Assembly: GCF_000015805.1 (NCBI RefSeq)
Contig: NC_009073.1
Location: 360,001-392,000 of the forward strand
Reading direction: 5' to 3'
DNA length: 32,000 bases
DNA from: Pyrobaculum calidifontis JCM 11548
Lineage (GTDB): Archaea; Thermoproteota; Thermoprotei; Thermoproteales; Thermoproteaceae
In this document: positions 1 to 32,000 of the stretch, piece by piece
How the letters are laid out: the number at the start of each line of letters is the position of its first letter
Position numbering within the stretch: the first letter of the stretch is position 1
Position numbers and translations under genes: made by a program
The notes under the pieces: model-generated
Told to the model about the DNA's origin: nothing
Databases searched by the model: none
What the model saw: the letters and a program-made list of their open reading frames with translations, nothing else

Positions 1-211
1 CGTATGCCACAGCGGTGTAGGGGTTCCTCATTCTGAGAAGGGCTGTCCCGCGTATTCCGTAGATGGGCCTCTCCGTGACGTTTATAACAGTGGTCGCCAG
101 ACCTCTGGTGGACAACGCGTCAGCTATATATTTCTCAGAGACTGTGGGGCTGTCCGTGAGAATGTAAATCGCCCCACTTTCCCCTCTGGCCCCAGATCCA
201 TGCACCCCCAC
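1..211 (-). CDS. hypothetical protein, N-terminal part only (gene runs off the left edge of the window)
   Basis: The minus-strand frame is stop-free from GTG at 211 (alternative GTG at 205) to position 1, giving 70 codons: VGVHGSGARGESGAIYILTDSPTVSEKYIADALSTRGLATTVINVTERPIYGIRGTALLRMRNPYTAVAY. It is absent from the ORF track because it has no stop in the window. TATA-like elements lie just upstream (221-256). The family was not recognised. Confidence 0.4.
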   Translation of the reverse strand, partial: MGVHGSGARGESGAIYILTDSPTVSEKYIADALSTRGLATTVINVTERPIYGIRGTALLRMRNPYTAVAY

Positions 212-220
212 TCGACCCCC

Positions 221-256
221 TATAAAAACTTTTTTCTTCGAAAGGGTTATATATAG
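221..256. promoter_or_regulatory. bidirectional A/T-rich promoter region (TATA-like elements tataaaaac 221-229 and ttatatatag 247-256)
   Basis: This is the only A/T-rich patch between the divergent minus-strand ORF (start 205/211) and ATG 274. The centre of the 247-256 element lies about 23 nt upstream of ATG 274, as expected for a leaderless archaeal mRNA. Confidence 0.5.
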
Positions 257-273
257 GGGCTTTTGGTGAGGCT

Positions 274-1421
274 ATGGAAAACGTTTCGGGGACAGTGTAT
301 ACCTCCGGTGTATAAACTGCGGAGAGAGGTACGCCCCAAGCTTTAGGCTGTATAAGTGCCCAAAGTGCGGCGGTCTGTTGGAGGTTGTAGTTGGCGAGAA
401 GTACTGGGCCCCCAAGGGGCGCGGCGTGTGGAGATATGCGTCTATGCTCCCTGTGAAAAACGGCGTGACGATGGGGGAGGGCCAGACCCCCCTAGTTCCC
501 TCCACGCTTAAGCCAAACCTCTACGTGAAATACGACGGAGCAAACCCCACCGGCAGCTTTAAAGACAGGGGCATGGCGCTTGGCGTCACTGTTGCCAAGC
601 TGAGCGGGGCAAACAAGGTGGTAGTCGCCTCCACTGGCAACACCGCCGCGTCGGCCGCGGCCTACGCCGCGAGGGCGGGGCTGAAGTGCTACGTAGTGCT
701 CCCAAGGGGCAACGTGGCCCGCGGAAAGCTGATGCAAGCCGCACTCCACGGGGCCGAGCTAGTGATGTTAAACGGCCTCTTTGACAAGGCGCTTGAATAT
801 GTGGTAAACTACGGGACGAAGTACGCCTACCCCCTCAACAGCTTTAACCCGTGGCGCCTCGAGGGGCAGAAGACCGCGGCCTTTGAAATATATGAAGAGG
901 TGGGGTGCCCCGACTACGTGGTCGTGCCCGTGGGGAACGCGGGCAACATCTCAGCCATTTGGAAGGGGTTTAAAGAGCTGTGGGAGCTGGGCTTGTGCAA
1001 GAAGTTGCCCAAGATGGTTGGCGTGCAGGCGGAGGGCGCGGCCCCTATTGCGAATGCGTGGGCCATGGGGAAGAGGGCCCCCATATTCCTCGACGAGCCT
1101 CACACCGTGGCCACCGCCATTAAGATAGGAAAACCTATAAATTGGCCAAAGGCCGTAGCCGCCGTGGAGGAGTCAGGCGGGCTCTTCGTAACGGTGTCCG
1201 ACGAAGAGATCCTCAGAGCGCAGAGGCTTTTGGCGTCTAGAGACGGCTTGGGAGCAGAGCCCGCCGGCGCGGCATCTGTGGCAGCGGCCCTAAAACTCGA
1301 CTTAAGCGGCACCGTCGTGGCCGTTGTTACGGGGCACGCGCTTAAGGACCCCGACGTGGTCGAAATCTCGGCCAGAGAGGTTAGAAACGCCGACGAGCTT
1401 GTGGAGCTGTTGGAGAAATGA
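274..1421 (+). CDS. thrC: threonine synthase (PLP-dependent), with an N-terminal Zn-ribbon; the 5' end is frame-disrupted or has a non-canonical start
   Basis: The 347-aa ORF 378-1421 carries the PLP-lysine motif GSFKDRG and the tryptophan-synthase-beta-like fold motifs ASTGNTAAS and VPVGNAGN. The same frame is open back to 270 and encodes [24 protein letters not shown], the CxxC...CxxC ribbon typical of archaeal ThrC, but it has no ATG/GTG/TTG before TTG 378. The well-placed ATG at 274 is in the -1 frame (see finding). Confidence 0.85.
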
Positions 1422-2308
1422 GGGCGCCGTCCACAAGCGCAAACCTCGGCGCAGGCTTCGACGTCGTGGCCGTGGCGCACGACGCCTACTTCGCCGAGGC
1501 GTACGTGGCCGTGGAGCAGGGCTGCGGCGTGGCTGTAAAATTCAAGGGATACGACCCGGGGGAGAACAACACCGTGTCACTGGCCTTCCGCCACCTCTTC
1601 AACATGCTCGGCATCTGTAGACAGGTAGAGGTGGTGGTGGACAACCGCATCCCCCTTGCCAGGGGTCTGGGCAGCAGCGGGGCCTCCGCAGTGGCCGCCC
1701 TAGCCGCGTTCATCCGCGAGGCGGGGCTGAAGGCGGAGCCCAAGCTGGTAGTAGAGGCGGCGGGCCTTGGGGAGGTGGCCGCCGCCGGGTCGCCCCACTT
1801 CGACAACGTGGCCGGAGCCGCCCTCGGCGGGGCAGTGGTGGTGGTCTCCACGTCGCCGCTGGAGGTGGTGAAGTTCAGCCCCAAGCTCCTCTTCGTGGTG
1901 GGGGTGCCAGACGTCCCGCCGATCCCAGAGAAGACTAGGCTCATGAGGAGCGTCCTACCCAGGGAGGTGCCCTTCAAGACCTATGTTGCCCAGTTGGCCA
2001 GAGTCTCTGCCCTAGTGGCTGGCTTCGCCACCTCTAACCCGCGGCTTGTGGCACTGGGCATGTCAGACGACGTGGTTGAGCCGGCGAGGGCGCCCTACGT
2101 ACACGGGTACGCCCGGGCCAGGCGGTACGCCCTCGAGGCCGGGGCGCTGGGCTTTGCAATATCCGGCGCCGGGCCCTCCGTGGTGGCGCTGGTAGACGAC
2201 AAGCACAGCGACGCTGTAAGGGCGGCGCTCGCCAGGGCCTATGCGGAAGAGGGGCTTAGGGCCGAGGTAAAAGTGGCGCAGGTGGCAGAGGGGGCGCTGG
2301 GGGTATGA
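1418..2308 (+). CDS. thrB: homoserine kinase (GHMP kinase family)
   Basis: GHMP motif [17 protein letters not shown]-terminus [15 protein letters not shown] is typical of ThrB. ATGA overlap with the thrC stop (1418-1421). Confidence 0.9.
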
Positions 2309-3297
2309 GGCCGGTGGTAAAGATAGGGGGCTCCCTTCTCCGCTCCGCCGACGACTTCATAAGGGCGGCCAAGTTCCTGGCAAGCTATGAGAGGCCCCCC
2401 ATAGCGGTTGTGTCGGCGGTTAAAGGTGTGACAGACATGTTGCTGGAGCTCTACAAGACTAGGAGCTACCTAATGTTCGAAGAGGTGGCCCACAGGCACA
2501 TCTCCATCGCCAGGGCCCTGGGCGTGGAGGACGAGGTGGCGCCGCTTTTGAGGGAGCTTGAGGCCGCCCTTCAACTGCCGAAGGAGCCCTGGGCCGTGGA
2601 CTACTTCGCCTCATTCGGCGAGAGGCTTTCAGCCACCATACTGGCAAGTGTCGCGAGGCGAATGGGCATCGCGGCCAAGTTGTACATAGCGCCTATAGTC
2701 ACCGACAGCTCCTTTGGAAACGCCACCCCCATCCGCTTGGACTACGCCGACGAGCTTAGGGAGGGGGACGTCTTGGCGGTGGTGACTGGGTTTATCGGCC
2801 GAGACAGAGAGGGCAGATTTACGACGGTGGGGCGCGGGGGGAGCGACTACACAGCCACCTACATAGGCAAGGAGATAGGGGCCAGAAAGGTCTTCCTAAT
2901 CACAGACGCCCCAGGGGTCATGACGGCGGACCCGCGAGAGGTTGAGGAGGCGGAGGTCCTCCCCCTCATGTCTATCTACGAGGCAGTGGCCGCGGCTCAG
3001 GCTGGCGCGAAGAACTTCCACCCGCGCACCTTCCAGCCGGTCCTAGAGGCGGGGAACATGGCCGTAGAAGTGAGGAGCTACCACAGCCGGGGCACTCTAA
3101 TAGGCCACATATACCCCCCGCCACCCTACAAGGTTGTTACGAGGTGCGGACAGGGGAGTTGTGTGGTGGGCCTAGCCGCGGAGGAGTTGACCAAGCTAGG
3201 CGGCGTCTCCCTAGGGCGTTACACGTGCCGCCTCGACATTCCGCCTAGGCAGGCCCACGAGCTTTTGGTAAAGCCGTATATAAAGTATATAAAGTAG
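2305..3297 (+). CDS. aspartate kinase (amino-acid kinase family), compact 330-aa form
   Basis: N-terminal VVKIGGSLL nucleotide-binding motif, GRGGSDYTA motif and [13 protein letters not shown] motif. 4-nt overlap with the thrB stop. Pathway context with asd and hom. Confidence 0.85.
3277..3294 (+). promoter_or_regulatory. tandem TATA boxes (TATATAAAG x2) inside the last codons of the aspartokinase gene; putative internal promoter for asd-hom
   Basis: There is an exact 9-nt tandem duplication at 3277-3285 and 3286-3294. The second copy is centred about 24-25 nt upstream of the asd ATG (3314). Confidence 0.5.
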
Positions 3298-3313
3298 TAG
3301 GAGAGGCGACTAT

Positions 3314-4336
3314 ATGGACCGCCTCAAGGTATATATCATAGGCGCCACAGGGCTCGTGGGCCAACGCTACGTCCAACTGCTGGCGGACCACCCCTGGTTC
3401 GAGGTAGTGGGCCTCGCGGCCTCTGAGAAAAGCGCCGGCAAGAGACTGGCGGAGGCTGGGTGGGTGCTGGACGAGGCGCCGCCCCCCTCCCTCGCCGATA
3501 TGAAGATTGAAAAGCTGGACGTGGACAAGGTGCCCAAGGTGGACTTCGTCTTCTCGGCGCTTCCCAGCGAGGTGGCGGCGAAGGTGGAGCCCGCCCTCGC
3601 CGCGCGGGGCCACGTGGTGCTCTCCAACTCGAGCAACATGAGAATGGACCCAGACGTCCCCCTAATAGTGCCTGAGATAAACCCAGAGGACCTCAAGCTC
3701 GTGGAAGAGCAGAGGAGGACGCGGGGGTGGAGCGGGGCAGTGGTGAAGAAGCCCAACTGCACCACCACAATACTCAACCTCCCGCTCAAGCCCATTTTAG
3801 ACGAGTGGGGGATAAGAGCCGTCCACGTGGTGACTATGCAAGCCCTCTCCGGCGCGGGGTACGCCGGCGTTCCCTCTGTGGCCATCTTGGACAACCTCAT
3901 ACCCCACATAAGAGGCGAAGAGGAAAAGGTGGTGGCAGAGACGCGGAAGATCTTAAAGAGGGACTTTGAGATCTACGCCACCACGACCCGCGTCCCAGTA
4001 TTGGACGGCCACACAGAAGTCGTCTACGTTGACACCGAGAGGGACTTCGACGAGACCGCGGTGGCCGAGGCGTTGGCCAAGTTCAAGGGACTTCCCCAGG
4101 AGCTCGGCTTGCCCACAGCCCCCCAGAGGCCTATAGTGGTCAGGAGCCAGGCCGACAGGCCCCAGCCCAGGCTGGACAGGTGGGAGGGACGTGGGATGTC
4201 CGTGGTGGTGGGGAGAGTGAGGAGACTTGCCCCCAGGAAGCTGGCCTTCGTAGTCCTAGGCCACAACACTGTGAGAGGCGCCGCAGGCAACTCGGTTCTG
4301 ACTGCCGAGCTTATGGCGAAGCTGGGGGTTAGATGA
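3314..4336 (+). CDS. asd: aspartate-semialdehyde dehydrogenase
   Basis: N-terminal Rossmann motif IIGATGLVGQ, active-site Cys motif KPNCTTT, and C-terminal GHNTVRGAAG motif. Confidence 0.92.
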   Translation: MDRLKVYIIGATGLVGQRYVQLLADHPWFEVVGLAASEKSAGKRLAEAGWVLDEAPPPSLADMKIEKLDVDKVPKVDFVFSALPSEVAAKVEPALAARGHVVLSNSSNMRMDPDVPLIVPEINPEDLKLVEEQRRTRGWSGAVVKKPNCTTTILNLPLKPILDEWGIRAVHVVTMQALSGAGYAGVPSVAILDNLIPHIRGEEEKVVAETRKILKRDFEIYATTTRVPVLDGHTEVVYVDTERDFDETAVAEALAKFKGLPQELGLPTAPQRPIVVRSQADRPQPRLDRWEGRGMSVVVGRVRRLAPRKLAFVVLGHNTVRGAAGNSVLTAELMAKLGVR

Positions 4337-5259
4337 TACTCCTCTTCGGCTTCGGAGGTGTGGGCAGGACGCTGGCCCAGCAGATATACCAAAGGACGAG
4401 GCTCAAGATAGTTGCTGTGTTTGACTCAAGCGGCGGAGTCTACAAACGCGGCGGCTTTACAAGTGAGGAGGTGGAGAAGCTCGTGTCCCTCCCCCGTGGG
4501 TCCCTCGTCAAGGCCCCAGTGGGCGAGAAGGTGGACATAGACCACGCACTAGACGAGGCAGAGATTGTCGTGGATGTGAGCCCTCCCAACTACGAGACGG
4601 GGGAACCGGCCTACACGCTCTACAAAAAGGCGCTGCAAAAGGGGAAGGCTGTGGTCACGGCAAATAAGGCCCCACTCGCCCTCCACTTTGACGAACTCAG
4701 AGACGGGGTCTACTACAAGGCCACGGTAATGGCGGGGACTCCCCTCGTCGATCTTCTAAAGGGCCTTGAGCCGCAGCGGGTGGAGAGCTTCATGGGTATA
4801 CTAAACGGGAGCACTAACTACATTTTGACGCGTGTCTATAAGGACGGCGTGTCCTTCGAGGCCGCTTTGGGAGAGGCGCGGACTAAGGGCATACTTGAGC
4901 CAGACCCCAGGCTAGACCTCGAGGGGGTGGACGCCGCGGCAAAGCTGGTAATCGTTGCGAACACCCTAGGTGTCTCTCTCAAGCTGGGCCAAGTGGCCCG
5001 CGAACCCCTAACGCCGATGGGGCCGGTGACAAAATACGTAGCATACCTCGACGTTGGTGCACAGAGGGGAGAGGTAAAGCCTGTGAGACTAGACCCAGCC
5101 CATCCACTGGCAAATGTGGACTATACACTAAACGCGGCGTATATAAAGACTGAGGTCAACGACATCTATCTGGTGGGTAAAGGCGCTGGACGCCTAGAAA
5201 CAAGCCTAGCACTGCTTAACGACATACTAAGCTTCTACAAGACTCTAAGGGGCAAGTGA
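4333..5259 (+). CDS. hom: homoserine dehydrogenase
   Basis: NAD-binding motif FGFGGVGRT, VTANKAPLA, and GILNGSTNYIL, which is characteristic of homoserine dehydrogenases. ATGA overlap with the asd stop. Confidence 0.88.
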   Translation: MILLFGFGGVGRTLAQQIYQRTRLKIVAVFDSSGGVYKRGGFTSEEVEKLVSLPRGSLVKAPVGEKVDIDHALDEAEIVVDVSPPNYETGEPAYTLYKKALQKGKAVVTANKAPLALHFDELRDGVYYKATVMAGTPLVDLLKGLEPQRVESFMGILNGSTNYILTRVYKDGVSFEAALGEARTKGILEPDPRLDLEGVDAAAKLVIVANTLGVSLKLGQVAREPLTPMGPVTKYVAYLDVGAQRGEVKPVRLDPAHPLANVDYTLNAAYIKTEVNDIYLVGKGAGRLETSLALLNDILSFYKTLRGK

Positions 5260-5501
5260 GGCCTTCGGTAAATTTATCGGTTAGTCGAAACTCGTCTACG
5301 GTGTACACAAATTGTACAGAAAGTAGAAAAAGTGTACATTATGAATTTTAGACATTAGGAAAAAGCTATTTGATTAAGCGTTAGTCGCTTCTTTCGATAT
5401 ATTTTTGCCCTTTTGTCATGAGTAAAATTCGCATATTTAATTAATTCAAAATTATATTAAATTAAAGAAACATTTAAAAATATAAAGGGTGATGAACAAG
5501 C
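5260..5501. promoter_or_regulatory. long A/T-rich control region upstream of acs, with repeated palindromes and a TATA element
   Basis: Hand count gives 60 G+C in 220 nt over 5281-5500 (about 27 percent), against GC-rich flanks. TGTACA occurs at 5303-5308, 5313-5318 and 5333-5338. GTTAGTCG occurs at 5280-5287 and 5390-5397. The TATA-like tttaaaaatataaag (5473-5487) is centred about 22 nt upstream of ATG 5502. Confidence 0.55.
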
Positions 5502-7508
5502 ATGCAAACCATTCAAAAAGAGACCGAACTACCATTCGAGGAGTATATAATGAATAATAAGTGGCAGGGGAGGTCTATAGATGTAAAGAGCTATTGGCAA
5601 TTTCACGCCAAATCGCTTGAGAACTTTGAAGAGTTTTGGGCCTCTGTAGCCAAGGAGCTTGAGTGGTTTAAGCCGTGGGATAAGGTGCTGGATGCGTCTA
5701 ACCCGCCGTTCTACAAGTGGTTTGTTGGAGGCCGCCTCAACTTGTCCTACCTTGCGGTAGATAGGCACGTAAAGACGTGGCGTAAGAACAAGCTGGCCAT
5801 CGAGTGGGAGGGAGAGCCGGTTGACGACGCAGGGTACCCCACCGATAGGCGGAAGTTGACATACTACGACCTATTCCGCGAGGTAAACCGCGTCGCATGT
5901 ATGCTAAAGTGCAACTTTGGAATTAAGAAGGGGGACAGAATTACCCTCTACCTCCCCATGATCCCAGAGTTGCCTATAACAATGCTAGCCGCTTGGAGGA
6001 TAGGGGCTATTACAAACGTGGTATTTTCCGGCTTCTCGGCGGACGCGCTTGCTGAGCGCATCAACGACTCGCAGTCTAGGATTGTGATAACTGCCGACGG
6101 GTTCTGGCGGAGGGGGAAAGTGGTGAGACTAAAGGAGGTGGTGGACCAGGCCCTGGAGAAGGCCAGCGGCGTGGAACACGTGATTGTGTACCCAAGACTG
6201 GGGCTAAAGGACACGCCTATGACAGAGGGGAGAGACTATCTGTGGACTAAGGTTATGCAAGGCATAAAGCCAAACGTGTACATTGAGCCAGAGCCCGTTG
6301 AGAGCGAGCACCCATCCTTCATCTTGTACACCTCTGGCACCACGGGCAAGCCCAAGGGAATTGTGCACGACACCGGCGGGTGGGCCGTCCACGTATATGC
6401 AACAATGAAGTGGGTGTTCGACATACGTGACGACGATGTGTACTGGTGCACCGCAGACATTGGCTGGGTGACGGGCCACTCCTACGTCGTGCTTGGCCCA
6501 CTCCTCATGGGGGCCACAAACATAATCTACGAGGGAGCACCTGACTATCCACAGCCAGACCGCTGGTGGTCTATCATAGAGCGCTACGGCGTCACAATCT
6601 TCTACACCTCGCCCACGGCCATTAGAATGTTTATGCGCTACGGCGAAGAGTGGCCAAGGAGACACGACCTCTCCACTCTCCGCATTATACACTCGGTGGG
6701 GGAGCCCATAAATCCTGAGGCTTGGCGCTGGGCCTACCGCGTCTTAGGCGGAGAGAAAGTAGCCTTTGGCTCCACTTGGTGGATGACTGAGACCGGCGGC
6801 ATTGTGATAAGCCACGCCCCAGGCCTCTACCTAGTCCCCATGAAGCCTGGCACAAACGGCCCGCCGCTACCCGGCTTCGAGGTAGATGTTGTGGACGATT
6901 CGGGGAAGCCCGTCCCGCCGGGCGTAAGGGGGTACTTAGTCATCAAGAGGCCGTGGCCTGGGATGCTCCACGGGATTTGGGGAGACCCCGAGCGCTACAT
7001 TAAGACCTACTGGTCGAGGTTCCCGGGGATGTTCTACGCTGGCGATTACGCGATTAAGGACCAGGACGGCTACATATGGGTGCTGGGCCGCGCCGACGAG
7101 GTAATAAAGGTGGCTGGCCACCGCTTAGGCACGTACGAGCTGGAGTCCACGTTGGTGGGCCACAAGGCGGTGGCCGAGGCTGCTGTGGTGGGCGTGCCCG
7201 ACCCAGTGAAAGGCGAGGTGCCCATAGCCTTCGTGGTACTGAAGCAGGGGGTTGCCCCATCGGAGGAACTACGCAAGGAGCTTAGGGAGCACGTGAGAAA
7301 GACCATTGGCCCCATCGCGGAGCCAGCCCAGATATTCTTCGTCACAAAGTTGCCTAAGACTAGGTCTGGGAAAATAATGCGCCGCCTGCTCAAGGCCGTG
7401 GCCACGGGGGCGCCGCTCGGCGACGTGACCACGCTCGAGGACGAGACCTCGGTGGAGGAGGCCAAGAAGGCCTACCAAGAGCTGAGGGCTGAGGTGGAGA
7501 AGGCATGA
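5502..7508 (+). CDS. acs: acetyl-CoA synthetase (AMP-forming)
   Basis: 668 aa. AMP-binding signature YTSGTTGKPKG, WWMTETGG, and the C-terminal PKTRSGKIMRR motif containing the conserved catalytic/acetylatable Lys. Confidence 0.95.
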   Translation: MQTIQKETELPFEEYIMNNKWQGRSIDVKSYWQFHAKSLENFEEFWASVAKELEWFKPWDKVLDASNPPFYKWFVGGRLNLSYLAVDRHVKTWRKNKLAIEWEGEPVDDAGYPTDRRKLTYYDLFREVNRVACMLKCNFGIKKGDRITLYLPMIPELPITMLAAWRIGAITNVVFSGFSADALAERINDSQSRIVITADGFWRRGKVVRLKEVVDQALEKASGVEHVIVYPRLGLKDTPMTEGRDYLWTKVMQGIKPNVYIEPEPVESEHPSFILYTSGTTGKPKGIVHDTGGWAVHVYATMKWVFDIRDDDVYWCTADIGWVTGHSYVVLGPLLMGATNIIYEGAPDYPQPDRWWSIIERYGVTIFYTSPTAIRMFMRYGEEWPRRHDLSTLRIIHSVGEPINPEAWRWAYRVLGGEKVAFGSTWWMTETGGIVISHAPGLYLVPMKPGTNGPPLPGFEVDVVDDSGKPVPPGVRGYLVIKRPWPGMLHGIWGDPERYIKTYWSRFPGMFYAGDYAIKDQDGYIWVLGRADEVIKVAGHRLGTYELESTLVGHKAVAEAAVVGVPDPVKGEVPIAFVVLKQGVAPSEELRKELREHVRKTIGPIAEPAQIFFVTKLPKTRSGKIMRRLLKAVATGAPLGDVTTLEDETSVEEAKKAYQELRAEVEKA

Positions 7509-9571
7509 GCGTGCAGGTCAACTTTAGACAAGTCGCCTCCGTTGCCATTGTCGCGTGGTTCGGCGCCTTTTTGGAGTGGCTCGACTTTTACACATACGCC
7601 CTACTAGCTGGCTTGGTGGCCAAGATATTCTTCCCATCGGCAGACCCCATTGCTTCTCTCCTCGCCTCATTTGCGGCGTTGGCCATAGGCTTCTTGTTTA
7701 GGCCGCTTGGGGCAATAGTGTTTGGAAAAATTGGGGACCAGTTTGGCAGAAAAGTGGCGTTTATCACAGCAATGTCGCTCATGTTAGTTGGCACCCTTGG
7801 CATAGGCCTACTGCCTGGATACGCCGAGATTGGTATACTGGCGTCTGTAGGCGTCTTTATCCTGAGAATTATCCAGGGCCTGGCGCTGGGAGGGGGATAT
7901 GGAGCAGCCATTACGTACTTGGGAGAGTTTGTCCCCGAGCACAGGAGGGGCTTCTTCACTGGGTTCCTCTTCACCACGCCTGCCGCTGGCATGGCCACAG
8001 TGGGCGCGTTGATATGGCTGTTTTCCACAATGCTGGGCACTCAGCAGTACAACGCGTGGGGCTGGCGCCTCAACTTCATAGTGGCTGGCGTTATTGTGTT
8101 CATAATTGTATTGGCTATGCACCTGTTCTACAAGGAGACGCCAGTCTTCTCTATGTTGAGGGCCGTGAGAAGAGTCACGTCTGCGCCTATTAGGGAGGTG
8201 TTCTCCCGGAAGTATCTTCCCCTAGTCCTATTGGCGTGGATAGGCGTAGTGGGAGCCCACGGGCCCATCTGGTACACGAACCAGCTCTTCAATACATATT
8301 ACGTAGGCCCTAACTTCCAGAAGTATGTTGACTCAGCCACTGCCAGCGCGTTGCTGTCCACGGCCACCTACGCCGCGCTTTGGATGTACCCGCTGTTCGG
8401 CTACATCTCCGACAAGGTGGGGAGGAAGCCCATCCTTCTGCTCGGTATCTATGGCAACGCCCTGTGGTTCCCCATAGCCTTCTGGCTGATAGACCAAGTT
8501 GGCCCGCAGAAGGACTTGACGGCGCTGTGGTTGCTCTTCTGGTCAATGACCTTGTTCAATGGCATTGGTTACAGCGGGGCAATGTCCGCCTTCTTGCTTG
8601 AGCTGTTTCCGGCGAGGATTAGGCTGTCCGCCGTCTCTCTGGCATACAACTTGGGCTACGGCGTCACAGGCGGCTTAACGCCGTTTGTAATTACCTGGCT
8701 CTACTCCATTACGAAGAACGTGTACCTCTCCACTATCCTGTGGAGCACTGTGGTTCCCATGGTGATGGCGCTATGGTACGCGCTTAAGGGCCCAGAGACC
8801 CTCGGTACTAGGATATGGGCGGAGTTCGCCGCAGAGAAGTTTGCTAAGAAGACTGTCACTCTGCCTGCCACTACGCCCATTAGAGAAGTGGTGAAGGCCA
8901 TGGTGGACACCGGGGTTAAGTACGTGGTGTTGACGGGAAGTGTCGTGGGCATATTTGGGACACGTAGCCTAATTAGGGCGCTTGCCGCCGGCGCCAAGTT
9001 AGATGAGCCGGCTGGCAATTATGCGGTAAAGACGTCGTGTATTGACGCCAAGGCCCCCGTCACAGAGGTCTTCGTAGCCTTGGAACAGTACAACGTCAGG
9101 GCCGTGCCAGTGTGCGAGGGAGGGAAGCCAGTGGGCATTGTAGAGGCGAGGGAGCTTGTGAACGAGGCACTGGGCTTGAGGAGCGTGTTGAAGAAGAAGG
9201 TGGCGCTTCGCTTCAACGTTTACGATGCGGCGCCTAGGGAGCTAGTCACCATAGCTCCCGACAAGTCCCTAAAGGAGGCCATAGACCTCATGGCTAAGTA
9301 CAACATAGGCTTTCTGCCGGTGGTTGAGGACGGGAAGCTCGTGGGCGTATTATCTGAGACCGACATTGTAAAGGCGGTTGCCAAGGGCGTAGACCTAGGC
9401 AGGCCAGTGGCAGAGTTTGCAAATAAGCCCATCGTAGTAGACAAAAGCGCCACATTGAGAGATGCGGCTGAGCTCATGGTGAAGTACAACATTAGGCACA
9501 TTCCCATAGTAGAAGACGGCAAAGTGGTAGGGGTAATCTCAGTAAGAGACGTGTTAAAGGCGATAGGATAG
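7505..9571 (+). CDS. MFS transporter (metabolite:H+ symporter, MHS-like) fused to four C-terminal CBS domains
   Basis: The N-terminal ~430 aa are polytopic, with the MHS-type motifs LEWLDFYTY and GKIGDQFGRKVAF. The C-terminal ~250 aa contain four CBS repeats (for example YNVRAVPVCEGGKPVGIV, YNIGFLPVVEDGKLVGVLSETDI, YNIRHIPIVEDGKVVGVISVRDV). ATGA overlap with the acs stop. Confidence 0.85.
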   Translation: MSVQVNFRQVASVAIVAWFGAFLEWLDFYTYALLAGLVAKIFFPSADPIASLLASFAALAIGFLFRPLGAIVFGKIGDQFGRKVAFITAMSLMLVGTLGIGLLPGYAEIGILASVGVFILRIIQGLALGGGYGAAITYLGEFVPEHRRGFFTGFLFTTPAAGMATVGALIWLFSTMLGTQQYNAWGWRLNFIVAGVIVFIIVLAMHLFYKETPVFSMLRAVRRVTSAPIREVFSRKYLPLVLLAWIGVVGAHGPIWYTNQLFNTYYVGPNFQKYVDSATASALLSTATYAALWMYPLFGYISDKVGRKPILLLGIYGNALWFPIAFWLIDQVGPQKDLTALWLLFWSMTLFNGIGYSGAMSAFLLELFPARIRLSAVSLAYNLGYGVTGGLTPFVITWLYSITKNVYLSTILWSTVVPMVMALWYALKGPETLGTRIWAEFAAEKFAKKTVTLPATTPIREVVKAMVDTGVKYVVLTGSVVGIFGTRSLIRALAAGAKLDEPAGNYAVKTSCIDAKAPVTEVFVALEQYNVRAVPVCEGGKPVGIVEARELVNEALGLRSVLKKKVALRFNVYDAAPRELVTIAPDKSLKEAIDLMAKYNIGFLPVVEDGKLVGVLSETDIVKAVAKGVDLGRPVAEFANKPIVVDKSATLRDAAELMVKYNIRHIPIVEDGKVVGVISVRDVLKAIG

Positions 9572-9577
9572 CCGCTC

Positions 9578-9582
9578 TTTTT
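9578..9582 (+). terminator. oligo-T tract immediately after the transporter stop (possible archaeal terminator)
   Basis: A T5 run lies 7 nt after the TAG at 9569-9571, in the 10-nt gap between convergent genes. Weak evidence only. Confidence 0.25.
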
Positions 9583-10448
9583 CACTCTCTTAGTACCACA
9601 GCACCCACGTGGCTTAACCCAAAGCTTTTCACCTCTACACCTTCCCTCATTAGACATTCTTCTACTTCCTCTACCTCATTTACATCTAGCAAAACTACCA
9701 AGACGCCTTTTTTCGCGTAATATCCGTGCATCTGCTTCTTGCACCGTCTAATTCTCCCCTCGACTTCAGGCGTTAAAAACCCCATAACCCTTGAGAACTC
9801 GGCCGACAGCTCTAGGAAAGAGTCGTACGTCGGCTGTTCCAAAAACTTTTCTACGAGCTTAGCGCCGCGTTCTCTTAAGGCGTCCCTCAGTCGGACGAGC
9901 ATAGAGCTTGTGTCCTCTCTACGGAAGACGTGAGTCAGCGCGGCTAGTCGGCGCGGGTGCGGCACCTTGTCCACCACTCCCACCCCTGGCGCGCCGGGCT
10001 TAACTCTCACTTCTATGCCGCCCCCGTAGAATTCGGCAATTACGTCGCCTAGGCCAGTCCCCATCTCAACCTCCACAACGTGGGCCGTCTGTGCCGCCTC
10101 TATGAGGGGCCGACCCGCCAGTGCAGATGCGCCAAGGGCGGCGCCGAGGGTATACGCGGCGCTGAGGCCGTAGCCGGCGCCAAGAGGCACAGGCGCTGAG
10201 AAGCGGACGCTGGCTGACAGCCCAAGCCTCTTTAACACAGCCGAGATGTGCGGTATGGGGCCCCGCCCACCGCTGCCAGCCTCCACCTCCACCACAGCGC
10301 CGGGTTTGAGCAACACACCCACTCCTATGGAGCCAGTGGTCAGGGGGTTGTCCGTGTAGACGGGGAGCCACATCGCCGTCACGTGAAGCGGCACTAGTAC
10401 TTTTACACGGCGCCGCATGCTGCCTCCGCGGCTTTCACAAGGGCCCAC
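9582..10448 (-). CDS. pantoate kinase (archaeal GHMP-family kinase of CoA biosynthesis)
   Basis: GHMP motif PVPLGAGYGLSAAYTLGAAL. Size and operon context with ketopantoate reductase and phosphopantothenate synthetase. The start is uncertain: the internal Met at 10418 would shorten the 46-nt overlap with panE. Confidence 0.75.
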   Translation of the reverse strand: MGPCESRGGSMRRRVKVLVPLHVTAMWLPVYTDNPLTTGSIGVGVLLKPGAVVEVEAGSGGRGPIPHISAVLKRLGLSASVRFSAPVPLGAGYGLSAAYTLGAALGASALAGRPLIEAAQTAHVVEVEMGTGLGDVIAEFYGGGIEVRVKPGAPGVGVVDKVPHPRRLAALTHVFRREDTSSMLVRLRDALRERGAKLVEKFLEQPTYDSFLELSAEFSRVMGFLTPEVEGRIRRCKKQMHGYYAKKGVLVVLLDVNEVEEVEECLMREGVEVKSFGLSHVGAVVLRE

Positions 10449-11245
10449 AGGGCCTTGTTCACGGGCGCCTCTACGCCATGCCTCTCTCCCAGCCTCACGA
10501 CAGCCCCATTGATGTAGTCCACTTCGGTCCGCCTACACTGGGACAAGTCTTGCAACATCGAGGAGACGTTGTCTCTAGTGGCTTCCGCCACCCTCAGCGT
10601 CTCTTCCACGGGGTCGGCCGGCAGGCGCACTCCCACGGCCTCCGCCACTCTGCCCGCCTCCCGAGCCGCCTCGGCGGCCAGCGACTTGGCATACGGGTTC
10701 TCTACCACGACTCCGTTCTTGGCCCTTAGGAGGGCTGTGATGGGGTTTATGGCCGCGTTTATCGCCAGCTTCAGCCACCTCGCAGGCTCTATGTCTTCCA
10801 CCACCCTGACCCTGGCCCCGCCGGCCCTCAAAGCGTCGGCCACCTCGCCGGCCTCCCTCGGGAGCACGATCTCCCCCACGCCCCTGACCTCTGCCACGCC
10901 TTCAACCCTTGACACTCCGTAGGTCACCACCGCGCCGAAGCCCACGCCAAGTCTCTCCTTGAGCAACTCCAGGCCCCCAATTCCGTTCTGGAAGACGACG
11001 GGTTCGCCCCGTATCTTGTCCACCACTGCCTCTGTGTCGTAGGCCTTGACGGCGACTAGGGTGTAGTCCACTGGGGGCAACTCGTCCACCACGGCCACCT
11101 GTAGGACGTGCGTCTCCCCGCCCCACTTTAGCACATAGCGCTCTCTCCTACTCCTCGTTACCACGTGGGGCACATAGCCGGCTCTGTTGAGGAAGTACGC
11201 CAATAGAGAGCCGACGGCGCCTAGCCCAATAATGCCGAATTTCAC
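10403..11245 (-). CDS. panE: 2-dehydropantoate 2-reductase (ketopantoate reductase, PanE/ApbA family)
   Basis: N-terminal MKFGIIGLGAVGS Rossmann motif, VFQNGIGG, WLKLAINAAINPITAL, and SSMLQD...TEVDYINGAVV motifs typical of PanE. Confidence 0.88.
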   Translation of the reverse strand: MKFGIIGLGAVGSLLAYFLNRAGYVPHVVTRSRRERYVLKWGGETHVLQVAVVDELPPVDYTLVAVKAYDTEAVVDKIRGEPVVFQNGIGGLELLKERLGVGFGAVVTYGVSRVEGVAEVRGVGEIVLPREAGEVADALRAGGARVRVVEDIEPARWLKLAINAAINPITALLRAKNGVVVENPYAKSLAAEAAREAGRVAEAVGVRLPADPVEETLRVAEATRDNVSSMLQDLSQCRRTEVDYINGAVVRLGERHGVEAPVNKALWALVKAAEAACGAV

Positions 11246-12009
11246 AGCGCCACCCCCCTCTCAGCCAGCTCCACCAGCCGCTGGGAGATGCGCCTGAGGA
11301 CCCTCCGCAGATTTTCGTCGTTGTTAAAGCGTTTCACAATGGCCTCCAGCTCCTCTCTGGGCAACGCCTTGAGCTCCTCGGCCAACTTCACCATGTTTGG
11401 GACGGCCCTCACCACGTTGTCCACGATGGTTATAGAGGCGGCCCGCGCAGTGCGGGACAGTGGGTTGAGGTCCACGGCTATTACGAACTTGCCCATCTTC
11501 CTCAGCGCCTCTGTCCTATCGCCGTCTTCAAGGGGGACGAAGACCACGTCGGCCACGTAGATCCCCCTGCACGAGACTCTCCTCCTCTCGCTGAACAGCT
11601 CGGGGATGGTGCACGAGGCGTCGTCTCCCACCCCAAGCACCTCCTCGGCCCCGTGCCGCCTCAACACCTCAGCGATGAGCTCCTCCCTCTCCCTCGTCCG
11701 GTAGAATAGGTTTACCTCAACGGCGGCGCCGGTGGCCCTAGCCAGCTGCACCACGCCCTCTGGCACAAGCGCCGCCACGTTGCCGTTGACCGATATAACC
11801 GGCCTCTTCGCCGTCAGCAGTGCCGCCACCGCCGCCCTCTCCGCCTCCCACGCCTCCTCCACAGTGGCCTCGCCCAGGAGGTAGTCAAAGCACTCCCCCC
11901 TCCCATGCGCAATTAGGCCCTGAGGCACTACGTACCCCTCCCTAAACCCCTCCACAAGCCTCTCCCGCACGAGGAGAGACTCCCTCCTCGGGTGGTTGGG
12001 AGGAATCAC
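11242..12009 (-). CDS. 4-phosphopantoate--beta-alanine ligase (archaeal phosphopantothenate synthetase, PPS)
   Basis: The N-terminus IPPNHPRRESLLVRERLVEGFREGYVVPQGLIAHGRGECFDYLLGE matches the conserved archaeal PPS (COG1701) signature from memory. GTG start, with a TATA-like ttatttaa about 20-27 nt upstream. 4-nt overlap with panE. Confidence 0.85.
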   Translation of the reverse strand: MIPPNHPRRESLLVRERLVEGFREGYVVPQGLIAHGRGECFDYLLGEATVEEAWEAERAAVAALLTAKRPVISVNGNVAALVPEGVVQLARATGAAVEVNLFYRTREREELIAEVLRRHGAEEVLGVGDDASCTIPELFSERRRVSCRGIYVADVVFVPLEDGDRTEALRKMGKFVIAVDLNPLSRTARAASITIVDNVVRAVPNMVKLAEELKALPREELEAIVKRFNNDENLRRVLRRISQRLVELAERGVAL

Positions 12010-12032
12010 GTTTCCACCTCCTAAAGGCTTAT

Positions 12033-12392
12033 TTAATTATTGTGACACAATTCCCGCGGCTCTGCGCCGTATACCACTACGCCGCGCTCCCACGTCTCTA
12101 GTGCAATTTGGTTGCCCGCCCTCACCGTGCGGCAGTACTCCTCCCTCGACATGAAGATGACGTTTACGTCGCCAAATGTGAGGCCCCTAGTCAAAGCCCT
12201 CCGCTCTGGCTCTTGAGCGGTTATGACCAATACGTCCACGTCGCTGAGCCCTCTGACGTACCGCCCCCTAGCCGCAGAGCCAAATACCACAATGGAGAGA
12301 GCCCCCTCTCGCAACGCCGAGAGGAAGTTAGCGAGCTCCTCCACGTCGAGACTCTTATTCAGATCTTTAAGCCTATAAATTCCGCTTGACAT
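12033..12392 (-). CDS. nucleotidyltransferase-domain protein (MNT-type partner of a HEPN protein)
   Basis: The minimal nucleotidyltransferase motif VVFGSAARGRYVRGLSDVDVLV (GS..RG...D.D). The start overlaps the end of the upstream HEPN reading frames. Confidence 0.8.
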   Translation of the reverse strand: MSSGIYRLKDLNKSLDVEELANFLSALREGALSIVVFGSAARGRYVRGLSDVDVLVITAQEPERRALTRGLTFGDVNVIFMSREEYCRTVRAGNQIALETWERGVVVYGAEPRELCHNN

Positions 12393-12763
12393 AGTTCAGC
12401 ACCTTTTCAGCCACCTCAATAGCCTTCCTTGCGTCTGCCTCTTTGAGGCGCTTGCTGGAGACCCAGAGGGCCACGCGTTGGGGTATCTGGCTGGGATGTA
12501 GTACCTGTCCAACAAGTCGCCTACGTCAAGAGCTCCGCGGGTACATCCACGTAGGCTTCTGCCCTTTCCAAGAGGGTGACCACGCTGTGAGTCCGCTCAT
12601 AGACCCCTCCCCTTTTAATAAGCAAAGCCTTGAGAGCCTTCTCTGCAGCCTGTTGAGCAAGAAAGCAAGCCTTTGCGAATCTCCCAGCTCTGTACAACTC
12701 CTTCGCCGCGGCGAGGTCGTCCTCGGCGTCGTCAAGCCAGTCGCTCCACCTCTCCCAGCTCAC
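12373..12763 (-). pseudogene. HEPN-domain protein, interrupted by two frame changes
   Basis: Frame A (12763-12521) gives 80 aa with a typical HEPN N-terminus (WLDDAEDDLAAAKELYRAGRFAKACFLAQQAAEKALKALL). The next frame encodes GDLLDRYYIPARYPNAWPSGSP, the classical HEPN YYIP.RYP motif. A third frame encodes LKEADARKAIEVAEKVLNYVKRNL and stops at 12373-12375. Confidence 0.7.
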
Positions 12764-13037
12764 GCACTATAAGGGGAGGTAGATAAAGAGCTTTCTTCAC
12801 TGTCCACGTCCGTGGACAGCGGTTTTGCCAGGGGCAAGGATATCCCTCCCCCATCTCTTCCACTGACACAAGCTCGTTGCCCGTGAACTTGCACCACACC
12901 CTAATGTCCTCTCTGGCGCACGAGTCGTTTGTAATGACCTCTAATACCTCCCCCACGGGTACCTCGGCTATTTCCTTTCTCAAGACCATTGGGCTGAGGC
13001 AGTTGGCCCCCGAAATTTTCACGGACTTAAAAACCAC
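12732..13037 (-). CDS. TusA/SirA-like small sulfur-carrier-fold protein (variant CLSP motif)
   Basis: KISGANCLSPMVLRKEIAEVPVGEVLEVITND resembles the TusA G..CP.P..(K) motif followed by the G..L.V..D strand. GTG start. The C-terminus overlaps the HEPN start by 32 nt. Confidence 0.6.
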   Translation of the reverse strand: MVFKSVKISGANCLSPMVLRKEIAEVPVGEVLEVITNDSCAREDIRVWCKFTGNELVSVEEMGEGYPCPWQNRCPRTWTVKKALYLPPLIVRELGEVERLA

Positions 13038-13091
13038 GCTCAGCCACGGGGGAGAGGTAAAAAGGCTTATTACACAGGCGGCTGAGAAGGG

Positions 13092-13418
13092 CTAGTGGCG
13101 GGGCTTGTACAATAGGACCAGCTTATCACCCGCCCGCCTCAGGGCCACAAAGCGGTCCACCATGGGGCAGGTGCAGTAGATTAGAAAGCTTTCCCCATCT
13201 GCCAGTTTAACGGCCTCGTTAAACGCGTGCCAGCTCTTCGCAAAGCTCACCACACCGTTGCCCTCGTACCTAATCTTCACAGTGCCGAAGTCGAGGTACT
13301 GCCCGGGAACGAGCTCCTCGGCGACAAGCCTTATTTTCTCAAAATCTCTCCACCGCGACTCATCCAAAGGCTCCCCATCTAGGCCCAGCGCTTTTAGCAC
13401 CTCTAAGTCGTACTCCAT
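13092..13418 (-). CDS. hypothetical protein (108 aa)
   Basis: The ORF frame is open from 13454, but ATG 13418 (MEYDLEVLKALG...) lies about 20-25 nt downstream of a TATA-like tttttatatc. Coding-like composition. No family recognised. Confidence 0.55.
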   Translation of the reverse strand: MEYDLEVLKALGLDGEPLDESRWRDFEKIRLVAEELVPGQYLDFGTVKIRYEGNGVVSFAKSWHAFNEAVKLADGESFLIYCTCPMVDRFVALRRAGDKLVLLYKPRH

Positions 13419-13464
13419 GTATACACCTCGATAAGTAGATATAAAAATTAACAAAAAAATTGTT

Positions 13465-13950
13465 CTAAGTTCCGCGGGCTTTGCTCAACAAGTTCTTCAG
13501 CGAGGTTCTGTGGCGTACTTCGTCTGCTAAAATTTCCTCTGCCAACTCCTCTGTGACTGGGTCTACTCCGTGGGTTATGCGGTACAGCTCTCTGTAGGCC
13601 TCAATTGCGCATTCCTCAGCCTTGACCGCGGCCATAATCCACGCATCTATGTCGTAGGGATCCTCTGGGAGAGCTGGATATTTGCACCCCGAGATTTCCC
13701 AGAGCTTTGCGAACTCCCTGGGGGGATCAACGTCAAAGTCTTGTAGTCTGTCTGCAATCATCTTGGCGTGTTTTCCAATCTCCTCTTCGGCCTCCTTGAG
13801 GAAGTGCTCGGCGATTTCCTCCGAGAGCGGGCCCTTAACCGCGTAGGCAGTTAACGTGTAGTAGTAAGCAGCAATCCACTCGTCAGCATATGCAGACAGT
13901 AGCCTTTTCACAATCACATTCTTATCCACGTTGCCAAGGAACTCAACCAT
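13465..13950 (-). CDS. ferritin-like diiron protein of the Dps-like (DPSL) type
   Basis: 161-aa four-helix-bundle pattern with ferroxidase-type acidic/His residues (EWIAAYYY, EEEIGKHAKMIADRL, AEECAIEAY, LADEVRHRTSL). It resembles archaeal DPSL antioxidant proteins. Confidence 0.75.
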   Translation of the reverse strand: MVEFLGNVDKNVIVKRLLSAYADEWIAAYYYTLTAYAVKGPLSEEIAEHFLKEAEEEIGKHAKMIADRLQDFDVDPPREFAKLWEISGCKYPALPEDPYDIDAWIMAAVKAEECAIEAYRELYRITHGVDPVTEELAEEILADEVRHRTSLKNLLSKARGT

Positions 13951-14002
13951 ATGCCATACCCCATTCTACTATTTAAGCTTTAATATGTGCCTAACTTGAG
14001 AC

Positions 14003-14488
14003 GTGGAGACGTTGCCAAAGCCGTGGTTCGACTTGGCCAAGTACAGGGAGGTTAGGCTCAAGGAGGCCCTATACGAGGCGGAACTCGCGGAGCGTTTCTT
14101 GGAGGAGGGCTTTGTGAGAAACGCCGCTGGGAAGGCCTTTCAAGCTTGGAAGACCCTCGTGGCGGCCTACGCCGTCGACAAAGTTGAAGAGTTGAAGAAT
14201 GCCTTCCCCGGGCGTAAGAAGCCTAGGGGGATGCGGGGCAGAGCTGAGAGTGCCCTCTGGGTGTTGGCCATAATGCCCACCACTGCCCTGAAGCAGGTGG
14301 CGCAGATCGTAGGCGGCGACGTGGACATCTACACAGACAAGGCGCTGTGGATCCACGAGTACCAGTACGACGGCCCCGATCCCCAAGCCATCCTCAGCCC
14401 ATACCCAGACGACGAGGTTGCGGTGAGGGACATAAAGAGGCTTGTGGAAAAGGTGAGAGAACTGGCGGAGAGGCAATTACGGCGTTAG
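14003..14488 (+). CDS. PaREP1-family (HEPN-like helical) protein
   Basis: EAELAERFLEEGFVRNAAGKAFQAWKTLVAAYA resembles the archaeal PaREP1/PaREP8 family signature as I remember it. GTG start, with an A/T-rich element 13969-13987 upstream. Confidence 0.6.
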   Translation: METLPKPWFDLAKYREVRLKEALYEAELAERFLEEGFVRNAAGKAFQAWKTLVAAYAVDKVEELKNAFPGRKKPRGMRGRAESALWVLAIMPTTALKQVAQIVGGDVDIYTDKALWIHEYQYDGPDPQAILSPYPDDEVAVRDIKRLVEKVRELAERQLRR

Positions 14489-14589
14489 GCCCGGCGCGCC
14501 TATTATGTAGCTGGTGCCGTTGCACGTGATGTATAAGACTGAGCGCTTGTGTGCCACTAGGCCGTAGCCCTCTCCAACGCCTTCAATCC

Positions 14590-14938
14590 TCAAACGGCCA
14601 GCCTCAATTCCGAAGGTTCCAATGCTGAAGTCTCTCCGCACATTGGCGTCCTCAATCCACTCTTTTTACACTCTCTCAAGTCTACGTTGAACGTGTTGCT
14701 CCCTAGCTGGAGGTAGAGGTGGGTCCCATTATAGAAAAAGCTCCACTGTGCCAGCCCCGTTAATGCGTACAGGTACGCAAACACAATTATTGTACTGGCT
14801 ACAAGTGGGTATAAATGCGCTAATTTTCTTCGATTTCCTATACGCCATATATGACACAAAGGCCGCTAGAGCGAATATGGGAAGTAAAAACGGTAATATG
14901 TCAAGAACAACGGCTTCAAAACTAACTCTGTAGTACAT
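14590..14938 (-). pseudogene. possible frame-disrupted small membrane protein gene in a low-GC patch
   Basis: Two overlapping minus-strand ORFs in different frames (14938-14729 and 14859-14590) each contribute one good hydrophobic helix (VVLDILPFLLPIFALAAFVSYMAY and LYPLVASTIIVFAYLYALTGLA). They could also be two independent or spurious ORFs. Confidence 0.25.
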
Positions 14939-15118
14939 TGGCCTTCATCTGCAAATTGCTTATATACTTTCAACTACTATGGTCTTTGTTCATACCAGCT
15001 ACCAACCTGTAGCACAAGCTTCATTGCCTTCACCGATGTCTCTCTCTTGCTCAATATATCCCCACGCTTCACAGTTTTCTCTAGCGTAAAACTTTTTTGA
15101 AAAGGCACCTTGAGTCTT

Positions 15119-15580
15119 ATGACCCGGGGCAGGCTGGTTTTCGACGTGGCGATATTCACCGCCGCTATGGCGGCGCTGGCTTCCGCACTTGGTGTTGCAC
15201 TATTTTTAGAGTCTATTCCATGGCCTATCCGCGCCTATATGATCGGCTCTAGTGCCCTCGCTGTTTTAATAGTTTTGTGGTTTATACCGGTGAAGTACTC
15301 TGTGGAGGGGGGCGTCGTCAAGCTGTGCTCCCCCATTAGATGTGTCAGGTATGAGGTAGAGGGGATAGAGGGGGGCGAGGTTTACGACCCGCGTAGGTGG
15401 AAGGAGTGGTTTCTCTGCGGCGGCTTCCGCGGGTTTAGACTGGCGTGGGCCAAGTGTGCCAACGACCACCTCTACTTCGCCACCGCGCGGTGTAGAGACG
15501 TGTGGAAGAAGTTCCAAGTCCGCAAAGGCGACGAGAGGTACACCCTGTGGCTCTGCATCGACGGTCGCAGCAGTGGCTAG
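15119..15580 (+). CDS. membrane protein with two N-terminal TM helices and a small soluble C-terminal domain
   Basis: The track ORF starts at TTG 15110, but ATG 15119 (MTRGRLVFDVAIFTAAMAALASALGVALFL...) is more likely. There are two hydrophobic helices followed by a Cys/Trp-rich ~90-aa domain. No family recognised. Confidence 0.6.
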   Translation: MTRGRLVFDVAIFTAAMAALASALGVALFLESIPWPIRAYMIGSSALAVLIVLWFIPVKYSVEGGVVKLCSPIRCVRYEVEGIEGGEVYDPRRWKEWFLCGGFRGFRLAWAKCANDHLYFATARCRDVWKKFQVRKGDERYTLWLCIDGRSSG

Positions 15581-15647
15581 GTTGTTCACAGAGCTACAAC
15601 ACAACTATCACTCTCTCAACGTCAGTGAACAAGGGATGGAAACAAGA

Positions 15648-15732
15648 TGCGGGGGGTGGGATTTGAACCCACGCAGGCCTACGCCACAGGGACCTAAACC
15701 CTGCCCCTTTGACCTGGCTCGGGCACCCCCGC
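15648..15732 (-). tRNA. tRNA-Leu (anticodon UAG), class II with long variable arm, no encoded CCA, no intron
   Basis: The reverse complement reads GCGGGGGTGCCCGAGCCAGGTCAAAGGGGCAGGGTTTAGGTCCCTGTGGCGTAGGCCTGCGTGGGTTCAAATCCCACCCCCCGCA. The 7-bp acceptor stem is GCGGGGG/CCCCCGC. The anticodon stem is CAGGG/CCCTG with loop TTTAGGT. The T arm is GTGGG-TTCAAAT-CCCAC. An A/T-rich ttaaaatttaaaa lies about 25-35 nt upstream. Confidence 0.9.
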
Positions 15733-15755
15733 CGATAGTGAATACACACGGGGTT

Positions 15756-16457
15756 TTAAATTTTAAGGCGCCATGGGTTACATAGGGGTGTCAGTCCTCT
15801 TCCTCTCACGTTAGCCACTAGCGTTACGCCCAGGGCGCAGGCGGTCTCTACGCCGCTGTTTAGTGGGCCTCTAATGCTTACCATGATAGAGGCCCCGATG
15901 GCCGCGCCCCTTGCCACCAAGTCGGACGAGGCTCTGCCGGTGGTGAAGACCAAGGGCCCCCTCCTGCCCTCCTTAAGCGCCTTGCCCACGAGCTTAAGCA
16001 TGGAACTGTGCCTACTCACGTCATGAACCACTAGCCACCCCTTTTCATCCAAGAGGGCGGAGGTGTGCATGGCCAAGCTCGGCTCGGCAGTGGGCATGGT
16101 GAATTTCCCAAACTCAGCCACGAGCGCCCTCAGCTTCTCCACATCCAGCCGGGCCTCCACGAGCCGGACCTCGCGGCGGCCGCCCTTTACCACGTCGCAG
16201 TCCTCCACTGCCTTAAACGAGGGCGACGCCCGGCGCCTGATTCTGGCGATTATTTTGCGGCCCTCCACTCTCAACTCGCTCACCTCCTCCACAGTGTCTA
16301 TGTACCCATCTGCGTAGAGGAGGCCGAGCGCCAGTTCGTCTAAGTCCTGGGGGCTTGCCACAGCAGTGGCAACTAGCTCGCCGTTTACAAACACTTGGTA
16401 TAGCTCGTCTACGGCTACCTTAATCCCGTTGACCTCCCGCCACATGGCCCACCACAA
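15756..16457 (-). CDS. fdhD: FdhD-like formate dehydrogenase accessory sulfurtransferase
   Basis: VFVNGELVATAVASPQDLDELALGLLYADGYI and HDVSRHSSMLKLVGKAL match the FdhD pattern (L.VNG...ASP.DLEEL..GFL and DVGRHNA.DK). It is the last gene of the FDH operon. The start may be the internal Met at 16445. Confidence 0.75.
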   Translation of the reverse strand: MWWAMWREVNGIKVAVDELYQVFVNGELVATAVASPQDLDELALGLLYADGYIDTVEEVSELRVEGRKIIARIRRRASPSFKAVEDCDVVKGGRREVRLVEARLDVEKLRALVAEFGKFTMPTAEPSLAMHTSALLDEKGWLVVHDVSRHSSMLKLVGKALKEGRRGPLVFTTGRASSDLVARGAAIGASIMVSIRGPLNSGVETACALGVTLVANVRGRGLTPLCNPWRLKI

Positions 16458-17007
16458 TTCTCAAGAGGTATTCCAAGTCCTCCCGGGGCAGGCCCTGGTA
16501 TTCCACGTAGGCGAAGCCGCACCTCCTGCACCTATAGAACACGGCCCCCTCCAGCCCCTCTCTTATATATACGTCGAAGTTTTGACGCCCCTCGGCGCCG
16601 CAGTTGGGGCAACGCCACCACCCCTCGTGTAGCCACGAGAAGCCGCAGACGCACTTGGCGTACCTCTCCCTAGACTCAAAAATCTCCCCGGGCCGGGGCA
16701 CCACGACGAAGAGCCTTGGGGCACTTCCACAGATGGGGCACCTGTCGCCGCTCCACTCGGCGAACCTCTGCGCAAACCTCTTCGCAAGCCTAGACGCCAC
16801 CACCAGCCTTGCCGCGGCCTCATCCCCCACCGCGTCCACAATCTCAGCCATGTTGGCCACTTGGTCCACGAGGGGGGGAGATAGAGAGGAGAGATGGGGC
16901 TCCGGTATTGGCGTTGAAAAAAGGGATCGGATTTCCTCAACCGCCCGCCTCACCTCCTCAACACAGTGGGAGTCCCCCCCGCAGACTATCTCAACCTCTT
17001 TGGACAC
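16420..17007 (-). CDS. fdhE: FdhE-like formate dehydrogenase accessory protein (short form, Cys-rich)
   Basis: Cys pairs CPICGS, CVCGFSW...RCPNCG and CRRCGF are arranged as in FdhE rubredoxin-like motifs. The gene sits between the cytochrome b gene and fdhD. Confidence 0.65.
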   Translation of the reverse strand: MSKEVEIVCGGDSHCVEEVRRAVEEIRSLFSTPIPEPHLSSLSPPLVDQVANMAEIVDAVGDEAAARLVVASRLAKRFAQRFAEWSGDRCPICGSAPRLFVVVPRPGEIFESRERYAKCVCGFSWLHEGWWRCPNCGAEGRQNFDVYIREGLEGAVFYRCRRCGFAYVEYQGLPREDLEYLLRIVVGHVAGGQRD

Positions 17008-17710
17008 GGCTTAAAAACCTCGGCATGTGTTTCTGCACCCACTCAAGCGACACTTTGCCATATCCAAACATAGCCACTAGTAGAGGCCTATTGGAGGGGT
17101 GCAGAGAGGCAAAGAGGTGCAAGAGGACGAATATCAGCGAGAGGTAGAAGCCCAAGTCGTGCATGAGTAGGAGAAGCCTAAAGTCGTTTAACGAGAGGCC
17201 AAGCACGTCTCTATAGACCATTAACACCCCGCTCGCCGAGAGGAGGACAACTCCGATGAATAGGAGTATGGTCATGTAAGCTACAAGGACGTTGTGTCTT
17301 TCCAAGTTCTTTGCCACATCTTCTGGGAGCGGCTTGCCCAAGAGATAGTGCTTAGTAAGGGCTGAGGCCTCTCTAATCTGGTGACTAATGGGCTTCCTCA
17401 ACGCGTCAAAAATCCGCACTCTGTTAAACATCACTAGGTATATGCCATAGACGATGAGGAAGAGGCCCCACAGCATACCGAGAAATCTGTGGCTTGTGCG
17501 GCCTAGCTCAAGGCCCACAGAGGTGGCAGGCAGGCCGACGGCGGCGGCCAGCGGCGCCCCAACGGCGTAGGCCAACCAGTTAAACAGCCCCGGAAAGAGC
17601 AACAATACTCCAGTGATAGCTAACAATGTAAATAATACAAGATTTAAACTGTGAGCTATTTTATAACCTATAGAGGCAATCTCTACTTCTTCATATTTTA
17701 CACTAGACAT
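16991..17710 (-). CDS. fdnI: formate dehydrogenase cytochrome b (gamma) subunit, FdnI-like
   Basis: Four to five TM helices, with His in helices 1 and 2 and an H-x13-H pair (MHDLGFYLSLIFVLLH) in the last helix. I recall the same 14-residue spacing for the heme ligands of E. coli FdnI. Confidence 0.8.
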   Translation of the reverse strand: MSSVKYEEVEIASIGYKIAHSLNLVLFTLLAITGVLLLFPGLFNWLAYAVGAPLAAAVGLPATSVGLELGRTSHRFLGMLWGLFLIVYGIYLVMFNRVRIFDALRKPISHQIREASALTKHYLLGKPLPEDVAKNLERHNVLVAYMTILLFIGVVLLSASGVLMVYRDVLGLSLNDFRLLLLMHDLGFYLSLIFVLLHLFASLHPSNRPLLVAMFGYGKVSLEWVQKHMPRFLSRVQRG

Positions 17711-17730
17711 GTTAAATAAAGTGAGGAGAG

Positions 17731-17740
17731 GTTTAAAAAC
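17731..17740 (-). promoter_or_regulatory. possible internal TATA element upstream of the cytochrome b gene
   Basis: In the 30-nt gap between fdnH and fdnI, the minus strand reads GTTTTTAAAC, centred about 25 nt upstream of ATG 17710. Confidence 0.35.
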
Positions 17741-18568
17741 TTATCTTTCGTGCTTCTTCTCCACTCTAGACTGGCGCCAAGCCGCTAGGCCGAGGATTGT
17801 CAGCCCCAAGGCCGCCGCCGGCGCCAAATAGGTAGCAGCCTGCCTCAGGTACTCCCTTATGGAATTCGACACCACGGTGGAGGCCTTGGGGAAGTGTTGC
17901 TCCACTGCAAAGCTCCTCCTAGACGCCACGAATACCCACCTCACTTGGCCGCCCACGTAGGGGTCTAAGTCGAGGCCGTACACGACCCTCCCCTTGGACT
18001 GCTCCTCTCTCGCCGCCTTTGTTACCTCTTCTATGGGCCCAAAGGTGAAGACGCCGGTGGGGCAGACCTCGACGCAGGCGGGGGCACGGCCGTTTTGAAT
18101 TCTGTCTACGCAGAAGGTGCACTTGTAGTACTTCCCGTCCTGCCCCTTCTTGGGGACGTTGAAGGGACACGCATTTTCACAATAGCCGCATCCGATGCAC
18201 AAGTCCTTGTTTATCACCACTGCTCCCTCTGGCGTAGTCACAATGGCACCTGCGGGACACGCCCTGGCACAAGGAGCGTCGACACAGTGGAGACAGTTGT
18301 AGGGCAACGGCGCTATGTCCACCTGCGAGAAGACCACCTCGCCGGCGGGGGTCTTCAACCCCTTCTGCACAACCCCCTCGTAGAAGAAGACTACCTTCCA
18401 GTCTTGCGCAGTCAGCGACGGCGGCTGGGCAAGCGTGGGGCTGAACTCCGTCTTTGTGGCAGTTAGCCCGTTCCAGTCTTTACACGCCAGCTGGCACGCC
18501 CTACAGCCAATACACTTGTCTAAGTCCACCAATACCGCGTAGCCTTGGCGGGAGGTTGCCGGCGACAT
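17741..18568 (-). CDS. fdnH: formate dehydrogenase iron-sulfur (beta) subunit, FdnH-like, with C-terminal membrane anchor
   Basis: Four ferredoxin-type Cys clusters (CIGCRACQLAC, CLHCVDAPCARACP, CIGCGYCENACP, CTFCVDR...ACVEVCP) and a C-terminal hydrophobic helix, ATYLAPAAALGLTILGLAAW. Confidence 0.9.
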   Translation of the reverse strand: MSPATSRQGYAVLVDLDKCIGCRACQLACKDWNGLTATKTEFSPTLAQPPSLTAQDWKVVFFYEGVVQKGLKTPAGEVVFSQVDIAPLPYNCLHCVDAPCARACPAGAIVTTPEGAVVINKDLCIGCGYCENACPFNVPKKGQDGKYYKCTFCVDRIQNGRAPACVEVCPTGVFTFGPIEEVTKAAREEQSKGRVVYGLDLDPYVGGQVRWVFVASRRSFAVEQHFPKASTVVSNSIREYLRQAATYLAPAAALGLTILGLAAWRQSRVEKKHER

Positions 18569-18570
18569 GG

Positions 18571-21500
18571 CTACACCGACCTAGCCTTTCTTATTGCGCC
18601 AAGCCACGCCTTAGATTCCTGAATCGTTGTAACCACGTCGCCGACGTCAGGCGTGAGGAAGTTGCCCTGCGGCCCAGTGACGTCGCCCATGAAGCTGAAG
18701 CTCCACTGTACGTTTACCACTGGGACAGTCTTGCCGTTCACGTTTAGATACGCCTCGCCATCGGTGACGTAGGCCACCATCTTCAACATCCCCCTCGCAG
18801 TCCAGAGTTCCACGTAGTCGCCGCTCTGGATGCCCAGCTTCTGGGCCAAGGCCCTCGGCACATATACAAACGGCGCAGGGACGAGTTGGGCTAGGTAAGG
18901 CACGTTGCGAGACATGGCTCCCGTGTGCCACGTCTCTGTGAGCCTATTAGACGTCATCGCCACAATAACGGCGTCGGCCACGCCCCACTGCTTCAACAAG
19001 TCCTCCAGCTGCTTCGGCTCAAGCGCGACGCCCACGGGGAAGTCCTTCACTGCGGCCGGCTTGTTAGTCAACACGTCCAAGTTGTAGGGATTTGTCCACG
19101 CGAGTGTGGGGTACTTAAGCGCCATCTCTACCAGGGGGCTCTCCACAGGCTCGGTGTGTATAGGCCACTGGAAGTTGTACCCCTTATACCAGCCGCCCAT
19201 CTCCTCTATAACCTTCAACGTGGCCGTCCTCAAATCGCCGGTCTGCTGGTAGTACTGTTGTAGCAACTGGCGCATTTTCTCGTAGTTAGGCTTAAATTGC
19301 GCCCAGCCCCCGCCGGAGTAGAAGGGCCTCTTTAACGCCGCCTTCATAGACAGCGCCTCTTCGTCCCAGTACACAGCGTCGTTAGCCCAGAGATACCTCA
19401 TGCCGGTCGCGGCGGCGAATTCCTCAAAGCCGAGCACCTTAACCTCCCCCCCGTCCTCTACTACGAATTTCCCAGGTATCACAAGTTGGCCGGTCCTAAT
19501 GAACTCTATGATGTCTAATCCACCGAAGAGGTCGGAGACGCCGCTCAGCCTCCTCTTAAAGCTCCTGGGCGCCCAGAAGTTGTGGCCTGGCACAAAGGCG
19601 GGCCTATACTCGCCCGTATACTCGTCGATAATTTCACCCGTCTCCCCCGTCACAGTCCATTGCTTGCCCGCGGCCGTCACCACGTCGGCCTTGCCCAACA
19701 CCGCCTGAAGCGAGTCGTAGTTGTACATAAAGCGCACGTTCATGGGCCAAGACCAGCCCCAGTCCTTGTACACCTTGAACTCTTGGCTAAATGTGCCATC
19801 GATCTCGCCGGGCTTCCTCAGCCTATTGTTCCTCCGCATTGGGGTAAACTCGTCTCTAACGGGGTCGTATATGCCTTGGTATATGAAGACGGCGTAGTTT
19901 ATCTCCTTGCTTATTATCCGCGGATTAGCCGCGGCCTCTATTTCGGAGATGGGAGCCGCCTCGCCGGAGCCTCCCGAGTAGTCCCACGAGCGGTCTGGCT
20001 TAAGCGGCCTCTCGTAGACGAAGATGAGCTGGCCCCTCTTCCTAAACTTCACGCGCTCGCTCTTGACCCCAGCCGCCTCGCTGGGCAAAACCACGGCGCC
20101 GGCCCTCCTCAGATACTTGTACAACTGGGCCATTATCCAGTAGTCGGGCCTAGACTCGCCCACGGGCTCCACTGCCCTCCAAGTCCACTGAATCACCCTA
20201 TTGCCGTCGGTCCTGGTCCCCTCCTTCTCGGCGAAAGACGCCGCCGGTAGAACGACGTCGGCGAAGTACGCCGTCTCAGTCTCAAATATGTCGCTCACGA
20301 CCAGGAGGTCTAGGCTGGCCAAGCCCGCCATCACCACTTTGGCGTTTGGATTAGACACGGCGGGGTTCTCGCCGAACACAAACGCAGCCCTTATATCGCC
20401 CGCGAGGGCTTTCCTCGGGAACGTGACCTCCGACGCGCCGGTGCCGAAGGGCAAGTCGCACACCACCACGCCGTTTACTGGGTCGTCCTCTGGAACAGTA
20501 CCGCAGAAGACCCCCCACACAAGCTCAAGCCTGCGCCAGCCGTAGAAGTTGAACACTTGCAACACCTTGGTCAAATCTGCCTTGCCCCTGGAGGGTGTGC
20601 TCGTGGCGACTTTGCCCTGCGCCCACTGGGGGATCTCCCAGTTCCAGGCGTCTGGCATCCCCTGCAACTTCCAGTCTTGGTACAGCCTCACGTCAAAGGC
20701 GCTGGAGGGCGGGGAGTGGTAGCCGGGCAAGACGCCTAGCCCTCCTCCTTGCACGTCTGTGACGCCTTGGACATTGCTGTGGCCTCTAAATGGGTGAGTC
20801 CCCCCGCCTGGGTACCCCACGTTGCCCAAGAGGAGTTGCGTAATGGCCGCCGCCCTTATGATGTTGATTGTGGCGTTTGTGTGCTGAGTAAAGCCCATGG
20901 CCCACTGTACTATGCCATGCTTCTTGTGGCCGGTGACTACGCCGCTGTTCTCCACGTATATCTGGGCCACAGTCCTCAACAGCTCCTTCGGCACGCCCGT
21001 TATGGCCGAGGCTGTGTCTACGTCGTATTCCTTTAACATCTCCTTCAAGTCTGCCAAGTCGTCGTTGGTGATATTCCACCGCGCCATTAGGCGCTGGAAC
21101 TCCGGCAGTTGGTCAATGGGCGGGTTTCTCTCAAAGAACGCGTAGTGGAGGATGTAGTTGAAGATGGCGGTGTCTGTGCCAGGCCTAAACGGCACCCATA
21201 TGTCGCTCGCCGCAGCCGTCCTGCTGTACCTTGGGTCAAAGGTTATGAAGATGGTGTCGCGCTCCCTCTTCCCCTTCATAAAGTAGTAGAAGGACAGCGG
21301 GTGGGCCTCCGCGGGGCTTGAGAAGAAGAGCACCACGTCGGCCAAGGCCACGTCCTCTATGGACGCGGTCTCGGCGCCCCAGCCGTAGGTAACGGCGAGA
21401 GAGCTCACAGTGGAAGAGTGGCACTTGCGGTACTGCGAGTCTGTGTTAGAGGTGCCCAAGAAGGCGGCAAGCTTCCTTGAGAGGTAACCCTCCTCGTTCA

Positions 21501-22098
21501 CCAGAATAGAGGAGCCTATTATCATGACAGGGCTCTTGGCGCCCACGTAGTAGAATCCGTCGGACTGCTTAGGCGCCCCCGTGGAGGTGCGCCACGCGTT
21601 TAAAATGCCGGCGAGCTTGCCGGCGATGTATGATAGAGCCTCGTCCCAGCTTGCCCGCCTCCACTGCGGCGGGTACTTCTTCAACACGGCCAAGAGCTCG
21701 TCCCAGGTCTTGGCGGCTAGGATCTCCTCGACGGGCGGCTTAGGCCCAGTCCTAATAAGCGGATACATAAGCCGGCGTGGGTTATTGACGAGCTGGAAGG
21801 CCGCCTTGCCCTTTGGACACAAGGCCCCCCAGTTGATATACGAGTCGGTGGAGCCGGCAGACCAGATAACTCTCTGCCCATCCGTATACATGTCAATGGA
21901 ACACCCCATGGAGCAGTAGGGACATATCGTGGGCATAACCCTGGCTTGCTGAAGCCCGGTCTTGCCCCCCACTTCGCCAAGCGCCCACCTCGTCTTAGCC
22001 GCGGTAAAGCCCTGCTGAGCCGAGGCAGGGAGGCCGAGCGCCAGCGCGGCCAATGCCGATATCTTTATAAACGAGCGCCTAGTGGTCTGCACCGTCAT
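18571..22098 (-). CDS. fdnG: formate dehydrogenase catalytic (alpha) subunit, Mo/W-bis-PGD family, Tat-exported, Cys-type
   Basis: Twin-arginine signal MTVQTTRRSFIKISALAALALGLPASA. N-terminal 4Fe-4S motif CPYCSMGCSIDMY...CPKG. YRKCHSSTVSSLAVTYGWG aligns with the E. coli FdnG ARVUHGPTVASLAPTFGRG motif, with Cys (TGC at 21421-21423) in place of selenocysteine. Co-operonic with fdnH, fdnI, fdhE and fdhD. Confidence 0.9.
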   Translation of the reverse strand: MTVQTTRRSFIKISALAALALGLPASAQQGFTAAKTRWALGEVGGKTGLQQARVMPTICPYCSMGCSIDMYTDGQRVIWSAGSTDSYINWGALCPKGKAAFQLVNNPRRLMYPLIRTGPKPPVEEILAAKTWDELLAVLKKYPPQWRRASWDEALSYIAGKLAGILNAWRTSTGAPKQSDGFYYVGAKSPVMIIGSSILVNEEGYLSRKLAAFLGTSNTDSQYRKCHSSTVSSLAVTYGWGAETASIEDVALADVVLFFSSPAEAHPLSFYYFMKGKRERDTIFITFDPRYSRTAAASDIWVPFRPGTDTAIFNYILHYAFFERNPPIDQLPEFQRLMARWNITNDDLADLKEMLKEYDVDTASAITGVPKELLRTVAQIYVENSGVVTGHKKHGIVQWAMGFTQHTNATINIIRAAAITQLLLGNVGYPGGGTHPFRGHSNVQGVTDVQGGGLGVLPGYHSPPSSAFDVRLYQDWKLQGMPDAWNWEIPQWAQGKVATSTPSRGKADLTKVLQVFNFYGWRRLELVWGVFCGTVPEDDPVNGVVVCDLPFGTGASEVTFPRKALAGDIRAAFVFGENPAVSNPNAKVVMAGLASLDLLVVSDIFETETAYFADVVLPAASFAEKEGTRTDGNRVIQWTWRAVEPVGESRPDYWIMAQLYKYLRRAGAVVLPSEAAGVKSERVKFRKRGQLIFVYERPLKPDRSWDYSGGSGEAAPISEIEAAANPRIISKEINYAVFIYQGIYDPVRDEFTPMRRNNRLRKPGEIDGTFSQEFKVYKDWGWSWPMNVRFMYNYDSLQAVLGKADVVTAAGKQWTVTGETGEIIDEYTGEYRPAFVPGHNFWAPRSFKRRLSGVSDLFGGLDIIEFIRTGQLVIPGKFVVEDGGEVKVLGFEEFAAATGMRYLWANDAVYWDEEALSMKAALKRPFYSGGGWAQFKPNYEKMRQLLQQYYQQTGDLRTATLKVIEEMGGWYKGYNFQWPIHTEPVESPLVEMALKYPTLAWTNPYNLDVLTNKPAAVKDFPVGVALEPKQLEDLLKQWGVADAVIVAMTSNRLTETWHTGAMSRNVPYLAQLVPAPFVYVPRALAQKLGIQSGDYVELWTARGMLKMVAYVTDGEAYLNVNGKTVPVVNVQWSFSFMGDVTGPQGNFLTPDVGDVVTTIQESKAWLGAIRKARSV

Positions 22099-22298
22099 AG
22101 CTGCGCCGCGCCCCAGTTCTTATCCCTCTTCCCACCCACCTTCTTAGCCGTCATGCAGGTCAAGTCCTCCTCCATGGCGATAAGGCTATACAGCCCACCG
22201 TAGCTCTCAGCCACAAGCGAAAGCTCCCGCTCAAAAACCTCCAAAAACTCCCTACGCCGCTTCTCTACGCTCTCATACACAGCCTTGAAATCTACCAT
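22095..22298 (-). CDS. small uncharacterised protein (67 aa), first gene of the FDH operon
   Basis: ATG 22298 lies about 23 nt downstream of a TATA-like element. The stop overlaps the fdnG start in an ATGA arrangement (22095-22098). Predicted helical and charged (MVDFKAVYESVEKRRREFLEVFERELSLVAESYGGLYSLIAMEEDL...). No family recognised. Confidence 0.55.
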   Translation of the reverse strand: MVDFKAVYESVEKRRREFLEVFERELSLVAESYGGLYSLIAMEEDLTCMTAKKVGGKRDKNWGAAQL

Positions 22299-22317
22299 GT
22301 GTCCCCTCTACATCGCC

Positions 22318-22325
22318 TTTTAAAT
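22318..22325 (-). promoter_or_regulatory. TATA-like element of the FDH operon
   Basis: The minus strand reads CCATTTAAAAGG around 22316-22327, centred about 23 nt upstream of ATG 22298. It directly abuts the stop (22329-22331) of the upstream regulator ORF. Confidence 0.5.
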
Positions 22326-22328
22326 GGC

Positions 22329-22923
22329 CTATTCGGGACTTTCTTGAATAATCTTTTTAAACTGGATCAGAGGGCACTGTTGAAGAACGGGCCCTCCACA
22401 GATTTCACAGAAGCCCAAAAACCAAGCACGGCCTTCCTCGTCTACAAAAACGACCCCCTTGTGCCCACCGAAGGCGACCATTGGTGCAAGAGATGCGAAG
22501 ATAGACGCCACAAGCTCAGCCAAGGCGGGGTCTAACCCAATCACAGACTTCAAGGTAATTGGCCTCCCCAAGAGGAGCATGGCCGCGTGAACTAAGTCGT
22601 CTTTCAACGCGTCTAGGCTGGGGACCAGCGCCGTTAAAAACTTGCACAGCGCCCCCCCCCCGCCCCACGACGCCCAAGCCGCTTAAATATCTGCCAAAGG
22701 CTGGGGCAACGACGTCGCATCCAAACAGCTCCACGCCCTTCACAAAACCCTTCAAAGTAGGCCTAACGACCCCATCCTCCTCAGCCACGTAAAACTCTCT
22801 CCCAAGCCGTTCCAACTCGTAGTAGACAGTTGAGGTGGGCAGGGGAAGCCCCTTGGCGAGCTGGTACTTAGACACGGGAAACTTCTCCACAACAGCCCTC
22901 AACACCGCCCACCTCCTATCCAC
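22329..22923 (-). pseudogene. winged-helix (wHTH) transcription regulator split into two frames at a G10 tract
   Basis: ORF 22923-22516 has a wHTH-like N-terminus (VSKYQLAKGLPLPTSTVYYELERLGREFYVAEEDGVVRPT) and then an out-of-frame-looking tail. ORF 22607-22329 has a frame that stays open up to the homopolymer (ALCKFLTALVPSLDALKDDLVHAAMLLLGRP...). The frames meet at 22652-22661. A G9 tract would give one protein of about 198 aa. Confidence 0.65.
22652..22661. repeat. C10 (+ strand) / G10 (coding strand) mononucleotide tract
   Basis: Direct count in ...cacagcg cccccccccc g cccc acgac... The tract is followed by g and a further C4. Confidence 0.95.
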
Positions 22924-22924
22924 A

Positions 22925-22936
22925 ATGATTAATCAT
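22925..22936. promoter_or_regulatory. perfect 12-bp palindrome ATGATTAATCAT in the divergent promoter region; candidate operator
   Basis: Self-complementary 12-mer that begins 2 nt upstream of the regulator GTG start (22923), in the 68-bp gap to the DUF59 gene. A TATA-like tttataa lies at 22973-22979. Confidence 0.45.
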
Positions 22937-22991
22937 TATGGATATTTAACATTGGCCCACGCGGCGTCCAAGTTTATAAGTCCATGTCGAC

Positions 22992-23399
22992 GTGGTGTCT
23001 ATGGAAGTGACTATGGAAGAGAAGCCGGTCTTTGAAACAAATTTGCCGCCAGACAAGGTCAAGAAGCTTATAGAGGTTTTGAGGGAGGTGCACGACCCCG
23101 AGATTCCCATAAACGTGTACGACCTAGGCCTCATCCGGAAGGTGGTTATGGAAGACGGCAAGGTCAAGGTGGTTATGACTCTCACGGCGGTGGGCTGCCC
23201 AGTGGCCGGTAGCGTGGCAGAGACTGTGGGCTACGCCGTGCAGTCCGTCCTCCCCGAGGCAGAGGACGTGGAGGTTGAGGTGGACTTCGAGAGGCCGTGG
23301 GACCCCACGCAGATGACGCCCCAGGGCAGAGAGATGTTCAAGGCCATATACGGCTACGACATCGTCGAACAGTACCTCCAGGCACAGGCGGAGAGTTAA
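22992..23399 (+). CDS. DUF59/MIP18-family Fe-S cluster assembly protein (SufT/PaaD-like)
   Basis: Motifs VHDPEIPINVYDLGLI and LTAVGCPVAG are typical of DUF59. The more likely start is ATG 23001, about 25 nt downstream of the TATA-like element. Confidence 0.8.
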   Translation: MVSMEVTMEEKPVFETNLPPDKVKKLIEVLREVHDPEIPINVYDLGLIRKVVMEDGKVKVVMTLTAVGCPVAGSVAETVGYAVQSVLPEAEDVEVEVDFERPWDPTQMTPQGREMFKAIYGYDIVEQYLQAQAES

Positions 23400-23422
23400 T
23401 AAACCCGGGACTTGGCAGAGCC

Positions 23423-23635
23423 GTGGAGACAATCGACGTCAGCGGCCAGCAGTGCCCCGACCCGTTGAAAAACGTAGCGTCGGCACTAGCCGCGGCGCCG
23501 CAGGGAGCCAGATTTAAGATTGTCACAGACGACTACGTCTGCTACATGATGCTGAGGCGGCTCATGGCCCTCAACGAGGTGAAAATTTTAGAGGCAACGG
23601 AGGAGGGACCCTACATATTAATAGTTGAAAAATAG
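23423..23635 (+). CDS. TusA-like sulfurtransferase (canonical CP.P motif)
   Basis: The GTG 23423 start gives 70 aa: VETIDVSGQQCPDPLKNVASALAAAPQGARFKIVTDD... This is the GxxCPxP active-site motif plus the G..(h).(h)..D strand. The 5' part of the track ORF (23297-) overlaps the DUF59 gene out of frame. Confidence 0.7.
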   Translation: METIDVSGQQCPDPLKNVASALAAAPQGARFKIVTDDYVCYMMLRRLMALNEVKILEATEEGPYILIVEK

Positions 23636-23644
23636 GGGACGGCG

Positions 23645-24089
23645 TTGGAGACTTTCCCGGCCATGGCGTTGAAGAAGGCCGCGGGAGACAAAGACGTTGA
23701 GCTCTTCTTGGCCGAGCTCGTGGCAGAGCGTTTAGACCCGCCCAACAGGGTTAAGGTGTACGTGGAATTGGCAGTGAGGTACCTCGCTGAGGCCGAGGAG
23801 CTTTATGCGAGGGGCGACCTCTTGCAGGCTGGGGTACTGGGGAGCCGTGGCGGCTCTCTTAAACGCAGTGGCGGAGAAGAGAGGGCGCCCCCACTACACT
23901 CACAGAGACTACGCCGTGTTGATAGACGAGCTGTATGAGGAGACTGGCGATAGGGAGCTCGTGGTATGGTTCGGCATGGCGGAGCGGCTCCACGTAAACT
24001 TCTACCCCAAATTCATGGGGAAGAGGCAGTTCGACCTACACAGAGAGGCCGTCCTCAAACTGGTGGAAAAACTAAAGGCGTTAGTTTGA
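23645..24089 (+). pseudogene. PaREP1-like helical protein interrupted by a +1 frameshift at a G4 run
   Basis: ORF 23645-23938 reads ...VRYLAEAEELYARGDLLQAG and then nonsense-like sequence. ORF 23805-24089 reads ...YWGAVAALLNAVAEKRGRPHYTHRDYAVLIDELYEE...LHVNFY... The two join at gctGGGGtac (23831-23834). G3 would give LQAGYWGAVAALL in one frame. Confidence 0.6.
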
Positions 24090-24189
24090 CCTCTGCGACG
24101 TTGGAAGGCCACCTAGCGCCTTCTAAGCCGCGCCCCATCGTTAGCAAGCCCCGCTGGTAACGCCTTTATATACGGGGTATTGTTAATGC

Positions 24190-24750
24190 ATGGAGTCCGG
24201 CAGTCTGGTCAAATACGAAGGAAAGTTCTACAGGCTGTTGCACCCTAGGCCGACGCTGGTGATTGTGTCTAAGTGCCCTGGGGGCAGGGTGAACCTCATG
24301 CCGGCCTCGTGGAATACTCCCGTGAGCGAGGACCCGCCGACGGTGGCCGTGGCGGTGGACAAGTCGGCCTACACCCACGAGTGCCTCCAGTACCACAAGA
24401 GGGCCACTCTCAACGTGTTGCCCATAGATGCCGCCGATTTGATATACCGCCTGGGCTCCGTCAGTGGGCGAGAGATGGACAAGTCCGCGGCCGTGAAGCT
24501 GGAGCCCTCGCAGTACGTGGACGTGCCCAGGGTGGCCGGGGCCCTCGCCGTCTACGAGGCCGAGGTGTACAAGGAGGTGGAGGTGGGCGAGGTAGTGTTG
24601 TACATATTCCGCGTGGTTGCCACGTGGGCCGCGGCGGGCGTGGCGGACCAGTGGGGCTTCGACTTCAAAAAGGTGAATATACCGCTCCACGGGGCTGGGA
24701 GAGCCTTCTACAAGGTGGACCCCCGCCCAGTGTTTGCCAAAAAGCCGTAG
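24190..24750 (+). CDS. flavin reductase-like FMN-binding domain protein
   Basis: HPRPTLVIVSKCPGGRVNLMPASWNTPVSEDPPTVAVAV matches the flavin reductase-like domain pattern (RP..LV......G..N.M..SW..P.S.DPP). TATA-like tttatatac lies about 20-25 nt upstream. Confidence 0.8.
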   Translation: MESGSLVKYEGKFYRLLHPRPTLVIVSKCPGGRVNLMPASWNTPVSEDPPTVAVAVDKSAYTHECLQYHKRATLNVLPIDAADLIYRLGSVSGREMDKSAAVKLEPSQYVDVPRVAGALAVYEAEVYKEVEVGEVVLYIFRVVATWAAAGVADQWGFDFKKVNIPLHGAGRAFYKVDPRPVFAKKP

Positions 24751-25955
24751 GCCGCCTGCGGCGCGGCGGCTGCAAGAGGCGGAGGGCGCAGAAACACCTG
24801 CCTAACCCCGCTTAGCCGCCTCTCCCCCACGACGACGAAGAGGACCTCTCTAAAGACGGCCCTGGCCTCCCTAGCCGCCGCGGGGGAGAAGGCGTCGTCT
24901 TCCCCGTCTGTGACCACCACAAGGCTGTACCCCCTCAACCTCTCCCTCGCCGCCTCCTCAGCCGCGGCCTCCACCGCCCTAGATATGTCAGTCCCCCCGC
25001 CCGCCCACGCCCTAGAGAGGACGTCCACCAAGTCGCCGAGCTCCTCCACTCTGTGCACCTCCACGTCGAAAAACCGAAGCCTCGCCCTCTTGTACCGCTT
25101 AAGCACAGCCAAGGCGAAGGCAGTGGCGAGGGCGATCTTCTCCACGCCCCCCACCGCGCTGTACATAGAGCCAGACTTGTCCACTAAGAGGAATACGCCG
25201 CTGTCCCCCCTCGCCCTGGGCCTCCTCACGGGCAAAGTAGAAGAGGCGGCCTTGTGGAGAAACACGGGGAGCGCCCCCACGAAGAGGGCCCTGGCGTATG
25301 CCACAGCCCTCTTAACTCTGGCAAAAGAGCCGTGAGCCACCTCAAACTCTGCCCCAGGCCCCTCCACCCTCCCCACGTCGCCCAGAGGGTCTCCCAAGAG
25401 AGCGGAGAGGTCCACGGCCTTCGCGAGAAGGGAGGCCAGGCGGGCCCTCCTGGGGTCGGAGGCGGTGGAGAGGGCAAGGGAGGCGGGGTCGCCCCTCCTC
25501 CCCCTGCCCAACACCTCGCCCAGCTTTTTAAAGACACGGTGTAGCTCAGACACGTCGGCTGGGTCGCCGAAGAGCCTCCTCAGTTGCCGCATGGCCTCAA
25601 CCCACGCCTCCTGGCTCCCTCTCCCAAACCACGCCCTGCCCCTCCTCTCAAGCGAGAGGAGGTACGACTCAAATGCCCTTAGAAGCCTCACGGCGGCCTC
25701 CCGAGAGGCCCTGTGGTTGAGCCTACAGAGGGGGGCAACCGCCGAGTAGTAAGACGAATTTACGTAGAGGCGGACAAACCTCGCCCAGACCTCGTTCCCC
25801 GCCCGCCCCCCAAAGATGGGCCTCCTGTAGTGCAAGTAGTACGCGTCCACGGCCTCCTCCACCCCCACCGCCTTGACCCCGGCCCGCCTCAAGACGTCGC
25901 GCCCCCGCGCCAGAGAGAGGGAGTCCCCGTAGTCCACGTTGAGAAGCAGGCCCAC
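24708..25955 (-). CDS. von Willebrand factor type A (VWA) domain protein with a ~240-aa N-terminal extension
   Basis: MIDAS motif VFLLVDKSGSM, then GGTDI and VVVTDGED further on. The 3' end overlaps the convergent flavin reductase gene by 43 nt. Confidence 0.8.
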   Translation of the reverse strand: MGLLLNVDYGDSLSLARGRDVLRRAGVKAVGVEEAVDAYYLHYRRPIFGGRAGNEVWARFVRLYVNSSYYSAVAPLCRLNHRASREAAVRLLRAFESYLLSLERRGRAWFGRGSQEAWVEAMRQLRRLFGDPADVSELHRVFKKLGEVLGRGRRGDPASLALSTASDPRRARLASLLAKAVDLSALLGDPLGDVGRVEGPGAEFEVAHGSFARVKRAVAYARALFVGALPVFLHKAASSTLPVRRPRARGDSGVFLLVDKSGSMYSAVGGVEKIALATAFALAVLKRYKRARLRFFDVEVHRVEELGDLVDVLSRAWAGGGTDISRAVEAAAEEAARERLRGYSLVVVTDGEDDAFSPAAAREARAVFREVLFVVVGERRLSGVRQVFLRPPPLAAAAPQAAYGFLANTGRGSTL

Positions 25956-25985
25956 GCCGCCCAGGTGAGGTGGTGGATATAAGAG

Positions 25986-26405
25986 TTACAACGCCAAAAC
26001 TCCCACGAGAGATAGGGAGAGGGCCAGCCAGAGGAGGTACTTGCCCCACTCCACTCTGCCTCCGGCGAGGCGCCGCGCCAGTGGGTGGTACTTCGCCAGC
26101 TGGGCATAGAAGAACAACACCACATGCACAACCCCCACGAAGAGCAAGGCGTAGGACAGGCCGTGGGCCCCGGCGACCGCCGGCGTCAACACGCCGTACC
26201 CCGCGGCTAGGAAAAAGAGGGCTGGGTAAGACAGCGCGGCGACAAGCGCCACGTCCACGGCCGCAGAGGCTAGGCGGTCTAAGTAGTCGGGGGGCGGAGA
26301 GGCGACCGCCTCGGGAGGCAACAGGGGTCGCCCAGCCGCGGCGAGGGCAGACGCCACAAGCACGGCCCCCCAATACGTTGCATATGTCGCATAGACATTT
26401 CTCAC
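25986..26405 (-). CDS. small integral membrane protein (about 4 TM helices)
   Basis: 139 aa, GTG start, very hydrophobic (WGAVLVASALAAA, VDVALVAALSYPALFFLAAGYGVL, LSYALLFVGVVHVVLFFY, YLLWLALSLSLVGVLAL). Same strand as the VWA gene and 30 nt upstream of it. Confidence 0.6.
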   Translation of the reverse strand: MRNVYATYATYWGAVLVASALAAAGRPLLPPEAVASPPPDYLDRLASAAVDVALVAALSYPALFFLAAGYGVLTPAVAGAHGLSYALLFVGVVHVVLFFYAQLAKYHPLARRLAGGRVEWGKYLLWLALSLSLVGVLAL

Positions 26406-26408
26406 AGC

Positions 26409-26432
26409 TTTTAAAAAGGGCCGTTTTTATAA
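26409..26432. promoter_or_regulatory. two interdigitated TATA elements serving divergent leaderless genes
   Basis: ttttaaaaa (26409-26417) is centred 23 nt upstream of ATG 26436 (+ gene). tttttataa (26424-26432) is centred 23 nt upstream of the minus-strand GTG at 26405. Confidence 0.5.
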
Positions 26433-26435
26433 GCC

Positions 26436-27650
26436 ATGCTCGCAATAGAGGGAGGAGCGCCCGTCCGCAGAGAACCCATTGTGGCAAAACCCGTGGTTTA
26501 CAGCGAGGAGCTGGTGCAGGCAATCGCCGAGATTCTCAAGTCGGGCGTCCTCACAGCACAGCACGGCAAGTGGGTAAAGGCCTTTGAGGCAGAGCTAGCC
26601 GCCTACTTGGGAGTGAGACACGTGGCCGCCGTCTCCAACGGCACCACTGCGCTACACGTCGCCCTCAAGGCAATCGGCGTGGGGCCAGGGGACGAGGTTA
26701 TAACGACCCCCTTCACCTTCGCCGCGTCGGCCACCGCCATATTACACGCAAACGCCGTCCCCATATTCGCCGACATAGACAGAGAAACCCTCAACCTAGA
26801 CCCCGCCTCAGTGGAGGAGAAGATAACCGAGAGGACAAAGGCCATAGTGGTGGTACACCTCGCCGGCATGCCCGCGGAGATGGACCAGCTCATGAAAATC
26901 GCCGAGAGGTACGGGGTAAAAGTAGTAGAAGACACGGCGCAGGCCCTCGGCGCAGAGTACCGCGGCCGCAAGGTGGGGGCCATAGGCCACATCTCCACCT
27001 TCAGCCTATACGCCACCAAGCACATAACCTCAGGCGAGGGAGGCGCCGTCGCAACCGACGTGACAGCCTACGCGGAGAGGGCCAAGCTGATAAGGGCCCA
27101 CGGAGAGGTGGGAAAGTACAGCTACGAAATACTCGGCTACAACTACCGCATGACAGAGATCCAAGGCGCCATAGCCTACCACCAGCTCAAACAACTGCCA
27201 GAAATGCAGAAGAGGCGCGAGGCCTACGTCAAGGCCCTACTCGACGAGCTGGCGCCGCTGGAGGGCGACCTGCTGACAATACCCAAGCCCAAGCCGTACA
27301 TGAAGCACGCCTGGCACCTAGTCCAAATACTCCTCGCCATGGAAAAGCTCCGCAAGCCAAGGGACTGGGTCGTAGAGGCCATAAGGGCAGAGGGCGTGGG
27401 AAACATCTACGTCGCCTACCCAACCCCCCTCTACAAAACCCCCCTCTTCCAACGCCGCGAGGGACACGGCCTGGGATGCCCCTGGACCTGCCCCTACTAC
27501 AAAGGCAAGGCCCAGTACGAGCCGCTGCCAAACGCCGAGTGGGCCGCCGAGAGAGTAGCCACACTCCTCGTAATGCCAAACCTCACAGAACAAGACGCCG
27601 CAGACACCGCCACCGCCATCAAAAAAGTCCTCAACGCCGTGCGGAGATAG
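26436..27650 (+). CDS. DegT/DnrJ/EryC1/StrS-family PLP-dependent (sugar) aminotransferase
   Basis: 404 aa. AVSNGTTALHVAL, VVEDTAQALGA, and the FSLYATKHITSGEGG motif with the PLP-binding Lys. Confidence 0.9.
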   Translation: MLAIEGGAPVRREPIVAKPVVYSEELVQAIAEILKSGVLTAQHGKWVKAFEAELAAYLGVRHVAAVSNGTTALHVALKAIGVGPGDEVITTPFTFAASATAILHANAVPIFADIDRETLNLDPASVEEKITERTKAIVVVHLAGMPAEMDQLMKIAERYGVKVVEDTAQALGAEYRGRKVGAIGHISTFSLYATKHITSGEGGAVATDVTAYAERAKLIRAHGEVGKYSYEILGYNYRMTEIQGAIAYHQLKQLPEMQKRREAYVKALLDELAPLEGDLLTIPKPKPYMKHAWHLVQILLAMEKLRKPRDWVVEAIRAEGVGNIYVAYPTPLYKTPLFQRREGHGLGCPWTCPYYKGKAQYEPLPNAEWAAERVATLLVMPNLTEQDAADTATAIKKVLNAVRR

Positions 27651-28000
27651 CTATCTCACACTATTGAAGCCCAGTGGAGGACTATGTAAATTGGCCCCAG
27701 GCCAGCGTAAGAGAGTTTTAGTAGAGCGGGGGATTCACGGGTTGAATTTGAACAAGCGGCAGGGGGTCCTAGCATATGTGGAAAATGGCTACTTGTTTGT
27801 ACCCCTGGCGCATCTACACGGCTCTGCCCCAGGAGAAGTAAGGTCATGGGATGCGGCACGAGGAGTCCCATAGCCCTGATATGAGGCCCAAGTTTACTCC
27901 ACATGAATATCTGCGGAGCAGTAACGCCCTACAGAGCGCTCGGCCAGCAACCACGCTCGTAACTTATGAGAAACCCCAGCGCAAGCCCGGCGCGGCGGGG

Positions 28001-28891
28001 TCAGATCTTTATCTCCACGTTGTCCAAGGGCAGGCGGTCTCCGTATATACGCCTCACGTTCTCCACGGAGATCTTGTACAAATCATCCACCGAGAGAACG
28101 CCGCGTTGTACATACTGCCTAAGCTTCGACACGAGAGTCCACGGGGGGATCACGGCGCCAGGCCTCGACCTATCGTCAATGTAGTCGCTCTCCACCACAA
28201 AGACGGGGCCAGCCCTCAGCGCCTCCTCAAACTCGCCCCTCCTCCCCAAGGGGACAGAAGGGGAGAGGCCCCTAGACCACGCATAGCCCGCCAAGGCCCC
28301 CTCGATGTGGTGCATGACTACCCGCTCCGGCCTCGTCCCCGCCCTCTTGACCAGCTCAGCCACCGAGGCCACAGTCGCCGCGCCACTACGCTCCAAGTGT
28401 AGGTGAACAACCGCGCCCACGTCCCGCGCCCGCTCCAACACATAGAGGAGGACCCTGTTACACAGCTCCACGACCCCCCTCTCCACAGGCCAGTGAGGCC
28501 GCCCAAACTCCCCCAGCCCAACCGCCCTCCCCTCTTCCACATACCTCGCCGCCAGGTCCACAGCCCACCGCATAAACTCCTCCACCTCCCCCGCCCCCCA
28601 CCCAGCCTCCAAAAGCCTCACACACTCCGCCGGGTGGACCCCCACAACAGCCCCAGAAACAAGCCCAGCCCCCCTAGCCACCCCCACATTCCCCACCGTG
28701 TGGTCGTACAGTCTAGCAACCCAATCCCTATCCCCAGGCCGCCCCCCAATAGACCAAGTCAACAAAGACACAAACACAATGCCAATCCCACCAGCCGCCT
28801 TAAACCGCCTAACCACCTCCACAGCCCCAAGCCCCGCCACCTCATTCGCATGAGCATGGTTATCAAAGACCACGGAAAGAAAGACCCCCAA
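28001..28891 (-). CDS. TatD-like / amidohydrolase-superfamily metal-dependent hydrolase
   Basis: The N-terminal VFDNHAHANE (D.H.H metal motif) and later H/E/D positions are consistent with a TIM-barrel metallohydrolase. The start is ambiguous (TTG 28891 or GTG 28873). Confidence 0.65.
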   Translation of the reverse strand: MGVFLSVVFDNHAHANEVAGLGAVEVVRRFKAAGGIGIVFVSLLTWSIGGRPGDRDWVARLYDHTVGNVGVARGAGLVSGAVVGVHPAECVRLLEAGWGAGEVEEFMRWAVDLAARYVEEGRAVGLGEFGRPHWPVERGVVELCNRVLLYVLERARDVGAVVHLHLERSGAATVASVAELVKRAGTRPERVVMHHIEGALAGYAWSRGLSPSVPLGRRGEFEEALRAGPVFVVESDYIDDRSRPGAVIPPWTLVSKLRQYVQRGVLSVDDLYKISVENVRRIYGDRLPLDNVEIKI

Positions 28892-28987
28892 TAAAAAAGA
28901 TCTGGTGCACCCCCCTTTCTATACTAAATTAAAACGTTAAATACATGTCAAGGTTTATCCACGAGAAAGGTACAAGACGCATTTGAC

Positions 28988-29131
28988 ATGCTCAAGGTAG
29001 TAAAGAAATACGAAACATACATGACAGTCGTGAAATTCGCCAAGCTAGCCATAGCTGGAGCCCTAATAGTACTTGCATTAACAGGTGTATTACCATTAAA
29101 CGACGGTAATACAAAATTCGAGAAACTCTAA
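28988..29131 (+). CDS. possible 47-aa single-pass membrane peptide
   Basis: ATG...TAA ORF below the track's size cutoff: MLKVVKKYETYMTVVKFAKLAIAGALIVLALTGVLPLNDGNTKFEKL. It lies in an A/T-rich patch and overlaps the convergent ATPase stop by 4 nt. It could be a chance ORF. Confidence 0.25.
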   Translation: MLKVVKKYETYMTVVKFAKLAIAGALIVLALTGVLPLNDGNTKFEKL

Positions 29132-30135
29132 AACCGTACACTTTCAGCGCAATACTTCTCTAATTTTTCCAGCTCTTCAGAAGAGCCAATATTCACAATA
29201 ACTAAGAAGTCAACATAATCTTGAAATGCATAGAGGATGTAAAAATAGTCATAAATCTCATCTTCGCTGAGGTTGAGGAGACCGCTTACCACTAGGTACC
29301 TCACATTAGGTAGTTCTCTCCGTTCCAGTCTATTCCATAACTCGAAGAATGTGTGAAATGTTGATACAACTACTTCTTGGTCGCTTTTAATTTCTAGACC
29401 CCTGTACGAGGTCCACGGACCTATCTGTAGGAAAATAGCCTCATCTTTGATATTTGATAGAATCTTCACCACTTTTTTCACACTAGGTGCTCCTAAACAA
29501 ATCGTGCTTTTTAGAGGGACCTCAACTCCAAGCTTGTCGTCTATGATGATTTCCTGGTGTCCGCGGGTGCCAGCCATTGTTATGTATATTATCCCCTCAC
29601 CTTCTACTATGTCAAATATGTAGCGGGGGCCAGGGGGTCTCTTCCGGGACTTCTCCAGCTGGAAATAGCGGATTAAATGTCCTACGCTGTTTATCTTATA
29701 CCACACGTGGACTACGTGGTCCGCTATGTAGTGTAAGTTTCGGGGCTCCTCCTCAGCCACGAGGATGACCGGCCGGTCCCTCGAGATTTGGTAGAAGACA
29801 GAGTGGGCCAGCTTCTCCAGCGAGGGAATAGAGGAGGCCAGGCCGTTCACTGAGTCGACGACCACGGCGTCGTACTCGTGGGCGTGTTCCAGCACATACT
29901 TGGCAATGTCCTCCCTAAAGGCCCTGGGGAAGTCCAAGAAGGCGAACTTTTCCGGGCTGGCCCCCACCCGCTTCGCCGCGAGGGTTAGAAAGTTGGGCCC
30001 CTCAGTCGTGGATATCCACATCACCCTGTTGCCCACAGTGTCGGCAAGTCTCATCGCTATGGAGGTCTTCCCGGCACCGGGAGGGCCGTAGATAAGGGTA
30101 AGCCCTTCGCGCACCACCTCAGCCAGCTCGCTCAC
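29128..30135 (-). CDS. KaiC/RecA-superfamily ATPase with an unrecognised C-terminal domain
   Basis: Walker A LIYGPPGAGKTS and Walker B-like YDAVVVDSVNG, as in archaeal KaiC/Rad55-like single-domain ATPases. The C-terminal ~150 aa have no Walker motifs and are encoded by much more A/T-rich DNA. Confidence 0.75.
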   Translation of the reverse strand: MSELAEVVREGLTLIYGPPGAGKTSIAMRLADTVGNRVMWISTTEGPNFLTLAAKRVGASPEKFAFLDFPRAFREDIAKYVLEHAHEYDAVVVDSVNGLASSIPSLEKLAHSVFYQISRDRPVILVAEEEPRNLHYIADHVVHVWYKINSVGHLIRYFQLEKSRKRPPGPRYIFDIVEGEGIIYITMAGTRGHQEIIIDDKLGVEVPLKSTICLGAPSVKKVVKILSNIKDEAIFLQIGPWTSYRGLEIKSDQEVVVSTFHTFFELWNRLERRELPNVRYLVVSGLLNLSEDEIYDYFYILYAFQDYVDFLVIVNIGSSEELEKLEKYCAESVRF

Positions 30136-30210
30136 GCCCCTTCTCTCCTCTCGCTTTTTATTCTTTTTGGTGTAGCACGGTGGGTGTAACGCCTCAGCCC
30201 GAGGATGCTA

Positions 30211-30848
30211 CTAGTATTCGCGTTGTATCAAGCCTAACAGCTCTAGGTCAACGTTGGCGAGCCTGATGTAGGGCTTGCCTTTGTTGTGTCTCACTTTCAC
30301 TTTCCTCTCTACGCCCCTTTCGCCGTATATGGCGTTTATGGCCCTGGCGATGACTTCAGCGGCCTTGCTTACAATCATTACCCAACAGTCACCGTATATC
30401 CTGCCCGCCGCCCTTCACCTCTCCTTTGTCCTTACGGCGAAGTGGGACATACTCAGCATAGAAAGTGCACGCATACATCTCGTCGACGGCTCCATGCCGA
30501 GCATGCCTCCGCCGCTTGAGGTAGCTCTATGCTTACACCACGCGCCTTTCCCAAGATGAACTCCGTCAGCTTGTTGAGGTAGTGAACGAATTTTACAAAG
30601 TTGTACTGTAGGGAGTCCTCCACGACCACTTTCACATCAGGCATCTTCCAGAGCTTGGCCGATGCGATGTAGCGCTGGGGGTCCTCCAACTTTAGGCCAA
30701 GGAAGTCGTAGACAAACTTGGCGTAGGCATTTTCGCTATACGACCCGTCGGACTTGAGGCCGCCGAGGGCGATCTCTCTTACGTGCTCTGGGTGCTCTGC
30801 TATAACTCTCCTATGCAGAAGCCTTATCTCGGCATGGTACAGCTCCAA
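30211..30848 (-). pseudogene. frame-disrupted ORF series (probable decayed gene of unknown family)
   Basis: ORF 30848-30453 (131 aa) has a nonsense-like tail. Two further minus-strand frames continue with protein-like sequence (HGAVDEMYACTFYAEYVPLRRKDKGEVKGGGQD, then IYGDCWVMIVSKAAEVIARAINAIYGERGVERKVKVRHNKGKPYIRLANVDLELLGLIQREY, with a stop at 30211-30213). Another open stretch lies upstream (to about 30990). Confidence 0.35.
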
Positions 30849-31062
30849 AGCCTAGACGTGAGCTTGTTAAGAGTAATCCTCAAAGAAGTTCTGTAAATCG
30901 CCGAGGGCAATCTCCAGCCTTGAAGTCTGGACAAAGACCGGCACCGTCAAAGCCAGCTCGACGACCGGCCTTTGCGGCGCTTACGCAGATAACAAATGCG
31001 GTAAAGCACGTAGTAAGGTACGCCAGATAGTTAACTGTATACAAGTATCAAATTCTCAGGTT

Positions 31063-31266
31063 ATGGCAAGATTTTTAAGGCGTTGTAGTAATATCATTGT
31101 GTCGCAGGTCACCGCGCTTTTACTTATTCTAGGAATCATAGTGCTCCTTGTCGGCGTTGTTCTTGTAGGCTGGGGGCATGGGCTTGATTGGGTACTAGGT
31201 CTCCCATTTATCATCTTGGGTCTCTACGCCGTATACACCGCGGGTAGCACTTCATGTAAGCCCTAG
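31063..31266 (+). CDS. small two-TM membrane protein (67 aa)
   Basis: ATG start. Two clear hydrophobic helices (VTALLLILGIIVLLVGVVLVGW and VLGLPFIILGLYAVYTAG). A/T-rich region upstream. No family recognised. Confidence 0.4.
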   Translation: MARFLRRCSNIIVSQVTALLLILGIIVLLVGVVLVGWGHGLDWVLGLPFIILGLYAVYTAGSTSCKP

Positions 31267-31273
31267 CGACGTG

Positions 31274-31618
31274 TTAAAAGCTCTTTTCAACTCTCACTTT
31301 GTCTGCGACAACCTTGGCCGTGACCACGGAGCGCGTGTTGTCTAGGCGTAGGTAGTATGTCCCACTCTCATATGCGTAAAACTCGTAGAGGTAGTGACCC
31401 CTGGCCACTACGTCCGCTATTACGTTGCCAGAGGGGGACCACAAGACGACTCTTACGTCGTTATTGCGGGGCAGGGGCTCGTCCCTAATAGACAAATCTA
31501 CGATGACGCGGGATCCGCCCTCGGCTAGAAGTATGAGTCGTAACGCCCCCGTGGGTAGACCCTTGCATTCACCGCATAGACGTGCACGCTGGGGGTGCAA
31601 GCGGGAGAAGGCCACCAC
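31274..31618 (-). CDS. hypothetical beta-rich protein, probably the 3' part of a frame-disrupted gene
   Basis: The C-terminal two thirds look genuine (LILLAEGGSRVIVDLSIRDEPLPRNNDVRVVLWSPSGNVIADVVARGHYLYEFYAYESGTYYLRLDNTRSVV). The N-terminal part of this frame looks out of frame, and a hydrophobic helix plus a Gly linker are encoded upstream in another frame (see finding). Confidence 0.4.
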   Translation of the reverse strand: MVAFSRLHPQRARLCGECKGLPTGALRLILLAEGGSRVIVDLSIRDEPLPRNNDVRVVLWSPSGNVIADVVARGHYLYEFYAYESGTYYLRLDNTRSVVTAKVVADKVRVEKSF

Positions 31619-31752
31619 ACACCTCCCCCACCTCCGCCACCACGTCCACCAATGGCGGAGAAAAACGAGAAAAACAGTACGACTGCTACAATAATTGCAA
31701 AGACGACTCCTTACTTCACGTCAATTTTTAAAAAATGGGGCTAAAATGTCAT

Positions 31753-32000
31753 ATGGCGAAGTGGCTGGCGGTGTTGCTTCTCGCCACGTTGCTTGTGGCG
31801 GCTCAGCCCCTCGCGGAGATTCTCAAGCTTAAAGTAGAGCCCTTACCCTGTCTGCTAAACTCAACATGTTCAGCGTATAGAGCTACAGCTCTCATAAATG
31901 CCTCAGCCAGCGGGCAGTTGGCACTTGGCGCATGGGCATTAGTAAAGGGGGAGTGGAAGGCGTTGGACTGGTGCTATCCCACGGGCTCCGGCCCCTGCAC
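31753..32000 (+). CDS. secreted/exported protein, N-terminal part only (runs off the right edge)
   Basis: ATG 31753 lies about 18-28 nt downstream of tttttaaaaaa (31725-31735). It encodes a signal-peptide-like N-terminus, MAKWLAVLLLATLLVAAQPLAEIL..., then Cys-containing sequence that stays open to the window end. Confidence 0.5.
   Translation, partial: MAKWLAVLLLATLLVAAQPLAEILKLKVEPLPCLLNSTCSAYRATALINASASGQLALGAWALVKGEWKALDWCYPTGSGPC

Follow-up and report, generated by a model that had tools for sequence, protein, structure and literature searches.

In the genome of Pyrobaculum calidifontis JCM 11548 we found a permease gene whose product combines an MHS-like MFS core with a cytoplasmic tail of four CBS domains, and whose start codon overlaps the stop codon of an acs gene. 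We lean towards the view that this permease is a proton-coupled importer of acetate or short-chain monocarboxylates, gated by an adenine-nucleotide sensor. The gene lies within the window analysed here, a stretch of 32,000 nucleotides (NC_009073.1, positions 360,001 to 392,000), in which the following features were assigned:

5260..5501, + strand: AT-rich spacer 5′ of acs, putative promoter/control region of the acs-permease pair from reading of the sequence
5502..7508, + strand: acs, acetate–CoA ligase, 668-aa open reading frame (Pfam ACAS_N, AMP-binding and AMP-binding_C; TIGR02188)
7505..7508, + strand: ATGA start/stop overlap of acs and the permease gene
7505..9571, + strand: MFS-4CBS permease gene, 688 aa plus stop codon, reading frame open
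7523..8788, + strand: MHS-like MFS core, residues 7–428, with 12 predicted TM helices (AlphaFold2; Foldseek; TIGR00883)
8789..8845, + strand: linker from TM12 to CBS1, residues 429–447, highly conserved, candidate coupling segment
8846..8995, + strand: CBS1, about residues 448–497, degenerate ribose-binding motif GIFGTRS (Pfam, AlphaFold2 secondary structure)
9032..9199, + strand: CBS2, about residues 510–565, degenerate motif GIVEARE (Pfam, AlphaFold2 secondary structure)
9218..9385, + strand: CBS3, about residues 572–627, canonical motif GVLSETD; S617, E618 and D620 invariant
9410..9565, + strand: CBS4, residues 636–687, canonical motif GVISVRD, after the invariant pair R664-H665

Domain architecture of the permease

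The first-pass annotation had described an MHS-type MFS core with four CBS domains behind it and a start that overlaps acs in an ATGA, and all three features were borne out by Pfam, TIGR00883, AlphaFold2 modelling and the sequence itself. Specifically, the AlphaFold2 model of the permease (pLDDT 78, pTM 0.66) contained 12 long helices within residues 7–428, followed by four β-α-β-β-α CBS units. The Pfam models MFS_1 (E 2e-23) and Sugar_tr (E 6e-23) both exceeded their cut-offs, and a Foldseek search with the predicted model as query matched the core to XylE, PfHT1, PiPT and SV2A over about 450–500 columns. MFS motif A of the TM2–TM3 loop was present as GKIGDQFGRK (residues 74–83), with G74, G77, D78, G81 and R82 invariant in the family alignment. 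Both of the motifs quoted in the earlier annotation were located, LEWLDFYTY at residues 23–31 and GKIGDQFGRKVAF at residues 74–86.

The top NCBIfam model for the permease was TIGR00883 (metabolite/H+ symporter), which aligned end to end (permease residues 20–412 with profile positions 1–391); as the score of 275 bits is under the curated cut-off of 443, we assign the core to an MHS-like divergent branch and not to the certified MHS members. The permease of a second subfamily (see below) scored 350 bits against the same model. TcuC was the second-best NCBIfam model for the window protein. Since PiPT was the best sequence match among the solved MFS structures, a phosphate transporter was also considered, and this was rejected because the MHS model (1e-81) scored far above the phosphate:H+ model (3e-10).

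The Pfam CBS model matched the permease with an E value of 2.4e-47 in four stretches, the best being residues 636–687. The ribose-binding motif G-h-h-S-x-x-D was conserved in CBS3 and CBS4 alone, together with R664-H665; CBS1 and CBS2 are without the motif in the subfamily of the window protein. We take the conserved Ser, Asp and Arg-His to be residues typical of ribose and phosphate contacts. Foldseek matches of the tail comprised MJ1225 (3lfz/3kh5), SSO3205 with AMP (3ddj) and many AMPK-γ chains, with TM scores of 0.64–0.69 when normalised to the target over about 285 columns, the query being a predicted model. Sequence matches of the tail also included four-CBS proteins of the MJ1225/SSO3205/AMPK-γ type. 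The tail, as modelled, is an AMPK-γ/MJ1225-like fold with its four CBS domains packed as one disc. It is joined to the core by a linker in which G429, E431, T432, G434, R436, W438, E440 and F446 were invariant across 13 sequences of 51–100% identity.

A sister four-CBS module, collinear with the permease tail, was found fused to ACS itself in one Pyrobaculum species; its identity is 43–47% with subfamily 2 and 33% with the tail of the window protein. In Bacillus and Geobacillus, the CBS protein AcuB is an adenine-nucleotide sensor that tunes the acetyl-CoA synthetase AcsA to the energy charge (PMC13121692). Adenylate sensing by the tail finds indirect support in its predicted fold, the CBS3 and CBS4 motifs, the ACS-fused sister module and the AcuB precedent.

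Overlap with acs and the upstream region

The open reading frame upstream of the permease (5502–7508) scored 958 bits against TIGR02188, vs a cut-off of 725, and is an acetate–CoA ligase. The last two bases of the permease ATG and the following A form the TGA stop of acs (...GGCATGAGC...). This overlap was retained in all 11 close Pyrobaculum orthologues, at protein identities as low as 68%, and is no chance feature. Judged by its sequence, the spacer at 5260..5501 probably serves the pair as promoter and control region, and no second long gap was found between it and the permease gene, which starts in overlap with acs.

Three TGTACA palindromes were observed upstream of acs, at 5302, 5313 and 5333. 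None was seen at L012 and L013, where the subfamily-2 permease gene is preceded by an AT-rich spacer of its own, so no shared operator can be claimed. A functional tie to the convergent operon for CoA precursors (9582–12009; pantoate kinase, ketopantoate reductase and PPS) was rejected because this operon is on the opposite strand and is not consistently adjacent to the permease; a second, divergent acyl-CoA synthetase, a paralogue of acs, directly follows the permease in several other members of Pyrobaculum.

Distribution of the family and its gene neighbourhoods

The MFS-4CBS fusion is a small uncharacterised family of proteins of about 690 aa, divided into two subfamilies and spread over thermophilic archaea and bacteria. 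It is not peculiar to Crenarchaeota, as members were also found in Archaeoglobales, Thermodesulfobacteria, Thermodesulfovibrio and Caldatribacterium. No paper on the family was found in the literature on MFS and CBS with acetate or ACS. One Pyrobaculum sRNA paper mentions only unrelated MFS and CBS genes.

Gene neighbourhoods were surveyed by retrieval of related loci, tblastn and Pfam scans. The first-pass annotation had named a lack of synteny with acs in relatives as grounds against its reading; instead, this synteny turned out to be strongly conserved in Pyrobaculum and to recur in distant lineages. More specifically, acs was directly 5′ of the permease in 14/14 informative Pyrobaculum loci, three of which carry the second subfamily (37–39% identical to the window protein); G009 and G015 were left out of the synteny scoring because their contigs break off at the acs 3′ end. 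The permease also adjoined acs in uncultured archaea (L041, L042 and L050), in Archaeoglobales (L069) and in Thermodesulfovibrio (L056), and at L033 and L043 the adjacent acs was in divergent orientation. Outside Pyrobaculum this adjacency apparently arose independently.

In Thermodesulfovibrio L056 and Caldatribacterium L048, the permease gene was part of a full acetate cluster made of Pat, a sigma-54 regulator, acs, MFS-4CBS, DUF294/cNMP/CBS, DUF485, ActP and acs. In Caldimicrobium (L044, L061 and L064) it came just after genes for DUF4212, a VC_2705 symporter, DUF294/CBS and an RNase_T exonuclease; in Pseudomonas putida, this CBS/exonuclease pair is part of the MxtR/ErdR acetate regulon (PMC9927547). 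About 12 other informative loci, in Acidilobaceae, Methanomethylicia and many Thermodesulfobacteria, had housekeeping neighbours only and no acetate link. In another family of the same order (G026, L023), the gene after acs encodes an MHS permease that has no CBS domains.

Within Thermoproteaceae, a VC_2705-type Na+/solute symporter was present only in G002, G012 and G018. The permease of G002 was broken by frameshifts, and in G012 and G018 no permease was found downstream of acs. Conversely, the symporter occurred in 0/12 Thermoproteaceae genomes with an intact permease, a count over few genomes that are related to one another. In bacteria, the permease and ActP or VC_2705 symporters occur together in one cluster, so that permease and symporter may carry different substrates and need not be equivalent.

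Proposed function and alternatives

We propose that the permease, as a secondary transporter from the metabolite:H+ symporter branch of the MFS, would import acetate and probably also other short-chain monocarboxylates accepted by Pyrobaculum ACS. For the ACS of P. aerophilum, PMC7746861, citing Brasen 2005, gives acetate, formate, propionate, butyrate and isobutyrate as substrates. The imported acid would be activated immediately by the presumably co-transcribed AMP-forming acetyl-CoA synthetase. In the cytoplasm the tail would form an AMPK-γ-like disc of four CBS domains, whose C-terminal Bateman module (CBS3 and CBS4) may bind a ligand that contains adenosine, with AMP, ADP or ATP as the likeliest. 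Binding would then adjust transport through the invariant linker after TM12, and weak-acid influx would thereby be matched to the capacity of the cell to pay for ATP-consuming activation. The architecture, the modelled fold, the conservation of the motifs and the recurrent linkage to acetate genes are what the analysis shows; within this scheme we infer the substrate, the direction of import, the coupling to protons, the identity of the ligand and its effect, be it activating or inhibiting.

We know of no transporter assigned to acetate uptake in hyperthermophilic Crenarchaeota, a gap which a nucleotide-gated MFS acetate permease would, if real, fill; in such a permease, an AMPK-γ-like sensor would moreover be coupled straight to a secondary transporter. 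More tentatively, and with some doubt on our part, one AMPK-γ-like four-CBS energy sensor might, within a single gene neighbourhood, have been grafted onto both the acetate permease and ACS in Pyrobaculum and related thermophiles. Bacteria control the acetate switch by acetylating lysines, with Pat or AcuABC as the system in charge. The ACS-4CBS sister fusion suggests direct allosteric control of this ATP-costly switch in these organisms, and if the grafting did occur, the energy charge would directly gate both acetate uptake and activation, independently of acetylation. MFS-4CBS would then also count as a third type of acetate transporter in archaea, next to the SSS-family ActP of Haloferax and the AceTr protein of Methanosarcina, which were the archaeal acetate carriers in the literature searched (PMC7746861).

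The permease may instead carry another carboxylate (pyruvate, lactate, a C4–C6 di- or tricarboxylate or an aromatic acid), in which case its link to acs would reflect shared regulation of organic-acid catabolism and not the substrate. The MHS carriers that have been characterised include ones for 2-oxoglutarate, citrate, tricarballylate and shikimate, and this reading is further favoured by the rank of TcuC among the models, by the co-occurrence of the bacterial permease gene with dedicated acetate symporters and by the second acyl-CoA synthetase directly downstream in several Pyrobaculum species. We nevertheless judge it unlikely, while still giving it some weight, as the ligases beside the permease are acetate-type ACS that exceed the TIGR02188 or PRK00174 cut-offs, and as the permease is lost or decayed where the VC_2705 monocarboxylate-type symporter occurs. 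It is quite improbable that the permease transports osmolytes of the proline/betaine type with a tail that senses ionic strength, after the C-terminal domain of ProP or the CBS domains of OpuA. Some sources do label family members as ‘MHS family proline/betaine transporter-like’, and the ProP equivalog NF007927 is among the better NCBIfam matches, but its 194 bits fall far short of the cut-off (544) and are exceeded by the scores of the generic MHS and TcuC models. Moreover, none of the neighbourhoods examined contained osmoprotectant genes, the linkage being to acs, ActP, DUF294 and Pat, and ACS, to which the sister CBS module is fused, has no osmotic role. E. coli ProP does share with the permease an MHS core and a C-terminal cytoplasmic regulatory extension; its extension is a coiled coil, whereas the permease ends in CBS domains and has a gene context unrelated to osmoprotection.

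Acetate or short-chain acid transport would also be compatible with a tail that binds CoA/acetyl-CoA, SAM or Ap4A, or that serves only in oligomerisation or thermostability, although we regard this as a small chance. The nearest structures (SSO3205 with AMP, AMPK-γ and MJ1225) bind adenine nucleotides, and the conserved Ser, Asp and Arg-His, presumably ribose and phosphate contacts as in other CBS domains, likewise speak for an adenine-nucleotide sensor. On the other hand, CBS domains are known to bind many adenosyl ligands, and two of the four CBS sites are degenerate in the subfamily of the window protein. AcuB is reported also as an Ap4A-dependent adaptor (PMC13039410). Lastly, an efflux valve for acetate or another weak acid, operating at low activation capacity or low energy charge, seems highly improbable. 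MFS symporters are reversible and Pyrobaculum also makes acetate via an ADP-forming synthetase, but the permease is paired with an AMP-forming, assimilatory ACS and with uptake-type clusters (ActP, DUF485, Pat).

Comparison with known systems

For the favoured reading as an acetate importer, the closest parallels in the MHS family are by description Deh4p and Dehp2 (TC 2.A.1.6) of Burkholderia/Paraburkholderia, which like the permease are MHS-type MFS proteins and which carry acetate and small monocarboxylates (PMC7419537). Compared by description only, their entries list 11–12 TM helices and mention no CBS tail; unlike the permease they stem from mesophilic bacteria, and their genes are linked to haloacid dehalogenase genes. 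The ActP/VC_2705-type SSS Na+(H+)/acetate symporters, such as ActP of E. coli and of Haloferax volcanii, the latter a characterised archaeal acetate transporter (PMC7746861), share with the permease the genomic partnership with acs. They differ from it in being SSF proteins of LeuT-like fold with no fused sensor and with DUF485 or DUF4212 as small partners. The permease, an MFS protein without a Pfam SSF match, is hence no ActP/SSS member, though it may work like ActP.

With regard to the tail, AMPK-γ, MJ1225 and SSO3205 were the best structural matches; they too have four tandem CBS domains in one chain, arranged as one disc with site degeneracy, and bind AMP, ADP or ATP. These proteins are soluble regulatory subunits or stand alone, whereas the permease has the module as a covalent part of a transporter, and in relatives it forms part of ACS. 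AcuB, which matched the tail weakly in sequence, is attached neither to a transporter nor to ACS; unlike the permease it has one Bateman module plus ACT and acts indirectly via the deacetylase AcuC. In OpuA/OpuC, MgtE, ClC and CNNM/CorC, a cytoplasmic Bateman module gates the transporter (ionic strength, nucleotides, Mg2+). Their membrane folds (ABC, MgtE, ClC) differ from that of the permease, and they have one Bateman module per chain and work through dimerisation, whereas the permease, an MFS carrier, has its four-CBS disc within a single chain. Weak sequence matches of the tail to MgtE and OpuCA were also observed.

Architecture of the permease and its gene pair with acs

In the complete 2,009,313-bp genome of P. 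calidifontis JCM 11548, the permease gene overlaps the end of an acs gene, the sequence ATGA being common to the permease start codon and the acs stop. The features of this locus are as follows:

5260–5501: AT-rich spacer of 242 nt, 5' of acs
5502–7508, + strand: acs, a 668-aa ORF with a TGA stop
7505–9571, + strand: MFS-4CBS permease gene, an open frame of 688 aa
8789–8845: linker between TM12 and CBS1, residues 429–447, about 18 residues

The acs product is an AMP-forming acetate–CoA ligase (TIGR02188, 958 bits against a cut-off of 725). Pfam searches with the 688-aa protein returned MFS_1, Sugar_tr and CBS, the latter in four stretches (E 2.4e-47), and the best NCBIfam model, that of the metabolite/H+ symporter family TIGR00883, aligned end to end with 275 bits, which falls short of its curated cut-off of 443. 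An AlphaFold2 model computed from a 13-sequence alignment (pLDDT 78, pTM 0.66) showed 12 long helices (residues 7–428) joined by a short linker to four CBS units. The first-pass annotation had described an MHS-type MFS core fused to four CBS domains, quoted two symporter motifs and noted an ATGA overlap with acs; since the open frame and its overlap, the domain matches, both motifs and the model are all in agreement with it, this description was right in all its details. The spacer 5' of acs holds three TGTACA palindromes (at 5302, 5313 and 5333) and the 32-kb window 16 in total; none were seen in the spacers preceding two divergent Pyrobaculum permease genes (L012 and L013).

Distribution of the fusion

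A protein set clustered at 90% contained at least 120 full-length relatives, each about 690 aa long and combining MFS and CBS domains. The architecture is unique neither to this genome nor to Crenarchaeota: archaeal carriers include Pyrobaculum, Acidilobaceae, Fervidicoccaceae, Methanomethylicia bins, Archaeoglobus profundus and Ferroglobus, bacterial ones Caldimicrobium/Thermodesulfobacteria and Thermodesulfovibrionales, and Caldatribacterium was added by a scan in which each species was represented by one genome. Clustering at 50% identity gave about four MFS-4CBS clusters among 1.84 billion representatives, the next matches being ordinary MHS permeases of 420–560 aa devoid of CBS domains. 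The family is therefore small and compact; it is mostly restricted to thermophiles and spread over both domains of life. Source annotation of its members is limited to "MFS transporter" or "CBS domain-containing protein", and a literature search on the family found no paper.

Conservation of the acs pairing

Across 18 related genomes of the family and the window's own, an intact orthologue (68–100% identity; subfamily 1) was found in nine genomes including that of P. calidifontis, a broken one in two, and a divergent permease only 37–39% identical (subfamily 2) in three. Each of these 14 loci has an orthologous acs (76–92% identity) immediately 5' of the permease gene and co-oriented with it. 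All 11 loci of subfamily 1 retain the ATGA overlap; of the subfamily-2 loci, two have their own AT-rich spacer and the third places its ATG a few bases past the acs stop. Six loci carry a divergent second ACS paralogue (38–44% identity) directly 3' of the permease; it is absent at the window locus, where a convergent pantoate-kinase operon is found instead. A third form of the pairing is provided by a genome from another family of the order (G026, L023:1-2733), in which the gene 55 nt downstream of acs encodes an MHS-like permease of 429 aa lacking CBS domains.

Of the two broken orthologues, that of P. oguniense TE7 (G002) has several frameshifts. The other (G013, 2,222,430 bp; L111:7109-9176) has a single break near residue 551, giving one ORF with MFS and CBS1-2 and another, overlapping it, of about 147 aa with CBS3-4; this split may be genuine or a sequencing error. 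Downstream of it are a second acs paralogue and a stand-alone pair of CBS domains.

Outside the genus, the comparison was restricted to loci with sufficient flanking sequence. acs directly adjoins MFS-4CBS in three uncultured archaea (L041, L042 and L050), is divergently oriented beside it in L033 and L043, and is adjacent to it in an Archaeoglobales bin (L069) and in a Thermodesulfovibrio MAG (L056). In the latter the permease is embedded in a full acetate-scavenging cluster:

L056, 1695–15822: co-directional acetate cluster of the Thermodesulfovibrio MAG, with the same gene order in L048 (Caldatribacterium MAG)

This cluster encodes, in order, a Pat-type ACD+GNAT acetyltransferase, a sigma-54 response regulator, ACS, MFS-4CBS, a DUF294/cNMP/CBS protein, DUF485, the symporter ActP and a second ACS. 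In three Caldimicrobium loci (L044, L061 and L064), MFS-4CBS directly follows genes for DUF4212, a VC_2705-family Na+/solute symporter, a DUF294/CBS protein and an RNase_T exonuclease; in Pseudomonas putida, this pair of CBS protein and exonuclease is targeted by the MxtR/ErdR acetate regulon (PMC9927547). Some 12 other informative loci, belonging to Acidilobaceae, Methanomethylicia and many Thermodesulfobacteria, have housekeeping neighbours alone, such as SRP54, an EngB-like GTPase, MiaB-like radical-SAM enzymes and PIN. The association with acetate genes, of which the first-pass annotation had stressed the coupling to acs, thus recurs and has originated in several lineages, but is not universal.

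A VC_2705-type symporter (TIGR03648, above cut-off) is present in just three of 31 related genomes, G002, G012 and G018; the 12 genomes whose MFS-4CBS gene is intact all lack it. In P. oguniense, the symporter and a DUF294 gene lie 4–8 kb 3' of the same acs as the frameshift-riddled permease:

P. oguniense TE7 (CP003316), L060, 8001–9898: MFS-4CBS in at least three frames
L060, 13598–17597: intact VC_2705-type symporter and DUF294/CBS gene

In G012 and G018 there is an acs orthologue (86% and 81% identity) that no permease gene follows, and G018 has an additional cluster of symporter, DUF294, exonuclease and acs paralogue. In these few and related genomes, one acetate uptake system seems to have given way to another by non-orthologous replacement; in the bacterial clusters, by contrast, permease and symporter co-occur.

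The CBS tail and a sister module on ACS

The best solved sequence relative of the tail is MJ1225, labelled by its depositors a putative archaeal homologue of gamma-AMPK. Fold matches comprised MJ1225, SSO3205 with AMP and dozens of AMPK-gamma chains, with target-normalised TM-scores of 0.64–0.69 over about 285 columns. On the basis of these matches, the predicted arrangement of the four CBS domains is a single intramolecular disc, in contrast to OpuA and MgtE, which use a dimerising single Bateman module.

In CBS proteins, adenosyl ligands are bound through their ribose and phosphate by the G-h-h-S/T-x-x-D motif. Of the four domains of the tail, CBS3 (GVLSETD, with S617, E618 and D620 invariant) and CBS4 (GVISVRD, preceded by the invariant pair R664-H665) have this motif intact and conserved, and CBS1 (GIFGTRS) and CBS2 (GIVEARE) have it in degenerate form. 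The linker after TM12 is nearly invariant (G429, E431, T432, G434, R436, W438, E440 and F446) among sequences 51–100% identical, a conservation exceeding that of most of the tail, and is a candidate for passing the signal on to the transporter.

A related tail was found on the enzyme itself in another genome of the genus (G004):

L112:2553-5342 (G004:C10): ACS-4CBS fusion, a 929-aa ORF that is the acs orthologue

Its domain order is ACAS_N, AMP-binding, AMP-binding_C and four CBS domains, and downstream of its gene lie a subfamily-2 MFS-4CBS gene and then the second acs paralogue. ACS-4CBS proteins form a separate small family (893–916 aa, six clusters) with metagenomic members. The ACS-4CBS tail is collinear with the permease tails across all four CBS domains, with 43–47% identity to subfamily 2 and about 33% to the P. 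calidifontis protein; ACS-4CBS and subfamily 2 both have the canonical motif in every CBS domain. Given these collinear and related tails, the same sensor module serves the enzyme and the transporter of one pathway, which is consistent with a shared ligand that signals the energetics of acetate activation. An experimental precedent is AcuB of Bacilli, which combines a Bateman module with an ACT domain, binds adenine nucleotides and tunes the activity of AcsA to energy charge (PMC13121692).

Proposed function

The most economical reading, which we favour with some reserve, is an uptake permease for acetate or short-chain monocarboxylates with H+, gated by an adenine-nucleotide-sensing disc. The permease would be co-expressed with ACS and probably coupled to it in translation, and adenine nucleotide sensed by the four-CBS disc would gate transport, whether by activation or by inhibition. 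Architecture, fold, motif conservation, synteny and phyletic pattern were shown by the analysis; the substrate, direction, coupling ion and ligand, and the sign of the ligand's effect, are inferred. The reading is compatible with the membership of the acetate carriers Deh4p and Dehp2 in the MHS family (PMC7419537) and with the substrate range of P. aerophilum ACS, which takes formate, propionate, butyrate and isobutyrate besides acetate (PMC7746861).

Transport of another carboxylate is the foremost of the alternatives, albeit an unlikely one. It is slightly less probable still that the tail reads a non-adenylate ligand. An osmolyte carrier we consider improbable, and an efflux valve seems very improbable. 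There are known examples of CBS-gated transporters, of MHS acetate carriers and of CBS adenylate sensors of ACS; the novelty lies in their combination on an MFS carrier, in how systematically this is paired with acs in hyperthermophiles, and in the ACS-4CBS fusion as its sister.

Many stand-alone proteins of 130–260 aa made of CBS pairs or of four CBS domains are encoded by P. calidifontis and its relatives (dozens of matches). The fold matches of the tail also included four-CBS ribosome-associated factors, namely Dri of P. calidifontis (9e7f) and SriA-D of Methanosarcina acetivorans (9znf/9zng).

What the first reader, a model, noticed from the sequence alone, without database searches (positions are those of the whole stretch)
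22329..22923. A G10 homopolymer splits a winged-helix regulator that sits directly upstream of the formate dehydrogenase operon
Seen in sequence: two overlapping minus-strand ORFs (22923-22516 and 22607-22329) lie in frames offset by one. The first 90 aa of the upstream ORF form a wHTH-like domain, and its tail (GRGGGAVQVFNGAGPQPRRVERRLSS...) looks like out-of-frame translation. The downstream frame stays open back to the tract (ALCKFLTALVPSLDALKDDLVH...). The two frames meet exactly at C10/G10 (22652-22661). A tract of 9 (or 12) would give one continuous protein of about 198 aa. The ORF's stop abuts the TATA element of the FDH operon. Established: long mononucleotide runs are slippage hot spots, and as I recall, instability of G/C mononucleotide tracts and a mutator-like state were reported for Pyrobaculum aerophilum. 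Inference: this could be an ON/OFF (phase-variation-like) or transcriptional-slippage-dependent switch on a regulator of formate respiration. Alternatively it is plain gene decay or a homopolymer sequencing error.
Basis: partly seen in the sequence, partly recalled or inferred. Interest (0 to 1): 0.7.

Follow-up and report, generated by a model that had tools for sequence, protein, structure and literature searches.

The report
One regulator gene, miscounted-or-slipping G run
The two overlapping ORFs are one 197-residue DNA-binding regulator gene next to a formate dehydrogenase operon. It is broken in this reference sequence by a single extra G in a young, strain-specific run of G's that reads as G9 (gene intact) in most other sequencing of the same strain, so it is an ordinary slippage or miscount site and not a conserved genetic switch.

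Summary
A G10 run (22652-22661, minus strand) separates a 135-aa ORF from a 92-aa ORF, and G9 gives one 197-aa protein.

The window is Pyrobaculum calidifontis JCM 11548 (Pcal_0397).

- **One ORF is the norm.** Every relative found has a single 178-213-aa ORF. This includes P. aerophilum PAE2665, a Thermoproteus tenax protein and metagenomic relatives at 81-96% identity.
- **Position is conserved.** In the relatives whose flanks I could read, the gene lies directly upstream of an FDH-N-like operon.
- **Protein.** It has a TrmB/MarR-like winged helix and a Cys/His-rich C-terminal domain with no known family.
- **The G run is not conserved.** The closest relatives have GGGGGGAGG, and more distant ones GGAGAGAGG. 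One A-to-G change (Glu90Gly) made G9, and the reference carries one more G.
- **No decay.** The lineage-specific changes are four synonymous plus that one substitution.
- **Both lengths appear in the same strain.** In mock-community data, DNA of this strain assembles as G9 in at least six runs (Illumina, DNBSEQ) and as G10 in two (one Illumina, one Ion S5). A third run of unknown origin also gives G10. Everything else is 100% identical.

The most likely reading is an accidental, unstable slippage site, or simply a miscounted reference. A conserved, evolved phase-variation device is not supported. Raw reads would decide between these.

The parts
22329..22923 (-). One regulator gene. It encodes 197 aa with G9 and is frameshifted in the window by G10. 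It has an N-terminal winged helix (residues about 1-67) and a C-terminal Cys/His-rich domain.
   Evidence: One search gives the G9 translation. The AF2 model built on 12 family members has pLDDT 89.1 and pTM 0.83 and forms one body across the tract.
22652..22661 (-). G10 homopolymer, the site of the +1 frameshift. It covers codons R88-G89-G90-A91 in a loop between helices.
   Evidence: Relatives have GGGGGGAGG, GGAGAGAGG or TGAGAGAGG at this position.
22516..22923 (-). Upstream ORF as it stands in the window (135 aa; annotated as Pcal_0397 and WP_193322820.1). Only residues 1-89 are authentic; the last 46 are out-of-frame.
22329..22651 (-). Authentic C-terminal reading frame (residues 91-197). 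It carries conserved C93, H154, C172, C175 and C183.
22917..22944 (.). 28-nt inverted repeat (14-nt arms, 13 of 14 complementary; core ATGATTAATCAT). It lies between the regulator's TATA-like box and its GTG start, which it overlaps. It is a candidate operator.
   Evidence: It is identical in L001, L002 and L016 and nearly so in L003 and L004. The function is inferred, not tested.
22943..22949 (-). TATA-like box TTAAATA about 23 nt upstream of the GTG start, which implies a leaderless transcript.
   Evidence: Read directly from the sequence. It is conserved in relatives.
22318..22324 (-). TATA box TTTAAAA of the FDH operon. It starts 4 nt after the regulator's stop codon and lies about 23 nt before the ATG at 22298.
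22095..22298 (-). Conserved small ORF (67 aa; motif EEDxTCxTAKKxxGKRDK). Its stop overlaps the start of fdhA.
   Evidence: Present in P. aerophilum, T. tenax and MAG L020. No family match.
18571..22098 (-). FdhA-like molybdopterin catalytic subunit (1175 aa) with a twin-arginine signal and a Cys-His in RKCHSS.
   Evidence: The best PDB matches are periplasmic formate dehydrogenases, E=1e-78. The best NCBIfam match is FDH-N alpha, below the curated cut-off.
15756..18568 (-). Remaining genes of the operon: FdhB-like (17741-18568), FdhC-like cytochrome b (16991-17710), FdhE-like (16420-17007) and FdhD (15756-16457).

Best explanation
**What is there.** This is one gene. It encodes a 197-residue transcription factor found only in Thermoproteaceae. 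The N-terminal part is a TrmB/MarR-like winged helix. The C-terminal domain carries conserved Cys/His residues (C69, C93, H154, C172, C175, C183) and may bind a metal or an iron-sulfur cluster. The gene is kept directly upstream of an FDH-N-type formate dehydrogenase operon and presumably controls it.

**How the tract arose.** In the P. calidifontis JCM 11548 lineage a single A-to-G transition (Glu90 to Gly, in a variable loop) joined G6 and G2 into an uninterrupted G9. The reference sequence carries one more G (G10). That shifts the frame after residue 89 and leaves a winged helix with a nonsense tail.

**What the G10 state is.** The intact G9 allele is present in DNA of the same strain. Most likely both lengths are real. 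The new run would then be an accidental slippage hot spot in an organism without MutS/MutL, and culture lineages or sub-populations drift between full-length (G9) and truncated (G10) regulator. It is not a conserved, selected switch.

**Shown.** One gene; the indel lies inside the tract; the tract is young and lineage-specific; the sequence shows no decay; G9 and G10 both occur in assemblies of the same strain.

**Inferred.** That both alleles exist in cells; that the protein regulates the FDH operon; that the Cys/His residues bind a cofactor.
For: **One gene**
- Intact 197-aa homologues at 81-96% identity.
- An exhaustive HMMER search of 1.84 billion representatives found only 11 relatives. 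Apart from the window's own frameshifted fragment (P0006) and two other short records (149 and 68 aa, of unknown completeness), they are single ORFs of 178-213 aa.
- The AF2 model built from 12 family members folds as one body, pLDDT 89.1 and pTM 0.83.

**Indel inside the tract.** The DNA alignment shows one extra base against all relatives, and it lies inside the G run.

**Tract is lineage-specific.** L001-L003 and L016 have GGGGGGAGG, L005 has GGAGAGAGG and L004 has TGAGAGAGG. PAE2665, the T. tenax gene and the two MAG genes (L020, L021) have no long run.

**No decay.** The window-specific changes are 4 synonymous substitutions plus E90G, and pN/pS is about 0.2.

**Both lengths in the same strain**
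- G10 in the window, L006 (SRR253090), L007 (ERR1254308) and L008 (ERR9765778, Ion S5).
- G9 in L009/L010 (ERR1254310), L011 (ERR1254284), L012 (ERR1254311), L013 (ERR1254295) and L014 (ERR9765743, DNBSEQ-G400), plus further contigs that were not shown.
- All are otherwise 100% identical to the window over 0.9-5.9 kb.

**These runs are mock communities**
- PRJEB52977 was built from archived gDNA of the Shakya et al. study and contains P. calidifontis JCM 11548 at about 2.5% (PMC9652401).
[quoted passage not shown] Its strain list was not retrieved, so the presence of JCM 11548 there is inferred from the 100% identity of its contigs to the window.
- The same MOCK2 DNA gives G9 on DNBSEQ and G10 on Ion S5.

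**Link to the FDH operon.** The order regulator, small ORF, FdhA/B/C/E(/D) is conserved in P. aerophilum, T. tenax and a Thermoproteaceae MAG, although the regulators share only 28-42% identity.

Against: - No raw reads were available. G9 versus G10 is known only as the majority path chosen by assemblers.
- Long G runs are hard for every platform. L015 (SRR4028144) shows a garbled G13 followed by G-substitution errors. Ion S5 is notoriously poor at homopolymers. One library out of five in the same Illumina study disagrees with the rest.
- If the mock DNA were a mixture, one would expect similar ratios in all libraries made from it. The split could therefore equally reflect library or platform bias.
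- Regulation of the FDH operon rests only on conserved adjacency.
- The window protein by itself does not reach any Pfam threshold.
Confidence: 0.5

Rival explanations
1. Reference miscount. The strain carries only G9, so the gene is simply intact. The G10 in the 2007 Sanger reference and in a few later assemblies would then be a homopolymer over-call.
For: - G9 is the call in at least six short-read runs, including DNBSEQ. That platform has the lowest indel rate in PMC9652401 (0.003%) at roughly 100x expected coverage.
- The gene shows no other sign of damage.
- One of the G10 calls is Ion S5.
- L015 shows that the site generates artefacts.
Against: - G10 appears in four independent data sets: the Sanger reference, SRR253090, ERR1254308 on a 42-kb contig, and Ion S5.
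- A majority over-call in a well-covered Illumina library is not expected if the template were pure G9.
Confidence: 0.27
2. Fixed recent pseudogene. The strain carries only G10, the regulator is dead, and the G9 assemblies are technical under-calls caused by PCR or cluster-amplification contraction.
For: - The finished Sanger reference and three later assemblies read G10.
- Contraction by one base is the commonest PCR slippage product at long runs (general knowledge).
- A natural relative (L005) has lost the whole FDH operon together with the 3' end of the regulator, so the locus is dispensable in nature.
Against: - This would need a majority error in at least six libraries on two different chemistries.
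- No second lesion and no excess of non-synonymous change.
Confidence: 0.1
3. Evolved switch. The tract would be a selected contingency locus (phase variation), or a programmed transcriptional or ribosomal slippage site that sets the dose of full-length regulator and hence formate respiration.
For: - A G9/G10 run inside a regulator, in an organism lacking MutS/MutL.
- Two lengths seen in DNA of one strain.
- The run is as long as an RNA-DNA hybrid, which in principle allows slippage without mismatch (general knowledge).
Against: - The tract is absent from every relative, including ones about 97% identical in DNA. It was created by a single substitution.
- Only two lengths are seen; no G8 or G11 products are on record in the protein clusters.
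- The target is a cytoplasmic regulator, not a surface or restriction-modification gene.
- No expression data exist.
Confidence: 0.06
4. Two genuine, separately made proteins: a 135-aa winged-helix protein and a 92-aa C-terminal protein started at the TTG at 22607.
For: Both ORFs exist mechanically. The public annotation calls the first one a gene.
Against: - No relative is split in this way, apart from L005, which is truncated by a large deletion.
- The 46-aa tail of ORF1 has no homologue.
- The downstream ORF is not in the protein collection as a called product.
- The model folds as one body.
Confidence: 0.02

Closest known systems
Simple-sequence-repeat contingency loci (poly-G phase variation, for example in Campylobacter jejuni, Neisseria and Haemophilus); comparison from general knowledge
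   Same: A poly-G run of 9-10 lies inside a coding sequence. A change of one base toggles between a full-length and a truncated product. The host lacks MutS/MutL. Two lengths are seen in DNA of one strain.
   Different: The run is not maintained in relatives and arose by one substitution. The gene is a cytoplasmic regulator, not a surface or restriction-modification gene. No switching rate, expression effect or selection has been shown. The host is an archaeon.
Length instability of G:C mononucleotide runs reported for Pyrobaculum aerophilum (Fitz-Gibbon et al. 2002, PNAS 99:984). Cited from memory because the paper was not readable here; the absence of MutS/MutL is confirmed by PMC4471258.
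   Same: Same genus, same kind of tract, and the same proposed cause: slippage that is not corrected by mismatch repair.
   Different: That report concerns clone-to-clone variation during one genome project. Here the variation is between assemblies of mock-community libraries and may be technical.
Homopolymer miscounts in reference genomes that create artificial split genes
   Same: A single-base difference lies in the longest run of the region. The gene is otherwise perfect. Other sequencing of the same strain gives the in-frame length.
   Different: The frameshifted length recurs in four independent data sets, which a one-off error would not do.
TrmB/MarR-type winged-helix regulators of archaea
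   Same: The N-terminal 60-110 residues have the winged-helix topology. Foldseek hits are all regulators of this kind. Pfam TrmB matches 10 of 12 family members.
   Different: The window protein is below the Pfam threshold. There is no TrmB sugar-binding domain. The C-terminal Cys/His-rich domain matches nothing in Pfam, NCBIfam or the PDB.
Programmed transcriptional slippage or ribosomal frameshifting (for example Thermus dnaX, IS elements, Sulfolobus fucA1); comparison from general knowledge
   Same: Two overlapping frames are joined at a slippery homopolymer.
   Different: Orthologues have neither a slippery site nor two frames, so there is no conservation of a recoding signal.

Membership tests
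SSR contingency locus (phase-variable gene) | Uninterrupted repeat tract of at least about 8 units inside the ORF or promoter, with length changes that toggle expression | tested here: met
   G10 at 22652-22661. G9 gives 197 aa and G10 gives a truncated product.
SSR contingency locus (phase-variable gene) | Tract length varies within a strain or population | tested here: inconclusive
   G9 in at least six runs and G10 in three, besides the reference. All are otherwise identical. These are assembler majority calls from mock-community libraries, so a technical origin is not excluded.
SSR contingency locus (phase-variable gene) | Tract maintained across strains or related species, showing selection for mutability | tested here: not met
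   Relatives have GGGGGGAGG, GGAGAGAGG or TGAGAGAGG. PAE2665 and the T. tenax gene have no long run.
SSR contingency locus (phase-variable gene) | ON and OFF states differ in phenotype or expression | not testable with these tools
   Needs clones of each length and transcript or phenotype measurements.
Programmed recoding site (transcriptional slippage or ribosomal frameshift) | Two-frame architecture and slippery site conserved in orthologues | tested here: not met
   None of the relatives found shows the two-frame arrangement, and those whose DNA was read lack an uninterrupted run.
Decaying pseudogene | Several disabling lesions and relaxed selection | tested here: not met
   One 1-nt indel only. 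Lineage-specific changes are 4 synonymous and 1 non-synonymous, and pN/pS is about 0.2.
TrmB-family winged-helix regulator (Pfam PF01978) | N-terminal domain scores above the Pfam gathering threshold | tested here: not met
   The window protein scores 12.5 bits against a cut-off of 25.6, E=0.13. At family level 10 of 12 members hit TrmB, best E=1.3e-6.
TrmB-family winged-helix regulator (Pfam PF01978) | Winged helix-turn-helix fold | tested here: met
   The AF2 model (pLDDT 89) has the topology H-H-H-beta hairpin. The Foldseek PDB hits over these residues are winged-helix regulators, with rmsd 1.3-2.9 A over 55-69 residues, although E-values are 0.007 or weaker.
TrmB-family winged-helix regulator (Pfam PF01978) | C-terminal sugar-binding effector domain of TrmB proper | tested here: not met
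   The C-terminal half has no family or PDB match.
FDH-N-type respiratory formate dehydrogenase operon | Tat-exported molybdopterin alpha subunit with Sec/Cys-His, plus an iron-sulfur beta subunit, a cytochrome b gamma subunit, FdhE and FdhD | tested here: inconclusive
   For all five proteins the best matches are the FDH families, and RRSFIK and RKCHSS are present. Every NCBIfam score is below the curated cut-off, and formate as the substrate is untested.

The most novel reading that the evidence does not exclude
The G9/G10 run is a genuinely hypermutable site that switches a formate-respiration regulator between full-length and sensor-less forms within populations of a hyperthermophilic archaeon. 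That would be a nascent contingency locus caught just after its birth by a single point mutation. It would be a rare documented case of repeat-mediated phase variation in Archaea.
Probability: 0.1. Interest if true: 0.65.

Novelty: new member of a known kind. Interest (0 to 1): 0.3.

Why it matters
**Annotation.** Pcal_0397 / WP_193322820.1 is the N-terminal fragment of a 197-aa regulator and should be annotated as frameshifted, or corrected.

**Biology.**
- The work defines a small, uncharacterised family of regulators (winged helix plus a Cys/His-rich domain). The family is tied to the formate dehydrogenase operon across Pyrobaculum and Thermoproteus, which gives a concrete candidate for how these archaea control formate respiration.
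- If the G9/G10 mixture is real, it shows how one substitution can create an unstable on/off site in an organism without mismatch repair.

**Testability.** The question can be answered with public data. Several mock-community data sets containing this strain's DNA already exist on six platforms.

Tried and rejected
- **AF2 on the four close homologues.** pLDDT was 46, which is unusable. It was replaced by a run on a 12-member alignment.
- **Single-protein family searches.** Pfam and NCBIfam searches with the regulator alone gave nothing above threshold.
- **First genome-contig scan.** It found no relative, not even the source genome. The 12-member alignment was too diverse to make patterns. 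A 5-member alignment found two MAG loci.
- **Metagenome scan.** It gave one locus.
- **Literature.**
  - The Fitz-Gibbon 2002 paper could not be read, and searches for a citing statement failed. The report of run instability in P. aerophilum therefore rests on memory.
  - The supplement of PMC4787001 does not map ERR run numbers to library types.
  - SRR253090 and SRR19070096 could not be traced to a paper.
- **Promoter and terminator scan.** The bacterial sigma-70/terminator scan is irrelevant for an archaeon and found nothing.
- **Rfam.** It found only a tRNA at 15648-15732.
- **Rejected idea.** The idea that the run is statistically exceptional is rejected: it is no rarer than in dinucleotide-preserving shuffles.

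Full report
**1.

On the minus strand there is a run of ten G at 22652-22661. It is the longest homopolymer in the window; the next longest is 7. It lies in the overlap of a 135-aa ORF (22923-22516) and a 92-aa ORF (22607-22329) that are one frame apart.

- Deleting one G gives a continuous 197-aa ORF.
- G12 gives 198 aa.
- G8 and G11 give early stops.

A run of nine or more G is not in itself unusual for this composition. In one search, 45 of 100 dinucleotide-preserving shuffles did as well. The meaningful fact is that the run coincides with the only indel against intact orthologues.

**2. Source and annotation**

The frameshifted product is identical to hypothetical protein Pcal_0397 (129 aa) and WP_193322820.1 (135 aa) of Pyrobaculum calidifontis JCM 11548.

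**3. It is one gene**

- A search of 5.8 billion clustered proteins returned four intact 197-aa proteins at 81-96% identity to the G9 translation.
- An exhaustive HMMER search of 1.84 billion representatives with their alignment found only 11 relatives. Apart from the window's own fragment (P0006) and two other short records (149 and 68 aa, of unknown completeness), they are single ORFs of 178-213 aa. They include a Thermoproteus tenax protein (190 aa). P. aerophilum PAE2665 (178 aa) is a member of one of the clusters found.
- Residues 1-89 of the window's upstream ORF align with these proteins. Its 46-residue tail aligns with nothing.
- AlphaFold2 on a 12-member alignment gives one compact body across the junction, with pLDDT 89.1 and pTM 0.83. 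The earlier run on four sequences was useless, pLDDT 46.
- The tract codons (R88-G89-E/G90-A91) fall in the loop and helix cap between helices 69-82 and 89-98. The family alignment is variable in length at this point.

**4. What the protein is**

- *N-terminal domain.* The model has a helix-helix-helix-beta-hairpin N-terminus. Nearly all Foldseek hits in the PDB are winged-helix regulators (MarR, IclR, IdeR, ROK, CggR) that cover only this part, and the E-values are weak, 0.007 or worse.
- *Pfam.* TrmB matches 10 of 12 family members, best E=1.3e-6. The window protein alone is below threshold.
- *C-terminal half.* It has no match in Pfam, NCBIfam or the PDB. It carries conserved C93, H154, C172, C175 and C183, together with C69. 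I infer a site for a metal or an iron-sulfur cluster, but I did not test this.

**5. Context**

The downstream genes are, in order: a conserved 67-aa ORF; a 1175-aa Tat-signal molybdopterin subunit; an iron-sulfur subunit; a cytochrome b; an FdhE-like protein; and FdhD.

- The best solved relatives of the large subunit are periplasmic formate dehydrogenases, E=1e-78.
- For every one of these proteins except the 67-aa ORF, which matches no family, the best NCBIfam match is the corresponding FDH family. All scores are below the curated cut-offs.
- The same arrangement follows the regulator in P. aerophilum, T. tenax and an uncultured Thermoproteaceae MAG. The regulators share only 28-42% identity, whereas FdhA is about 75% identical. 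This conserved adjacency is the basis for calling the protein the operon's regulator. It is an inference.
- Both promoters are typical leaderless archaeal ones and are conserved in relatives.
- A 28-nt inverted repeat at 22917-22944 lies between the regulator's own TATA-like box and its start codon, which it overlaps.

**6. The tract is young and not conserved**

Aligned DNA shows:

| Sequences | Sequence at the tract position |
|---|---|
| Closest relatives L001, L002, L003, L016 (89-97% DNA identity) | GGGGGGAGG |
| L005 | GGAGAGAGG |
| L004 | TGAGAGAGG |

The P. aerophilum, T. tenax and MAG genes have no long run.

The P. calidifontis run therefore arose by one A-to-G transition (Glu90Gly) that made G9. 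The window has one additional G. The other four changes specific to the window's gene are all synonymous, and pN/pS against relatives is about 0.2. There is no sign of prolonged decay.

**7. The same strain reads as G9 or G10**

Exact-sequence look-ups show both products in independent assemblies.

| Length | Locus and run |
|---|---|
| G10 | L006 (SRR253090), L007 (ERR1254308), L008 (ERR9765778) |
| G9 | L009/L010 (ERR1254310), L011 (ERR1254284), L012 (ERR1254311), L013 (ERR1254295), L014 (ERR9765743), plus further contigs not shown |

- Apart from the one G, every one of these contigs is 100% identical to the window over 0.9-5.9 kb.
- These runs are not natural samples.
  - PRJEB12287 is the mock community of the Illumina error-profile study (PMC4787001). 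Its strain list was not retrieved, so the presence of this strain is inferred from the identity of the contigs.
  - PRJEB52977 is a mock built from archived gDNA of the Shakya et al. study. It contains P. calidifontis JCM 11548 at about 2.5% (PMC9652401).
- The same MOCK2 DNA gives G9 on DNBSEQ-G400, the platform with the lowest indel rate, and G10 on Ion S5, which is poor at homopolymers.
- One further contig, L015 (SRR4028144), shows a garbled G13 with G-substitution errors after the run. This is a technical artefact.
- No G8 or G11 products are on record.

**8. Interpretation**

- A pure G10 template would need majority under-calls in at least six libraries on two chemistries.
- A pure G9 template would need over-calls in the Sanger reference, in SRR253090 and in a well-covered Illumina library.
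- A real mixture, or stock-to-stock difference, at an unstable run explains all the data with the fewest assumptions. It also fits an organism without MutS/MutL (the P. aerophilum run-instability report is cited from memory).

My estimates are:

| Explanation | Probability |
|---|---|
| Real G9/G10 polymorphism at an accidental hot spot | about 0.5 |
| Simple reference miscount | about 0.27 |
| Fixed pseudogene | about 0.1 |
| Evolved phase-variation or recoding device (disfavoured because the run is absent from every relative) | about 0.06 |
| Two genuine proteins | about 0.02 |

**9. Verdict**

The attractive switch reading is not supported as an evolved feature. The case is an ordinary kind of event, a homopolymer frameshift or miscount, in a previously undescribed but narrow regulator family. 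It has one useful twist: public mock-community reads can settle whether the run is truly unstable.

Noticed in passing
L005 5001-5672 (JGI 3300005798), compared with window 22501 and 15905: A natural relative carries a deletion of about 6.6 kb. It joins codon about 141 of the regulator in frame to the last 45 or so codons of FdhD, at a short microhomology. The whole FDH operon is removed, leaving a 187-aa chimeric ORF (P0005).
   Followed up: partly
window 22917-22944: A 28-nt inverted repeat (TATCCATAATGATT/AATCATTGTGGATA on the gene strand; 13 of 14 positions complementary) lies between the regulator's TATA-like box and its GTG start, which it overlaps. It is identical in three relatives and nearly so in two more. 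It is a candidate auto-operator.
   Followed up: partly
window 22095-22298 (-); L017 9242-9433; L019 8683-8883; L020 about 5097-5216: A conserved 63-67-aa ORF with the motif EEDxTCxTAKKxxGKRDK always lies directly before fdhA, and its stop overlaps the fdhA start. It matches no known family.
   Followed up: partly
regulator family alignment A3 (window protein residues 69, 93, 154, 172, 175, 183): Five cysteines and one histidine are conserved across a family that shares only 26-42% identity. This suggests a site for a metal or an iron-sulfur cluster in a domain with no known relatives.
   Followed up: partly
L015 848-923 (Logan SRR4028144): At a contig end, the tract is extended to G13 and followed by C-to-G and T-to-G errors. 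This shows how the site degrades short-read assemblies.
   Followed up: yes
window 15648-15732 (-): A tRNA gene lies directly downstream of fdhD. The matched sequence at the distal end of the L005 deletion runs up to it.
   Followed up: no
Genome-contig collection: The first scan with patterns that are present in the window did not return the P. calidifontis genome itself. The source genome seems to be absent or masked in that collection.
   Followed up: no
window 22319-22361: Two TATA-like TTTAAA(A) boxes in inverted orientation (16-nt arms, 75% complementary) flank the regulator's stop codon just upstream of the FDH promoter.
   Followed up: no
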